Assembly (NCBI GenBank): GCA_040383345.1
Contig: JBEIDU010000002.1
Location: 5,608 to 69,607 of the forward strand
Direction of reading: 5' to 3'
From: Chitinophagales bacterium
GTDB lineage: Bacteria; Bacteroidota; Bacteroidia; Chitinophagales; JADJOU01
Length of the DNA: 64,000 nucleotides
The stretch's first letter is position 1; each line of letters begins with the position of its first letter. Both the position numbers and the translations under genes were made by a program. Below, in pieces: positions 1 through 64,000 of this stretch. The notes under the pieces are model-generated. The model was given only the letters and a program-made list of their open reading frames with translations, had not been told where the DNA came from and did no database searches.

Positions 1-126
1 GCCGCTACCATAGAGGAAGTAATACAAGAAATAGCGGCTAGTATGAGCACTGAGCGTGGTACCCGCGCCGATGATAAACGCAGCGATACCGCTATGGAAG
101 ATAGAAAAAAAGAGGGCTATTTTTAA
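1..126 (+). CDS. 3' end of an unidentified CDS running off the left edge (...GTRADDKRSDTAMEDRKKEGYF*)
   Basis: Frame +1 is open from base 1 to TAA at 124-126 and is followed by a hairpin terminator. 41 aa is too short to assign a family. Confidence 0.35.
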   Translation, partial: AATIEEVIQEIAASMSTERGTRADDKRSDTAMEDRKKEGYF

Positions 127-150
127 TTCTTTAAAAATATAACACATATA

Positions 151-187
151 AAAAAAGGAGAACTTAATATTAAGTTCTCCTTTTTTT
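151..187. terminator. Bidirectional intrinsic terminator between convergent genes
   Basis: A-run 151-156, perfect palindrome ggagaacttaat|attaagttctcc at 157-180, T-run 181-187. It lies between a + gene ending at 126 and a - gene ending at 206. Confidence 0.65.
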
Positions 188-205
188 ATATAGAAACTAT
201 AAGAT

Positions 206-1657
206 TTATTTATTCAATTTGCTATGTTTTTTGCCATAGAAGAAATAAATAGCAACACCTAATGCCATCCAAATAACTAATCGAACCCAACTTTCTATTG
301 GAAGTGCCGACATTAAATACACACAAACTAAAATCCCAGCTATTGGGACAAAAGGCATAAGTGGAGTTTTAAACGCTCTTGGCACCTCAGGCATTTTCTT
401 ACGCATTATTAAAACGCCCAAACATACTAATGAAAATGCTAATAAAGTACCTATACTCACCATGTGTCCTAAATCAGAAACTGGAACAAATCCTGCAAAA
501 AGGCTCACGAATACCATAAAGAAAATATTCGTTTTCCATGGTGTGCGCATTTTACTATGCACATCAGAAAACATTTTTGGAAGTAGTCCATCTTTGCTCA
601 TAGAATAAAATACTCTACTTTGTCCCATTAACATTACCAATATAACCGACGTATATCCCGCTAAAATGGCAATAATTAAACCATTTTGAAGAAAGCCATA
701 TCCTGTTTTTGCAAAAGCCGTAGCAGCTGGTTTTGCATCGTTTGCAAAATCTTTATAATTAACCAATCCTGTCATTACATGAGAGAAAAGAACATATAAA
801 ATAGTGCATATAATCAAAGAACCTAAAATCCCAATGGGCATTCCTTTTTGTGGATTTTTAGCTTCTTGTGCGGCTGTAGATACTGCATCAAATCCTATAA
901 ATGCAAAGAAAACTGTAGCTGCACCTGCTACAACTCCAGACCATCCAAATTGTCCTTTTACCCCTGTATTTTCTGGTATATAAGGTACATAATTTGCTGA
1001 GTCAATATAGTTCCAGCCCAAAGCTATGAATAATAAAACCACCATTACTTTCACTACAACTAATATGTTATTCATAGTAGCGGATTCTTTTGTTCCTCTT
1101 ATAAGTAATAAAGAAAGTAAGGATACAATAAAAATAGCGGGTAAATTGATAATACCACCCTGGATGATTGTTCCATCACCTAATTTTAGTGTTTCCCATG
1201 GCGAACAAATCAAACTATGAGGCAAATGAACTCCAAATTTATTTAAAAGTTCTAGAAAATACCTAGACCAGCTCACACCAACAGTAGCAGCTCCTAATGC
1301 ATATTCTAAAACAAGGTCCCATCCAATAATCCAGGCCATAAACTCACCCATTGTAGCATAGCTATATGTATATGCACTACCAGCTACTGGAATCATAGAT
1401 GCAAATTCAGCATAGCATAAGCCCGCAAAAGCACAAGCTACAGCTGCTAAAATAAAGGATAATGTAACTGCAGGACCAGCATGTTCAGCGGCAGCTATAC
1501 CGGTTAATGAAAATAATCCAGCTCCAATAATAGCCCCAATGCCAAGCATGATTAATGAAGTAGAAGTAAGACTTCTTCTCAAAGTCCCCTGTCCTTCGGC
1601 CTGAGCTTCATTTACTAGACTATCAATTGATTTTTTTCTGAATATAAATGAATACAT
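206..1657 (-). CDS. APC-superfamily amino acid permease (cationic amino acid transporter / YfnA-like)
   Basis: 483 aa with about 12 TM segments. N-terminal signature LIMLGIGAIIGAGLF...AGPA...CYAEFASMIPVAGSAYTYSY is typical of APC/CAT permeases. Confidence 0.9.
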   Translation of the reverse strand: MYSFIFRKKSIDSLVNEAQAEGQGTLRRSLTSTSLIMLGIGAIIGAGLFSLTGIAAAEHAGPAVTLSFILAAVACAFAGLCYAEFASMIPVAGSAYTYSYATMGEFMAWIIGWDLVLEYALGAATVGVSWSRYFLELLNKFGVHLPHSLICSPWETLKLGDGTIIQGGIINLPAIFIVSLLSLLLIRGTKESATMNNILVVVKVMVVLLFIALGWNYIDSANYVPYIPENTGVKGQFGWSGVVAGAATVFFAFIGFDAVSTAAQEAKNPQKGMPIGILGSLIICTILYVLFSHVMTGLVNYKDFANDAKPAATAFAKTGYGFLQNGLIIAILAGYTSVILVMLMGQSRVFYSMSKDGLLPKMFSDVHSKMRTPWKTNIFFMVFVSLFAGFVPVSDLGHMVSIGTLLAFSLVCLGVLIMRKKMPEVPRAFKTPLMPFVPIAGILVCVYLMSALPIESWVRLVIWMALGVAIYFFYGKKHSKLNK

Positions 1658-1700
1658 AATCTATGATTTTATTTTAAATGCAATATTATCCTAAAAATAT

Positions 1701-1708
1701 TAATTTTG
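1701..1708 (+). promoter_or_regulatory. Bacteroidota -7 box TAatTTTG upstream of kup
   Basis: Matches the TAnnTTTG consensus 21 nt before ATG 1729. It lies inside the 5' extension given in the ORF track, which argues for the shorter start. Confidence 0.5.
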
Positions 1709-1728
1709 CAGAATTATTTAAATTTAAA

Positions 1729-3690
1729 ATGAAAAATAGCACTTCAAATCACCACAAACTTAGCATTGCTGGATTAATAGTATCTTTGGGAATAATATAT
1801 GGAGATATTGGGACTTCTCCATTATATGTAATGAGTGCCATTATTGGTAAGCAAATGATTACCAAAGAGTTGATATATGGTGGGGTATCAGCTGTTTTTT
1901 GGACAATTACACTACTTACGACGATCAAGTATGTAATGATAACCCTTCAAGCAGATAATAATGGCGAAGGAGGAATTTTTTCATTATTTGCACTAATAAA
2001 AAGAAAAAGAAAGAAGAAGTATTTTATTTGGATAGCAATTCTTGGTGGATCTATGCTTCTTGCGGATGGTATTATTACGCCACCCATTTCTATTTCATCT
2101 GCAATAGAAGGGCTTATTGTTGTTTATCCCGAAATTCAAACGATTCCTATTGTTATAGCCATTATAGTATTAATATTTTTAATGCAACAATTAGGGACGT
2201 CAACTGTGGGAAAAAGTTTCGGACCTATTATGATGATTTGGTTTGGGATGTTAGCTGGCTGGGGTATTTATTATATTCTTAAAAATCCAGGGATATTGGT
2301 TGCGCTATCTCCACATTATGCTTTTAAAATGTTGTTCAATCCTAAGGGCTTTTGGCTTTTGGGAGCTATTTTTCTTTGTACTACAGGAGCTGAAGCGTTG
2401 TATTCGGATTTGGGGCATGTGGGTAGAGAAAATATACGTATTAGTTGGATTTTTGTAAAAACCGCTTTAATTCTCAATTATTTTGGGCAAGGTGTATGGC
2501 TTCTTCAGCACGAAGGACAATATTTGAATGGACAAAATCCATTTTTTGCTATGATGCCAAAGGAGTTTTTATTGGTTGGAATAGGGTTAGCTACTTTAGC
2601 GGCTATTATTGCATCACAGGCATTGATTAGTGGAAGTTTTTCGCTTATTAGTGAGGCGGTTCGTCTTAATATTTTCCCTAAAATTGAGATTAAATATCCT
2701 GCAGTTACATTGGGACAAATATATATTCCAATTATCAATAACTTTTTATTGATTGGATGTATTTCAGTAGTTTTATTTTTCAAAAAATCGGCTGCCATGG
2801 AAGCTGCCTATGGACTGGCAATTACGGTTACTATGTTGATGACTACATTGCTTCTGAGGGAATATTTAATTACAAAACGTCGTGCTCCTTTATTTATTTG
2901 GGTATTATTTTTGACCTATGTATTTGTTGAAGGTGCGTTCTTTGTAGCAAATCTTATCAAATTTACACATGGAGGTTATTTTACTTTAATTGTATCTAGT
3001 TTATTTATTCTTATCATGTTTAGTAGATGGCGAACTGTAAAAATTAAAGAAGCCTTGAGAGAATATGTGCCCATTAAAGATTATATCGATCAATTGATGG
3101 CATTGAGTAAAGATCAATCATTACCTAAATTTGCTACTAATTTAGTCTTCTTGTCTACTTCGCCCAAAGAAACAGAAATAGAATATAAAATCATATATTC
3201 TATTCTTCAAAAACAACCCAAAAGAGCTGATAATTATTGGTTTGTTCATGTACATGTAACCAAGAGTCCTTATACTTGCGAGTACAAAGTAGATACTATA
3301 GCCAAAGATGATGTATATAGAATTACTTTTTATTTAGGATTCAAAGTGGAAGAGAAAATTAGCCAATTTTTAAGAATAGTAATCGAAGATATGGTGAAAA
3401 AAGGTGAGGTAAATATTAATAGTCGTTATCATTCATTGAAAGAAAATAATATAGCGGGTGATTTTCGATTTGTGATATTGGAAGAGGTGTTATCTACAGA
3501 GAATCAACTATCATTTAAAGATCGATTGGCTATCAAAATTAATTTATGGCTAAAAAATATTACCACTACTCCTGAAAAATGGTTCAATTTGGATACCAAT
3601 TTGGTAATGGTAGAAAAAGTACCTTTGATTATCAAAACAGGTAATAAATCCGAACTGATTCGTATTACTGATCGACCAAATTATTTGTAG
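1729..3690 (+). CDS. kup: KUP/HAK/KT family potassium transporter
   Basis: GDIGTSPLYV motif, about 12 TM segments and a C-terminal cytoplasmic domain. Start moved from track position 1678 to ATG 1729 (MKNSTSNHH...) because of the -7 box at 1701. Confidence 0.9.
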   Translation: MKNSTSNHHKLSIAGLIVSLGIIYGDIGTSPLYVMSAIIGKQMITKELIYGGVSAVFWTITLLTTIKYVMITLQADNNGEGGIFSLFALIKRKRKKKYFIWIAILGGSMLLADGIITPPISISSAIEGLIVVYPEIQTIPIVIAIIVLIFLMQQLGTSTVGKSFGPIMMIWFGMLAGWGIYYILKNPGILVALSPHYAFKMLFNPKGFWLLGAIFLCTTGAEALYSDLGHVGRENIRISWIFVKTALILNYFGQGVWLLQHEGQYLNGQNPFFAMMPKEFLLVGIGLATLAAIIASQALISGSFSLISEAVRLNIFPKIEIKYPAVTLGQIYIPIINNFLLIGCISVVLFFKKSAAMEAAYGLAITVTMLMTTLLLREYLITKRRAPLFIWVLFLTYVFVEGAFFVANLIKFTHGGYFTLIVSSLFILIMFSRWRTVKIKEALREYVPIKDYIDQLMALSKDQSLPKFATNLVFLSTSPKETEIEYKIIYSILQKQPKRADNYWFVHVHVTKSPYTCEYKVDTIAKDDVYRITFYLGFKVEEKISQFLRIVIEDMVKKGEVNINSRYHSLKENNIAGDFRFVILEEVLSTENQLSFKDRLAIKINLWLKNITTTPEKWFNLDTNLVMVEKVPLIIKTGNKSELIRITDRPNYL

Positions 3691-3763
3691 ATATTTTATT
3701 TGAAAAAATAAGTTACTTTCAATAATCCTTCTTAGATTTACACTTTTATATAAATTTTGATTT

Positions 3764-4072
3764 GTGCAATTTTCAATTTATAATCTTAAGAAAATAGAAG
3801 AATTCATAAAAGAAGCGGGTTATCAACTTCGATATGAAAAAGGACAATTTAACTCCGGTTTTTGTATTCTACAAGATAAAAAAGTAGTTGTTATAAATAA
3901 ATATTTTACACCCGAAGTGCGTTTTTCTAAGTTGATTGACATTATAGCTACCATAGAATTTGATAGAGCTCAAATACAATCTGAACAAGGTCGAAAAACA
4001 TTGCAAAAGATTGATTTGCTTTTTGCACACGCCAATGAAATGAATTTTGATAATTCAACGCCTACAGAGTAA
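3764..4072 (+). CDS. Hypothetical protein (102 aa)
   Basis: ORF with a GTG start. Its TAA overlaps the ATG of the next gene (taATG at 4070-4074), suggesting translational coupling. No recognisable motif. Confidence 0.45.
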   Translation: MQFSIYNLKKIEEFIKEAGYQLRYEKGQFNSGFCILQDKKVVVINKYFTPEVRFSKLIDIIATIEFDRAQIQSEQGRKTLQKIDLLFAHANEMNFDNSTPTE

Positions 4073-4842
4073 TGCAGGAAAATAGTATAACGCTTTTGGG
4101 AACAGGTACTTCGGTAGGAATTCCAATGGTTGGGTGTTTATGTGAAGTATGTTTAAGTCCTGATATAGAAGATAAGCGATTACGAACTAGTGCTTTTGTA
4201 GTTTTTCAAGGAAAACATTTTTTGATTGATATTGGGCCAGATTTCCGTGAGCAGGCACTTCGCAATCAAATTAATAAAATTGATGCAATATTACTCACAC
4301 ATCCGCATCGCGATCATATAGGAGGCTTTGATGATATTAGAGGGCTCAATTTTGTACAAGAAAAATCCATCGCTTTATTTTCAAATACGCTTACTTGGAC
4401 AAGTTTAAAAAAGCAGTTTTATTATGCTTTTGACAATTTGGAATATGATGCTGTTCCCAAGGTGAATCCTATTATGATAAATGATGAAGGGTTTGATTTT
4501 GAAGGAATTAAAATTATTCCTATCCATGTTATGCATGGAAATATGCCTTGTCTAGGATATCGTTTTGGGAAAATGGCTTATCTCACCGATGTCAATTTTA
4601 TACCAGAAATAGAATTTGAAAAATTGAAGGATTTAGATGTTCTAATATTAGATTCTTTGCGAATAAAACAGCATCCTTCCCATTTCTCATTGGAAGAATC
4701 ATTGCATATTGCTGCACGAATTGGTGCTAAAAAAACATATTTTATTCATATAAGCCATCATATGGGGCTTCATAGGACTATACAACCGCATTTACCCGAA
4801 AACGTATTTTTTGGAATAGATAATCAACAGATTAATTTTTGA
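4072..4842 (+). CDS. MBL-fold metallo-hydrolase (PhnP-like)
   Basis: HPHRDHIGG (HxHxDH) motif, N-terminal CxxC region (GCLCEVC), 256 aa. Ends in TGA. Confidence 0.85.
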   Translation: MQENSITLLGTGTSVGIPMVGCLCEVCLSPDIEDKRLRTSAFVVFQGKHFLIDIGPDFREQALRNQINKIDAILLTHPHRDHIGGFDDIRGLNFVQEKSIALFSNTLTWTSLKKQFYYAFDNLEYDAVPKVNPIMINDEGFDFEGIKIIPIHVMHGNMPCLGYRFGKMAYLTDVNFIPEIEFEKLKDLDVLILDSLRIKQHPSHFSLEESLHIAARIGAKKTYFIHISHHMGLHRTIQPHLPENVFFGIDNQQINF

Positions 4843-6007
4843 TTAATTCCGCAACAAAAAATCCATCACCTTCATATTCATTAGGTAACAGCGTTTGCTT
4901 TTTGGTACATGTAAATCCTCTACTTTCTATCCATTGAACTTGGTCTTCATTCTCTGAAGGAAAAATGCTACAGGTAGAATAGATGAGCTTTCCGCCTGAT
5001 TTTAATGTGGGTATAAAATTTTCGATAATTTGTTTTTGAAGATGCCATTTTTCAATTAAAGGCGCTTCATAAATTCTGTATTTCAGGTCAGCTTGACGAC
5101 GAATCGTTCCACTACCACTACAAGGAACATCCATAAATAAAACATCCGCAAAGTTTTTGTATTTATCCATATTGGCATCATTAGCTATTTCTGTTTTTAC
5201 TTTTTTGCCAAACATACGAGCTACTCGCTTATCCAAATGTTTCAGTTTGGATTCTTCAATATCAAATGAAACCAATTGTATATTTTCAGCGGTAATATCC
5301 AAAATATGTGTTGATTTTCCACCATTTCCTGCACAAGATTCAATGATTTTTTTGGCTTTGGAAATATCTGAAAACTGGGAAATAAATTGTGAACCAATAT
5401 CTTGAATTTCAAAATGAGAGCCAAATTCTTCAAACAAAATATGATTTTTAGCAATAGGTTTTAAAAGTTTGATTACGGGTGCCATTTCTAATGTTTCACC
5501 AGCGTATTGTATATCGTTTAATACTTCAAATTCGATGTCATGTTCTGAAAGCGTATCGGCAAATATATCTATAGTTGTCTGTGATTGATTGACTCTTAAG
5601 AATATAGGCGCTACTTTGTGCATCGCTTTCCAAATGGCTTGAAAGTTTTCGCCAAGCTCTTTCGTCGCTAATTTAGCAAAAAGGCTTGGAACAGAATAGA
5701 GCGTTTCAAAAGGTAGCTCAGACTCGTATCTAACTTTAATTTCTTGAAAATCAAATTGATTTTCTTCATTTAAAAAATTCAGGTAGGTATCTAATATCGT
5801 TTCTTTTGATTCGGAGAAATGCATAAGAAATTCATAATGACGTACTATATCATATGTGCATTGTGCTATGGTTTTTCTATCTTTTGAGCCCCATTTTGGA
5901 TTGGCTTTGAATTGTTTTTGAATATAGGTATCTAATACGTTTTTATTTTGAATTATTTCCGTAATATTCTTTAATATTGCAGTCCTAAGATTGGGGAATA
6001 CTTTCAT
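4832..6007 (-). CDS. RsmB/NOP-family class I SAM-dependent RNA m5C methyltransferase
   Basis: SAM-binding ESCAGNGGKS, and catalytic motifs DVPCSGSGTIRR and YSTCS. Confidence 0.8.
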   Translation of the reverse strand: MKVFPNLRTAILKNITEIIQNKNVLDTYIQKQFKANPKWGSKDRKTIAQCTYDIVRHYEFLMHFSESKETILDTYLNFLNEENQFDFQEIKVRYESELPFETLYSVPSLFAKLATKELGENFQAIWKAMHKVAPIFLRVNQSQTTIDIFADTLSEHDIEFEVLNDIQYAGETLEMAPVIKLLKPIAKNHILFEEFGSHFEIQDIGSQFISQFSDISKAKKIIESCAGNGGKSTHILDITAENIQLVSFDIEESKLKHLDKRVARMFGKKVKTEIANDANMDKYKNFADVLFMDVPCSGSGTIRRQADLKYRIYEAPLIEKWHLQKQIIENFIPTLKSGGKLIYSTCSIFPSENEDQVQWIESRGFTCTKKQTLLPNEYEGDGFFVAELIKN

Positions 6008-6025
6008 GTGCTATGCTGATTTTTT

Positions 6026-8230
6026 ATGATTAAATTTGAAAAAAATACTGAAATTCAATTAGCAAAGAAACTCATTTTTGAAACAAACGAGTCACTTTTT
6101 TTGACAGGCAACGCGGGAACGGGCAAAAGTACCTTCTTAAAGGAAGTAATTTCGGAATGTCCCAAAAATAAAATTGTATTGGCGCCAACGGGTGTAGCCG
6201 CTATCAATGTAAAAGGAACTACCATTCATTCTTTTTTTAATTTACCTTTTACGCCCTTTAATCCTACAGAAAATTGGTCAGATAGTGATGAAGAAATTGG
6301 ATTGAGACAATTATTGTTAAAATTGCGCTACAATACCGAAAAAAGAGCACTTATCAAAGAACTCGATCTCATGATAATCGATGAAATTTCAATGGTGCGA
6401 GCTGATGTAATTGATGCCATTGATTTTATATTAAGACATTATAGAGATAATAGACACGAAGCATTTGGAGGGGTACAAGTCCTTTTTGTAGGGGATTTAT
6501 ACCAACTGCCGCCAGTAGCTAATGGAAGTACGTGGGATATCCTCAGCCGTTTTTATCGCTCGCCTTTTTTCTATGATTCGAAGGTTTTAGAAATGAAAGG
6601 CATTCATATAATTGAACTCAAGAAAATTTATCGTCAAAGTGACCCAATATTTATTAATATTCTAAATGCAATTCGGAATAATCAATTGACTGCATTAGAA
6701 AGGGATGCGCTCAATCAACGAAAAATTTCACCTCCCGAAGATTCCGAAGATTTGATTATCACGCTTACCACGCACCGTGCCATAGCGGATGAAATTAATG
6801 AAAGAGAATTGAGAAAATTGGACGGAACGGTTTATGTCTATCACGCCGAAATTTGGGGCGAGTTTAAAGAAAATTCTTATCCTATTGAGCCTATGATGGA
6901 ACTCAAAGTAGGTAGTCAAATTCTTTTTGTGAAAAATGATATCAGCTTTCCCCGAAAATATTTCAATGGAAAATTGGGTGTTGTGTCTCGGCTTACAAAA
7001 GATTCTATTTATGTGAAATCAAAAAATGAAGCGAATGAATGGGAAGAAATTCAAGTGAATAAAGATATTTGGACACAATATGAATACAATTTAAATATAG
7101 AAAAAAATAGGATAGAAGAGAAGGAAGTAGGAACTTTTCAGCATTATCCTATCAAGCTGGCTTGGGCCATTACGATTCATAAAAGTCAAGGATTGACATT
7201 TGAAAAAGTAAAACTGGATATACGCGATAGTTTTGTAAGCGGGCAAACGTATGTAGCCTTGTCGCGTTGTACTTCATTGGAAGGAATTTATTTGCTCAAT
7301 GAATATCCTTCAAGGCAATTAAATTATCCGAGTCATTTAATTGCATTTTCAAAAAATAGTATAGAAAACCAACGATTGGAAGAAACTATAGCGGATAAAA
7401 AAGATGCTTATTTAAAAAATGTATTACATCGAATTTTGAATCTCAAATCGATAAAAGATACGATTCAAGAAATTGTAGAACAATTTGAAGAAGCCAGAGA
7501 AAAAGTGAAAGGCAGCGATGAAATCTTATCTGAATTGCAAGAGGTAAAAACAAAATGGAAAGAAGTAGAAGGCGTCAATCAAAAGTTTTTGGCTCAGTTG
7601 CAGCATATTTTCTCAATAGAAGGGAAAATAGAGCGAGAAGCTATGCTCAATGAACGTGTGGAAAAGGCCGTTTTCTATTTTGGAAATCAATTAATTGAGG
7701 TAGTTTTGAATCCCATTATAGGCATTGAATCCAAGATTAAACTTTATTTTAGAATTGCACCGTTGAAAAAAGAATTGGAAATGAAAATTGCAGTTCTTAA
7801 AATGACGCTTTCAAAATTTGAAAAGCTCAAGCAGTATGGCGTTTGTCAGCATTCCGATTTTACCTCGTTAATTGAAAATTTGAAAACACTAGAACGAGAG
7901 GAATCTATTTCTAAGTCTAAAACAAAACAACCTACGCAAGAAATTACATTGGATTTGCTCAATGAAGGAATGAATGTAGCACAAATAGCCGAAGCTAGAA
8001 ATCTCACTACAGGAACTATTTACAATCATCTTTTCAAGCTTTTTGAGGATGATAAAATATCAATAAAGTCTATATTTAGCGATGAAGAATTTGAGCAAAT
8101 AAAAGCAGTAATGGCTTCATTGCCATCCGAAGCAGATTTTGCATACATTAAGGAAAAAAATATAGAGGTAGATTACAATATAATTAGATTTTGGCGAAAA
8201 AATCAGGAGAAAATAGAAAAGAAATTATAA
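6026..8230 (+). CDS. PIF1/RecD-like SF1 helicase with a long helical extension and a C-terminal helix-turn-helix domain
   Basis: Walker A GNAGTGKST, DEISMV, GDLYQLPPV, TIHKSQGLTF and YVALSRCTS motifs. The C-terminus NVAQIAEARNLTTGTIYNHL looks like an HTH. Confidence 0.85.
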   Translation: MIKFEKNTEIQLAKKLIFETNESLFLTGNAGTGKSTFLKEVISECPKNKIVLAPTGVAAINVKGTTIHSFFNLPFTPFNPTENWSDSDEEIGLRQLLLKLRYNTEKRALIKELDLMIIDEISMVRADVIDAIDFILRHYRDNRHEAFGGVQVLFVGDLYQLPPVANGSTWDILSRFYRSPFFYDSKVLEMKGIHIIELKKIYRQSDPIFINILNAIRNNQLTALERDALNQRKISPPEDSEDLIITLTTHRAIADEINERELRKLDGTVYVYHAEIWGEFKENSYPIEPMMELKVGSQILFVKNDISFPRKYFNGKLGVVSRLTKDSIYVKSKNEANEWEEIQVNKDIWTQYEYNLNIEKNRIEEKEVGTFQHYPIKLAWAITIHKSQGLTFEKVKLDIRDSFVSGQTYVALSRCTSLEGIYLLNEYPSRQLNYPSHLIAFSKNSIENQRLEETIADKKDAYLKNVLHRILNLKSIKDTIQEIVEQFEEAREKVKGSDEILSELQEVKTKWKEVEGVNQKFLAQLQHIFSIEGKIEREAMLNERVEKAVFYFGNQLIEVVLNPIIGIESKIKLYFRIAPLKKELEMKIAVLKMTLSKFEKLKQYGVCQHSDFTSLIENLKTLEREESISKSKTKQPTQEITLDLLNEGMNVAQIAEARNLTTGTIYNHLFKLFEDDKISIKSIFSDEEFEQIKAVMASLPSEADFAYIKEKNIEVDYNIIRFWRKNQEKIEKKL

Positions 8231-8275
8231 ATTTGTATTTTATTTGCATCTACCTAAATCAAATTCTTGCCTAAA

Positions 8276-8506
8276 ATGAGCGAAATGATTGAAAAATTAA
8301 ATAAAGCTTTGGAAAGCATACGTCCTTATTTAAAAGAAGACGGCGGTGATGTAGAGGTGTTGAGCCTTGATGAATGGGGTGTTGTGAAAATTAAGATGAT
8401 AGGTAATTGTAAAACATGTTTGCAACGTAATAGTACTATCAAAACAGGAATTGAATCGGTCCTAAAGTCTCAATTCCCTGAAATAAAAGAAGTAATAGAA
8501 GGTTAA
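8276..8506 (+). CDS. NifU-like (Nfu C-terminal domain) Fe-S cluster protein
   Basis: RPYLKEDGGDVEVL...GNCKTC...T motif. I prefer ATG 8276 over the track's TTG 8267. A TAaaTTTG box lies at 8228-8235. Confidence 0.8.
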   Translation: MSEMIEKLNKALESIRPYLKEDGGDVEVLSLDEWGVVKIKMIGNCKTCLQRNSTIKTGIESVLKSQFPEIKEVIEG

Positions 8507-8541
8507 TTAAACTTTTTTTGCAATGTAGTCAAAAAAATATT

Positions 8542-8549
8542 TACCTTTG
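8542..8549 (+). promoter_or_regulatory. -7 box TAccTTTG upstream of hppA
   Basis: TAnnTTTG match 39 nt before ATG 8588. The same tacctttgc core recurs at 43048 and 58053. Confidence 0.55.
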
Positions 8550-8587
8550 CGCCCTCAAAAAATTTTTAACAAAAACAAATTTAAACA

Positions 8588-11266
8588 ATGAGTAACAATT
8601 TGATTTACATTTTTCCATTTTTTGGAATAGCCGCGTTGATTTATATGTACTTTCTATCGGTATGGGTAAAGAAACAAGACGCTGGAGACAGCAAAATGAA
8701 GGAGATAGCAGATAATATTGCAGAAGGCGCTATGGCATTTTTGAATGCAGAGTATCGTATTTTGGCAGTATTTGTAGTAATTGCAGGTATTTTATTGGGA
8801 ATTTTATCTCAAGTAGTGGAAACATCACATTGGTTAATTGTTGTAGCTTTTGTTATTGGAGCTATTTTCTCTGCAGTAGCAGGAAATATTGGTATGCGTA
8901 TTGCTACTCAAGCGAATGTAAGAACTACACAAGCCGCTAGAACGAGTTTGGCAAAAGCCTTGAAAGTTTCATTCTCTGGTGGAATGGTAATGGGATTGGG
9001 TGTTGCAGGTTTGGCTGTATTAGGACTTAGCTTTTTGTTTATTTTATTCTTTCATAAATTTATGAATGGAGAATTTAATGCACAAAATGCTCTTGAAATG
9101 ACTAAAGTATTGGAAGTATTAGCAGGATTTTCGTTAGGTGCTGAATCTATTGCATTGTTTGCAAGAGTAGGTGGCGGTATTTATACAAAAGCGGCTGACG
9201 TAGGAGCGGACTTAGTTGGAAAAGTTGAGGCTGGAATTCCAGAGGATGATCCTCGTAACCCTGCAACTATTGCAGACAACGTAGGAGACAACGTAGGAGA
9301 CGTAGCAGGAATGGGTGCGGATTTATTTGGTTCGTATGTAGCTACCGTTTTGGCAGCGATGGTATTAGGAAATTATTTATTACAAAATCCAGCAAATGCA
9401 GGAATTTTCCAAGGATTTATGAATATTGGACCTATATTATTACCTATTGCAATTGCAGCAGTTGGTATCGTATGGTCAATTGTAGGTGGATGGCTAGTAA
9501 GTGTAAAAGATGACAATGGCGATGTACAAAAAGCGTTGAACATTGGAAACTGGGTTTCATTGATTTTGACCTTGATTACAGTTTATGGACTTATCAAATG
9601 GATGTTGCCAGTAGAAATGAATATGGCATTCTTTGGTGAAGAAAATAGAATGGTAACAAGCAATGGCGTATTTATTTCTACAATTATAGGTATGATTGTA
9701 GGCGCTGTTATTTCTTCAATTACGGAGTATTATACAGGAACAGGAACTAAACCAGTACTTGGAGTAGTTAGGCAGTCTGCTACAGGTGCAGCTACCAATA
9801 TTATTGCTGGATTGTCATTAGGAATGATGAGTACTTGGATGCCAATTGTATTGTTTGCTGCGGCTATAGTAGGTTCGTACCATTTTGCAGGATTCTATGG
9901 TGTAGCAATTGCTGCGGGTGCTATGATGGCTACTACAGCGATGCAATTAGCTATTGATGCTTTTGGACCTATTGCAGATAATGCAGGCGGTATTGCAGAA
10001 ATGAGTGGATTGCCAGAAGAAGTAAGAGGAAGAACAGATATTTTAGATTCAGTAGGAAATACTACTGCGGCTATAGGAAAAGGATTTGCTATTGCCTCGG
10101 CTGCATTGACTGCGTTAGCTTTGTTTGCTGCATATGTAACGTTTACAGGTATCGATGGTATTAATATTTTCAAAGCAGATGTTTTAGCGGCATTGTTTAT
10201 TGGTGCTATGATTCCAGTTGTTTTCTCTGCATTGGCAATGAGTAGTGTAGGAAAAGCTGCAATGGATATGGTTCAAGAAGTAAGAAGACAATTTAGAGAA
10301 ATTCCAGGTATTATGGAAGGAACGGCTAAACCAGAATATGGCAAATGTGTTGCTATCTCTACAAAAGCTGCATTGAGAGAAATGATGTTGCCAGGTTTAA
10401 TTACAATTGTTACACCTATTTTAGTGGGTGTAATTATGGGCCCTGAAGCATTAGGTGCTTATATGGCAGGTGTAACGGTTTCGGGTGTACTTTGGGCTAT
10501 TTTCCAAAACAACGCTGGTGGAGCTTGGGATAATGCAAAAAAATCTTTTGAAAAAGGTGTAGAAATTAATGGTGAAACAGTATACAAAGGTTCTGATGCA
10601 CATAAAGCAGCGGTAACGGGTGATACAGTAGGAGATCCATTCAAAGATACGTCTGGACCATCTATGAATATATTGATTAAATTGACATCATTGGTTGGTT
10701 TGACCATTGCGCCATTGATTGGATTGAAAGAGCATAATATGCCTGCTTTGCCAGAAACAAATGCACAAGTAGTCGAATTTAAAAATAATTTTGGAGAAAG
10801 TTTAGGTGCTGCTCTCAATATTACATTGCCAAATGGTGTTAGTTTTGATATTCCAGAAAAAGGTGTAGAAAATAAATTGTTCAATTTTTTGAGTAATTCT
10901 GCTATGATGGTTAATGATACTATATCATTTGATTTAGATAGAATAAGCTTTATATCAAGAAGTATAGAATTAGATTCTTCATCTAACAACCAGATAGAAT
11001 ACCTTGCTAATATGATGGTAGCTTATCAATCTTCAGAATTTAAAATTGAAGGATTTACGGATAATTCAGGCGATAAAAATGCTGATTTGAAATTGTCTTC
11101 CGAAAGAGCTAATTTTGTAATGAATGCTTTGATTGAAAAAGGTATTGCAAAAGAAAGATTAAAAGCAGAAGGATTTGGAGATACAAATCCATCATGTCCT
11201 GCAAACGATACGGAAGATTGTAAAAGCAGAAACAGAAGAATTTCATTGAAAGTATTAAAAAAATAA
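8588..11266 (+). CDS. hppA: Membrane-bound pyrophosphatase (A-type, K+-dependent-family signature) fused to a C-terminal OmpA-like domain
   Basis: Motifs [49 protein letters not shown] and NILIKL. The core ends near residue 712 (about nt 10723), and about 180 further residues follow with no stop. Confidence 0.9.
10928..11263 (+). other. OmpA_C-like peptidoglycan-binding domain at the C-terminus of HppA
   Basis: FDLDRISF...[49 protein letters not shown]...NRRISLKV fits the OmpA/MotB C-terminal pattern (TDxxG...N..LS..RA...GxG...NRR). Confidence 0.75.
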
Positions 11267-11288
11267 TCATAGAAATATAAAAAATGTT

Positions 11289-11317
11289 AAGGCGGTTGAT
11301 TTTTCAGCCGCCTTTTT
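11289..11317 (+). terminator. Intrinsic terminator after hppA
   Basis: Stem aaggcggttga / tcagccgcctt (one G-U pair), loop tttt, followed by a T-run. Confidence 0.7.
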
Positions 11318-11349
11318 ACATTAAAATAAGAGAAAGAAATCTTTTTAAT

Positions 11350-11357
11350 TAACTTTG
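11350..11357 (+). promoter_or_regulatory. -7 box TAacTTTG upstream of rfbA
   Basis: TAnnTTTG match 22 nt before ATG 11379. Confidence 0.5.
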
Positions 11358-11378
11358 CCTAGAAAATAAAAATATAAA

Positions 11379-12248
11379 ATGAAAGGAATTATATTAGCTG
11401 GAGGATCCGGCACTCGTTTATATCCTATTACATATGCTATCAGCAAACAAATAATGCCTATCTATGACAAGCCGATGATTTATTATCCTTTGTCTACATT
11501 GTTGCTTACAGGTATTAGAGAAATTTTGATTATCTCTACACCACATGATTTGCCACAATTTGAACGATTGCTTGGCGATGGCAGTCAATTTGGATGTAAA
11601 TTAGAATATGCGGTACAAGAAGTCCCTAATGGATTGGCACAAGCTTTTGTAATTGGAGAAAAATTTATTGGAAAGGATAAATGTGCTTTGGTTTTGGGCG
11701 ATAATATTTTTTATGGTATGGGACTGGGCAAATTGCTTGAAAAAAATAATGATCCCAATGGTGGCATTATATATGCATATAGAGTTTCCGACCCAGAGCG
11801 CTATGGAGTAGTAGAATTTGATGAAAATTTTAATGTAAAATCATTGGAGGAAAAGCCTTCTCAACCCAAATCTAATTTTGCAGTTCCAGGATTGTATTTT
11901 TATGATAATGATGTGGTACAAATAGCAAAAGATTTAAAACCAAGTGCGAGAGGCGAATATGAAATTACCGATTTGAACAAAGTGTATTTGGAACGTGGCA
12001 AACTAAAAGTATCTATTTTGGATAGAGGTACGGCTTGGTTGGACACAGGTACGATAGAATCACTAATGCAAGCGTCTCAATTTGTGCAAGTGATAGAAGA
12101 GCGTCAAGGTCTAAAAATTGGGTGTATAGAAGAAATTGCGTATAGAAAAGGATTTATATCAAAAGAAAAATTGATCGAAATTGCACAGCCATTGCTTAAA
12201 AGTGGTTATGGACAATATTTGATGAATGTAGCTCATGATAAAGTTTAG
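11379..12248 (+). CDS. rfbA: Glucose-1-phosphate thymidylyltransferase
   Basis: The N-terminus [18 protein letters not shown]...[16 protein letters not shown] is the canonical RfbA/RmlA start. 289 aa. Confidence 0.95.
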
Positions 12249-12251
12249 TGT

Positions 12252-13175
12252 ATGAAATATATATTAGTAACAGGTGCTGCAGGTCAAGTAGGAAGCTGTA
12301 TGGTCGACTATTTGGTGCAGCAGCAAGATGTTTTTGTGGTGGCGGTAGATAATTTTTTGACGGGAAAGAAAGAAAATTTACCTACGGTTACTTTGCCCAA
12401 TTATAAATTCATTCAATGTGATGTCAATAATTATGAGGCTTTGAGCGGTGTGATGCTCTCGTATAAATTTGATTTTGTATTTCATTATGCGGCGGTTGTG
12501 GGTGTAAAACGAACCTTGGAACATCCATTATGGGTATTGAATGATATAAAAGGAATAGAAAATGTGTTGAATTTGTCCAAAAACACGGGCGTAGAGCGCT
12601 TTTTCTTCTCATCAAGTAGCGAAGTGTACGGCGAACCCTTTGAGCATCCACAAAACGAAAATACGACGCCTCTCAACTCCAAACTCCCTTATGCGGTAGT
12701 AAAGAATGTAGCGGAAGCTTATATTCGTTCGTATCAGAAAGAATTTGGATTGGATTATACAATATTTCGTTTTTTCAATACGTATGGCCCCAAACAAAGT
12801 GAGGATTTTGTTGTCAAGAAATTCATCAAATTGGCACTAAACAACGAAAATATTACCTTGTACGGCGATGGCAGCCAAACGCGTACATTTTGTTTTATTG
12901 ATGATAATATTCGAGCTACAGCGTCTTGTTTGTTTGATAATAAGTTTGTCAATGATACCTTGAATATTGGAAGTGATATTGAAATGACTATCAAAGAATT
13001 GGCAGAATTGGTAATAAAAGTGACAAAATCCAACTCCCAAATTGAATATTTACCCGCTTTGGAAGAAGGCGATATGACCCGTCGTAGACCCGATATTTCT
13101 AAAATGAAAACCTTGATATCCAATCAATTCACACCTTTGGAAGAGGGAATCTCAAACATAATCAAAACTTTGTAA
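12252..13175 (+). CDS. Extended-SDR NAD-dependent epimerase/dehydratase (UDP-glucuronate decarboxylase-like)
   Basis: VTGAAGQVGS Rossmann motif, DNFLTGKKENL, SSSEVYG, YxxxK (YAVVK) and GDGSQTRTFCFIDD. Confidence 0.8.
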   Translation: MKYILVTGAAGQVGSCMVDYLVQQQDVFVVAVDNFLTGKKENLPTVTLPNYKFIQCDVNNYEALSGVMLSYKFDFVFHYAAVVGVKRTLEHPLWVLNDIKGIENVLNLSKNTGVERFFFSSSSEVYGEPFEHPQNENTTPLNSKLPYAVVKNVAEAYIRSYQKEFGLDYTIFRFFNTYGPKQSEDFVVKKFIKLALNNENITLYGDGSQTRTFCFIDDNIRATASCLFDNKFVNDTLNIGSDIEMTIKELAELVIKVTKSNSQIEYLPALEEGDMTRRRPDISKMKTLISNQFTPLEEGISNIIKTL

Positions 13176-13177
13176 AA

Positions 13178-13537
13178 ATGCAATCGTCCAATCTCCACAT
13201 TGCAGAAAAATGGTTTGAGGCATTTAATGTACAGGATTTAGAAGCCCTTTTGGCTTTGTATGATGATAATGCACAACATTATAGCCCCAAGCTCTTAATC
13301 ACTAAGCCCGAAACAAAAGGATTGATTCAAGGGAAATCCCAACTACGCGCTTGGTGGCAAGATGCTTTTGAGCGTATGCCCGAGCTTCATTATGAAGTTA
13401 TAAATTTACTCGCCAACGATACTGATGTATTTATGGAATATTTACGCCAAAACCCTGGTGATACAGGCCTACGAGTAGGCGAAACCTTAAAAATAGAAAA
13501 GGGCTTGATTGTGGCTTCTAGAGTTTTTCATTCGTAG
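13178..13537 (+). CDS. NTF2/SnoaL-like small protein
   Basis: 119 aa. The pattern AEKWFEAFNVQDLEALLALYDDNA is typical of SnoaL-like folds. The assignment is tentative. Confidence 0.55.
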   Translation: MQSSNLHIAEKWFEAFNVQDLEALLALYDDNAQHYSPKLLITKPETKGLIQGKSQLRAWWQDAFERMPELHYEVINLLANDTDVFMEYLRQNPGDTGLRVGETLKIEKGLIVASRVFHS

Positions 13538-13584
13538 AGAATTTAATACTATTAAAGCTGTCAAAAAAGAAATCTATACGAGTA

Positions 13585-14772
13585 TTAAATCACGCCAAGT
13601 TTTTTCCCTACTTTGGTAAATGCGGCTACGCAATCCATAATATTTTGCGTGGAATGTCCCGCTGAGATTTGTACACGGATTCGCGCTTTACCTTTGGGAA
13701 CTACAGGGTAGAAAAATCCAATGACATAGATGCCTTCTGCCAAAAGTTCTTCGGCAAAGGTCTGCGCCAGCTTGGCATCGTACAACATTACGGGCGTGAT
13801 AGGGTGTATCCCTTCCAAAATGTCGAATCCTGCAGCTTTCATTTCGCTGCGGAATAGTTTGGTGTTGGCTTCCAGCGTGTCTCTAAGCTCGGTAGATTGG
13901 CTCAAAATCTCCAATACTTTCAAGGAAGCATTGACAATAGAAGGCATCAGCGTATTGGAGAAAAGGTAAGGACGACTGCGCTGACGAAGGAGTTCTATAA
14001 TTTCCTTGCGCCCCGATGTAAATCCTCCCGAAGCACCTCCCAAGGCTTTGCCCAATGTACCTGTAATGATGTCCATTTTACCTATTACATTGCAGTGTTC
14101 TATAGTGCCACGGCCTGTTTTACCTATAAATCCGGTGGCGTGACATTCGTCTACCATCACCATTGCTTCGTATTTTACCGCCAATTCGTGAATTTTGTCC
14201 AACTGTGCTATGTAGCCATCCATACTGAAAACGCCATCGGTAACGATGAGCTTGTTTCTACAATGCGCTGCCGCTTGTAGTTGTTTTTCAAGGTCTTCCA
14301 TATTGTTGTTCTCATATCTAAAACGTTGTGCTTTGCACAAACGAACGCCATCTATAATAGACGCGTGATTGAGACTATCCGAAATAATAGCGTCTTCCTC
14401 GCCCAAAAGCGGTTCAAAAACACCTCCATTAGCATCAAAAGCCGCCGCATATAAAATGGTATCTTCGGTGCCCAAAAATTCTGATATTTTTCGCTCCAAT
14501 TCCTTGTGAATATCTTGCGTACCGCAGATAAATCGTACCGAACTCAACCCAAAACCGTGAGAATCGATGCCGTCTTTTGCCGCTTGTACAATTTCGGGAT
14601 GCGAAGAAAGCCCCAAATAATTGTTTGCACAAAAATTCAATACTTTTTTGCCATTAGCCACTATTTCAGCACTTTGTGGAGATGAAATAATGCGCTCTTT
14701 TTTATATAAACCTTCGCTTTCTATGGATGAAAGTTCGTTTTGAAGTTGTTTTTTGAAATTTTCTGGATACAT
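13585..14772 (-). CDS. kbl: Glycine C-acetyltransferase (2-amino-3-ketobutyrate CoA ligase)
   Basis: 395 aa alpha-oxoamine synthase: [14 protein letters not shown], and the [13 protein letters not shown] lysine motif. Confidence 0.9.
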
Positions 14773-14790
14773 ATTCTATTTATTTGTTTG

Positions 14791-14798
14791 CAAAAATA
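14791..14798 (-). promoter_or_regulatory. -7 box TAttTTTG (minus strand) upstream of kbl
   Basis: Plus-strand caaaaata is TATTTTTG on the minus strand, 19 nt upstream of ATG 14772. Confidence 0.5.
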
Positions 14799-14810
14799 GA
14801 AAGATTCATT

Positions 14811-14818
14811 TATTTTTG
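14811..14818 (+). promoter_or_regulatory. -7 box TAttTTTG upstream of menF (divergent from the kbl promoter)
   Basis: TAnnTTTG match 59 nt before ATG 14877. Confidence 0.45.
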
Positions 14819-14876
14819 TACTTTTAATCCCAAAACACCTTTTTTATTTAATTATTAGATATTTTTCAGACATAAG

Positions 14877-15845
14877 ATGCCTCCAGAACCGTTAAGGGCT
14901 TTTGCTCAAATTTATAATCCCTATACGCAAGAAAATTATTTTTTTGAAGGTGCGGATTTGGGACAATCGCCTGATTTTGAATGGACTTCGTTTGATGGAA
15001 AACAGGTGCTTGGTTTTGTGAAATCCAATAAAAACGTTGCAGATTTTCACCCACCATTGGGAAAAACGTCTATGTCTACTACCTCCAAAGACGCTTATCT
15101 TGCTTATATTGACGCTATCAAAAATGCGATAGCTCAGCTGCAAATCCAAAAGGCAGTTGCGGCACGTATAATAGCGGTAGCCACCGATACGTCCCATTGG
15201 CAATCGTATTTTGAGGCACTCATTTCCTCATTTCCCGATACCTTTGTGTATGGTATCTATCATCCCCAATCGTTGTTGTGGATAGGCGCAAGCCCCGAAT
15301 TGGTGGGCTATTTGTCTGAGGGCGTTTTCAAAACCATATCGCTAGCGGGTACAATTTGGGAACAAACCCAGTTTGAATCCAAAGAACAAGGCGAGCAAGA
15401 AATTGTTACCGATTATTTGCATAAATTGTTGATTGAAAATGGTTTGTCAGTAGATTTAAAGCGTTTAGAATCAAAATCTTATGGTCAAATCAGTCATTTG
15501 ATAAATGAAATAGAGGTTTCAAATTTTGAACCGTCTCTTTTTGAAAATATCGTGTCGAAAATTCACCCAAGTCCGGCGTTATCTGGTTTTCCCAAGGACG
15601 AATCTATCCAATTTATCCAAAAAAATGAACCGATTGATAGAGTCTTTTATTCGGGGCTGGTTTCGTGGAAGATTTCAGCAACCCAAAAATTGGCATTTGC
15701 TACGATTAGATGCTTTCAAGTATTTGAAAATCAATTAATTTTTTATGTAGGTGGTGGCATTACTAAGGATTCTAATCCCGAAACGGAATTTGAAGAAACA
15801 CAACAAAAGTTTCAAACGGTTTTTGAGGCTTTGAGTTTAGAGTAA
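14877..15845 (+). CDS. menF: Isochorismate synthase (chorismate-binding enzyme)
   Basis: C-terminal HPSPALSGFP, FYSG and YVGGGITKDSNPETEFEET motifs. At 322 aa it is short, so the start is uncertain. Confidence 0.75.
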   Translation: MPPEPLRAFAQIYNPYTQENYFFEGADLGQSPDFEWTSFDGKQVLGFVKSNKNVADFHPPLGKTSMSTTSKDAYLAYIDAIKNAIAQLQIQKAVAARIIAVATDTSHWQSYFEALISSFPDTFVYGIYHPQSLLWIGASPELVGYLSEGVFKTISLAGTIWEQTQFESKEQGEQEIVTDYLHKLLIENGLSVDLKRLESKSYGQISHLINEIEVSNFEPSLFENIVSKIHPSPALSGFPKDESIQFIQKNEPIDRVFYSGLVSWKISATQKLAFATIRCFQVFENQLIFYVGGGITKDSNPETEFEETQQKFQTVFEALSLE

Positions 15846-15868
15846 AAAGGAATTTGAGACGTTGAGGG

Positions 15869-16093
15869 TTACTCTTTATTATTTCGTTTATAAAGCAAAT
15901 ATACCGTAATGAAAAAGAAAAACGGAACACTCATCATCAATACAATACCATAGTTGAGCCAATTGGCATCATCTGCGCCGTGATTGAGCGATTGTTCTGC
16001 ATTGGCTTTGCACATAGCGCATTGCGCAAAGCCCCAAATATTGAGTACGAATGAAAAAAACAAAATTAAAACGGATTTAAATACTTTTTTCAT
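15869..16093 (-). CDS. Small membrane protein with a signal peptide, a CAMC motif and a C-terminal TM helix
   Basis: 74 aa. N-terminal hydrophobic segment, QCAMCK directly after the predicted cleavage site, and a second TM helix near the C-terminus. Confidence 0.55.
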   Translation of the reverse strand: MKKVFKSVLILFFSFVLNIWGFAQCAMCKANAEQSLNHGADDANWLNYGIVLMMSVPFFFFITVYLLYKRNNKE

Positions 16094-16103
16094 TTTGTTA
16101 CAT

Positions 16104-17315
16104 TTATGAATTGTTTGATGCTGTGCGATTTGAGTATGCTTTCAATCCTTCTTCAAGGCACTTAGCTGCTTCTTCTATTTCAGATTTTTGTAATACGTAT
16201 GCTATACGAACTTCATTTTTCCCCAATCCAGGTGTTGCATAAAACCCGCCTGCTGGAGCCATCATTACGGTACTTCCGTTATAGTTGAAATGTTCAAGCA
16301 TCCATTGACAAAAATGGTCGGTATCTGCTACAGGTAGTTTGGCCATCGCATAGAATGCGCCTCCGGGTTTTGGACAGAATACACCGTCAATTTTATTGAG
16401 CAAAGAAATTAATAAATCTCTACGTTGTATATATTCGGTATTTACCGCTTCAAAATAAGATTGTGGTGTTTCTAGAGCTGCTTCGGCGGCTACTTCGCTG
16501 TATGTAGGCGAACTCAAACGGGCTTGTGCAAATTTTAATACCGTGCTCAATACGTCTTTGTTTTTGGTAATCAATGCGCCCAATCGTGCGCCACAAGCGG
16601 AATAACGTTTGCTTATACTATCTACAACTATCGCGTGATTGTTCAATTCGGGCATAGATAAGATGGATTTATGAACTTGGCCATCGTATACAAATTCTCT
16701 ATAAACTTCATCGGCAAAAAGAAATAAATCGTGTTTTAAAACAATTTCTTTCAATTGATTCAATTCCGATTCGCTGTACAAATATCCTGTAGGATTATTT
16801 GGATTGCAAATGAGGATGGCTTTTGTTTTTGAAGTGATTTTTTTCTCAAATTCTTCGATAGCTGGCAATGCAAAACCATTGTCAATATTAGAAGTAATAG
16901 GCACTACATTGATATTACCCGCAGTAGCAAATCCATTATAATTTGCATAAAATGGCTCGGGAATAATGATTTCATCGCCGGGGTCCATCGTGGCCATGAA
17001 TCCAAAAAGCAACGCTTCGCTACCTCCAGTAGTTTCTATGATTTCTGAAGCATCAATTTGCGCACCTACGCCGTGATAGTATTTAGCTAACTTGGTTCTA
17101 TATCCCTCGCTTCCTTCACTATTCAAATAACTGAGTACACTGTAATCAAAATTTTTGATAGCTGTACGAACTACTTCAGGAGTTTCAATATCGGGTTGAC
17201 CAATATTAAGATGAATTACTTTTACGCCTCTTTTTTTGGCTGCGGTAGCATAAGGTACTAGTTTTCTTATAGGACTTGGTGGCATCAGCTCACCTTTTTT
17301 ACTTACTTTTGGCAC
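16104..17315 (-). CDS. Class I/II PLP-dependent aminotransferase
   Basis: 403 aa with NPNNPTG and SKRYSACGARLG (PLP lysine) motifs. Confidence 0.9.
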   Translation of the reverse strand: MPKVSKKGELMPPSPIRKLVPYATAAKKRGVKVIHLNIGQPDIETPEVVRTAIKNFDYSVLSYLNSEGSEGYRTKLAKYYHGVGAQIDASEIIETTGGSEALLFGFMATMDPGDEIIIPEPFYANYNGFATAGNINVVPITSNIDNGFALPAIEEFEKKITSKTKAILICNPNNPTGYLYSESELNQLKEIVLKHDLFLFADEVYREFVYDGQVHKSILSMPELNNHAIVVDSISKRYSACGARLGALITKNKDVLSTVLKFAQARLSSPTYSEVAAEAALETPQSYFEAVNTEYIQRRDLLISLLNKIDGVFCPKPGGAFYAMAKLPVADTDHFCQWMLEHFNYNGSTVMMAPAGGFYATPGLGKNEVRIAYVLQKSEIEEAAKCLEEGLKAYSNRTASNNS

Positions 17316-17348
17316 AATGATTAATTTTAAAAAATTAAAAACAAATTT

Positions 17349-20183
17349 TTACATATACTCTTCTATCGGAAGACAGCTACACACAAGGTTTCTATCGCCA
17401 TACGAATCATCTACACGGCTTACCGATACCCAGAATTTTGTATTTTTGATACTTTCCAATGGATATAATGCTTTTTCTCTTGAATATGGAAATGCCCATT
17501 CGCCACAGATAGCTTCTTCTGCAGTGTGTGGTGCATTTTTAAGCACGTTATTATCTTTTGGATAGGTACCGTTTTCTACTTCTTCAATTTCTTTTTTGAT
17601 TTGAATCATCGCATCTATAAAACGGTCTATTTCTTTCAAATCTTCGCTTTCAGTAGGCTCTATCATCAACGTACCTGCAACTGGAAAAGAAACCGTAGGG
17701 GCATGAATACCATAATCCATCAATCTTTTGGCTACATCGGCTACTTCTATTCCCAATGTATGCTTGAATGGTCTAAAATCTACAATCAATTCGTGCGCTA
17801 TACGACCTTTATCGCCCGTATACAAAATGTCAAAATGGGATTCAAGACGAGATTTGATATAATTTGCATTTAAAATAGCATATTTAGTGCTATCTCTCAA
17901 GCCCTTTTCTCCTAACATTTTGATATAAGCGTAGCTGATAAGTAAGATACTCGCACTTCCAAAAGGTGCTCCAGATACTGCTTTTGAAGCGTGTTCACCT
18001 CCTGTTTTTACCATACTATGTTTTGGTAAAAATGGCGCTAAATGACTTTTTACACAAATTGGACCTACACCTGGGCCTCCACCTCCGTGTGGAATAGCAA
18101 AAGTTTTATGAAGATTTAAGTGACAAACATCTGCACCAAGATAACCTGGACTTGTCAATCCTACTTGCGCATTCATGTTAGCACCATCCATATATACTTG
18201 TCCGCCATTTTCATGCATGATTTTACATACATCCATAATATCAGCTTCAAAAATCCCATGTGTTGATGGATAAGTTACCATTAAGCAACTCAAATTATCT
18301 TTGTGCTCTTCAGCTTTTGCTTTTAGGTCTGCCAAATTGATATTTCCATTTTCATCGGCAGGAGATACCACTACTTGCAATCCCGCTAATACAGCACTTG
18401 CAGGGTTTGTTCCGTGCGCCGAACTAGGGATAATACAAATATTTCTGTGCCCTTGACCTATACTTTTTTGATAATCTCTAATCGCTAATAGTCCTGCATA
18501 TTCTCCTTGTGCACCTGAGTTTGGTTGCAATGAAGTTGCATCAAAACCTGTAACAATGGCAAGTTTTTCTTCTAATTCTACAATGATTTCATAATAACCT
18601 TCCGCTTGATTTTTTGGAACAAAAGGATGAATGCTACTAAATTCTCTCCAGCTCAATGGCATCATTTCTGTAGCAGCGTTCAATTTCATGGTACAACTGC
18701 CCAAAGGAATCATCGATTTTGTTAATGATAAATCTTTTTCTTCCAAAGATTTGATATAACGCATCATTTTTGTCTCCGTATGATATGAGTTGAAAACAGG
18801 ATGTGTTAAAATCGCATTTTCTCTTTTTACATTTCCTGCAATTTCTGAATTAGAAATTGAAAGTGACGCTTTTTTCCCAGAAATTGTTTCAAAGATATTT
18901 AATATATCACCTAAATCTTCATGTGATGTATTTTCATTAACTGAAATTGAAACTAGATTTGAATCATAATAAAAATTGATTTCATGTTTCTCAGCTATTT
19001 CTTTAACTTTTGAAGAATCAGTAGTATGAATCGTAAAGGTATCAAACATTTCACCTTTAGAAGTGTCAAATCCTAAATCAGCAATTCCTTTTCTAAGCGC
19101 TACTGCTTTATTTTGAATGTCTTTTGCTATAGCCGTAACTCCTTCAGAACCATGATAAACGGCGTACATAGCTGCCATATTAGCAAGTAGGGCTTGAGCC
19201 GTACAAATGTTTGAGGTTGCTTTTTCACGTTTGATATGTTGCTCTCTTGTTTGAAGCGCCATTCTTAATGCAAATTTGCCTCTTCTATCTTTACTTACTC
19301 CAATAATTCTTCCAGGAATTTGTCTTTTGAACTCATCAGTTGTAGCAAAAAAAGCAGCATGAGGACCTCCAAAACCAATAGGCACCCCAAAACGTTGCGC
19401 AGAACCTACCGCACAATCCGCACCCATACTTGCTGGAGATTTATACAAAGCCAAACTCAAAATATCAGCTATGATACAGGTATATATTTGATGAGTTTCT
19501 TTTAGTGTTTTAATAGTAGATGTATAGTCCGAAACCAATCCATTTTCATTTGGATTTTGAATAATGGCTCCAAAATAAGTATCGTCAAAATTGTGAGCAT
19601 TTATATCTCCAATAATAACTTCGATATTCAAGAAATCAGCTTTTGATTTAATGACATCTATCGTTTGAGTAAAAGTATTTTTGTCTACAAATAATTTATT
19701 AGCAATATGTTCTCTTTTATTTTTTTGATGATAAAACATCATCATAGATTCAGCTGCAGCGGTAGATTCATCTAATAGAGAAGCATTAGCTACTTCAAAT
19801 CCTGTAAGGTCACAGATCATTGTTTGATAGTTCAATAAACTTTCCAATCTACCTTGAGAAATTTCAGCTTGATAAGGCGTGTATTGGGTATACCATCCTG
19901 GATTTTCAAAAATATTTCGAAGAATTACACTAGGCGTAACCGTGTCGTAATAACCTCGTCCAATATAAGATTTGAATGGTTTATTCTTTTTTGCAATTTT
20001 GGAAATGTGGATAAGGTATTCTTGTTCGGTCATTGGATCTCCTATGTCAAAACTCTTATTTGAAAAAAGATGATTAGGGATAGTTTCATTGATTAATTGA
20101 TCAATATTGGCTGCCGAAGTTTGTTTAAGCATTTGATTTTCATCTACCTTGTTTGTTCCAATATGTCTGCGTTGAAAACTCAT
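17349..20183 (-). CDS. gcvP: Glycine dehydrogenase (aminomethyl-transferring), single-chain P protein
   Basis: 944 aa with YTPYQAEISQGRLE, HLNLHKTF and IPHGGGGPG motifs. A minus-strand TAatTTTG box lies at 20236-20243. Confidence 0.97.
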   Translation of the reverse strand: MSFQRRHIGTNKVDENQMLKQTSAANIDQLINETIPNHLFSNKSFDIGDPMTEQEYLIHISKIAKKNKPFKSYIGRGYYDTVTPSVILRNIFENPGWYTQYTPYQAEISQGRLESLLNYQTMICDLTGFEVANASLLDESTAAAESMMMFYHQKNKREHIANKLFVDKNTFTQTIDVIKSKADFLNIEVIIGDINAHNFDDTYFGAIIQNPNENGLVSDYTSTIKTLKETHQIYTCIIADILSLALYKSPASMGADCAVGSAQRFGVPIGFGGPHAAFFATTDEFKRQIPGRIIGVSKDRRGKFALRMALQTREQHIKREKATSNICTAQALLANMAAMYAVYHGSEGVTAIAKDIQNKAVALRKGIADLGFDTSKGEMFDTFTIHTTDSSKVKEIAEKHEINFYYDSNLVSISVNENTSHEDLGDILNIFETISGKKASLSISNSEIAGNVKRENAILTHPVFNSYHTETKMMRYIKSLEEKDLSLTKSMIPLGSCTMKLNAATEMMPLSWREFSSIHPFVPKNQAEGYYEIIVELEEKLAIVTGFDATSLQPNSGAQGEYAGLLAIRDYQKSIGQGHRNICIIPSSAHGTNPASAVLAGLQVVVSPADENGNINLADLKAKAEEHKDNLSCLMVTYPSTHGIFEADIMDVCKIMHENGGQVYMDGANMNAQVGLTSPGYLGADVCHLNLHKTFAIPHGGGGPGVGPICVKSHLAPFLPKHSMVKTGGEHASKAVSGAPFGSASILLISYAYIKMLGEKGLRDSTKYAILNANYIKSRLESHFDILYTGDKGRIAHELIVDFRPFKHTLGIEVADVAKRLMDYGIHAPTVSFPVAGTLMIEPTESEDLKEIDRFIDAMIQIKKEIEEVENGTYPKDNNVLKNAPHTAEEAICGEWAFPYSREKALYPLESIKNTKFWVSVSRVDDSYGDRNLVCSCLPIEEYM

Positions 20184-20347
20184 GAGAAGTGATTTTATAT
20201 TTTAAATAATGATTTGAATTAAATTAATATTTTTGCAAAATTATCTAAATAAAAATGAAATTGTTTAGAAAATAATCGACCAAAAAAAAATTTACATTAA
20301 TAATTTTTTTTGGTGTATTTTTACGCTTTGAATAAATTAGGTGAAAA

Positions 20348-23300
20348 ATGAAAAAACTATATATAATTTGTTTGATTAGTCTCATTAATCTACTTATAGA
20401 TTCTTCATTGATTGCGCAAGCTTCCTCTTTAGTAGGGGCTGATTTGCAAATCAGATCTCTTGATCCAAATAATAATAGACTTATTGAGGTTAAACTAATT
20501 TACTATAGAGATTGCGCAGCAGTTAGTAGAAGAGGTGGCGGCGGTGGTAATATTAATACAAATGCAGTTGTAGTGTTTCAAAGTACAAAATGTTGTACTT
20601 TTTTAGTGGATACCCTTACATTAGATTTAGCCATTTCAAATAAGGAAGCAACTCCTATTTGTCCTACCAATCCTGCTATCACTACTTGTGATGTAGCCAC
20701 TGCTAGTAATCCAGGGTATAAAGCAGATATATATATAGATACGGTTCTCTTACCTGCAAATTGTGATGATTGGCACGTAGGGCATATGTGGTCTAGAACT
20801 CTTGCTTTTCAAAATTATTTAGATTCTAGCAATATAAAATTTCAATCTACCCAACCTCCAGCGGGAAGAGGAAGGGCTATTTTAGGACCTCCTCCAAACT
20901 TTGGCGCAAGAAGAAGTGGGAGTAATACCGCACCAAATAATCCAGATGTAACCGAGGCTGGATTTTATATCGAAAAAACATATAATAATAAAGTTGACAT
21001 TGGGGGAGGTAAATTTAGAGCAAACTCATCCCCAAGGTATTCTGCGAATCCATTGATTTTTCAATGTTCAAATAAATTAAGAACATATGATTTAGGGTAT
21101 TATGATGTAGATGGGGATGTCATGGAATTTGAACCTATGACCCCATTTAAAGATATAACAACAACTGTTGGGACTACTGGTTTTGGAAATGGAGTTCCCA
21201 TTACTTGGAATCCAGGATTTAGTGATGTAGCACCATTGGGGCCAAATGCAACATATATAGTTAATCCTTCAACGGGTGCAATTACATTTGAAGCGACTAA
21301 TGGAGTGGGATTCTATAAAACTGCAATAAAAATTACCGAAAAAGATCCTGTGACTTTAGCTGTAAAAGATATTTCAATGCGAGATATCATAATTACAATT
21401 GTGAATACTCCAAACTGTGCATTGGATAATACAGTAGGTGAAAAATCTGATTTTATCCCTGGTTACAAAAATTTTGTAAGCTGTGATACTGCTCCGAATC
21501 GTATAGATATGATACAGACATGTGCAGGAACTTCCATGTCTTTTGATATAGAAGCGGTAAGTAAATCTCCAATCCCAAATGCATCTATATTTATCGAGGC
21601 TGAAATTGATACAATTAGAATGAAAAATGCGAGTATAATATCGTCGTATAGACCTCAAAATTATCCAGTATATGATACTGGATTCGCTAAATTTATATGG
21701 AATGTACCAGCAAATATTGAGCCAGGAATATATCCTGTTATTTTTACGATTAGAGATTGTATTGATGGATATATACTTTCACGTCAAAAAATTGTTTATG
21801 TAAGAGTGAATAGAAAAGTTAATATAACTTCAGAATATCAAGGAATAAAATTAAAGCAAATAACATTACCGAGTGATCGAACCTATTTTTGTGATGGAGG
21901 ACTATATCCATTTTTATCTACAGAAAATGGAGAATTAGATGCACAATTTTCATGGAGAGATGTTCCTAGTGGTTGTGCTACTTTTGATACGTTTAATCAA
22001 GGAAATAAAATTAATTCACTAGCTTTTGTAAATAATATTTCTCAAGATTGCTGGATGATAGCTACAGCAAATCAATCATGTCTCAAAGATGATACATTAT
22101 TAATAAAAAAAGCAAATACATATACCCCTTCAGCTTCGTTAACTGCTCCAGATTATTGTCAAGAAACTCGAGGTCAAATAACCGTTTCAGGCGTTCCTGC
22201 AGGAACCATTTATGATTGGCAACGAGTAAGTGGATGTTTTGATGGAGGGATACCAAGTAAATTTCAAAATTTTGCAGACATGTATTTTTGTTCTCCAACG
22301 AATAATTTTGATGTATTTACAATTTCTCCAGATACTTGCATAATGCAAACATCCATAACCGAAGATACAAAAGGGATCAAACCCCTCATTTTATCTCTTA
22401 CAACAGATAAAACAAATGTATGTCCAAAAGATACAATTAGAGTAAGTAGCGTATTTATAACTCCTATTTGTGGAGAAGATCCATATAATACAATTATTGG
22501 ACCTACATTATACGCGGAATATCCAGGAGAAGAAAATAATCCAATAAAGTTGCCTCGTATTTTTGCTGGTTCAAAAGATGTAGAATACATGAGAACCCAA
22601 TTTATTTATTTAGCATCTGAACTTTCTGAAAATGGTTTTAAGCCAGGAAAAGTAAATTCTCTTGCATTTAATATAGAAGGTATTTCAAATCCAAGAAAGT
22701 ATAACGAGTTAACTCTAAGAGTTAAATGTTCAAATCGGTCTTCATTACAAGATTTAAAATATGAGGCAAAAGAAGATATGATTGAAATTTCAAAATTTGC
22801 TGGTTCAACTATTCTAAATGTGGGTTGGAATGAATTTAACCTAGCTAAAAATTTCTCTTGGGATGGAACATCAAATTTAATTTTTGAAGTTACAGCAGAA
22901 TGTGTAAAAGGAGATGTTGGCGCTACGTTGAATGTTCCTGTTATGGCTGATAATCAAGTAGGTTATGTAGCTACTATTGGTAGTTATTTTAAGAAAAATG
23001 AGTTTGGCTGGGATTCAGAAACTTTGGCAAGTACATTTACTAATTATAGACCTAATCTAAAATGGGGATACAATAAATTTGATACTACAAATGTGAAATT
23101 TACATGGACGGATCAACAAGGAAATAGCCCTTCGCCAGAATTAACCTTTGATCCAAGGGACACTATTTTTTCAAATCCAAAAGTTTCAGCAAGTAAAAAA
23201 TCTACATATTTTGCAACCTTAAGAAATGGATTATGTGTAAAAGATACCTTTGTAGTTGCTTTTTATAACGATAGTTTTAAGGTGAAAATTGACAGAAATT

Positions 23301-25948
23301 TTGTGAATAAATGTAATGATGATACTATTCAGTTAAAAACAACAGCAGGTAAAATATTACCTGTTTTTTATGAAATAAAATGTGGTAATTCAAATTTCCA
23401 ATGCAATGTTTCTGATACGGTTCGAAAAGCATTTGCTGGATTGGCAACCATTGTTTCTAATTTCAGCGTTTCTCCTTTTGGGGGTGTTTTAAATGCTGCT
23501 ACTGCAGAAAATACAACAGATAAAAGAATACAGTTAATTATTACTGCCGCTGAGTTAAAGGCAAATTTAGGAGTAGATACTGGATTGATTAATGGGATAT
23601 CTTTTGATATGCTCACAAAATCAACAAATTTTAATGCGATACAGAATTTTAAAATCAAATTGAAATGTATTTCAAAAGATAGTACTCAGTTTTCAAATAA
23701 TGTCTTTCATCAGGCAAATACATTTACAACTGTTTATCAAAATTCAAATTTATCTACCACTACAGGAAATAATTATTTTGCATTTAATAAGCCATATGGA
23801 TGGGATGGACAAAGTAATTTAATGCTTGATATTTGCTGGGATAATCCAGCTGGTAAAACCTATTTAGGAGATGCTGTTCGAGCTTCAACATATCTTCCAG
23901 CAGTTACTTCTAATAGAACCCTATTTAGAGGATCTAATGTAGGAACTGATTTTGGATGTGATTATCAAACGGGAACAAGATCCAATGTTCGCCCTAATAT
24001 AAATGTACATATATGTAGACCTACAGCGTCTCCACCACCATTACCATTGAATTATAATTGGGCGCCCAATGTAGAAATCAGCAATACACAAATCTCTAAT
24101 CCCATTGTCTATAATACAAACACAAGAAAGTATTTTGTATATTTAGATTATATTGATACTACTCTAAAGAAGTCTGTCTGCAGAGTTAGTGATACTGTTC
24201 TTGTAAAAGTGGGTAGACCTGACTTAAAGGTTCTTCCAGAAAAACCAGTTGCTTGTATAGGAAGTAGCACTGAAGTTGAATTAAGTACAAGTGCCATTCC
24301 GTCTCATATTTATAAATATAGATGGGAACCAAATCAACAGGGAATCGCTGTTGAAGACTCGGCTAATTCGTTTATTAGTATTACTCCTCCAAATCCTAAA
24401 TACTATTACGTAAAAGTATATAATTCTCAAAAACCAAATTGCTGGGCTAGAGATAGTATTTTTATCGATATTCAAAATTTAAGAACCATGCCACAAATAG
24501 ATGGTGTATCTATGATTTGCCAAGGAGATTCAGTAAGTTTATTTATTCCAGAACAAGTAGGTTATCAAAATCCTGTATGGTATGATGTAAATAATCAACC
24601 CTTGGGTAGTTCCTATAAAATAAAAGTAGGAGCAGCGGGTAAATATTTTGTAAAAGTAGACTCGGGTGCATGTAGAAATACATCAGATTTTAAAGTGGTA
24701 GAGTATAGAAAACAAGATACATTAAAAATGCCACAATATGATTATACATTATGTCAAGGCGATACGGCAATATTGTATTATGATATTAATAGTGGTTTGA
24801 TCGTGCCGCTATGGAGCAATGGATATTATGGCGTAAGTAATAAAGTGTCTTCTTCCGGTCAATATTTCTTGGTGAATGCAAGAGATCAATTTGGTTGTCC
24901 CTTGATTTTACAAGATACGGCCAATGTAACTGTGATAGATAATCCGGATTTTACAGTAGGGAATGACACATTGTGTTTAGCAATAAATCAAAAGAAAATT
25001 TTAATTCCAGATCCTTTAGACAATAATGCGGTATATCAATGGGATCCAATTAGACAAATTTCACCTACATTAGAAGTTAGTACTCCTGGAATATATACAG
25101 TGGTTCGTTCTATTGGAAAATGTACGAAGACGGCCTCGGTAACTGTTGTTGAAGAGCGCTTTGGAAAAGTAGATCTAGGTCCAAATTTCCCAATTTGTTG
25201 TGATGAAGTATCATTATTAGATGCCAATACACTAAATAAAAAGTACAATTCATATAAATGGTCTACAGGGGAAACAAGCCAATCTATTTTCACAAAGCCA
25301 AATGTATCAGGCGTATATGTAGTAGAAGCTATAAGGCCAAGTGGATGTAAAGATACAGGCTCTGTATATGTAGATGCTAAATGTACTAATTTGACCGCAA
25401 GACCTGAAAGAGATACCATTTATTTAGGAGAAACAAACGATGTGATTGGAAAACATTTGGATATAAAAAATACATATATTGAGTATAAATGGATGTCAAT
25501 GCAAGACTATAACAGAATTTCTAAAACAGATATGTTAAGGGGTTCTTCATATCCTACAGATTCTGGAGATGCAGAGTATGTTTTATTGATGACATTGGTA
25601 GACACATCATACAAACCTATAAAGAAATGTTCTGAAAATGCTGTAGTTCGATATAGAGTTTTACCAAATATAGTGAGTATACCAAATGTATTTTCTCCAA
25701 ATGGAGATGGTACAAATGATACTTATTTTCCTTTTGCAAAAGGATTAGTTGAAGTTACAGAGTTTAAAGTTTATAATAGACAAGGTCAATTATTGCATAA
25801 TGATGTAAATAAACCATGGGATGGGAATTTTAATGGTCAGCCTCAGCCAAACGGTGTTTATGTTTGTTTAATTTCTTATTATTCTCAAGATCCTAGGAAA
25901 GAAAAAGAAACAAAATATGTTCAAGTTAATTTAACACTTATTAGGTAG
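20348..25948 (+). CDS. Giant secreted adhesin-like protein with a T9SS type B (gliding motility-associated) C-terminal sorting domain
   Basis: 1866 aa with a signal peptide and many Cys-containing Ig-like repeats (C.GDS..L). C-terminal domain at 25673-25945: IPNVFSPNGDGTNDTYFP...WDGNFNGQPQPNGVYV. Confidence 0.9.
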   Translation: MKKLYIICLISLINLLIDSSLIAQASSLVGADLQIRSLDPNNNRLIEVKLIYYRDCAAVSRRGGGGGNINTNAVVVFQSTKCCTFLVDTLTLDLAISNKEATPICPTNPAITTCDVATASNPGYKADIYIDTVLLPANCDDWHVGHMWSRTLAFQNYLDSSNIKFQSTQPPAGRGRAILGPPPNFGARRSGSNTAPNNPDVTEAGFYIEKTYNNKVDIGGGKFRANSSPRYSANPLIFQCSNKLRTYDLGYYDVDGDVMEFEPMTPFKDITTTVGTTGFGNGVPITWNPGFSDVAPLGPNATYIVNPSTGAITFEATNGVGFYKTAIKITEKDPVTLAVKDISMRDIIITIVNTPNCALDNTVGEKSDFIPGYKNFVSCDTAPNRIDMIQTCAGTSMSFDIEAVSKSPIPNASIFIEAEIDTIRMKNASIISSYRPQNYPVYDTGFAKFIWNVPANIEPGIYPVIFTIRDCIDGYILSRQKIVYVRVNRKVNITSEYQGIKLKQITLPSDRTYFCDGGLYPFLSTENGELDAQFSWRDVPSGCATFDTFNQGNKINSLAFVNNISQDCWMIATANQSCLKDDTLLIKKANTYTPSASLTAPDYCQETRGQITVSGVPAGTIYDWQRVSGCFDGGIPSKFQNFADMYFCSPTNNFDVFTISPDTCIMQTSITEDTKGIKPLILSLTTDKTNVCPKDTIRVSSVFITPICGEDPYNTIIGPTLYAEYPGEENNPIKLPRIFAGSKDVEYMRTQFIYLASELSENGFKPGKVNSLAFNIEGISNPRKYNELTLRVKCSNRSSLQDLKYEAKEDMIEISKFAGSTILNVGWNEFNLAKNFSWDGTSNLIFEVTAECVKGDVGATLNVPVMADNQVGYVATIGSYFKKNEFGWDSETLASTFTNYRPNLKWGYNKFDTTNVKFTWTDQQGNSPSPELTFDPRDTIFSNPKVSASKKSTYFATLRNGLCVKDTFVVAFYNDSFKVKIDRNFVNKCNDDTIQLKTTAGKILPVFYEIKCGNSNFQCNVSDTVRKAFAGLATIVSNFSVSPFGGVLNAATAENTTDKRIQLIITAAELKANLGVDTGLINGISFDMLTKSTNFNAIQNFKIKLKCISKDSTQFSNNVFHQANTFTTVYQNSNLSTTTGNNYFAFNKPYGWDGQSNLMLDICWDNPAGKTYLGDAVRASTYLPAVTSNRTLFRGSNVGTDFGCDYQTGTRSNVRPNINVHICRPTASPPPLPLNYNWAPNVEISNTQISNPIVYNTNTRKYFVYLDYIDTTLKKSVCRVSDTVLVKVGRPDLKVLPEKPVACIGSSTEVELSTSAIPSHIYKYRWEPNQQGIAVEDSANSFISITPPNPKYYYVKVYNSQKPNCWARDSIFIDIQNLRTMPQIDGVSMICQGDSVSLFIPEQVGYQNPVWYDVNNQPLGSSYKIKVGAAGKYFVKVDSGACRNTSDFKVVEYRKQDTLKMPQYDYTLCQGDTAILYYDINSGLIVPLWSNGYYGVSNKVSSSGQYFLVNARDQFGCPLILQDTANVTVIDNPDFTVGNDTLCLAINQKKILIPDPLDNNAVYQWDPIRQISPTLEVSTPGIYTVVRSIGKCTKTASVTVVEERFGKVDLGPNFPICCDEVSLLDANTLNKKYNSYKWSTGETSQSIFTKPNVSGVYVVEAIRPSGCKDTGSVYVDAKCTNLTARPERDTIYLGETNDVIGKHLDIKNTYIEYKWMSMQDYNRISKTDMLRGSSYPTDSGDAEYVLLMTLVDTSYKPIKKCSENAVVRYRVLPNIVSIPNVFSPNGDGTNDTYFPFAKGLVEVTEFKVYNRQGQLLHNDVNKPWDGNFNGQPQPNGVYVCLISYYSQDPRKEKETKYVQVNLTLIR

Positions 25949-25968
25949 AAAGAAAGAAGAAAATAATT

Positions 25969-26985
25969 ATGCAAAGACGTTTACTGTTAGTAATTTCTTT
26001 TTTGGTATTGAATTTAACTTTTTATAGTCAAAATAATATACATTATACACAATTCTATAATTCACCCATGACGTTAAACCCTGCTTTGACTGGAAATTAT
26101 ACGGAAGACTTATATAGAATTTCTGGTATTATTAGGCAGCAATATAGTGATTTGAACTCTTTTCAAAAGGGTGAATTTTTGTATCAAACCCCAAGTGGAT
26201 CAGCTGAATTGTCTTTATTTAATAATCGCTTGGGAGTTGGGCTTTGTTTCTTAAATGATCAAATTTATAATAATATTTTTAACAATAAACGTCTTTATTT
26301 ATCTAGTGCCGTTCATTTTCCTATCAAAGATAATCGATTGTCTTTTGGAGTTCAAGGTATGATTAATTATGGAACAGTAGATGGTAGTAAATTCCAATGG
26401 GCTGGACCTTCAGAGCCATTGAATGAGAGTGCGATTTATTTTGATTTAAATGCAGGAATAAATTATCAGCATGATTTTGGATGGTTTATGACAGATTTTG
26501 GGATTTCAGCATCTCATTTAACGGAGCCAACAGAAAAATTATTAAAAAATGGACCTGGTAGCAAAGTCCCAATGTACTATAAAGCCTATGTAAATTTCCT
26601 AGATTGGGAGCTTAACGACAGAATATCTATCTATCCTGCTTTTTATGGAAGTTGGCAAGCTACAGCTACAGATTTTTTATATGGTAGTAATGCTTCATAT
26701 AAACTATTTGACGTAGCAGGTGCACCTACCAAAGTCTTTGCAGGTCTTTGGCTTCGCTCCAATCAATTAAATATAGAATCTATAATCGGCTTGATAGGAT
26801 TGGGTTGGGGTAAAACGAAAGTAATGTTTTCATATGACTATAATACCTCTTTTTCTAAAGGAGGAAACTCAAGCTATCTTGCCGGAAGAACGAATACTTT
26901 TGAGTTATCAATAGTTTTCCTCGGCAAACCTAATGTCAAACCTCCACTATTAGAAGACAATTTTATCTTAAACCCACGATTCTAA
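25969..26985 (+). CDS. PorP/SprF-family type IX secretion outer-membrane protein
   Basis: 338 aa with a signal peptide. The N-terminal HYTQFYNSPMTLNPALTG signature fits PorP/SprF, and the rest is rich in beta-strand-like sequence. Confidence 0.85.
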   Translation: MQRRLLLVISFLVLNLTFYSQNNIHYTQFYNSPMTLNPALTGNYTEDLYRISGIIRQQYSDLNSFQKGEFLYQTPSGSAELSLFNNRLGVGLCFLNDQIYNNIFNNKRLYLSSAVHFPIKDNRLSFGVQGMINYGTVDGSKFQWAGPSEPLNESAIYFDLNAGINYQHDFGWFMTDFGISASHLTEPTEKLLKNGPGSKVPMYYKAYVNFLDWELNDRISIYPAFYGSWQATATDFLYGSNASYKLFDVAGAPTKVFAGLWLRSNQLNIESIIGLIGLGWGKTKVMFSYDYNTSFSKGGNSSYLAGRTNTFELSIVFLGKPNVKPPLLEDNFILNPRF

Positions 26986-27024
26986 ACCTAATAATAAAAT
27001 ATAAACAACAAAAACTAGTAAGAT

Positions 27025-29187
27025 ATGTATCAATTAAGGATAGTAGTATTAATTTTAATGATTTTGGGATTGAATACTACCCACGTTACTTCTCAAAATA
27101 GATCGAAATCTAAAAGTACTAAAGAAGGCACATCCAGTGAAGTTTCTAATAATGAATCTAAATCAACTACTGAAACTAAAGCAAAAAAAGATGAGCCCAA
27201 TAAATTAAACCAAGAACTCATCAAATATAAAAATTTTTCGTATGGAAAATTATTGAAATTTGCAGATAAGCTAGAGAATGAAGGTAGTTATGTAAATGCA
27301 GTAGAGTATTACGAATTGGCTCACAAGAAAAAGCCAAAAAATAAGTGTATAGTTCAAAAATTATCTGAACTTAACTTTAAGCTAAGAGACTATGAGGCTA
27401 GTCAAAAATATACAGAAATGATTATTGATTTAGATAAAGGATATGACAAGCAAGCGCCTATGAGATTGGCTTTAGCCATGAAAGCTAATAAAAAGTATAA
27501 AGAAGCTATACAAGAATTAACAAATTTGAAAAATGATAAAAAACAAATTCCAAATTTGAATAAAATTGAGGTAGAATTAAAAGGTGCTGAATTAGCATTG
27601 GAAATAAAAGGCAAAGAAGATAAAAAAATTGTGGTAGCAAATGAAAGCCAAATTAATGGTAATCTACAAGAATATGGACCACAGCCATTGAATGATAATG
27701 CAATTATATACTCAGCTATCGTAAGTGATACCGCTTTAAATATTACAAAGTCAAAATCTGAAGGGAAAGATTATACTTCAAAATTATTATTTTCTAGTTT
27801 TAATGAAGAATTGAAACAATGGTCTAAGCCACAATTACTTCCAGCAGAAATTAACGTGCCAGATGTTTTTATTGGAAATTCTTATCGTGATAAATCGGGG
27901 AATTTAATTTATTACACGCAATGTTTGGAAGGAAAAAAATTGGTAATGAACTGTATGATTTACTTAGCAGAAAAAGTAAATGGAAAATGGCAAACTGAAG
28001 AATTAAGCTTAATTAATAGTAAAGGAACAACAAATACACATCCAGCAATTTATGATGATGGTAAAAATAAGTATTTAATGTTCTCTAGTGATAGACCCGG
28101 TGGCAAAGGAGGTATGGATATATATTATGCAGCTTTGGATGCAAAAGGTAGACCTTCAAAAGAAATCATGGCCCTAAAAGAAATAAATACTTTTGGTGAT
28201 GATATTACGCCATATTATGATGGTAAAGCGAAAACATTGTATTTCTCTTCTGATGGATATCCAAATCTTGGAGGAATGGATATTAATAAAGTTCAAGGTA
28301 TTATTGGGAAATGGGATAAAGTAGTAAATCTTAAGTATCCAATTAACTCTTCATTGGATGATATTTATTTAAAAATGAGAGAGGATGGAGAAGGTTTTTT
28401 TGTATCGAATAGACAAGGCTCCAAGTCTCCAAGAGGTTCTACATGTTGTGATGATATATGGAGCGTGAAAAAAGTAGAGTATGATATTTGGATAAGAGGA
28501 ATTTATGCTAGTGCAAAAGATCCAGAGAAAAAACCATTAAATGGTGTGAGTGCTATTATGATAGAGGATAGCTCCAAAAAATTGATGATGAATAAAACAA
28601 CTGCTAATGATGAATATTTTTATGTAAAATTATCTCCGGGAAAAAAATATAAAATAAATGGCGTTTTGGATGGGTATTATCCAGGAATAGATGAGTTTTC
28701 TACTCCCAAAGAAGTCTTCAAGAATGATACAATTTATAAAGTTTTCTTATTAGAACCTATTGAAAAGAAACGTTATGTAGTAGAAAATATTTATTATGCA
28801 TTTGATAAATCAGTAGTTCGTCCAGAGTATTATTCAATTATGGATAGTGTATTGTCATTGTTGACTCTTTATCCAAATACATTCTTGAAAATAGATGGTC
28901 ATACAGATTCAAGAGGAACAAATGTTTATAATCAATCCCTCTCAGAAAGAAGATGTAGAGCTGCAGCAGAATATATGTTGTTGAAAGGCTTAGCACCTGA
29001 GAGAATTATTATGAGAGGATATAGCGAAGATGTACCTATAGCGCCTAATGAAACTCCGAGCAATGAGGATGATCCTGCCGGTAGAGCAAAGAATAGAAGG
29101 GTAGAATTTAAATTACTAGCACCAAATGGAAAAGATCCTAAATTGGAAATTGACTATAGAGTAAATATCCCTTTTGGAATAGATTAA
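27025..29187 (+). CDS. PorE-like OmpA-family protein (TPR, TolB-like beta-propeller, carboxypeptidase-regulatory-like domain and OmpA_C)
   Basis: PD40-type repeats (LMFSSDRPGGKGGMDIYYA, LYFSSDGYPNLGGMDI) and a C-terminal GHTDSRGTNVYNQSLSERR...NRRVEF OmpA_C domain. Confidence 0.85.
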   Translation: MYQLRIVVLILMILGLNTTHVTSQNRSKSKSTKEGTSSEVSNNESKSTTETKAKKDEPNKLNQELIKYKNFSYGKLLKFADKLENEGSYVNAVEYYELAHKKKPKNKCIVQKLSELNFKLRDYEASQKYTEMIIDLDKGYDKQAPMRLALAMKANKKYKEAIQELTNLKNDKKQIPNLNKIEVELKGAELALEIKGKEDKKIVVANESQINGNLQEYGPQPLNDNAIIYSAIVSDTALNITKSKSEGKDYTSKLLFSSFNEELKQWSKPQLLPAEINVPDVFIGNSYRDKSGNLIYYTQCLEGKKLVMNCMIYLAEKVNGKWQTEELSLINSKGTTNTHPAIYDDGKNKYLMFSSDRPGGKGGMDIYYAALDAKGRPSKEIMALKEINTFGDDITPYYDGKAKTLYFSSDGYPNLGGMDINKVQGIIGKWDKVVNLKYPINSSLDDIYLKMREDGEGFFVSNRQGSKSPRGSTCCDDIWSVKKVEYDIWIRGIYASAKDPEKKPLNGVSAIMIEDSSKKLMMNKTTANDEYFYVKLSPGKKYKINGVLDGYYPGIDEFSTPKEVFKNDTIYKVFLLEPIEKKRYVVENIYYAFDKSVVRPEYYSIMDSVLSLLTLYPNTFLKIDGHTDSRGTNVYNQSLSERRCRAAAEYMLLKGLAPERIIMRGYSEDVPIAPNETPSNEDDPAGRAKNRRVEFKLLAPNGKDPKLEIDYRVNIPFGID

Positions 29188-29207
29188 AAATTGTTCTAAA
29201 TTATTAT

Positions 29208-29241
29208 AAAAAAAGCATCCTGATATCAGGATGCTTTTTTT
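29208..29241. terminator. Bidirectional intrinsic terminator
   Basis: A7 run, perfect palindrome gcatcctgat|atcaggatgc at 29215-29234, T7 run. It lies between convergent genes. Confidence 0.75.
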
Positions 29242-29263
29242 ATAGATTAGTTATAAATGTTTT

Positions 29264-30286
29264 TTATTTGCCAACAAGCCATTCTATTGCATTTTTTACT
29301 AATATTTTTTGTTCTTTTTCTTTGTTGAATTTCATAGAACGAACCAATTCCCCTGGAGATAACTCACCTAAAGGAAATGGATAATCAGATCCAACTACAA
29401 TCTTATCTTCACCAAATAATTGAATATTATAATCCATAGCTAAAGGACTATGAACTAAGCTATCTATCCAAAAATGTCCACAATAGTCAGAAGGCTTCTT
29501 ATTATTATCAATAGCACATAAATCAGGACGCATTTCAAAACCATGGTCTATTCTACCCAATGTAAAAGGAAATGATCCTCCCCCATGTGCAAAAGCAAAT
29601 CGTAGTTTTGGAAATTTTTCAAATACACCACCAAAAATAAGGCTAGATATAGCTCTTGAACTTTCTGCAGGCATACCTACTAGCCACGGAAGCCAATATT
29701 TACTCATACTTTTTTGTCCCATCATATTCCATGGATGTACAAAAATACATGCATTGAGTTCTTGTGCTGCTTCCCAAAATGCGTTGAATTGAGGTTCGCT
29801 TAAATTTAAATCATTTATATTGGTTCCAATTTCAATTCCTTTTAGTCCTAGAACCTTTATACATCTTTCTAATTCTTTGATAGCCATATCAGTATCTTGC
29901 ATAGGTAATGAACCAAGTCCTATGAAGTTATCGGGGTAACGTTGACAAATTTCGGAAATATGATCATTTAAAAATTGATTAATCATCAATGAATCTCCAG
30001 CTTGGATATGATAATTGAACATTACAGGAATGGTACTCAATACTTGTACATTACTTTTGAAGCCAATCATTTCTTTCATTCTATCTTCTGGGCTCCAGCA
30101 ATTACTCATGATTTCTCTAAAAAAGATATCATCTATCATCATTCGAGCACATCCTACCTTATGATGTTCTAACGATACAAATCCACCATAACCAAATTTT
30201 TTACTCCAATCAGGCATTTTTTCTGGTAAGATATGTGTATGAATATCAATACAATCAGTTTGATGAATAGCATGAGATAGGCACAT
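29264..30286 (-). CDS. Amidohydrolase_2 family protein (ACMSD-like decarboxylase)
   Basis: The N-terminus IDIHTHILPEKMPDW...FGYGGFVSLEHH resembles 2-amino-3-carboxymuconate-6-semialdehyde decarboxylases. 340 aa. Confidence 0.75.
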   Translation of the reverse strand: MCLSHAIHQTDCIDIHTHILPEKMPDWSKKFGYGGFVSLEHHKVGCARMMIDDIFFREIMSNCWSPEDRMKEMIGFKSNVQVLSTIPVMFNYHIQAGDSLMINQFLNDHISEICQRYPDNFIGLGSLPMQDTDMAIKELERCIKVLGLKGIEIGTNINDLNLSEPQFNAFWEAAQELNACIFVHPWNMMGQKSMSKYWLPWLVGMPAESSRAISSLIFGGVFEKFPKLRFAFAHGGGSFPFTLGRIDHGFEMRPDLCAIDNNKKPSDYCGHFWIDSLVHSPLAMDYNIQLFGEDKIVVGSDYPFPLGELSPGELVRSMKFNKEKEQKILVKNAIEWLVGK

Positions 30287-30349
30287 GAATCGAAATGTTT
30301 TATATCAAAATTTAAAAGTCAAAGATAGGACAAAATAACAGAATCTTAG

Positions 30350-30736
30350 CTACAAATTCATCGCTTTCTCTATTTCTTTTTTCAATAGCCTTCCTTCAAT
30401 TATCATAGAACGATGAGAAAAAGTAGGGAAAATTGAAAATTTAATTCCTTTTTCTATATATTTTGGGATATAATTATCTAAAAAATCTTTCAATGAAATT
30501 TTAGTCGCATAGTATTTTGACCAATTATCTGTTGCAAATTGATTAGCAAAAACTTCATTGGGCCATAAAGGAAAATAAAAATGGTTGTGATTATCGCCCT
30601 GGACAGCCCACCCTTCACTATATAGCGCTACAACCTCCTTGTTTTCGATTACTTTTTGTATGAAATATTCAAATCTTTTAAGATTAGGTTGATTTAAAGC
30701 CCATACCTCTTCTTCTTTACTTATTTTATTATACAT
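30350..30736 (-). CDS. Hypothetical protein (possibly DUF2750-like)
   Basis: Start moved to ATG 30736 (MYNKISKEE...). The track's longer form would overlap the upstream hydratase by 86 nt. The family call is made from memory only. Confidence 0.5.
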   Translation of the reverse strand: MYNKISKEEEVWALNQPNLKRFEYFIQKVIENKEVVALYSEGWAVQGDNHNHFYFPLWPNEVFANQFATDNWSKYYATKISLKDFLDNYIPKYIEKGIKFSIFPTFSHRSMIIEGRLLKKEIEKAMNL

Positions 30737-30740
30737 ATGA

Positions 30741-31517
30741 TTAGTTTCCTTTGAACTCAGCTTTGCGTTTTTCAGCAAAAGCAGCCACCCCTTCTTTAAA
30801 GTCTTCTGTATCAAAACACTCTGCAAATAAATTTACTTCTGTTGTAAATCCTACAGGTCCGTCTTTGAAAAAAGAATTCACACTTTGTATTATATTTCCT
30901 AATGCTATTGGAGCTTTTGTATTGATTTTTTCAAGAATTTCTCTTGATTTATTTATCAATTCTTCAATAGGGACAACATAATTTACTAGATTTAATCGCA
31001 ATGCTTCATCGGCCTTGATATTATCAGCAGTCAATAACAATTCTAATGCTTTCGTTTTTCCTATTAATTGAATCAATCTTTGAGTGCCTCCATATCCCGG
31101 AATTAATCCTAAATTAACTTCAGGTTGACCAAAAACCGCATTTTGACTAGCAACACGAAGATGACAAGCCATGGCTAATTCACATCCACCACCTAATGCA
31201 AAGCCATTAATTGCGGCTAATATCGGTTTTGGACATGATTCAATTCTATTCAAGACATTATGTCCATCTCTAGATAATTTTTTTGCTTTATTGCTTTCAA
31301 AACTTGAAAATTCTGAAATGTCAGCACCTGCTGCAAATGCTTTTATACCTTTACCTGTAATTATTACAGATTTAATCTCATGGTTATCATATATTTCATC
31401 TAATGCTTCATCCATTTCAGTAAAAAATTGAATATTAAGGGCATTATATTTTTCTTCTCTATCAATGGTTATAGTCAAAATTCCATTGTTTAATTCTTTT
31501 ATTAAAATTTTACTCAT
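30741..31517 (-). CDS. Enoyl-CoA hydratase/isomerase family protein
   Basis: 258 aa with FAAGADI, ING.ALGGGCELAMACH and a crotonase-fold pattern. Confidence 0.9.
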   Translation of the reverse strand: MSKILIKELNNGILTITIDREEKYNALNIQFFTEMDEALDEIYDNHEIKSVIITGKGIKAFAAGADISEFSSFESNKAKKLSRDGHNVLNRIESCPKPILAAINGFALGGGCELAMACHLRVASQNAVFGQPEVNLGLIPGYGGTQRLIQLIGKTKALELLLTADNIKADEALRLNLVNYVVPIEELINKSREILEKINTKAPIALGNIIQSVNSFFKDGPVGFTTEVNLFAECFDTEDFKEGVAAFAEKRKAEFKGN

Positions 31518-31554
31518 GTGTTTTTAATTTATAAGTTTAAATATTTTATATTTT

Positions 31555-33612
31555 TTAGTTTTTTTTGAGATTTAAATTTTCTTCGTAGTCATTTTGGATC
31601 CATTTATATATTTCTATTTGACTTCTTATAGGTTCAATATCTTCTCGTTTCATAAGATTGCTCATTTCAAAGTCATGGAATCTTGATTTTTGATTGTCTT
31701 TTAACTGAAGATTAAGATAGTTTAAAATCTTTTTTTGTATTAACTTATCTACTATAGGAACGCCCACTTCTACTCGATAATCAATATTTCTTGGCATTAG
31801 ATCTGCTGAACTAATATATAGTTTTTCTTTTGGATTATTTTTAAAATAGTATACTCTTGCATGCTCTAAAAATTTATCAATAATACTAATAGCTTCGATG
31901 TTTTCACTAATACCAGGTAGATTCGGAATTAGGCAGCAAATACCTCTTATTATTAGTTTTATTTTTACTCCAATTTGGCTTGCCTCGTATAGCTTATCTA
32001 TAATTTGGTCATCTACTAAGCTATTCATTTTGAATAAAATTAACCCATTGTTTCCTTCTTTATGCGCTTTTATTTCATTTTCAATGCCTTGAAGAATAAT
32101 ACTTCGTGTGCTAAAAGGAGATACCATTAGTTTTTTAAATGGTTGTGTTTTTTGGGTTTCCAAGAATTTAAATACGTTTGCTACATCTTTGGCTATTTCA
32201 GGCTGAGATGTAAAAAGTGAAATATCACTATAAATATTAGCAGTCACTTCATTATAGTTTCCTGTGGAAATATTTCAGAAATATTTGGTTTTATTGTTTT
32301 GTTTTTTTGTGATATAAACTATCTTAGAATGTACTTTTAGATTGGGCTTTCCATACAAAACCTTGATTCCTTCTTCTTCCATTTGCCGTGCCCAATATAT
32401 ATTGTTTTCTTCATCAAATCGAGCAGTTACTTCCATGACAACTGTAACTTTTTTGCCATTTTTTACGGCATTGATGAGAATATTTGCTATTTGTGATTTT
32501 TTTGAAAGTCTATAAAGACTCATTTTAATTATATTTACATGTGGATCAATACTAGCCTCACGTAGGAAATTTAATAAATAATCAAATGAATTAAACGGAT
32601 AAAAAAGTAACACATCTTTTTTTGAAATGGTATTAAAAATTGTTTTTTCCATTTCCATTTTTATATTCGGAATAGGGGAGTTTTTTTCGTATAAAAGATG
32701 TTTCATTCCAAAATCTGGAAATTTTGTAAAATCTTTAAAATTATGATATTTTCCACTCAAGACCACATTCCGTTTAGAAATTTGAGATCGCTTAAGAATA
32801 TAATGTAGCAGATCTGATGGAATACGTTTATCCGCTATAAAACGAACAGGTTTTCCTTTCTTACGTAGCTTGAGACTTTTTGAAAGTTTATCCACTATAG
32901 AATTGGATATATCATTATCTATTTCCAATTCAGCATCCCTAGTTACTTTAATGGTAAATGCCTCAAAGGTATCCATTTCAAATACTTTGAATATCTCCGG
33001 TAAATTTACGCGTATAATGTCATCCAAAAGCATCACATACTTTTTTGACGTATCTTTACATGGAACTTCTACAAATCTAGAAAAATATTCTGTAGGAATT
33101 TCTATCAATGAAAATTGCGTTTTATGTGTTTCTTCTTGAGACATTTTAATAGCCAAATAAATGGATTTGTCTTTTATCGATGGAAATTTTAAAGAATCTT
33201 TTAAAATCAATGGGGTTATACCTTGCCGAATATTAGATTTAAAAAACTGTTTGACCCATAGTAATTGATCCGCTTTAAGATTGGTTTCGTTTAAGAAAAA
33301 AACACCATTTGTAGCCAAATCCTTTTTTATTTGTGAAAAGGCCCTTGCAAAATAGTATTCATCTTTTTTCAAAGTTTGATATATTTTATCTAATACTTCT
33401 TCAGGTTTGTAATTAAGTGATTTGGCTAAATTATTCCCTATTAGTTTATTTAGTGTCCCTACGCGAACCCTAAAAAATTCATCTAAATTATTGGAATAAA
33501 TTCCTAAAAAGCGAAGACGCTCCAACACAGGTACCGAAGTATCTAGCGCTTCTTGAAGTACTCGTTTATTAAAGGACAACCAACTGATTTCTCTATTATG
33601 TTTTGGAAACAT
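31555..33612 (-). pseudogene. ppk1: Polyphosphate kinase 1 interrupted by a single in-frame TGA (32275-32277)
   Basis: ORFs 32275-33612 and 31555-32247 are in the same frame. Reading through the TGA gives ...LKVHSKIVYITKKQNNKTKYF*NISTGNYNEVTANIYSDISLFT, a colinear PPK1 of about 685 aa. A minus-strand TAaaTTTG box lies at 33649-33656. Confidence 0.85.
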
Positions 33613-33730
33613 TTATATACTTAGATACTATGATATTAATAATTTTTACAAATTTAAACTATATACAAATACAATTCAAAATGTACTTTCCACATAATTG
33701 CGTTAATATGCAATTATCAAAAAAATGAAT

Positions 33731-34525
33731 TTATAAATTTCCTGTTCGTCCTCCATCCACAGGTAGGTTAATACCCGTGATATAACTCGCTTCTTTTGAC
33801 GCCAAAAATGCAACAGCATTAGCAATCTCTTCAGGTTGTCCAAAACGTTTCATTGGAATTTCTGCTATCATTTCTTCTTCTATTTCTTTATACTCTTTTT
33901 GAAGTTTTGATGATTTTGTTTCAATAATTGATGATAATCGCCCTGTAGCAGTAGCTCCTGGCAATACATTGTTTACTGTAATCTGAAAAGGAGCTAACTC
34001 ATTTGCCAAAGTTTTAGCCCAATTAGCTACAGCGGCTCGAATAGTATTTGAAACTCCTAGGTTTGGTAAAGGCTGTTTTACAGAAGTGGAAATAATATTG
34101 ATAATTCTTCCAAAATTATGAGCCTTCATCCCATCTAAAAGTAATGTTACAAGGGTATGATTAGCTATTAAATGATTGTTGAATGCACTGATAAACTCTT
34201 CATTTTTTGCGGAATGTATAGGGCCTGCTGGAGGACCACCTGTATTATTAATGAGAATTAAATAGGGATTACTTTTGCTTGCGATCAGTGCTTTTATTTT
34301 AATTGAAAAATCTTCAATATTAGCTACGTCGGCTGAAACATAATCATGTTTTTGCTGATCGTTTATTATAGGAAGTTGCTCTAATGCAATTTTTAAATCA
34401 TTTTCATTTCTTGAAAGTAAAGTAATATTTGCTCCTTTTTCTGCTAATTTTTTTGCACTTGCAAATCCGATTCCTTTGCTTCCTCCACACACCAAAACGT
34501 TTATATTTTTTATATCTTGAGTCAT
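33731..34525 (-). CDS. SDR-family oxidoreductase
   Basis: GGSKGIGFA Rossmann motif and NNTGG. 264 aa. Confidence 0.85.
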   Translation of the reverse strand: MTQDIKNINVLVCGGSKGIGFASAKKLAEKGANITLLSRNENDLKIALEQLPIINDQQKHDYVSADVANIEDFSIKIKALIASKSNPYLILINNTGGPPAGPIHSAKNEEFISAFNNHLIANHTLVTLLLDGMKAHNFGRIINIISTSVKQPLPNLGVSNTIRAAVANWAKTLANELAPFQITVNNVLPGATATGRLSSIIETKSSKLQKEYKEIEEEMIAEIPMKRFGQPEEIANAVAFLASKEASYITGINLPVDGGRTGNL

Positions 34526-34677
34526 CTTTTTTGTCGTAAAATTACATATAATATGACAAAAAAGTGTCTATTTTTTTATATAAGCTTTATTTTTTGTTTA
34601 TAATCAAATGATTGAAACATATTTTTTAATATTATTTTTGCTAAGTAATTTAATTCTGAAATCTAAATTAAATCATT

Positions 34678-35376
34678 GTGCTACTAAACTTATTTAAAAA
34701 AAATCAAAACGAGGCGATGCATCAAGACAATCAATATGATGATGTTCTTATAGCGCCCCCAATAGAGGAAAATAAATTTCAAACATATAATTATCAAACG
34801 ACTACTGTAATAGAAGATGAAGTTATAGATCAAGAAGAGTACAATTTAGGAGATTTAGATATTTTGTTTGCAAAAAAATTTATTGAGAAAAAAGGTAAAT
34901 TTGTTTTTTGTGAAAATAAAGAAGATTTATTTGGTAAGCTTCAGATGTTACTTAAGAAAATAAATAAAACCAAAGTGTTTGTATGGGAACAAGAATTAGT
35001 AGATTATTTGAAATCTAATAATCTATTTACCGATGGTATTGTATGTGAACGCAATGGTGAAGAATCTAATATTGCAATCAGTAAATGTGAAGTTTTAATA
35101 GCTAAAGAGGGAAGTATCATGCTTAACCCAATGCAAAATAGTCCTCGTTCATTAAATATTTTCCCATCTCATCAAATTTTATTTGCTACATTGGATCAAT
35201 TAGCACCTAATGTAGAGAAGTCAATTGAAAAATTTGTAGCAAATCATAACGATAGTCATCCTTTTGTAATTCAATTAGATGCCGAGCCAAAAAGACTTCG
35301 AAATATTAATGGTAAATTTGTAATAAACTCAGAAGGACCAAAAGAAATCTTTTTATTTTTATGTGAAACATTATAG
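34678..35376 (+). CDS. LUD-domain (LutC/YkgG-like) protein
   Basis: The C-terminal two thirds resemble the LUD/DUF162 fold (...ISKCEVLIAKEGSIML...). GTG start at 34678; an alternative ATG is at 34717. Confidence 0.6.
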   Translation: MLLNLFKKNQNEAMHQDNQYDDVLIAPPIEENKFQTYNYQTTTVIEDEVIDQEEYNLGDLDILFAKKFIEKKGKFVFCENKEDLFGKLQMLLKKINKTKVFVWEQELVDYLKSNNLFTDGIVCERNGEESNIAISKCEVLIAKEGSIMLNPMQNSPRSLNIFPSHQILFATLDQLAPNVEKSIEKFVANHNDSHPFVIQLDAEPKRLRNINGKFVINSEGPKEIFLFLCETL

Positions 35377-35403
35377 TTTTACACCAGAATAAATTTAATT
35401 TCT

Positions 35404-36192
35404 ATGTCTCGAATTCTGTTTTTGTCTGATTTTCATTTGGGAATTCCGGACGAAGTTTCTAGTCGTATTCGAGAAAAAAAAATCTGTAATTTTTTAGATC
35501 AAGAATTTGAGCATACTGAAGAACTTTTTTTAGTAGGCGATATTTTTGATTTTTGGTTTGAATACAAAAAAACCATACCAAAAGGGTTTAATAGAATTCT
35601 TGGGAAAATAGCACATTGGACAGATTCAGGAAAAAAAGTACATTTATTTACAGGCAATCACGATATGTGGATATTTGATTTTTTCACAAAAGAATTGGGA
35701 GTAATAATCTACCGTCAACCCCAGATTTTTGAATGGAATGGCCTCAAAGTTCTTGTAGGACATGGCGATGGACTAGGGCCAGGAGATTATAAGTATAAAT
35801 TTCTGAAAAATTTCTTTGATTCAAAAATTTGTCAATGGCTATTTGGGTGGATTCATCCCAATATAGGAATATCATTGGCACAGTTTATCTCACGAAGTAG
35901 CCGAATCAAAACAGCTCAAAATGAAGACACCTATTTTGGTGAATCAAAAGAGTGGTTAGAAGTATTTAGTAATGAGGAATTATCAAAATATCCATCAATA
36001 GATTATTTTATTTTTGGGCATAGACATTTGCCTATATATAAATTCTTAAGGAATAAGAAGTCCTTGTATATCAATCTAGGTGATTGGCTCAATTATTTTA
36101 CATATGCTATATTGGAAAATAATAAAGTATCTTTGCTACAATATGAATCTTCTAAGAAAGATAACGATTTTAGTTATACTGATTTTATGTAA
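35404..36192 (+). CDS. lpxH: UDP-2,3-diacylglucosamine diphosphatase
   Basis: Calcineurin-like motifs FLSDFHLG, GDIFDFW, GNHD, GHGD and GHRH. 262 aa. Confidence 0.85.
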   Translation: MSRILFLSDFHLGIPDEVSSRIREKKICNFLDQEFEHTEELFLVGDIFDFWFEYKKTIPKGFNRILGKIAHWTDSGKKVHLFTGNHDMWIFDFFTKELGVIIYRQPQIFEWNGLKVLVGHGDGLGPGDYKYKFLKNFFDSKICQWLFGWIHPNIGISLAQFISRSSRIKTAQNEDTYFGESKEWLEVFSNEELSKYPSIDYFIFGHRHLPIYKFLRNKKSLYINLGDWLNYFTYAILENNKVSLLQYESSKKDNDFSYTDFM

Positions 36193-36919
36193 TAAAGAAT
36201 TAAATAGTCAAAGTAGTAGTTACAATGACTTTAAAATCTGTCCATTAGGGATAGAGTATAAATATGATAATCAAAAGATTATAAAGTCTGAAAATAATCA
36301 GCCTGATACGTTTTATACCGCTAAATTTGGTTCGCTAACTTTTTTGGATACTCGTTTCCCACTAAAAAAACTTGGTTATTTTAAAGAATCGAATAGCTTT
36401 TTAGTGTTGAATAATCGTTTTGGTATCATAACTTATACCCAGTTGGATAAAATTGGGCTATTTGAATCAATATTTGTAACCTACTCAAGTGATGGTCTGA
36501 TATGGATATTTGATAGAGCTAGTAATAGACTATTGAAAATCAATGAAAATAATGATATAAAATTTCAAACAGAAAATCCCTTTTTCTATAATAACAAATC
36601 CTATTTTCCTTCACAATATTTTGATATGAAAACAAAGATGATAGCATTAGATACATCTTTTGGGCTTTTTGTTTTAGATTCATATGGTAATTTATTAGAA
36701 GCAATTCCTACTGCTTATATTCCCAAATTTTTTATAGTTCAATCCTTTGTGTTTATGATCAAAGAGAAAAAGATTGTTCTGTTTGATTATGAGAATAATA
36801 AATTTAAATATGTCAAAACTTCAACACCAGTAGATACCATAAAAAGTCTATTTTATAAGCAGGGTAGTTTTTATTACTTTGATGGTGTAGAAATTAAAAA
36901 ATTTTTACTTGATTTTTAG
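36143..36919 (+). CDS. Hypothetical secreted protein
   Basis: Start moved to ATG 36143, giving the signal peptide MNLLRKITILVILILC. It overlaps the lpxH 3' end by 50 nt. No recognisable motif. Confidence 0.55.
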   Translation: MNLLRKITILVILILCNKELNSQSSSYNDFKICPLGIEYKYDNQKIIKSENNQPDTFYTAKFGSLTFLDTRFPLKKLGYFKESNSFLVLNNRFGIITYTQLDKIGLFESIFVTYSSDGLIWIFDRASNRLLKINENNDIKFQTENPFFYNNKSYFPSQYFDMKTKMIALDTSFGLFVLDSYGNLLEAIPTAYIPKFFIVQSFVFMIKEKKIVLFDYENNKFKYVKTSTPVDTIKSLFYKQGSFYYFDGVEIKKFLLDF

Positions 36920-36934
36920 ATACTGTTATTTTAT

Positions 36935-36966
36935 AAAAAAAGCCTCTCATATGAGAGGCTTTTTTT
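36935..36966. terminator. Bidirectional intrinsic terminator
   Basis: A-run, palindrome agcctctcat|atgagaggct at 36941-36960, T-run. It lies between convergent genes. Confidence 0.75.
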
Positions 36967-36989
36967 ATACTTAAATTAAAATAGTTATC

Positions 36990-38585
36990 TTAGTTATTTA
37001 CTAAAGTCATTTTTGGAGCAGCATTCAAAATGTCTTGTGAAGTTTCCGCTGCAAATTTTTGGAAATTTTTATTGAAAGCTGCTGCTAATTCCAACGCTTT
37101 CGCATCATAAGCTTCTTTATCTGCCCAAGCTTCTCTTGGATCTAGTATTTCAGAAGGAACGCCATGACATGTTTTCGGAATTTCTATACCAAAGATAGGG
37201 TGTTTGTAGAATGCTACTTGATTCAATCCACCATTCAACGCTTCTGTAATCATCGTACGAGTATATGGCAATTTCATTCTGCTTCCTACACCGTATACAC
37301 CACCTGTCATACCTGTATTGATCATCCATACATTGGCGCCGCTATCTTTTAGTTTAGTTCCCAAAAGTTCGGCATATTTGCTTGGATGTAATGGCAAGAA
37401 AGGAGCCCCAAAACAAGCTGAAAAAGTCAGTTGTGGCTCTGTAACACCTGCTTCTGTTCCCGCTACTTTTGCAGTAAATCCACTCATAAAATAGTACATT
37501 GCTTGCTCCATAGATAATTTTGAGATTGGAGGCAATACACCATAAGCATCATACGCCAAGAAAAATACATTCTTTGGAATGCCACCTACTGAAGGTTCTA
37601 CCGCATTAGAAATATAGTCAATAGGGTAGGAAACACGTGTGTTTTCAGTAATTTTTGCACTTGTGAAATCCACTTTGTTCGTCCCTGCTACAAAGGTAAT
37701 GTTTTCTAGAATAGCGCCTGGTTTTATGGCTCTATAAATATCGGGTTCTTTTTCTTCAGTCAAATCAATACATTTGGCATAGCATCCTCCTTCAAAATTG
37801 AAAACGCCTGTATCGGTCCATCCATGCTCATCATCTCCAATCAAACCTCTATTAGGATCAGCAGATAAAGTCGTTTTTCCTGTGCCCGAAAGTCCAAAGA
37901 AAAGTGCAGTATCGCCATCTTTTCCTATGTTAGCTGAACAGTGCATAGGGAAGATTCTTTTATTTACGGGCAATTCAAAGTTCAATACCGTAAAAATTCC
38001 TTTTTTTATTTCTCCTGTATATCCTGTGCCTCCTATCAAAGCTATTTTTTTGGTGAAATTCAAAATAGCAAAGTTATGTTGACGAGTTCCATCTACCGTA
38101 GGATCTGCTTTGAATCCCGGCGCGCAAACTACATGCCAAGTAGGATTGAAATTTTGAGTTTCCGCGTCAGTAGGTTTTATAAACATGTTGTATGCAAATA
38201 AATTACTCCACGGCAATTCTGTAACCACACGAACATTTAATTTGTGTTCTTCTGCTGCACATGCAATACAATCACGACTATAAACTTCTTTCCCTTCCAA
38301 ATAATTGATAACTTTGTCGTATAATTTATCAAATTTATCAGCATCAAAAGGAATATTAAAGTTGGCATTTGCCCAATCTACATGATTCTCAGTGATAGCG
38401 TCTTTTACAATAAATTTATCTTTTGGCGATCGACCTGTAAATTCACCAGTCATTACTACCAGCGCTCCCGTATCGTTTGTTGTTCCTTGATTTGTGTCCA
38501 CTGTAATTTTTGACAACTCTTCAGCGCTTAAATTCCAATGTAATTTTGAGGGGTTATTTAGTCCTAAATAAGAAAGATTACTCAT
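36990..38585 (-). CDS. pckA: Phosphoenolpyruvate carboxykinase (ATP)
   Basis: 531 aa with the GLSGTGKTTLS kinase-1a motif and the IGDDEHGW motif. A minus-strand TAatTTTG box lies at 38612-38619. Confidence 0.97.
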   Translation of the reverse strand: MSNLSYLGLNNPSKLHWNLSAEELSKITVDTNQGTTNDTGALVVMTGEFTGRSPKDKFIVKDAITENHVDWANANFNIPFDADKFDKLYDKVINYLEGKEVYSRDCIACAAEEHKLNVRVVTELPWSNLFAYNMFIKPTDAETQNFNPTWHVVCAPGFKADPTVDGTRQHNFAILNFTKKIALIGGTGYTGEIKKGIFTVLNFELPVNKRIFPMHCSANIGKDGDTALFFGLSGTGKTTLSADPNRGLIGDDEHGWTDTGVFNFEGGCYAKCIDLTEEKEPDIYRAIKPGAILENITFVAGTNKVDFTSAKITENTRVSYPIDYISNAVEPSVGGIPKNVFFLAYDAYGVLPPISKLSMEQAMYYFMSGFTAKVAGTEAGVTEPQLTFSACFGAPFLPLHPSKYAELLGTKLKDSGANVWMINTGMTGGVYGVGSRMKLPYTRTMITEALNGGLNQVAFYKHPIFGIEIPKTCHGVPSEILDPREAWADKEAYDAKALELAAAFNKNFQKFAAETSQDILNAAPKMTLVNN

Positions 38586-38808
38586 GATTTTTTTTGAAAA
38601 TTAGTAAGCCCCAAAATTACAAATAATATTGAGAATGTGAGTTAAAAAATACATTTGCTTAAATATTTATCAAGTTTTAAGTTTAAGAATATTTTATAAA
38701 AATCAAATTGGTTTTTGATTAAGATCTTTTTTTATAAATCCAGATTTTCTATATTACAATAATTAAAAAAGATTTTCTTATTTTTACAAAAAAATCAAAA
38801 GTTGAGTT

Positions 38809-41800
38809 TTGCTTCCTATAAATCATTCATATCTTACCCATTTTAAAGAAAAACTATTTGATTTTAGTAGGCGAAATCGGTTACTTTTTTTCAAACCTTT
38901 GACGAAATATGTAAATGTCACCGATTTTATTCCAAAAGAACAAGATTTTACGTGGCAAGAATCCTCAAAAATTATACTAAAATCTGAATTTGACGATTTT
39001 CAATCATTACTTTTTACACAATGTTTTCAGTTAGTGCGCGAAGAACAAAAAATCCTTCAAGAATATGGGTATCATTCCTTGAAAATGGCTTTTGGTTTCA
39101 TTTCGTTTGACACAAATTATAAAAAAGAAAGTCAAACTATTTTATCGCCTCTTTTTTTAGTGCCAATCTCTTTTTCATTGAATCAAAGCTCTAAAGAGAT
39201 TGAATTTCAGTTTTCTAGCACTGCCTGGAATATAAATCCCATACTCCGTTTTTTTCTTAAAAATAAATTGAATTTACAAATACCTGAAACTATTTCGGTT
39301 GAAAATAAATCAAATGCTCAAATTTTCTGCGAAATTCAAAATTGGTTTGAAGGAGTTTTTCATATAAATGATTTTAACTTATTTATGACTTCGTATTTGG
39401 GTAATTTCAATTATAGAAATATTTGGATGGTAGAAGATTATCAAAAATTGATACACTTTAAAGAAAGTTTTTCTATTTTTAAAACAAAAAGTCCCTCCAA
39501 TCCAATTTCTAACAAATTTGAAGCCACGGCGATTTTTCCTATTTTACCTTTTGATGCAAGTCAAACGGAGGCTCTTTTGCATATAAATTCGGGTAATTCA
39601 CTAGTAATCAAAGGTCCTCCAGGAACAGGCAAGTCTCAAACTATTGTAAATATAATAGCTACAATGGTGGCTCAAGGCAAAAAAGTACTTTTTGTATCCG
39701 AGAAAAAACAAGCGGGGCAAGTAGTGTATAATCGTTTGAAATCTAATAAATTGAGCTCGCTTTGTTGGTTGATTCACGATGCCAAAGAAGACAAAAAAAT
39801 GATACACGAAAGCCTAAAAAAAACGTATCAAAAAGCATTAGAACGCGATTCTTTTTTTGATTTAAAAGCACAAGCTAGGTTTGAAATTAGTAAGCATTTG
39901 GAAGCTGAAATTACAAAAAATAATCAGATTTTTGATGCGCACAAAGAGGACGTGGAACCGGATTTTCCTTTATTTAGTTTTTTGAAAAATATTGAATGCG
40001 CTAACGAATCCAATTCCCTTTCCTTAACGCCTTCTTTATTGGATTGGGGAAAATATAAGGAAATTTTTCATAAGCTAAATCACGCTGATATTGCATCGGA
40101 TTTAATAAAAAAATGGATTTTTCTAGGAAATTTCAATTCACCTGATTTTCATAATTTTTCTAAGCAAAATATATTGAAAATAGACGGATTTATTCAAAAA
40201 TCAAAAGGCTTGTCTTTTATAACAAATATTGGCGAATTTAGTACCTTTTTTATTGATTTTGAAATGCTTTTGCCTTATTATTTGCAAAATAAAATAGCAC
40301 TATTTAATCCAGAAAATAAGAAGTATTCAACCATAAAAAAACAATTTTTACAAATTCAAAAATTACAGAAAAGTTATCTTTCAAAACAAAAATATACACA
40401 ACATTGGATTCAAAAATGGTCAAAAAATGAGTGTCAAGACGCTATTTTAATGATAGAAAAATGGAAAGATAGTTTTTTGAAATCAATTCATCCTGCTTAT
40501 AATCAAATTCTAAAGCGATTACAGAAATCGTATAGTTTTACAAAAAAAAATGAAATAGAGAATCCCATTTTGATTTTAAAAAATCTAGAAAAAGAATGGA
40601 TAGCCAAGGAATTGTATGAAGAAAAATTATCTCGATTTGAACAAAAATACCCTTTTGGAAATTTTCATTTATTGATAGAAATTATTGATAAATTCAACGA
40701 AAAAGAGCAAAGTCTTGCATTAGATTTTTTGTTACATCAAAAATTAAAACAATCAGAAATCGATGAAATCTTAACATTGAAAAACGATTTTCAAGATTTA
40801 CAAATTCTTTTAATCAATAGGTTTAAGAATTATGATGAGTTGTCGTTAAATGATTTGTCTGATTTTATAAGTCAATTGACTGAAAATGAAGCAAAATTGC
40901 GTGAATTGTATCCTATAATTTATGAATTATTGCAAGCGCCATATACTATTCAAAAATTATTGGATAAATGGCCTTTTGATATAATTGAAATGTCGTCTGC
41001 AATAGCTAACAATCATTTGGAGCGATTTATGGCCTATCATCTTGATTTGAAAAATTGGGATGGCGAAAAACAAACTAATTTAATCAAAAGACTTCAAGTT
41101 ATTTATCAAGAATATTTATCGATCAATAATAGCTATATTGAAGAATTGCATTTAGATGAAATTCAAGAGCTTATTCGTCAAAAAGAGATTAAAATATTGC
41201 CTTCAGATACTGAAAAATGGAATGACCAACTAGAACTAAAAGAAGGGTGGGCGCTTTTAGAAAAAGAACTGAAGAAAAAGATTAGACAAAAACCTATTCG
41301 AGAGCTTTTGGAGTCAAGTGCAGGTCATATTATTCAGAAAATGAAGCCAATATGGTTAATGAATCCTAGTAGTGTTTCGGAATGTTTGCCTTTGGAACAA
41401 GCATATTTTGATGTCGTAATTTTTGATGAAGCGAGTCAAATAAAGCCTGAAGAAGCGATGCTGGCGTGCTATAGAGGTGCGCAAATATTGATTGTGGGCG
41501 ATGAAATGCAAATGCCCCCAAGCCCTTATTTTCAGTCTCAGGTTGCCGATATATTGGATATGCCAAATAATTTATTGGAATGGGGACTTACGCAACTTCC
41601 TTTTCAGATGTTGCATTGGCATTATCGTAGTCACTATGAAGCTTTGATTCATTTTTCAAACGAACATTTTTATCAAAATAAACTCATCACCACGCCTGAA
41701 AATCAAATTTCTGATATACAACCTATTCAGCTACATTATTTGCCGAATGGCATTTATGAAAATAGACAAAATAAGATTGAGGCGCATTTTATAGCAGAAT

Positions 41801-42861
41801 TGCTAGAAAAACATTTGATTTCTAATCCCAAAGAAACCCTTGCTTTTATTGCGCTCAGCCAAGAACAGCAGCAACTCATAGAAAAAACAATTGAAGAAAA
41901 AGCAAAAAAAGATATTCAATTTTCAATGCTTTACAATAAAGCGTTATCTTTAAAGGATGAACCTTTATTAATCAAAAATTTGGAAAATATACAAGGCGAA
42001 GAACGTGATTGTGTTATCATTAGCACTTGTTTTGGGCCTACACCACAAGGCAAAGTAAAGTTGCATTTGGGGCCAATCAATAGAAAAGGCGGCGAAAAAC
42101 GACTAAATGTATTGTTTTCAAGAGCTCGAAAACGAATAGATATAGTAGCTTCGATTACCTCGGAGCATCTTTCTTTTTCTAGCAATAAGGGAATTCAATT
42201 ATTGAGCCAGTTTTTGGATTTTGCTAAAAATAATGCACAAAATCGAAGTGCTTCTTTGCTTGAAAATCAAAATCCTATTACGAATGAAATTACTGAATTT
42301 TTGCGAGAAAATGGCTATGAAGTGATTGAAAATGTGGGTTTTTCGGAGTTTAAAATTCCTATTGCTATCAAAGATGCTCAACAGAAATTTAAAGCCTGTA
42401 TTTGGTTAGATGATTTTGATAGTTATGAATCTTCCAATGCTTGGGATAGTTATTTTTTCAAGCCTCATTTGCTCCAATCTAAAGGCTGGCGCACTATTTT
42501 TGTATTTTCAAAAGACTGGAAAACAAATAGAGATTATTGCAAATCCTATATTTTGGAAGCAATAGTAGGAAAGAGGGCATTTGAATATACCGAAAGTTTA
42601 CAAATGTATTTACAAAAATTAAGCAAAATTCCAACTACCATTCCAGATAATGATTTGCGCTATTTTTATATCTTTGAATCCCAATCAAAATTTCAAGAAT
42701 TTACCATTGACGGATTACAATTGACCATAAAAAAAGGTGTAATAGACAAAAAAGCTAAAAAACAAATCTTAGAATTTGAAAGTGAACCCAAATTACAAAA
42801 ATTTCTCCAGCGCAAAATTCAAGCACTGGAGAAATTAGGTTTTGAAAGAATTTTTATATAA
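38809..42861 (+). CDS. Large SF1 (Upf1/DNA2-like) helicase: DUF4011-like N-terminus, AAA_11/AAA_12 core, degenerate REase-like fold and WGR-like C-terminus
   Basis: FDFSRRNRLLFFKP (DUF4011-like), Walker A GPPGTGKSQT (about 39610), DEASQ (about 41425), VGDEMQMPP, HYRS, QGEERD and LNVLFSRARKR. REase-like region at 42283-42565 and WGR-like tail at 42658-42858. The only available start is TTG. Confidence 0.8.
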   Translation: MLPINHSYLTHFKEKLFDFSRRNRLLFFKPLTKYVNVTDFIPKEQDFTWQESSKIILKSEFDDFQSLLFTQCFQLVREEQKILQEYGYHSLKMAFGFISFDTNYKKESQTILSPLFLVPISFSLNQSSKEIEFQFSSTAWNINPILRFFLKNKLNLQIPETISVENKSNAQIFCEIQNWFEGVFHINDFNLFMTSYLGNFNYRNIWMVEDYQKLIHFKESFSIFKTKSPSNPISNKFEATAIFPILPFDASQTEALLHINSGNSLVIKGPPGTGKSQTIVNIIATMVAQGKKVLFVSEKKQAGQVVYNRLKSNKLSSLCWLIHDAKEDKKMIHESLKKTYQKALERDSFFDLKAQARFEISKHLEAEITKNNQIFDAHKEDVEPDFPLFSFLKNIECANESNSLSLTPSLLDWGKYKEIFHKLNHADIASDLIKKWIFLGNFNSPDFHNFSKQNILKIDGFIQKSKGLSFITNIGEFSTFFIDFEMLLPYYLQNKIALFNPENKKYSTIKKQFLQIQKLQKSYLSKQKYTQHWIQKWSKNECQDAILMIEKWKDSFLKSIHPAYNQILKRLQKSYSFTKKNEIENPILILKNLEKEWIAKELYEEKLSRFEQKYPFGNFHLLIEIIDKFNEKEQSLALDFLLHQKLKQSEIDEILTLKNDFQDLQILLINRFKNYDELSLNDLSDFISQLTENEAKLRELYPIIYELLQAPYTIQKLLDKWPFDIIEMSSAIANNHLERFMAYHLDLKNWDGEKQTNLIKRLQVIYQEYLSINNSYIEELHLDEIQELIRQKEIKILPSDTEKWNDQLELKEGWALLEKELKKKIRQKPIRELLESSAGHIIQKMKPIWLMNPSSVSECLPLEQAYFDVVIFDEASQIKPEEAMLACYRGAQILIVGDEMQMPPSPYFQSQVADILDMPNNLLEWGLTQLPFQMLHWHYRSHYEALIHFSNEHFYQNKLITTPENQISDIQPIQLHYLPNGIYENRQNKIEAHFIAELLEKHLISNPKETLAFIALSQEQQQLIEKTIEEKAKKDIQFSMLYNKALSLKDEPLLIKNLENIQGEERDCVIISTCFGPTPQGKVKLHLGPINRKGGEKRLNVLFSRARKRIDIVASITSEHLSFSSNKGIQLLSQFLDFAKNNAQNRSASLLENQNPITNEITEFLRENGYEVIENVGFSEFKIPIAIKDAQQKFKACIWLDDFDSYESSNAWDSYFFKPHLLQSKGWRTIFVFSKDWKTNRDYCKSYILEAIVGKRAFEYTESLQMYLQKLSKIPTTIPDNDLRYFYIFESQSKFQEFTIDGLQLTIKKGVIDKKAKKQILEFESEPKLQKFLQRKIQALEKLGFERIFI

Positions 42862-43047
42862 AACTATATCTCTACTTAAATATTAAATATATAGGATAAT
42901 TGCAATATATGAGATATATTGCGTAATATAGTATTTAAATGAAACTAAAATTATATTAATTCTATTGCTAAACATAGGAAATTATATATCACTTTTCCTC
43001 TAATACAAGCAAAATGTAAAATTCAAAAGAAATTGTCCATTTTTTTG

Positions 43048-43055
43048 TACCTTTG
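43048..43055 (+). promoter_or_regulatory. -7 box TAccTTTG upstream of the ABC-F gene
   Basis: TAnnTTTG match 30 nt before ATG 43085. Confidence 0.55.
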
Positions 43056-43075
43056 CGCTCCCAAATAAAAAATAA

Positions 43076-44698
<1,623 letters not shown>

Positions 44699-44751
44699 CT
44701 TTTTTCTATAGATTTTTCTACCTTTTTTTCTTTTCTCTAAATCGCACTCGA

Positions 44752-45444
44752 TTGAAATTTTCTGATATTATACTTTTTGAAGACAATCATTTATTGATTT
44801 TGAATAAACCTGCGGGCTTGCTAGTTCAAAAAGATAAAGAAGGCAATGAAGAAACCCTTGAAGATTTAGCAAAAAAGTATATCAAACTCAAAGAAAATAA
44901 GGAAGGAAATGTCTATTTGGGCATTCCACATCGCATTGACCGTCCTACGAGTGGCATCGTGATTTTTTGTAAATCCAGCAAAGCTTTGGTGCGTGTCAAT
45001 CAAATGTTTCAAGATAAAAAAATTAAGAAAACCTACTGGGCGGTCATTCCTATAGGCAAATTAATCGAAAAAGGTCATTGGACGCATTATTTGAAGCGAA
45101 GTGAAAAACAAAATAAATCCTTTGTTTCCGAAAAACCCAATGAAGAATACAAAAAAGCTGAACTTCGATACAAAATTATTTCTAAAAGCGAGCGCTATCA
45201 AATGGTGGAAGTGGAACTATTGACAGGAAGGCATCATCAAATTAGAGCCCAATTCTCTCATATGGGATTTCCGCTCAAAGGCGATGTAAAATATGGCGCA
45301 AAGAGAAATAATGAAGACAATAGCATCGATTTGCATTCAAGATATGTAGTGTTTTCACATCCTGTAACCAAAGAAGATATTCGCTTGACCGCACCTATTC
45401 GTCAAGACAGTCTCTGGAAATTTTTTGAGAAGAATTTGAAGTAA
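44752..45444 (+). CDS. RluA-family pseudouridine synthase
   Basis: HRIDRPTSG catalytic motif and GRHHQIR. TTG start. Confidence 0.85.
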   Translation: MKFSDIILFEDNHLLILNKPAGLLVQKDKEGNEETLEDLAKKYIKLKENKEGNVYLGIPHRIDRPTSGIVIFCKSSKALVRVNQMFQDKKIKKTYWAVIPIGKLIEKGHWTHYLKRSEKQNKSFVSEKPNEEYKKAELRYKIISKSERYQMVEVELLTGRHHQIRAQFSHMGFPLKGDVKYGAKRNNEDNSIDLHSRYVVFSHPVTKEDIRLTAPIRQDSLWKFFEKNLK

Positions 45445-45470
45445 TTTTTTTGAAAAAATCAGTCTTTCAT

Positions 45471-45478
45471 TATCTTTG
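45471..45478 (+). promoter_or_regulatory. -7 box TAtcTTTG
   Basis: It lies inside the track's 5' extension (45450) and 14 nt before ATG 45492. Confidence 0.45.
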
Positions 45479-45491
45479 CAAAAAAAAAGAA

Positions 45492-45911
45492 ATGAATCAA
45501 ATAATCAAAAATATTTTAGCCGTACTAGCGGGATTAGTCATTGGCGCTAGTGTCAATATAGGTATTTTAATGCTGTTTATGAAATTGATTCCACCACCTA
45601 TGGGAGCAGATGTCACTACCGAAGCGGGTTTGAAAGCAGCAATGCCACTTTTTCAGCCTCAAAATTTCATAGGACCTTTTCTCGCCCACGCTTTGGGAAC
45701 CTTTGTAGGTGCATTTATTGTAGCTGCAATTACCAAAAATTTAAGATTGAGTTTAATAATAGGATTTTCATTTTTGATAGGTGGCGCTATGGAAGTTGCC
45801 AGCCTTTCTGCTCCGATTTGGTTCAATGTTTTAGACCTTGTATTGGCTTATATTCCAATGGCTTTTCTTGGGTTTAAACTGGGTAGTTTTATACTGCGAA
45901 ATAAAGAATAA
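45492..45911 (+). CDS. Small integral membrane protein (4 predicted TM segments)
   Basis: Hydrophobic 139-aa ORF. Start moved to ATG 45492 (MNQIIKNILAVLAG...). Confidence 0.6.
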   Translation: MNQIIKNILAVLAGLVIGASVNIGILMLFMKLIPPPMGADVTTEAGLKAAMPLFQPQNFIGPFLAHALGTFVGAFIVAAITKNLRLSLIIGFSFLIGGAMEVASLSAPIWFNVLDLVLAYIPMAFLGFKLGSFILRNKE

Positions 45912-45923
45912 AATAAGTCTAGC

Positions 45924-47117
45924 CTATTTCAATCCCGCTACCGCTTTTTCTATTCGGTCAAATGCCTCATTCAGCGCCTCTTCGCTAGCCGCAAAAGAGA
46001 TTCTAAGGCAATTGCCATCGCCAAAACTATCGCCACCTACTGTAGCTACATGCGCTTTGTTTAGGATAAAAAGTGCAAAATCTTCCGAATTGTGGATGAC
46101 AATTCCGTCATACGATTTCTCAAAATAACAACTGATATCGGGAAATACATAAAAAGCACCATCGGGACTTGGACATTTAACGCCTTCAAATTTCGACAAT
46201 CGATTGATAACCAATGCTCTTCTTCGTTTGAACGCATCCACCATTTTTTCTACTTCCACTTGATTGCCGTCCAAGGCTTCTATCGCTGCCGTTTGATTAA
46301 AGCTACATGCGCCAGACGTTATTTGACCTTGAATTTTGTCGCAGGCACCTGCTATTTCTTTGCTAGCAGCCATATAGCCCAGTCGCCATCCTGTCATCGA
46401 ATAGGCTTTTGAAAATCCATTAACGATAATTACGCGGTCTTTCACATCCTCAAACTGCGCTATCGTATAATGCTCGCCCAAATAATTGATATGTTCATAT
46501 ATTTCATCCGAAATCACGTGAATATTTGGATGTTTTAGCATCAAATCCGCTATGGCACGTAATTCTTGTTTGTTAAACACAGCTCCCGTAGGATTGCAAG
46601 GCGAACTGTACAAAATTACCTTTGTTTTAGCCGTAATATGTTGTTCCAATTTCTCCGAACTTACCTTAAACCCTTCATCTACGCCCACTTTTATCTCTAC
46701 TACTTTGGCTCCAGCCAGCTCAGCTATCGCAGCATAGCTAATCCAAAAAGGCGAAGGCAAAATGATTTCATCTCCCGGATTCAGTAGCGCCATACACGCA
46801 TTGGCAATAGACTGTTTTGCGCCATTGCTCACCACTATTTGTTCTGCGGTATAGTTTACCTTATTTTCTCGTTCCAATTTTCTACAAATAGCATCGCGAA
46901 GCGCTTTCGTGCCCGATACAGGCGTATATTTTGTGTCGCCATGCTCCAACGCATTTTCGGCCGCTCTTTTTATATTGTCAGGCGTATCAAAGTCGGGCTC
47001 ACCTAGACTCAAACTAATGATATCCACACCCTGCTCCTTTAGCATACGAGACTGTCTCGCCATCGCCAGCGTAGCACTTTCTTTCATTTCCAATACTCTA
47101 TTTGATAGTACGGCCAT
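45924..47117 (-). CDS. Class I PLP-dependent aminotransferase (AspC-like)
   Basis: 397 aa with SPCNPTG and SKAYSMTGWRLGY motifs. A minus-strand TAcaTTTG box lies at 47141-47148. Confidence 0.9.
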   Translation of the reverse strand: MAVLSNRVLEMKESATLAMARQSRMLKEQGVDIISLSLGEPDFDTPDNIKRAAENALEHGDTKYTPVSGTKALRDAICRKLERENKVNYTAEQIVVSNGAKQSIANACMALLNPGDEIILPSPFWISYAAIAELAGAKVVEIKVGVDEGFKVSSEKLEQHITAKTKVILYSSPCNPTGAVFNKQELRAIADLMLKHPNIHVISDEIYEHINYLGEHYTIAQFEDVKDRVIIVNGFSKAYSMTGWRLGYMAASKEIAGACDKIQGQITSGACSFNQTAAIEALDGNQVEVEKMVDAFKRRRALVINRLSKFEGVKCPSPDGAFYVFPDISCYFEKSYDGIVIHNSEDFALFILNKAHVATVGGDSFGDGNCLRISFAASEEALNEAFDRIEKAVAGLK

Positions 47118-47167
47118 ATCCTTCTATTTTGATTAATAGGCAAATGTAAGGGATTCTCCCCAAAAAA

Positions 47168-47203
47168 AATATAAAATTTTCAAACTAGAAATATAAAATT
47201 TTC
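47168..47203. repeat. Two copies of the 14-nt direct repeat aatataaaattttc, spaced 22 nt apart
   Basis: Exact copies at 47168-47181 and 47190-47203, 51-86 nt upstream of the aminotransferase ATG (minus strand) and beyond its -7 box. Confidence 0.6.
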
Positions 47204-47268
47204 GAAAATTAATTATGTATATATAATATACTACTATACATATATGACTAATATCTATAGTGTCAAAC

Positions 47269-47300
47269 AAAAGCCCCAACAATAATTTGCTGGGGCTTTT
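47269..47300 (-). terminator. Hairpin downstream of the PPIase/EPS block
   Basis: Stem aaaagcccca / tggggctttt. There is no strong T-run on the minus strand, so the terminator function is tentative. Confidence 0.45.
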
Positions 47301-47382
47301 GTGTTATGTATGAAAATCGTAGATTTTGAATCTCTAAAAGTCAAGGTTCTAATCCCTAACTCCTAATTTCTAATCCCATTTC

Positions 47383-48519
47383 TTATTTAATATTCATCAT
47401 TTCGGTATCGAAAATCAACGTAGCTTTTTTAGGGATTACAGGCTCTCTGCCATCTACACCATACGCTAACCAATAAGGAATAATCAATTTGGCTTTTGCA
47501 CCTTTGTTCAATAGTGCGATGCCTTCTTCCCATCCTGGAATAACCATTCCTTGTCCCAATGGAAACTCAATAGGTTGATTTCTTTCATACGAATTGTCGA
47601 ATTTTTTGCCATCTTCCAATACACCATTGTAATGAACTGAAACGGTATTGCCTGCTTTCGCTTTATCGCCTGTTCCTTCTTTTTCCATTACATAAGCCAA
47701 TCCTGAAGGTAAAATAGTAGCTTTAGGGAAGGTCTTCTTTACATATTCCAAGAATTTTGGCTTGTCTATTTGCATAGATTTTTCAGTTTCCATTTGTTTT
47801 TGGCGCATCATTTCTTCATATTTTCTTTTTTTCTCAGCCATTTTCTCATCTTGAATTTTCTTTTGCTCTGCTATCATCGCTTGAAATTTAGCATTATCAA
47901 ATTTGAATGCTTTTGCTTCTGCACCTTCACGGATAATTTCTACTTTTTTGATACCATCATTAGTTTTGATAAGGTTACATATATCCATTCCCGAAACTAC
48001 TTTTCCAAAAACAGAGTGCTTGTTGTCCAACCAAGGCGTAGCCGTAACGGTAATAAAAAATTGAGAACCATTGGTATTAGGGCCCGAGTTAGCCATAGAC
48101 AATACACCCGGTACATCGTGTTTCAATGAAGGATCAAACTCATCAGGGAATTTATATCCAGGATCGCCTGTTCCATTTCCAAGTGGACATCCACCTTGAA
48201 TCATAAAATCTTGTCCATCGCCATTTGCTACGGTAATTACTCTATGAAATTTTAAACCATCATAATAAGGCGTTCCAGCAGGTTTCTTATCATTCGTGAT
48301 AGTTCCTTCCGCCAATCCAATAAAATTACCAACTGTCATAGGTACTTTTTTGTATTCCAATTTGATTAGAATATCACCTTTATCGGTGATAAATTTTGCG
48401 TAAATTCCTTCTTCCATTTTAGCTTTTTGTGTTTTTTTTGGTGCTGCTTTGGTGCCTTTTTGTGCAAAAATAGGCAAGCAAAATGCAGCTAGGGTTAATA
48501 ATAAGGTTAATTTTTTCAT
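47383..48519 (-). CDS. Secreted dual-domain peptidyl-prolyl isomerase (N-terminal cyclophilin, C-terminal FKBP)
   Basis: Signal peptide. Cyclophilin motifs FHRV..FMIQGG and [17 protein letters not shown]; a charged linker; FKBP motifs [14 protein letters not shown] and [10 protein letters not shown]. Confidence 0.9.
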
Positions 48520-48550
48520 TTAATTATAATTTTTAGGGGTTAAACTGATT

Positions 48551-49639
48551 TTAATGTACGGCTAATAATTCTACTTCAAAAATTAAGGTTTCATTAGGCA
48601 ATATTGCTCCAGGAACGCCTTGCTCGCCATAGGCTAGGTATGCAGGTATGATCAAAACTGCCTTTTCTCCTTCATTTAAGAGAGCTATACCTTCGTCCCA
48701 TCCTGGAATAACCATTCCTTGTCCCAGAACAAAATCAAGAGGTGCTTTGCCTATAGATTGGTCAAAAACTTTTCCATTGGTTAGCATTCCTTTATAATGA
48801 ACTTTTACTTTGCTGTTAGCTGTAGCCCTTGCTCCTTCGGTTGTAGTCATTTTTATATAATACAGTCCTGTAACGGTTTTTGATGCATTAGGGTAGGCCT
48901 TTTTCACATATGATTCAAAGATTTTGTATAGATTTGAATTTTGATATTTTCCATATTTATTGGCTTCTTCCGCTTTTTGTTTTTCAGCTTGAATTGTTTT
49001 TTGTGTTTCAAAAACTGTAGGGGCATCAAAAGCCTTAGCTTCATTCGTATTACGAATAATTCGAATACTGTCTATACGATCTCCAGCAGTTATTTTATTA
49101 ACCACATCCATCCCGCTAATGACTTTGCCAAACACACTATGAACACCATCCAACCATGGGGTAGAATTATGTGTTATAAAAAATTGGCTGCTATTGGAAT
49201 TGGGACCCGAATTGGCCATAGAAAGAACCCCTGCATCATCATGTCTAAGTTCAGGATGAAATTCATCGCTAAATGTATAGCCTGCATTTCCTGTTCCTGT
49301 TCCATTTGGGCATCCACCTTGTATCATGAAATTGGGTACGACTCTATGAAAAATAAGCCCATCATAATAGGGCTTTTCAGAGGATTTTTCTATATTTTTC
49401 ATAGTGCCTTCTGCTAGAGCTACAAAGTTCGCTACGGTCATGGGTGCTTTTACAAATTCAAGGCCTATTTCAATAATTCCTTTAGAAGTAAAAATCTTGG
49501 CTACCATGTCTTTAGATGCAGAAAATTTAGATGTGCTTGCAATAGTTTGTGTATCTGAATTTTCTGCGTTTTCATTTTTGCAAGATTGGATACTAAAAAA
49601 TGAGTAAAGTGCCAAAAAAGTAATGAATATTTTCTTCAT
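48551..49639 (-). CDS. Second cyclophilin-FKBP dual-domain PPIase (lipoprotein-type signal)
   Basis: Same architecture as the neighbouring gene: [44 protein letters not shown] and GMVIPGWDEG. A SIQSC lipobox-like site is present. Confidence 0.9.
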   Translation of the reverse strand: MKKIFITFLALYSFFSIQSCKNENAENSDTQTIASTSKFSASKDMVAKIFTSKGIIEIGLEFVKAPMTVANFVALAEGTMKNIEKSSEKPYYDGLIFHRVVPNFMIQGGCPNGTGTGNAGYTFSDEFHPELRHDDAGVLSMANSGPNSNSSQFFITHNSTPWLDGVHSVFGKVISGMDVVNKITAGDRIDSIRIIRNTNEAKAFDAPTVFETQKTIQAEKQKAEEANKYGKYQNSNLYKIFESYVKKAYPNASKTVTGLYYIKMTTTEGARATANSKVKVHYKGMLTNGKVFDQSIGKAPLDFVLGQGMVIPGWDEGIALLNEGEKAVLIIPAYLAYGEQGVPGAILPNETLIFEVELLAVH

Positions 49640-49657
49640 ATGTTAAGAGTGTTTAGA

Positions 49658-50230
49658 TTAATTTGCATTAAACTCTTTTTGAAATTGTTCAAAAGGTGTT
49701 GTTTTATATTTATCAAGAGAAAAATAATTTAGAATCATATACATTTCATTAGACTGAATGTAACCAGGAACAGATTGAATCATTCCCAAATCTTCATTCA
49801 AAAACGTAGTAGAAGGATATCCCATTCTTCCATTTAATAGATGAACGGCAAGTTCATGTGTCCCCCTATTGCCATTGAATTGCATTTTATATTCTTTGCC
49901 TTTAAAAAATATGGGTTCTTCACGTTCTGCATTGAATTTTACCGCATAGTAATTTTTATTAATATACTGTATAATCTTTGGGTCTTCATAAGTAGATGCA
50001 TCCATTTTTTTGCACCATCCACACCAATCGGTATAGAAATCAATCAAGATTTTCTTTTTAGATTTGGCATTTGCATTAAGAGCTGCTTGCATACTTATCC
50101 AGTTAATACCTTTGTAGGCTACATCTTGAGTTTTTATAGCTTCTGATTTGTTCTTCTTTTCATTACTTTGAGCATATACTGATGAAAAGACTAATAAAAA
50201 TAATATCAAAATCCATTTTTCTTTGTTCAT
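49658..50230 (-). CDS. Secreted thioredoxin-fold protein (CGWC active site)
   Basis: Signal peptide and DFYTDWCGWCKKMD. 190 aa. Confidence 0.8.
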   Translation of the reverse strand: MNKEKWILILFLLVFSSVYAQSNEKKNKSEAIKTQDVAYKGINWISMQAALNANAKSKKKILIDFYTDWCGWCKKMDASTYEDPKIIQYINKNYYAVKFNAEREEPIFFKGKEYKMQFNGNRGTHELAVHLLNGRMGYPSTTFLNEDLGMIQSVPGYIQSNEMYMILNYFSLDKYKTTPFEQFQKEFNAN

Positions 50231-50275
50231 AATAATTTAATTTTTGATATAAGAAGTCTAATTTATGTGGTTTGA

Positions 50276-51385
50276 TTAAACAATAATATCTTTAGATGAT
50301 AAATGTTTTTTATTGATTTGTTTTTGTTTTAATGCTTTAATATAAAACCATTGCAAAATAAAGAAAGTTCCTATCCATAATACAAAAAGATAGATATCGA
50401 AATATAAGATATCTGTATTATGAATGATTCTATATATTGCAATTGCAGAGAAAAATAAATTGACTACACCAAGAGTCAAAACTGCTTGCCATTCTTTCAG
50501 GCCAAGATAAACAAAGTGATGTGAAAGATGATCTCTACCTCCCACAAAAGGAGATTGGCCTCTTAGAATTCGATGAATAAAAACGGTAGAAGTATCAAAA
50601 ATAGGAATTGTAAAAATCAAGAAAGGAATCAAAAATTGATTTATTTGAAAAAAACCACCATGCTCTGTTCTATAGTCCCAAATATATGTTATAGAAACAT
50701 AGGCAAGAAAGATTCCTAAAAATTGTGAGCCACTATCGCCCATATATATTTTTGAGGGATTCCAATTATAGAATAAAAAACCCATTATAGAAGACGTTAT
50801 TATCATTATAATAGCTATTTCGAAAGTATTGGAGGTATTGAAAAAAAGTGTAATGATGGCTGTAAAAATATAAAGGGAAATGAGAGATGTCAAGCCGTCC
50901 ATATTGTCAAGCATATTGATAGAATTCATTAAAAATACTACCCAAAATATAGTAAATATCGCATTCCAAACGACGTTGGATGATAGGGGAATAATAATTT
51001 CAAAAAATACTAATATAATACCACAAATAATTTGTCCAATTAATTTCAATAATGGGTTTGTATTTCTTGCATCATCAATGAGACCAATGAAAAATCCTAT
51101 AGATACTGATAAGAATAGACCTAATATAGATTTGATATTAATAATTTCAATTTTATTAAAAATCAAGTAAAATAAGATTCCTATAAAGAAAATTAAAAAG
51201 TTGATATAGAAAGAAATGCCGCCTAGCGATGGCTTTCGTTCTTGCCATCTTTTTCCATTTTCATTAATATTTCTGACTCCAAGGTTAAAAGAAAATTTAA
51301 TTAATATCCAATTGATAAAAATGGAAGCTAATGCTGGAAATAAAATATAAAATCCTAAAAAAAACATACTATTTATAATTTCCAA
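50276..51385 (-). CDS. Glycosyltransferase family 4 (MraY/WecA-like) polyprenyl-phosphate sugar-phosphate transferase
   Basis: About 10 TM segments, with NMLDNMDGL and MGDSGSQFLG motifs. It overlaps the upstream gene by 13 nt. Confidence 0.85.
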   Translation of the reverse strand: MEIINSMFFLGFYILFPALASIFINWILIKFSFNLGVRNINENGKRWQERKPSLGGISFYINFLIFFIGILFYLIFNKIEIINIKSILGLFLSVSIGFFIGLIDDARNTNPLLKLIGQIICGIILVFFEIIIPLSSNVVWNAIFTIFWVVFLMNSINMLDNMDGLTSLISLYIFTAIITLFFNTSNTFEIAIIMIITSSIMGFLFYNWNPSKIYMGDSGSQFLGIFLAYVSITYIWDYRTEHGGFFQINQFLIPFLIFTIPIFDTSTVFIHRILRGQSPFVGGRDHLSHHFVYLGLKEWQAVLTLGVVNLFFSAIAIYRIIHNTDILYFDIYLFVLWIGTFFILQWFYIKALKQKQINKKHLSSKDIIV

Positions 51386-53799
51386 TCAAAAAACTTCTTA
51401 AACTTACTTTCGGGTCCTTTTTTTACTACTTTTTCAGTATAATATCCGTCATGCTTTTCTGTATATTCTTTTCCATAGCTACCATATCCATATCCGTAGC
51501 TATTGTTTAAATAATACGAAGCTCCTACACCAAATTGATTGACAACTAAGTATAATTTTTTATCATTAAATTGATGGTGAATCTCATTTAGATTTGCTAA
51601 GAAATCTAATTTTGAATAATTAGCTCTAACTACATAAATAGGAATATCTACTTTATTTATAATTTCTATCGACTCATTTACCAGCCCTACTGGAGGTGTA
51701 TCTATAAAAACATAATCGTATTTTGTCTTTAAATACTCAAGAACTTCATTAAATCTAGTACTAAGAATTAATTCGGATGGGTTCGGAGGAATTGGCCCCG
51801 ATGTAATTACATCAATGTTTTCAATTGTTGGCAAATGTTGTATGGCGCTATCAATATCTGAATTATTGCTAAGTATAGTACTCATTCCCAATGAATTATT
51901 CAATTTGAATGATTTTGCAATACGAGGTTTCCTCAAATCTAGATCAATGATAACTACTTTTTTATTTAATTGAGCATAAACTACAGCCAAATTGGATAGA
52001 ATAAAGGTTTTTCCTTCTCCTGAAATCGTACTTGTAGCAGCTATTGTTTTGAAATCACTGCTATGAATATATTTCATGTTAGCTCTCATTTTTTTAAAAG
52101 CTTCTGAAATTTTTGATTTGGACCCTGAATTAACTACTATTTTGGTTAGTGGACTTGATTTAGATTTTTCAGATTGGTCTTGGGCATCTTCTACAAAAGG
52201 AATGACACCTAAAATAGGTACATTTGTATTCATTTGAATGTACTTCATGGATACAATTTTATCAAAAAGCAAATATCTAATTAAAGTTAAGATAATAGAA
52301 GCCAAAAAGAATAATAGAATACCACTAGTATATAGAATATTTTTTTTAGGAGATATGATTTCTTCCTTTACTTTTGGTGGTTGAAGGACTATGTAGTCAG
52401 AAACAATTGAGGATTTATTAACTAAAAATTGATTTTGTTTATCTAATAAATCAAATATGAATTTTTCTTTAATTTGACTTTCTTTTTCTAATTGAGAATA
52501 CTGTGAATTTAAATTAGGAAAAGAATTTAAATTGCCTTTGATTTCGCTCAATTTCTGTCTAAGAGAAAAGATCTTATCTTCATTTACTTGTATTTTTTTT
52601 CCAATTTTGTTTTTAGAAAATTCAATTGCAAAATTCAATTTATTATCAATCAATTTAATTGTTGGATGAGTAGTCTTATAATCTAATAATAATGTATTTT
52701 TTTCATCTACCAATGCCTGAATTTCCGATATTTCTTCTGCCAAATCAGAAGATTCCATAATATTATTAGATAGCTTTGATTTGCTATTTCCCTTCAATCT
52801 ATTAAGCTCTTTTATTTGATTATCCAAGTCTAATTTAGAATCATTCAACTTTTTAATATTTTCCAAATATTCCGTTAATTGGCTCGTAGGCTCATACATG
52901 AGATTGGACTGTTTGAAAGATGTAAACTCTCTTTCATTTTTCCAATATTCATCTTTGAAAATTTGTAATTGTTGATCTATATAAATCAAAGATTTTTCAA
53001 TTTTTTCTTGATTTTCATTTTTATCATATTCAAGAAAATTTTGAATTAATGTATTTAATATGGATAAAGATTTAGGAGTATTGTGCGTTCTTGTATATAG
53101 TATAATGTTTTTATTAGGACCAAGTTCTACATTGATCAAATTTTGAATATAAGATTTAATAGCGTCATGATTATTAAACTTAAAAGTATATTTACCTCTA
53201 GTTTTTGAAGTTGTGGTAGATATATTGATCATGAGATCTTTGTTTGCAAATGTTTTTCCATATCCTAGATCTTCTTTTGAAACAATATTCCCATCAATAT
53301 TATAATATATACTATACGAAGTATTGTTAAAATCGATGGTAATTTCTTTGCCGAATAAACCAGGGTTCTTAACCTCAGCATTTGAAATAATTAATTCTTT
53401 TGAAACAGGAAAAATTTCAAATCTATTGAAAGGAAGAAATCCGTTTTTATATAATTCATATTTTAAGTTGTAGCTTTCAATGGTTTTGTCAATCAAGATA
53501 TCTGATTTAATTAACTGTATATCTCTATTGATTTTAGTTTCATCATCATTTTTAACGATAGTATTAACTTCTTTACTCAAAATATTGTTTTCTTCATTTC
53601 CTTTCTTTCTTATTAACGATGCATTTGTTTCAAAAATAGGATTAGAATATCTAATGTATAAAAAAGGGATAAGTATGCTTAAGAACCCTAAAATTATAAT
53701 AAATGGAACAGATTTTCTTAATATAAAGAAAAATAATTTCAAGTTGAAATTATCTATAAACTCATTTACACTATCTTTATGTTGAATTGAGCTACTCAA
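51373..53799 (-). CDS. Polysaccharide co-polymerase / tyrosine autokinase (Wzc/GumC-like)
   Basis: 808 aa. N-terminal Wzz-like region with two TM segments and coiled coils, Walker A SGEGKTF, DTPP, and a Tyr-rich C-terminus (YGYGYGSYGKEY...GYY). Confidence 0.85.
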   Translation of the reverse strand: MSSSIQHKDSVNEFIDNFNLKLFFFILRKSVPFIIILGFLSILIPFLYIRYSNPIFETNASLIRKKGNEENNILSKEVNTIVKNDDETKINRDIQLIKSDILIDKTIESYNLKYELYKNGFLPFNRFEIFPVSKELIISNAEVKNPGLFGKEITIDFNNTSYSIYYNIDGNIVSKEDLGYGKTFANKDLMINISTTTSKTRGKYTFKFNNHDAIKSYIQNLINVELGPNKNIILYTRTHNTPKSLSILNTLIQNFLEYDKNENQEKIEKSLIYIDQQLQIFKDEYWKNEREFTSFKQSNLMYEPTSQLTEYLENIKKLNDSKLDLDNQIKELNRLKGNSKSKLSNNIMESSDLAEEISEIQALVDEKNTLLLDYKTTHPTIKLIDNKLNFAIEFSKNKIGKKIQVNEDKIFSLRQKLSEIKGNLNSFPNLNSQYSQLEKESQIKEKFIFDLLDKQNQFLVNKSSIVSDYIVLQPPKVKEEIISPKKNILYTSGILLFFLASIILTLIRYLLFDKIVSMKYIQMNTNVPILGVIPFVEDAQDQSEKSKSSPLTKIVVNSGSKSKISEAFKKMRANMKYIHSSDFKTIAATSTISGEGKTFILSNLAVVYAQLNKKVVIIDLDLRKPRIAKSFKLNNSLGMSTILSNNSDIDSAIQHLPTIENIDVITSGPIPPNPSELILSTRFNEVLEYLKTKYDYVFIDTPPVGLVNESIEIINKVDIPIYVVRANYSKLDFLANLNEIHHQFNDKKLYLVVNQFGVGASYYLNNSYGYGYGSYGKEYTEKHDGYYTEKVVKKGPESKFKKFFDWKL

Positions 53800-53807
53800 A
53801 ATTTTGA

Positions 53808-54593
53808 CTATTTATTTATTGTTACGAATAATAGAATGGAAGAGGTGATAGAGCTAAGAATAGCTAAAGGCACAGTGATTACTGGAGCCATATCTACCAT
53901 TGCGTAGTGCAAAGGCCTTCTTTGTTCTTGAACATAGATTATATCATTTGATTGAACTAATAATTCCGAATTTTGAATACCTTTTAGTGTGCTTAAATCT
54001 ATTTTATATATATCTGGATTTTTTAAATTACCTCTAATTAGAACAATATCATATGATTTCATATATCTATCAATGCCCCCAGATCTAGCTAAAACCTCAA
54101 AAATATTAGTAGGCGTTTTGTTTAAAGGAACTATCATTCCTTGAGTGCCTTTAAAAACTATGGCTCGTCTATTTTCTATTCTTAAATAGATAAAAGGATT
54201 GTTGTATATTATATCAAACTCTTTTTTCAAAATTTGTCTTAATTCATCTTCGTTATATCCATCTACTTTCTTTTTACCTACAATTGGAAATTCAACAATA
54301 CCTTCATTATTTACCACAAAAGTAGCTTGCATTATTTGTGAATTTGATTGAGTGGCTTCATTTCCTCCGATGGCACTAGATTTAATAGGGTCTATCAATG
54401 TCATCCCATCTCTAGTATATACTTTTAGAGATATTTCATCGCCTTTTTGAATTTTATATTCTTTAGTCAATGTATTAATTTTATCGGGCAACTTATTAGA
54501 CTCAATTTCTTTAAAAATCAGATTTGGATATACCGTTTTACATGAATATTGTAAAACAGATATTAAAATTAAAAATGATATTAGTAGTCTCAA
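53808..54593 (-). CDS. Polysaccharide biosynthesis/export protein (Wza-like)
   Basis: 261 aa with a signal peptide and Poly_export/SLBB-like sequence (YKIQKGDEISLKV...). It is adjacent to the Wzc-like gene. Confidence 0.75.
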   Translation of the reverse strand: MRLLISFLILISVLQYSCKTVYPNLIFKEIESNKLPDKINTLTKEYKIQKGDEISLKVYTRDGMTLIDPIKSSAIGGNEATQSNSQIMQATFVVNNEGIVEFPIVGKKKVDGYNEDELRQILKKEFDIIYNNPFIYLRIENRRAIVFKGTQGMIVPLNKTPTNIFEVLARSGGIDRYMKSYDIVLIRGNLKNPDIYKIDLSTLKGIQNSELLVQSNDIIYVQEQRRPLHYAMVDMAPVITVPLAILSSITSSILLFVTINK

Positions 54594-54620
54594 AAGCCTT
54601 ATTTTTTATAGAATAATTGA

Positions 54621-54628
54621 CAAAAATA
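54621..54628 (-). promoter_or_regulatory. -7 box TAttTTTG (minus strand) upstream of the wza-like gene
   Basis: Plus-strand caaaaata lies 28 nt upstream of ATG 54593. Confidence 0.5.
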
Positions 54629-54725
54629 TAATTTTTTAATTAAATCAATGTATCTAATTATGTTAAAATTTTATAATGATTTTTTATTGTCTTTTTTAAT
54701 ATAGTTCGATTTACTTTATTTTCAG

Positions 54726-54733
54726 TACTTTTG
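54726..54733 (+). promoter_or_regulatory. -7 box TActTTTG upstream of typA
   Basis: TAnnTTTG match 36 nt before GTG 54769. Confidence 0.5.
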
Positions 54734-54768
54734 CAAACTTTTTTAAAAATAATAAAAGAATAAATTTA

Positions 54769-56571
54769 GTGAAAAGAGAAGATATTAGAAACATTGCCAT
54801 CATTGCACACGTCGATCATGGAAAAACGACTTTGGTGGACAAAATGTTGCATGCAGCAAAATTATTTAGAGATAACCAACAAGTTACCGAATTGTTCTTG
54901 GACAATAATGATCAAGAAAGAGAACGTGGAATTACCATTCTTGCAAAAAACGTTTCGGTAAATTGGAAAGGAACCAAAATTAATATTATAGACACACCAG
55001 GTCACGCGGATTTTGGAGGTGAAGTAGAGCGTGTTTTGAACATGGCTGATGGTGTTTTGGTATTAGTAGATGCATTTGACGGGCCTATGCCTCAGACTCG
55101 TTTTGTTACCGGTAAAGCTTTAGCATTAGGTAAAAAAGCTATTGTGGTCGTAAATAAAGTGGATAAACCAAATTGCGATCCAGAAAAAGCAAATGAAGAC
55201 GTATTTGAATTATTTTTCAATCTTGAAGCTACTCAAGATCAATTGGACTTTAAAACCGTATATGGTTCTGCTAAAAATGGTTGGATGAGCGACGATTGGA
55301 ACAAACCTACAGATAATGTAGATATTTTGTTTGATACTATAGTAAGCGAAGTTCCTTGTCCCGATGTAGAAACAGGTTCTTTACAATTGCAAATTACATC
55401 TCTTGATTTTTCAACCTATACAGGAAGAATAGCTGTGGGAAGAATTCAACGAGGAACTATTGAAGAAAACATGCCTGTATCTTTGATGAAAAGCGATGGA
55501 ACGGTTAAGAAAATGAGAACCAAAGAATTATTTATTTTTGATGGTTTGGGCAGAGCTAAAATAGGTAAAGCTGAAGCTGGAGATATAGTTGCCGTTACTG
55601 GTATTGAAGATTTTGAGATTGGAGATACTATTGCAGATTTTGAAAATCCAGAGGCATTGCCAAGAATCAAAATTGACGAGCCTACAATGAGTATGTTGTT
55701 CACAATCAATAACTCTCCATTCTTTGGAAAAGAAGGTAAATTTGTAACTTCAAGACATATTAGAGATAGACTGCACAAGGAATTGGAGAAAAATCTAGCA
55801 CTTAGAGTACATGATACGGCTTCTCCGGATCAATTTTTGGTGTTCGGTAGAGGAATTCTTCACTTATCCGTTCTTTTGGAGACTATGCGAAGAGAAGGGT
55901 ATGAGTTGCAAGTAGGACAACCTCAAGTAATTATAAAAGAAATTGATGGTAAAAAATGTGAGCCTTTGGAAGAACTTTCAGTAGATGTACCCGATATTTC
56001 TGCTGGAAAAATTATCGAATTGGTAAGTCAGCGAAAAGGTGAAATGAAATCCATGAATCCAAAAGGTGATATGCAACGTTTGGTTTTTGAAATTCCTACA
56101 AGAGGATTGAATGGTTTTAGAAATGAAGCATTGACTTTGACCGCAGGTGAGGCTATTATCGCGCATCGATTCAAAGAATATGTGCCTATGAAAGGTGATA
56201 TTCCTTCAAGAATCAATGGGGTAATGATTTCTAAGGAAACGGGTATGGCTACAGGATATTCAATGGATAAATTGGGCGATAGAGGTCGTTTCTTTGTAGA
56301 GCCTGGTGAAGAAGTATATGCTGGACAAGTAATTGGAGAGCAGATTAGACCCGGCGACTTGGTAGTAAATATTTGCACTGCTAAGCAATTGACGAACTTT
56401 CGTGCAGCTGGAAAAGATGATAACGTAGGATTGCCACCAAAAATCGATTTTTCATTGGAAGAAGCTATGGAATATATTGGTAAAGATGAATATGTGGAAC
56501 TAACACCAAAATCACTTCGTATCCGAAAAATACTATTGGATGAAAATGATAGAAAAAAAGCTGCAAAGTAA
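54769..56571 (+). CDS. typA: Translational GTPase TypA/BipA
   Basis: IRNIAIIAHVDHGKTTL, DTPGHADF and NKVD motifs. 600 aa. Confidence 0.97.
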   Translation: MKREDIRNIAIIAHVDHGKTTLVDKMLHAAKLFRDNQQVTELFLDNNDQERERGITILAKNVSVNWKGTKINIIDTPGHADFGGEVERVLNMADGVLVLVDAFDGPMPQTRFVTGKALALGKKAIVVVNKVDKPNCDPEKANEDVFELFFNLEATQDQLDFKTVYGSAKNGWMSDDWNKPTDNVDILFDTIVSEVPCPDVETGSLQLQITSLDFSTYTGRIAVGRIQRGTIEENMPVSLMKSDGTVKKMRTKELFIFDGLGRAKIGKAEAGDIVAVTGIEDFEIGDTIADFENPEALPRIKIDEPTMSMLFTINNSPFFGKEGKFVTSRHIRDRLHKELEKNLALRVHDTASPDQFLVFGRGILHLSVLLETMRREGYELQVGQPQVIIKEIDGKKCEPLEELSVDVPDISAGKIIELVSQRKGEMKSMNPKGDMQRLVFEIPTRGLNGFRNEALTLTAGEAIIAHRFKEYVPMKGDIPSRINGVMISKETGMATGYSMDKLGDRGRFFVEPGEEVYAGQVIGEQIRPGDLVVNICTAKQLTNFRAAGKDDNVGLPPKIDFSLEEAMEYIGKDEYVELTPKSLRIRKILLDENDRKKAAK

Positions 56572-56589
56572 TTAATGTTTTGCTTAAAT

Positions 56590-56621
56590 AAAAAAGGTCG
56601 CTTAATAAAGCGACCTTTTTT
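56590..56621. terminator. Bidirectional intrinsic terminator
   Basis: A-run, stem ggtcgctt / aagcgacc (56596-56615) with loop aata, T-run. It lies between convergent genes. Confidence 0.75.
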
Positions 56622-56622
56622 A

Positions 56623-57348
56623 TTAATTATATTTTCTATCTAATAATTCCATAAATGTTTGATATATTTCCTCTTTATTATCAATCCCATACTTTGTTTG
56701 ATAATTTTTCAAAATTTCGATGCATTCAATTTTTGAATTTTTACTATTCATTTTCATCAAACATTCAGACAAATCAATAGAGTTTCCTTTAAAGAATTTT
56801 TCTACCAATCCTATACGTGTATTCAAGTCCAAAAAATCATAAATTTCTTTTTTGGGTGCTTCATCCTTGTTCAAATAGTCCTGAATAGCACCTGAACTAA
56901 TAATGCTATTTTTAGTATCACTAGTCTCATCTATATTTGAAATTACCTCTTCAATATTTTCATCTTTATTCTCCTTTCTGATTTCAAAAGTAGTATCTTC
57001 TTCTCCATTTGAGAAATCAAATGTTAAATCTAAGTTTTTAATTTCTGTTTTTAGATCGGAATTATTCACTTCCTGAACTATTATAGATTTTGTTACTTCA
57101 TTTGTAGGCGCATCTTCAGAATTTATATCAATCCCAATGATTTCTATGTCATTTAGAATTTCCTTATGTTTTTCATTTATAATAGATTCATTTTGAGTTC
57201 CTAAAGATTTTATCATTACATATAGATTTTTAATATCATCCATCATAATGTCTTTTTTCAACTCATCAAACTCTTTGGTTTTGATATCTATGTAAAGTGA
57301 ATAAATTCGCTTTATCGTTTCGTCTATATTTAACAAATTTCCGTTCAT
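56623..57348 (-). CDS. Hypothetical acidic protein
   Basis: 241-aa ORF with an acidic, low-complexity middle region. No recognisable motif. Confidence 0.5.
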   Translation of the reverse strand: MNGNLLNIDETIKRIYSLYIDIKTKEFDELKKDIMMDDIKNLYVMIKSLGTQNESIINEKHKEILNDIEIIGIDINSEDAPTNEVTKSIIVQEVNNSDLKTEIKNLDLTFDFSNGEEDTTFEIRKENKDENIEEVISNIDETSDTKNSIISSGAIQDYLNKDEAPKKEIYDFLDLNTRIGLVEKFFKGNSIDLSECLMKMNSKNSKIECIEILKNYQTKYGIDNKEEIYQTFMELLDRKYN

Positions 57349-57416
57349 TATTTTTTTATTTATTTTAAAATTAAAAGATTTAATATTGCTTTTTTAAATT
57401 AAAAAGAATAATAACG

Positions 57417-57974
57417 TTGCAAAGAAACGAAATATTTTTTGGAAAAATAGAAGTAATTTGTGGTTCAATGTTTTCGGGCAAAACCGAAGAGCTCATTCGA
57501 AGGCTCAACCGTGCAATTATTGCAAAGAAAAATGTGGAAATTTTTAAGCCAATTATTGATGATCGATATAGTGAAAATGAAGTGGTATCTCACAATAAGA
57601 CGAAAATTCCTTCGGTTTCGGTTTCAAATTCAGAAAGTATATACTTACTCGCACAAAATAAAGATGTAATTGGAATTGATGAAGCGCAATTTTTTGATAA
57701 TGAGTTACCAAATGTATGCAAAAAATTGGCAGCAAATGGTGTGCGAGTAATAATTGCAGGATTGGATATGGATTATTTGGGTAATCCTTTTGGTATAATA
57801 CCTCAGCTTATGGCTATAGCCGACGATGTTTTAAAAGTGCATGCGGTATGTATGCAATGTGGTGAGTCTGCAAATTTTAGCAAAAGATTAGTATCAAATA
57901 ATGATAAAATATTAGTAGGAGAGAAAGATATGTACGAACCAAGATGTCGAAGATGTTACAATATAGAGAATTAG
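57417..57974 (+). CDS. tdk: Thymidine kinase
   Basis: [15 protein letters not shown]-loop, IGIDEAQFF, and a C-terminal Zn ribbon (CMQCG...CRRC). TTG start. Confidence 0.95.
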
Positions 57975-58052
57975 ATAAAATAGTAGCAAAAAAGTAAAGA
58001 TTTTGCAACAAATTTTCATAGAATTATTCTATGCAATAAAAAATATTATTAT

Positions 58053-58060
58053 TACCTTTG
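58053..58060 (+). promoter_or_regulatory. -7 box TAccTTTG
   Basis: It overlaps the track's TTG start at 58058 and lies 40 nt before ATG 58100. Confidence 0.5.
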
Positions 58061-58099
58061 CAATTAATATATAAACAATCAAAAATTAAATTAATTTAT

Positions 58100-60064
58100 A
58101 TGAAAAAAGGATTTTTACTTTTATTGTCTTTAATCTGCTTGAGTGTTTATGGTCAAAGTTTACTTGATTATAATACAAAAAGCTTATTTAAGTTGCCAAC
58201 TGTTATGAAAATGCCAAAAAATTATACAAATCAAATTTCGGCAAGAGCAGCTACTTCAATTGATACTTTTGATATAAGTCATGCATTTTACACATTGAAC
58301 TGGAATAAATCAAAAAGTCTCAATACCGGAGGAAATTTATATTCTTCTTTTGGTACTACTTCAGTTCAAATGTCATCTATTACAAATTACTTAAACCCTA
58401 AATCGGATGGTTCATTTAAAGAAGTATTTACATTGTATGATACAATGTACCGATCTGGAGTTACTTCAGCTAATGAATTTGTAAGAAGTGCCTATATTAT
58501 TGATAGTAGTGTATCTGTGACTATTGATACAGTAATGGTAATATGCGGACTAGCTGCCATTGATTCAAATAATATTGCTGGAGATACCGTTTCATTTTCA
58601 TTGTTTGATGTAGATAAAGCTACAAAAGCAAAAAAAGGCCTTATCAAAAAAGTTGAATATACTTCTACCGCTGATTTGAAGAAATTTCTAAATGGAGGAT
58701 TTCTTTATTTTGCAAATGTACCATTTAAAACAAGATTAGCAGATTCTGTTAAAGCATTTGGAATCAATATTGAATATAAAACAGTACATAAAGATTCTAA
58801 TTCTTTATTAGTTGCTTATAATTATTCTGATTCTTGTGTAAATGTCACTTTAAATGGTCAAAATTTTAGGTCACCAGCGATGAGACCACTTTTCACGAAT
58901 TATACACAATGGATCTCTATTGATTCAGTATCTCCAACAAGTGTAAATACTGCTAATGAAAATAATGGGTTTAATTATAATATCACTACAATTCCACCAA
59001 ATTGTAGATATGTATACACTCAAAACTACTACTTATTTCCTTCTGTTATTGTTGAAAGCAAGTTTTATGGTTCTTTAGCTACTAGCCCTATAAAAAATAC
59101 GTTTTGTGCAAATGAAGCAATAACTATTTCGCCTGATGTTCAAGGTGGTAAAGCACCATTTACATACAAATGGACTGCAACTACGGGTACTATAGATAAT
59201 GATACAGACCCTGCAATTATTTTGACATTGGGTACAGCTAATTCAAATGTAAAAGTTGTAGTAAAAGATGCCAATGGTGATAGTTTAACGTTGACTAGAA
59301 CTATTACAGTTTCTAATCCAACAGTTTCAATCACAGCATCAAAAGCTACATTGACTACATGTAAAGATTCTTCAATACTTACTGCTACTCCTGCTTCAGG
59401 CTTATCTTTCTCTTGGTCAGGTGGTTCTAGCACTACAAATAAATTAACGGTAAAAAGTGCTGGTTCTTATACCGTAACAGCTACAAATAGCTCTGGATGT
59501 TCAGTAGTTAGTAATTCATTATCTATTGCTTCAACAGCACCTTCTATTACCCTTTCATATACGTATACTCCTACAACTAATGTATGTATCAATAAAGATG
59601 TATCTTTTACTAATACCTCACCAAACCCTACTGGATGGAATTTTTCTTGGAAAGATGGAACAACTGAAATTAGTACAGATCCTAGTTCATTTACGCACCA
59701 ATTTACATCAGCGGGAACAAAAGCTGTATCTTTGAATGCTACTACTACAAGTGGATGTGTTGCTACTCCTATTTCAAAAAATATTGTAACTAAAACTTGC
59801 ATAGGTATAGAAGAAAATCTATCTGAACAAATTAAAGTTTATCCAAATCCTTCAAAAGATGGTAGATTTACAATATCTTCTACTACTCCAAACCCAATAA
59901 ATATAAATATTACAGATATATTGGGTAAAACAGTTTGTTCACAAAATTTAGGTACTTTTTCTAAGCAAGTAATAAATCTTAATAATGTACAAAATGGTGT
60001 TTACTTTATAGAAATTAATAACGGTTCATCTACTTCAATTCAGAAATTAATTATGGATAAATAA
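58100..60064 (+). CDS. Secreted protein with PKD-like repeats and a T9SS type A C-terminal sorting domain
   Basis: Signal peptide MKKGFLLLLSLICLSVYGQ. C-terminal domain at 59834-60061: KVYPNPSKDGRFTI...GVYFIEINNGSS...QKLIMDK. Confidence 0.85.
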   Translation: MKKGFLLLLSLICLSVYGQSLLDYNTKSLFKLPTVMKMPKNYTNQISARAATSIDTFDISHAFYTLNWNKSKSLNTGGNLYSSFGTTSVQMSSITNYLNPKSDGSFKEVFTLYDTMYRSGVTSANEFVRSAYIIDSSVSVTIDTVMVICGLAAIDSNNIAGDTVSFSLFDVDKATKAKKGLIKKVEYTSTADLKKFLNGGFLYFANVPFKTRLADSVKAFGINIEYKTVHKDSNSLLVAYNYSDSCVNVTLNGQNFRSPAMRPLFTNYTQWISIDSVSPTSVNTANENNGFNYNITTIPPNCRYVYTQNYYLFPSVIVESKFYGSLATSPIKNTFCANEAITISPDVQGGKAPFTYKWTATTGTIDNDTDPAIILTLGTANSNVKVVVKDANGDSLTLTRTITVSNPTVSITASKATLTTCKDSSILTATPASGLSFSWSGGSSTTNKLTVKSAGSYTVTATNSSGCSVVSNSLSIASTAPSITLSYTYTPTTNVCINKDVSFTNTSPNPTGWNFSWKDGTTEISTDPSSFTHQFTSAGTKAVSLNATTTSGCVATPISKNIVTKTCIGIEENLSEQIKVYPNPSKDGRFTISSTTPNPININITDILGKTVCSQNLGTFSKQVINLNNVQNGVYFIEINNGSSTSIQKLIMDK

Positions 60065-60085
60065 TTAATTTTTGAAAATACATAT

Positions 60086-60115
60086 AAAGCCCCAACAAAA
60101 GTTGGGGCTTTTTTT
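60086..60115 (+). terminator. Intrinsic terminator after the type A T9SS cargo gene
   Basis: Stem aaagccccaac / gttggggcttt, loop aaaa, T-run. Confidence 0.75.
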
Positions 60116-60172
60116 ATGCCAGTTTATAAGAAGATCTAATATTTTTATGCTTTTCAATATCGTGATACAAAC

Positions 60173-60206
60173 AAAAAAAGCCTTGCTATTATAGCAAGGC
60201 TTTTTT
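60173..60206 (-). terminator. Intrinsic terminator (A-run/hairpin/T-run) after the Cys/Met PLP enzyme gene
   Basis: Stem gccttgcta / tagcaaggc flanked by A7 and T6 runs, 24 nt beyond the stop at 60230. Confidence 0.7.
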
Positions 60207-60229
60207 AACTTATTAAATTGAATGTTACA

Positions 60230-61474
60230 TTATTTCAAAGCTTGCTCTATATCAGCTATCAAATCTGTAGGATTTTCTACACCAATAGAAAGACGAATTA
60301 GTTTTTCGGTTACATTGATTTTGGCTTTTACATCTTCGGCTACGCCTGCGTGGGTCATAGAATAAGGATGCTGAATCAAACTCTCTGTACTTCCAAGACT
60401 TACTGCTAATTTTATCAAATGTAATTTATCCAAAAAGTCAAAGCATTCTTTTTCGCCGCCTTTGAGGTCAAACGAAATCATAGCGCCAGGCTCTGAACAT
60501 TGTGCTTTATAGATACGCTCTTGTTCTGCATTATCAAATTGATCAAAATAGTAAACTTTTTCAATTTTTGGATGCGAACGAAGGTATTTGGCTACTACTT
60601 TTGCGTTTTCACATTGTCTATCCATTCTCAATTTTAAAGTTTCTAAACTTCGGGTCATCAACCAAGCTGTATGAGGACCACTCATACCTCCAAGACTTGA
60701 ACGCATTTTACGTACTCTAGAAACTTCTGTTTTTTTACCAATGCAAACACCAGCAACAATATCGCTATGTCCACCCAAATATTTTGTAGCACTATATACA
60801 ACCATATCGCAGCCCATTTCCATTGGATGCTGCCAGATAGGTCCCATGTATGTATTATCTGCTATTACATATACTCTTTTTTCGGGAGTTGATAATTTTT
60901 TGGCAATATTTACACACATTTCAATATCTATCAATACATTGTTTGGATTGGCTGGTGATTCAACAAAAATTACAGATACTTTGTCTTTAACTCCTTTTTC
61001 TTCCAACATGGCTATAATATCAGCTTCTTTATCTCCTGCCATAAATCCTATAGCTCCAATATTAAATTTAGATAATATATTTTTGAAAAATCCGTCGGTA
61101 CCGCCATACAAGGGGTTTGAATGTAAAATGAATTCACCTGGTTTTGTATATTCAAACATGGTCGTTGATATAGCAGCCATACCACTTTCAAATACGCAGG
61201 CATCATCAGCACCTTTTTCATAAATAGCCAATCTGTTTTCTAAAATTTCAAGATTTGGATTATTAAAACGGCTATAGATTAATCCATTGGTCTCACCAGC
61301 CTCTAATTGTCTTTTGCCTAATGCAATTTCAAAGAATCTCTTACCATCAGCAGCAGATTTAAAAGCAAATGTGCTCGTTTGGAAGATAGGTGGCTTCACA
61401 CTGCCTTCACTCCATTCTGGATTATATCCAAAAGTCATCATTAAACTTTCGGGATTCATATTTTCTTTACTCAT
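60230..61474 (-). CDS. Cys/Met-metabolism PLP-dependent enzyme (methionine gamma-lyase / cystathionine gamma-synthase family)
   Basis: YSATKYLGGHSD PLP-lysine motif. I prefer ATG 61474 over 61498 because a minus-strand TActTTTG box at 61500-61507 abuts the longer start. Confidence 0.85.
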   Translation of the reverse strand: MSKENMNPESLMMTFGYNPEWSEGSVKPPIFQTSTFAFKSAADGKRFFEIALGKRQLEAGETNGLIYSRFNNPNLEILENRLAIYEKGADDACVFESGMAAISTTMFEYTKPGEFILHSNPLYGGTDGFFKNILSKFNIGAIGFMAGDKEADIIAMLEEKGVKDKVSVIFVESPANPNNVLIDIEMCVNIAKKLSTPEKRVYVIADNTYMGPIWQHPMEMGCDMVVYSATKYLGGHSDIVAGVCIGKKTEVSRVRKMRSSLGGMSGPHTAWLMTRSLETLKLRMDRQCENAKVVAKYLRSHPKIEKVYYFDQFDNAEQERIYKAQCSEPGAMISFDLKGGEKECFDFLDKLHLIKLAVSLGSTESLIQHPYSMTHAGVAEDVKAKINVTEKLIRLSIGVENPTDLIADIEQALK

Positions 61475-61705
61475 TTTTTTTAATTTGATTTGACGCATAC
61501 AAAAGTAAGCTATTTTGACTTAATTTTTGGTTTATATTTATTGAAAGAGGGTATAATAATTTAAAACATGACTATGTTGATGATTTAATACTATATATTT
61601 AGATTATTTAATTTTGAACGAAATTATGTTTAAACTAAATTTTTTAATTAGATACTCTAAATTTAATACTTCTCATTTTTTTACAACTTTTTGAGTGTAT
61701 TAAGT

Positions 61706-61713
61706 TATTTTTG
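61706..61713 (+). promoter_or_regulatory. -7 box TAttTTTG upstream of argS
   Basis: It overlaps the track's TTG start at 61711 and lies 22 nt before ATG 61735. Confidence 0.5.
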
Positions 61714-61734
61714 TCCTTAAATACAAATTTCGCT

Positions 61735-63501
61735 ATGCAACTTTTTATCAATAAACTAAAAAATGAACTGTATCCGTATCTTCAAACACTTGTAGAAGGT
61801 GATATAACTCATGTTGCATTGCATTTTGAACTTACCAGCCCCGAGCATCAAGGGAATCTGACGCTTTTGGTTTTTCCTTTAGCTAAAATGGCTAAGAAAA
61901 ATCCTGAAGAAATGGCTCAATTGTTGGGAAAATGGATGGTAGAAAAGAATTTTGCAGCTTCGTATGTGGTGATAAAAGGGTTTTTGAATATCAATCTAAG
62001 TGCACAATCCTGGCAAGAGATTAATAGCAATTTATTACAAATTGAAAAAGTAGCTCACTCCGAAAATATCGTGCTTGAATATTGTGGCCCCAATACCAAT
62101 AAACCATTGCATATAGGGCATTTGCGCAATTTGTTTTTAGGATTTTCAATGGGGCGAATTCTTCAAGAAGCTGGACATAGTGTTCATAAAGTTAATATTA
62201 ATAATGACCGAGGTATAGCTATTTGCAAAAGTTTAATAGCCTATAAATTATACGGAAATGGCGCTAAACCTGAGATTGTGGGTAAAAAAGGCGATCATTT
62301 TGTTGGCGATTTTTATGTGAAATTTGCCGAAGTACTCAAAGCGCAGATAGAAGAAGGTATTGCAAAAGGATTGGATAAAAAAACTGCGGAAAAACAAGCG
62401 CCAATAACACAAGCCAATGAAGAATTGCTCAGAAAATGGGAAAATGGTGATGCCGAAACTATTGCGTTGTGGCAGAAAATGAACGGCTGGGTTTATGATG
62501 GCTTTAAAACTACTTTTGATGAATTGGAAATCGATTTTGAAAAAGAATATTACGAAAGCCAAGAGTATCTGAATGGAAAAGAAATCGTTCAGGCTGGATA
62601 TGAAAAAGGTGTGTTCAAAAAAGATGAAACGGGTGCCTTTTTGATAGACTTGACTGCTGAGGGTTTGGATGAAAAAATAGTACAACGTGCCGATGGTACT
62701 TCTATATACATTACCCAAGATTTGGCATTGATCAAAAAACGATACGAAGATTTTAAAATGGATCGAATGATCTATGTAGTAGCTGATGAACAAAATTATC
62801 ATTTCAAAGTGCTACAAGGAATTTGTAAAGCATTGGATATGGATTTTTCAAAATCAATTCATCATATGTCATATGGAATGGTTGTTAGCAAAGATGGTAG
62901 CAAATTCAAATCGCGTGAGGGAACCGCTGTAGATGCTGATGATATCATTGCAGCTACTATAGAAGAAGCCAAAAATCAAACCTTGGCAAGTGGTAAAGCA
63001 AATCATTTTTCCGAGGAATATCTACAAGAATTGTCAAAAACTATAGGACTAGGTGCGTTACGATTCGGTATGCTAAAAGTCAATTTGAAAAAATCAATTC
63101 CTTTTGATCCTGCGGAATCGGTAGATATGCAGGGCGATACAGGAACATTTGTGCAGTATAGTTTTGTTCGTACTCAGGCTATTTTGAATAAAGAAAATTA
63201 TAGTTTTTCTGTTTCAGAAATTCCTCCTCAAATGGAAAAGGAAGAAAAAGATTTGCTGATACACATAGCTCAATTCAATAAAGTACTGCATTTAGCGGCA
63301 TCGCAGTATGATCCTACGGAAATTGCACAATTTGTTCTCACATTATCCAAATTATTTAATCGTTTTTATACAAAACATCAAATATTGAATGTAGAGGATA
63401 AAGATATTAAGAATTTTAGATTGTATTTGACGTATGCTTCAAATTTCTTTATAAAAAAATCATTGCATTTGCTTGGAATTAAATCACCCGAAAAAATGTA
63501 A
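61735..63501 (+). CDS. argS: Arginine--tRNA ligase
   Basis: PNTNKPLHIGHLRN (HIGH motif) and a C-terminal DALR anticodon-binding-like region. Start moved to ATG 61735. Confidence 0.95.
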   Translation: MQLFINKLKNELYPYLQTLVEGDITHVALHFELTSPEHQGNLTLLVFPLAKMAKKNPEEMAQLLGKWMVEKNFAASYVVIKGFLNINLSAQSWQEINSNLLQIEKVAHSENIVLEYCGPNTNKPLHIGHLRNLFLGFSMGRILQEAGHSVHKVNINNDRGIAICKSLIAYKLYGNGAKPEIVGKKGDHFVGDFYVKFAEVLKAQIEEGIAKGLDKKTAEKQAPITQANEELLRKWENGDAETIALWQKMNGWVYDGFKTTFDELEIDFEKEYYESQEYLNGKEIVQAGYEKGVFKKDETGAFLIDLTAEGLDEKIVQRADGTSIYITQDLALIKKRYEDFKMDRMIYVVADEQNYHFKVLQGICKALDMDFSKSIHHMSYGMVVSKDGSKFKSREGTAVDADDIIAATIEEAKNQTLASGKANHFSEEYLQELSKTIGLGALRFGMLKVNLKKSIPFDPAESVDMQGDTGTFVQYSFVRTQAILNKENYSFSVSEIPPQMEKEEKDLLIHIAQFNKVLHLAASQYDPTEIAQFVLTLSKLFNRFYTKHQILNVEDKDIKNFRLYLTYASNFFIKKSLHLLGIKSPEKM

Positions 63502-63621
63502 AAATTATTATTATTTATGATCTTTAAAAAACTTTTTTACTTTAGTTAAAGATAAATAAAGATGATATTTTTTCTAGAAATAATTATAATATATTCAAGT
63601 AATATTAGTTAATTAAAATTT

Positions 63622-64000
63622 ATGAAAAGAATTGTATCTAAGTTGTTTATGGGAAAAAATGAATCGGGTAATTATAAGCAAAGACATTCTATACCATTTC
63701 AAATCAAGAATCTAAAATCTATTTGGAATAATGAAAGCTATGAAGATGCAGGAATAGAAAGATTAGTTAGACTATTACTTGCAATTGCACCTTTCATGTT
63801 TCCAGGTTTGTATATCAAGCATTTTTTTGAGAAATACGGTTATGGGGCAAAAGTAATTGCTATAGATTTTTTTGTAATTCTTAAAACAATTTTACCTTTT
63901 TTACTTCTTATTTCAAATCAACTATATAATCCTTATTGGCTTGGAATTTCAATATATCTTATGCTAGAAACTATTTTGTATATACCTATTCAAATTTTTG
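63622..64000 (+). CDS. 5' part of a hypothetical membrane protein running off the right edge
   Basis: ATG 63622 opens a frame (MKRIVSKLFMGKNESG...) that has no stop before base 64000. Hydrophobic segments occur after about residue 60. It is absent from the ORF track because it has no stop. Confidence 0.5.
   Translation, partial: MKRIVSKLFMGKNESGNYKQRHSIPFQIKNLKSIWNNESYEDAGIERLVRLLLAIAPFMFPGLYIKHFFEKYGYGAKVIAIDFFVILKTILPFLLLISNQLYNPYWLGISIYLMLETILYIPIQIF

Follow-up and report, generated by a model that had tools for sequence, protein, structure and literature searches.

We present here an 892-residue protein in which a membrane-integral pyrophosphatase (mPPase) continues in frame into a C-terminal OmpA-like module. 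It is encoded in the window, the whole 64,000-nucleotide stretch of DNA that was analyzed. The fusion is real and conserved, and the protein is an ordinary member of a known, database-visible architecture that is common and not a one-off. We put at roughly 75% the probability that it is a wall-tethered, K+-dependent, pyrophosphate (PPi)-energized pump, most likely for H+, with a periplasmic OmpA-like anchor; peptidoglycan binding and ion specificity are predicted here from sequence comparisons and structural models. The mPPases have drawn attention as minimal primary ion pumps, as enzymes that aid survival under stress, and, in protists and Bacteroides, as drug targets; throughout the literature searched they are handled as free-standing membrane proteins.

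The gene, the parts of its product, and the flanking elements are located in the window as follows.

8542..8549, + strand: candidate promoter TACCTTTG, 39 nt 5′ of the ATG, read from the sequence
8588..11266, + strand: whole coding sequence (892 aa and a stop codon), in which a membrane pyrophosphatase is joined to an OmpA-like module
8588..10723, + strand: mPPase core, aa 1 to 712, with 16 transmembrane (TM) helices (PF03030, alignment to 4A01 and 4AV3, AlphaFold2 [AF2], Foldseek)
9143..9145, + strand: E186, the semi-conserved gate glutamate E5.43, by alignment to Vigna radiata S235
10067..10069, + strand: A494, equivalent to A12.46, in GNTTAA; determinant of K+ dependence, Ala and not Lys
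10724..10810, + strand: linker, aa 713 to 741 (29 aa), predicted to be disordered
10811..10945, + strand: N-terminal extension of the tail module, aa 742 to 786, beta-hairpin plus helix (AF2, alignment)
10946..11263, + strand: OmpA-like, putatively peptidoglycan-binding domain, aa 787 to 892 (PF00691, PDB sequence matches, Foldseek)
11060..11107, + strand: D825 (11060-11062) and R840 (11105-11107), by BLASTP alignment to 3TD3
11195..11221, + strand: C870 and C878 (CPANDTEDC), probable disulfide pair, by Cys co-occurrence
11289..11324, + strand: intrinsic-terminator-like hairpin, 11-bp stem with 6 G-C pairs, followed by a T run

Translation of the window gives an uninterrupted open reading frame (ORF) without internal stops. 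An identical 892-aa protein is present in public collections (P0123). The octamer TACCTTTG fits the Bacteroidota −7 promoter consensus, TAnnTTTG, of Bacteroides and Flavobacterium promoters and is a candidate promoter of a monocistronic gene; a sigma-70 promoter scan returned sites no more numerous than in shuffles. The terminator-like hairpin begins 23 nt 3′ of the stop codon, and an Rfam search of the window gave no match. Neighboring genes encode an RsmB-like methyltransferase, a PIF1-type helicase, a NifU-like protein, a sugar nucleotidyltransferase, and an epimerase. A conserved operon partner was rejected, as these neighbors are housekeeping genes and differ in other lineages; no MotA- or ExbB-like gene adjoins the pump gene.

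Pump core and ion specificity

The protein belongs to the mPPase family (PF03030/TIGR01104), passing the HMM cut-offs over its full length. Pfam PF03030 (H_PPase) matches aa 14 to 706 (E = 8.9e-263; 874.2 bits against a cut-off of 29.7) and is covered from profile position 1 to 644 of 645; TIGR01104 (V_PPase) scores 890.6 bits (cut-off, 651.9) and NCBIfam NF001955 scores 1213.8 bits (cut-off, 1059). The HMMER alignment with the V. radiata H+-PPase (4A01) ends at query residue 711 (residue 755 of the 766 in the chain), and the core was also aligned to 4AV3. The AF2 model (pLDDT, 84.7) contains 16 long helices and superposes on solved mPPases, the V. radiata and Thermotoga maritima enzymes among them. 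Foldseek gave target-normalized TM-scores of 0.88 to 0.91 and rmsd values of 2.2 to 3.0 Å against 4A01, 6AFS, and 6QXA, with 0.89 and 2.4 Å for the V. radiata H+-PPase. The catalytic acidic motifs, located in cytoplasmic loops 5-6, 11-12, and 15-16, are all present and invariant across 44 relatives; judged by alignment, the core carries all catalytic and coupling motifs. It is >60% identical to named Flavobacteriia enzymes. The original prediction of a complete core with its quoted motifs, ending near residue 712, was thereby confirmed.

Position 12.46 is Lys in K+-independent mPPases, and Ala there confers K+ dependence. On the basis of A12.46, we propose that the pump is K+ dependent; by contrast, relative L023 reads GNTTKA at this motif. 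E186 pairs in the alignment with V. radiata S235, which lies seven residues ahead of R242 (R5.50), whereas positions 6.53 and 6.57 are Gly247 and Ala251 (in DLFGSYVA), with Glu at neither. This E5.43/G6.53/A6.57 pattern is common to 120 of 121 relatives. The Flavobacterium johnsoniae-type subfamily is marked by a semi-conserved Glu at 5.43 and by the absence of Glu from 6.53 and 6.57 (PMC6882861, Table 1; discussed in PMC10897367), and the F. johnsoniae enzyme, of the E5.43 type, pumps H+ experimentally (Luoto et al. 2011, as tabulated in PMC6882861; PMC10897367). The window core has the same E5.43 (in GAES), the same lack of Glu at 6.53 and 6.57, and A12.46, the full signature of an F. johnsoniae-type K+-dependent H+-PPase. 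The pump is thus most likely H+ rather than Na+ specific.

Database names suggest instead an Na+ (or Na+/H+) pyrophosphatase, in which case the tethered enzyme would build a sodium-motive force. NF001955, the best NCBIfam model, bears the title “sodium-translocating pyrophosphatase” and is matched above its cut-off, relatives carry the JGI name “K(+)-stimulated pyrophosphate-energized sodium pump,” and the A12.46 type is K+ dependent, like all known Na+-PPases. However, Na+ transport in characterized enzymes accompanies Glu at 6.53, where Gly is found here with the glutamate at 5.43; that arrangement is the one of the F. johnsoniae enzyme, an H+ pump according to the literature (PMC6882861, PMC10897367). 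The NCBI name is also put generically on many mPPase models, and in view of the F. johnsoniae-type signature the label is probably generic in this case. We consider Na+ pumping unlikely. For annotation, the point is that the label “sodium-translocating” on these proteins does not fit their gate residues, which are those of the H+-pumping type.

Topology and the OmpA-like module

The tail is predicted to be periplasmic, the location expected of an OmpA-like domain. The core has 16 hydrophobic segments, an even number, with 35 Lys and Arg residues inside against 7 outside; the catalytic acidic loops all lie on the K/R-rich side, and the tail contains paired cysteines that co-vary. The topology prediction thus bears out the non-cytoplasmic C terminus that had been proposed. 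It is consistent with the topology of the solved mPPases, in which both termini lie on the non-cytoplasmic side.

Between core and module, AF2 assigns pLDDT values below 50 to aa 714 to 737. The equivalent linker in relatives is 23 to 99 aa long (median, 39) and is sometimes low in complexity or Cys rich. By our estimate, the 29 residues of the window linker are about the minimum needed to bridge the gap from inner membrane to peptidoglycan, which counts against a tether.

The claimed C-terminal OmpA pattern, ending in NRRISLKV, is recognized by Pfam PF00691 (OmpA) at aa 788 to 876 (E = 1.3e-13; 51.5 bits against a gathering score of 27.2). In the PDB, the tail matches the sequences of YiaD, Capnocytophaga OmpA-C, and the Gloeobacter PsaB C terminus. 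Structure prediction agreed: modeled on its own (aa 742 to 892, ~150 aa), the window's tail reached a pLDDT of 90.9 and shows the beta-alpha-beta-alpha-beta-beta fold of solved OmpA-like domains. Foldseek matched it to 6jfw, 5u1h, 5wtp, and 3td5 with probability 1.00 and E values of 5.8e-11 to 4e-09; these matches include PA0833-PD, OprF-C, Capnocytophaga OmpA-C, and the Acinetobacter baumannii OmpA domain with bound diaminopimelate (DAP) pentapeptide (3TD5). The extension that precedes the domain carries the motif LPxG..(L/F).(V/I)....E.KL..FL, in which E761 is invariant in the tail alignment. The tail carries neither a signal peptide nor a TM segment of its own.

When the tail is aligned by BLASTP with the sequence of 3TD3, D825 and R840 fall at the positions of D271 and R286, the A. 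baumannii OmpA residues that bind peptidoglycan DAP (PMC5974059). The DAP-binding Asp and Arg of OmpA-like domains are therefore both in place: D825 is present in all 114 tails aligned and R840 in 113 (Lys in the remaining one), and NRR at 882 to 884 is invariant among them. These residues and the modeled fold suggest that the tail binds peptidoglycan. C870 and C878 occur together in 87 of the 114 tails and are both absent from 25, with a single one in only 2, which points to a probable disulfide; such a bond would fit a periplasmic location.

Spread and history of the fusion

The two-domain design is widespread in Bacteroidota, is the majority state of a whole clade of mPPases there, and is machine-annotated as PF03030 plus PF00691; of the 120 best database relatives, 105 have this architecture. 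The same two-domain ORF is found in more than 100 relatives at 60 to 92% identity, the tail is kept in orthologues at 63 to 92% identity, and the fused form is present in complete genomes of cultured Capnocytophaga, Moheibacter, and Flavobacterium croceum. On L001, an independent contig from a JGI metagenome, lies a 99%-identical copy of the ORF, with the same neighbors and an identical tail. Against a 92%-identical orthologue, the core has a dN/dS of 0.052 and the tail one of 0.149; the tail evolves about 3 times faster than the core in this one pair and is under purifying selection (dN/dS, 0.15). The architecture is not rare, given its majority status and database annotation; an OmpA-tailed mPPase was, moreover, noted in a 2024 review (PMC11210485).

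In the core tree, a neighbor-joining tree without support values, the relatives that lack the tail fall at scattered positions. The tail appears to be ancestral to this Bacteroidota mPPase clade and to have been lost cleanly several times, and repeated loss implies that it is not essential. A split gene as the cause of the tail-less relatives was rejected, as no downstream OmpA ORF was found in L083 and L084. L007 has a tail-less PPase with a DUF937-OmpA gene ~1.1 kb downstream.

The module itself is common, with 2,918 representatives at E ≤ 1e-10 in an exhaustive HMMER search of a 50%-identity representative library. A word-indexed search with the tail only had given 2 matches, which reflects its sensitivity limit, and rarity of the module was rejected. 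No fused PPase of ~900 aa was among the best 150 matches in the 50%-identity library, where the clade collapses to few clusters, making the library unfit for counting fusions. The nearest relatives of the tail are DUF937-TM-OmpA proteins of ~400 aa and short OmpA proteins. A Rhodanobacteraceae metagenome-assembled genome (MAG) has the same module on a GNTTKA (K+-independent) PPase, an independent fusion.

An error of assembly or gene calling, in which adjacent PPase and OmpA-family genes were merged by mistake or by a chimeric join, is effectively refuted. The window resembles a metagenome-assembled contig, the linker is poorly conserved as well as predicted to be disordered, and L007 shows that the two kinds of gene can lie close together. 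Against such a merger, the same intact ORF stands on the independent contig L001 and in the >100 relatives, cultured complete genomes included, and the tail has an in-frame dN/dS of 0.15. A separate periplasmic protein would, in addition, need a signal peptide or TM segment, and the tail has neither. The frame does run past the core without a stop or frameshift, as had been claimed.

Proposed role of the tail and known systems

In the reading that we favor, the protein would be a homodimeric, K+-dependent, PPi-energized pump of the inner membrane, most likely moving H+ with gate glutamate 5.43. TM16 would exit to the periplasm and lead through the flexible linker of ~29 residues to the ~150-residue module, which would bind the peptide stem (DAP) of peptidoglycan non-covalently via D825 and R840. 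A module that binds DAP would tether the pump to the sacculus, with two anchors per dimer. The most economical view of the tail is that of a portable anchor for inner-membrane proteins, as DUF937-TM-OmpA proteins end likewise. The tether might limit the lateral mobility of the pump, set its position, or add a tie between inner membrane and wall. Since several lineages lost the tail cleanly, it is presumably not needed for catalysis.

A bolder version, in which the tether is functionally coupled to pumping, is improbable in our judgment. Here the anchored H+-PPase would act as a local, ATP-independent source of proton motive force (pmf) at fixed sites, serving nearby envelope machines of Bacteroidota that run on pmf, for example the GldLM gliding/type IX secretion motor or TonB-dependent uptake; alternatively, engagement of peptidoglycan by the tail would gate the pump by envelope state. 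If true, spatial or mechanical control of output by the cell wall would be a first for a primary ion pump, and the independent fusions to K+-dependent and K+-independent mPPases would reflect convergent selection for coupling.

The tail could also serve protein-protein interaction or regulation instead of anchoring, either docking the pump to a partner in the outer membrane or periplasm, in the way that YfiB binds YfiR, or gating it by envelope state, as the MotB plug and linker gate the stator. Its structural neighbors include YfiB and the PorE C terminus, which belong to signaling and secretion complexes, the hairpin-helix extension with invariant E761 is conserved, and Cys-rich segments are inserted before the module in some relatives. 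The invariant residues, however, are exactly the DAP-binding Asp and Arg plus the NRR motif; no conserved neighbor gene points to a partner, the housekeeping neighbors varying by lineage; and a disordered linker of variable length (23 to 99 aa) suits a tether better than an allosteric coupler. We regard such a role as distinctly unlikely. Much the same holds, with slightly less credence still, for a decaying relic, inherited from the clade ancestor and no longer functional in the window lineage. The window protein and its closest relatives replace near-invariant residues (W780 by Ser, G821 by Glu, Y823 and Y863 by Phe, and others) at which the 92%-identical orthologue keeps the consensus, and sister lineages lost the tail altogether; together with the ~3-fold faster evolution of the tail, these substitutions mean that its function could be weakening here. 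Yet its dN/dS is far below 1, and it still has D825, R840, NRR, and both cysteines; AF2 models the tail of the window protein itself at high pLDDT, and the tail is identical in the independent contig. The wall-tethered pump is the reading that we prefer.

Accepting that reading, the Bacteroidota clade that defines the E5.43 H+-pump type would ancestrally bear a conserved peptidoglycan-binding module, since lost repeatedly; the same module was joined independently to another mPPase subfamily. This raises a concrete, testable question, namely, what a cell gains from a wall-tethered pump, and cultured hosts of the architecture are at hand in Capnocytophaga, F. croceum, and Spirosoma.

The closest described counterpart is the mPPase of Paucibacter sp. 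KCTC 42545 (UniProt A0A0U2VTE8, 810 aa), in which an mPPase core likewise leads into an OmpA-like domain at the C terminus; the role of that domain “remains to be elucidated” (PeerJ 2024, PMC11210485). That review was the only mention of an mPPase with OmpA or peptidoglycan binding in the literature searched; it does not mention Bacteroidota, and no discussion of the tail on this Bacteroidota clade was found in the mPPase literature searched. The Paucibacter enzyme is from Burkholderiales, is predicted to be K+ insensitive, and has an extra domain of ~110 residues, whereas the window protein is of the K+-dependent E5.43 type, from Bacteroidota, and has an extended 150-residue module. The two fusions are probably independent.

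The DUF937 (PF06078)-TM-linker-OmpA proteins (~400 aa) have the same 150-residue module, including the hairpin-helix extension, and share with the fused PPases the order of TM helix, low-complexity linker, and module. They occur in Bacteroidota, Acidobacteriota, Gemmatimonadota, Myxococcota, and Proteobacteria and are 41 to 47% identical to the window tail over query positions 3 to 152, and up to 75% identical to Cytophagales PPase tails. Their N-terminal part, however, is the uncharacterized DUF937 domain and not a pump, and they do not explain the role of the tether. Stand-alone OmpA-like domains (A. baumannii OmpA-PD, 3TD3/3TD5; Pseudomonas aeruginosa PA0833-PD, 6JFW, and OprF-C, 5U1H; Escherichia coli YiaD, 2K1S) have the fold of the tail (target-normalized TM-score, 0.74 to 0.83) and share the DAP-binding Asp and Arg at a sequence identity of only 26 to 30%; unlike the window tail, they sit in outer-membrane proteins or lipoproteins.

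MotB/PomB, TagL, and PorE resemble the window protein in combining an OmpA-like domain and a flexible linker to the wall with a membrane-embedded ion-motive machine, and the Foldseek neighbors of the tail include Helicobacter pylori MotB-C, TagL, and the C-terminal domain of PorE. MotB is a single-pass protein whose TM helix forms the ion channel with MotA and whose anchoring is needed for torque transmission. In contrast, the 16 TM helices of the window protein make up a self-contained primary pump that has no partner resembling MotA and does not obviously require a mechanical reaction force; it lacks the single TM helix, channel Asp, and MotA/PomA/ExbB partner of MotB/PomB/ExbD-type stator anchors. 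The MotB NCBIfam models match only its OmpA part (45.9 bits against a cut-off of 250). Membership in the MotB/PomB family was rejected, given the 16-TM pyrophosphatase membrane part and the absence of an adjacent MotA/ExbB-like gene.

A further parallel is PsaB of Gloeobacter violaceus, whose C-terminal extension of ~155 aa resembles a domain of peptidoglycan-binding or outer-membrane proteins; the match of the window tail to PsaB covers residues 751 to 863 (PDB 7F4V, chain aB), with E = 4.1e-08. Peptidoglycan anchoring has been hypothesized for this extension, which is absent from the resolved structure (PMC11565984). PsaB belongs to photosystem I and is unrelated to pyrophosphatase, but both are energy-converting polytopic proteins of the cytoplasmic membrane with an OmpA-like domain at a C terminus that is, in the window protein by prediction, periplasmic.

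The fused gene and its surroundings

The membrane pyrophosphatase (mPPase) and its OmpA-like tail are encoded in a single frame of 892 codons with 0 internal stops, as originally predicted, and both PF03030 (H_PPase; aa 14 to 706, E=8.9e-263) and PF00691 (OmpA; aa 788 to 876, 51.5 bits; gathering score, 27.2) were matched by Pfam, the latter bearing out the OmpA_C identity proposed for the tail. The scores of NCBIfam models NF001955 and TIGR01104 exceed their curated cut-offs; the matches of the OmpA-family models (YiaD, YfiB, Pal, MotB, and others) are confined to aa ~775 to 890 and all lie below their own cut-offs. Aligned by HMMER to the H+-PPase of Vigna radiata (4A01), the protein matches up to query residue 711, 11 residues short of the 4A01 chain end, which agrees with the core end placed earlier near residue 712. 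The gene and its surroundings contain the following features:

1678-3690, + strand, Kup-type K+ uptake transporter (PF02705 and PF22776)
6026-8230, + strand, PIF1-like helicase of 734 aa with a C-terminal HTH_40, directly upstream of the PPase
8267-8506, + strand, NifU-like protein of 79 aa, directly upstream of the PPase
8588-11266, + strand, mPPase-OmpA fusion
20348-25948, + strand, very long open reading frame (ORF) of 1,866 aa, downstream of the PPase region

The fusion gene looks monocistronic; a TAnnTTTG-type element, a candidate promoter, lies 39 nt 5′ of the ATG, and a strong hairpin followed by a T run begins 23 nt 3′ of the stop codon. The Kup-type transporter gene, 5 kb 5′ of that for the K+-dependent pyrophosphatase, is probably unrelated to it. 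The G+C content of the whole window is 32.7%. No Rfam family reached its gathering score across the 64 kb, and the window thus contains no tRNA, rRNA, or riboswitch.

The fusion is real and not an artefact. Public databases already contain an identical protein (P0123, 100% identity), a 99%-identical copy lies on an independent contig from a JGI metagenome (L001) downstream of the same helicase and NifU-like genes, and the tail is kept by orthologues: P0004, at locus L082, is 92% identical with matching architecture and neighbours, and PF03030 and PF00691 occur together in 105 of the 120 best database relatives. The helicase/NifU-like order is kept in L001 and L082 and is absent in more distant relatives. 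Among the fused relatives are proteins encoded in complete genomes of two Capnocytophaga species, C. canimorsus and C. cynodegmi, as well as proteins of Moheibacter sediminis and Flavobacterium croceum. Codon-level comparison of the window with L082 gave dN/dS values of 0.052 (core) and 0.149 (tail module); the tail is therefore translated in the PPase frame and under purifying selection, about threefold more relaxed than the core.

Divergence between the window (8588-11263) and L001 (3001-5676) is mosaic. All 13 amino acid differences fall within the PPase core (synonymous divergence, 0.135), and the linker and tail are protein-identical (dS, 0.011), which suggests a recent recombination tract over the 3′ end of the gene.

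Topology, predicted peptidoglycan binding, and probable pump type

An AF2 model built on a 44-sequence alignment (mean pLDDT, 84.7) contains 16 long helices to residue 717, low confidence at aa 714 to 737, and a confident globular domain at aa 742 to 891. The core superposes on the V. radiata H+-PPase and the T. maritima Na+-PPase with target-normalised TM-scores of 0.88 to 0.91 (rmsd, 2.2 to 3.0 Å). Modelled alone (pLDDT, 90.9), the tail matches the peptidoglycan-binding OmpA-like domains PA0833-PD, OprF-C, Capnocytophaga gingivalis OmpA-C, and A. baumannii OmpA-PD bound to a DAP-containing pentapeptide, as well as YiaD, YfiB, Pal, MotB-C, PorE-C, and TagL. Its N-terminus extends ~45 residues beyond the Pfam domain as a β-hairpin and helix with an invariant Glu, E761.

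In solved mPPase structures, both termini are directed away from the cytoplasm. With each of the 16 helices represented by its most hydrophobic 19-mer, the catalytic acidic-motif loops 5-6, 11-12, and 15-16 all fall on one membrane side, which holds 35 Lys and Arg residues versus 7 opposite. This bias, together with an even segment count, predicts that both termini lie on the K/R-poor, periplasmic side, in line with the solved structures and where the tail had been expected. Tail cysteines C870 and C878 are both present in 87, both absent in 25, and singly present in 2 of 114 non-redundant tails; such co-occurrence would be expected of a disulfide and fits an oxidising compartment.

D271 and R286 of A. 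baumannii OmpA bind the DAP of peptidoglycan (PMC5974059). In the 3TD3 sequence they are the Asp in GHTD and the Arg in LARA, and their BLASTP-aligned counterparts in the window protein are D825 and R840. Among 114 PPase tails, D825 is present in 114, R840 is Arg in 113, and NRR (882 to 884) is invariant, and on this conservation the tail likely binds peptidoglycan. The window lineage departs from near-invariant residues (W780S, G821E, Y823F, and Y863F); since the binding residues and the confident fold are kept, its tail is derived but probably functional.

E186, within a segment of 10 residues, aligns with V. radiata S235, 7 residues before R242 (5.50), and thus occupies position 5.43. Positions 6.53 and 6.57 are Gly and Ala (DLFGSYVA), and the K+-dependence position 12.46 is Ala (GNTTAA). 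Glu at 5.43 is listed as characteristic of an unusual, K+-dependent H+-PPase, that of Flavobacterium johnsoniae (PMC6882861, Table 1; PMC10897367) and has been argued to be unable to support Na+ binding (PMC6882861; PMC10897367). As GAES, DLFGSYVA, and GNTTAA are found in 120 of 121 full-length sequences, the database name "sodium-translocating pyrophosphatase" is probably generic; judged from these motifs, an H+ pump is a better prediction than a Na+ pump.

Distribution, loss, and origin of the tail

When one genome per GTDB species was scanned with a tail profile, the 80 best tail matches included 15 E5.43 PPase fusions, from Chitinophagales, Cytophagales (Spirosoma, Larkinella, and Arcicella), and Flavobacteriales. 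The 15 include two Bacteroidota contigs that end within the gene (one without the 5.43 region, one without all three motifs) and one metagenome-assembled genome (MAG) labelled Phycisphaerales. The fusion in this MAG (L035, a 9.2-kb contig) has a core 67% identical to that of the window and a Cys-rich linker resembling those of Bacteroidota relatives; the contig is probably mis-binned Bacteroidota DNA rather than a source of a planctomycete gene.

In a neighbour-joining core tree, drawn without support values, OmpA tails occur in every major branch, and tail-less forms are dispersed within tail-bearing groups. Some tail-less forms end with 19 to 70 low-complexity residues after TM16, and two groups have Cys/Lys-rich tails. 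No OmpA ORF was found in the downstream DNA of the two tail-less genes checked, so a split-gene origin of these two is rejected and they are clean losses. One ancestral Bacteroidota fusion followed by repeated loss is the simplest history.

Other sequences also follow TM16. In one sub-clade (P0024, P0027, and P0138), the OmpA module is replaced by a 100- to 130-residue Cys/Lys-rich tail that contains 15 to 23 cysteines and repeats (e.g., EKSCCKKDKK and CCxKD) and resembles a periplasmic segment for metal binding or redox chemistry. Five proteins of 951 to 968 aa (P0063, P0069, P0115, P0117, and P0121, from F. croceum and others) carry an insert of ~60 residues with 8 to 11 cysteines between TM16 and the OmpA module, e.g., CDMSKCATMSKDECAKMCD.

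When the 152-residue module was used as the query of an exhaustive HMMER search, 2,918 representative proteins matched at E≤1e-10. The best full-length matches are 41 to 47% identical and are of two kinds, ~400-aa proteins in which DUF937 (PF06078) at the N-terminus is followed by a single TM helix, a low-complexity linker, and the module, and ~230-aa OmpA proteins; Cytophagales PPase tails reach 75% identity to such stand-alone modules. TM helix, flexible linker, and shared module thus appear to be a recurrent, portable wall tie for inner-membrane proteins. A Deminuibacter MAG (L007) carries a tail-less E5.43 PPase (13-2094), a 200-aa protein with Ala/Lys/Thr repeats and a hydrophobic segment at its N-terminus (2242-2844), and a 422-aa DUF937-TM-OmpA protein bearing the PPase-tail module (3197-4465), a layout that could be coincidence or a hint at the origin of the fusion.

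Proposed function and parallels

The mPPases are homodimers with 16 TM helices per subunit (PMC6882861). The best-supported reading is a PPi-driven, K+-dependent, wall-tethered proton pump, in which each of the two subunits would reach the sacculus via a flexible linker of ~29 residues and the tail would bind the peptide stem through D825 and R840. The tether may lower lateral mobility or define pump placement, or may add a tie between inner membrane and wall. Repeated tail loss, linker lengths of 23 to 99 residues across relatives, and the lack of a conserved partner gene in the neighbourhoods of the window, L082, and tail-less loci suggest that the role of the tail is accessory and non-catalytic. 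A regulatory or partner-docking tail, and coupling of the pump to pmf-driven machinery (e.g., the gliding/T9SS motor), are less likely readings that have no direct support here.

The structural interpretation of the original prediction is right. As to novelty, PF03030 with PF00691 is the norm in a Bacteroidota mPPase clade and can be seen in precomputed Pfam annotations; the architecture is neither rare nor unannotated, and a recent review has described it in a different clade. That 2024 review reports the OmpA-like tail in Paucibacter and related Burkholderiales, with a role that "remains to be elucidated," and makes no mention of Bacteroidota (PMC11210485). We found no description in the literature of a clade-wide ancestral fusion in the E5.43 H+-PPase group.

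A Rhodanobacteraceae MAG (L023, Gammaproteobacteria) encodes an 896-aa PPase-OmpA ORF. Like the window protein, it has an extended OmpA module, but its core is only 48% identical and of the K+-independent GNTTKA type, and its linker is Ala/Thr/Pro-rich. With this divergent core and a tail closest to stand-alone modules, it is apparently an independent fusion. [quoted passage not shown]
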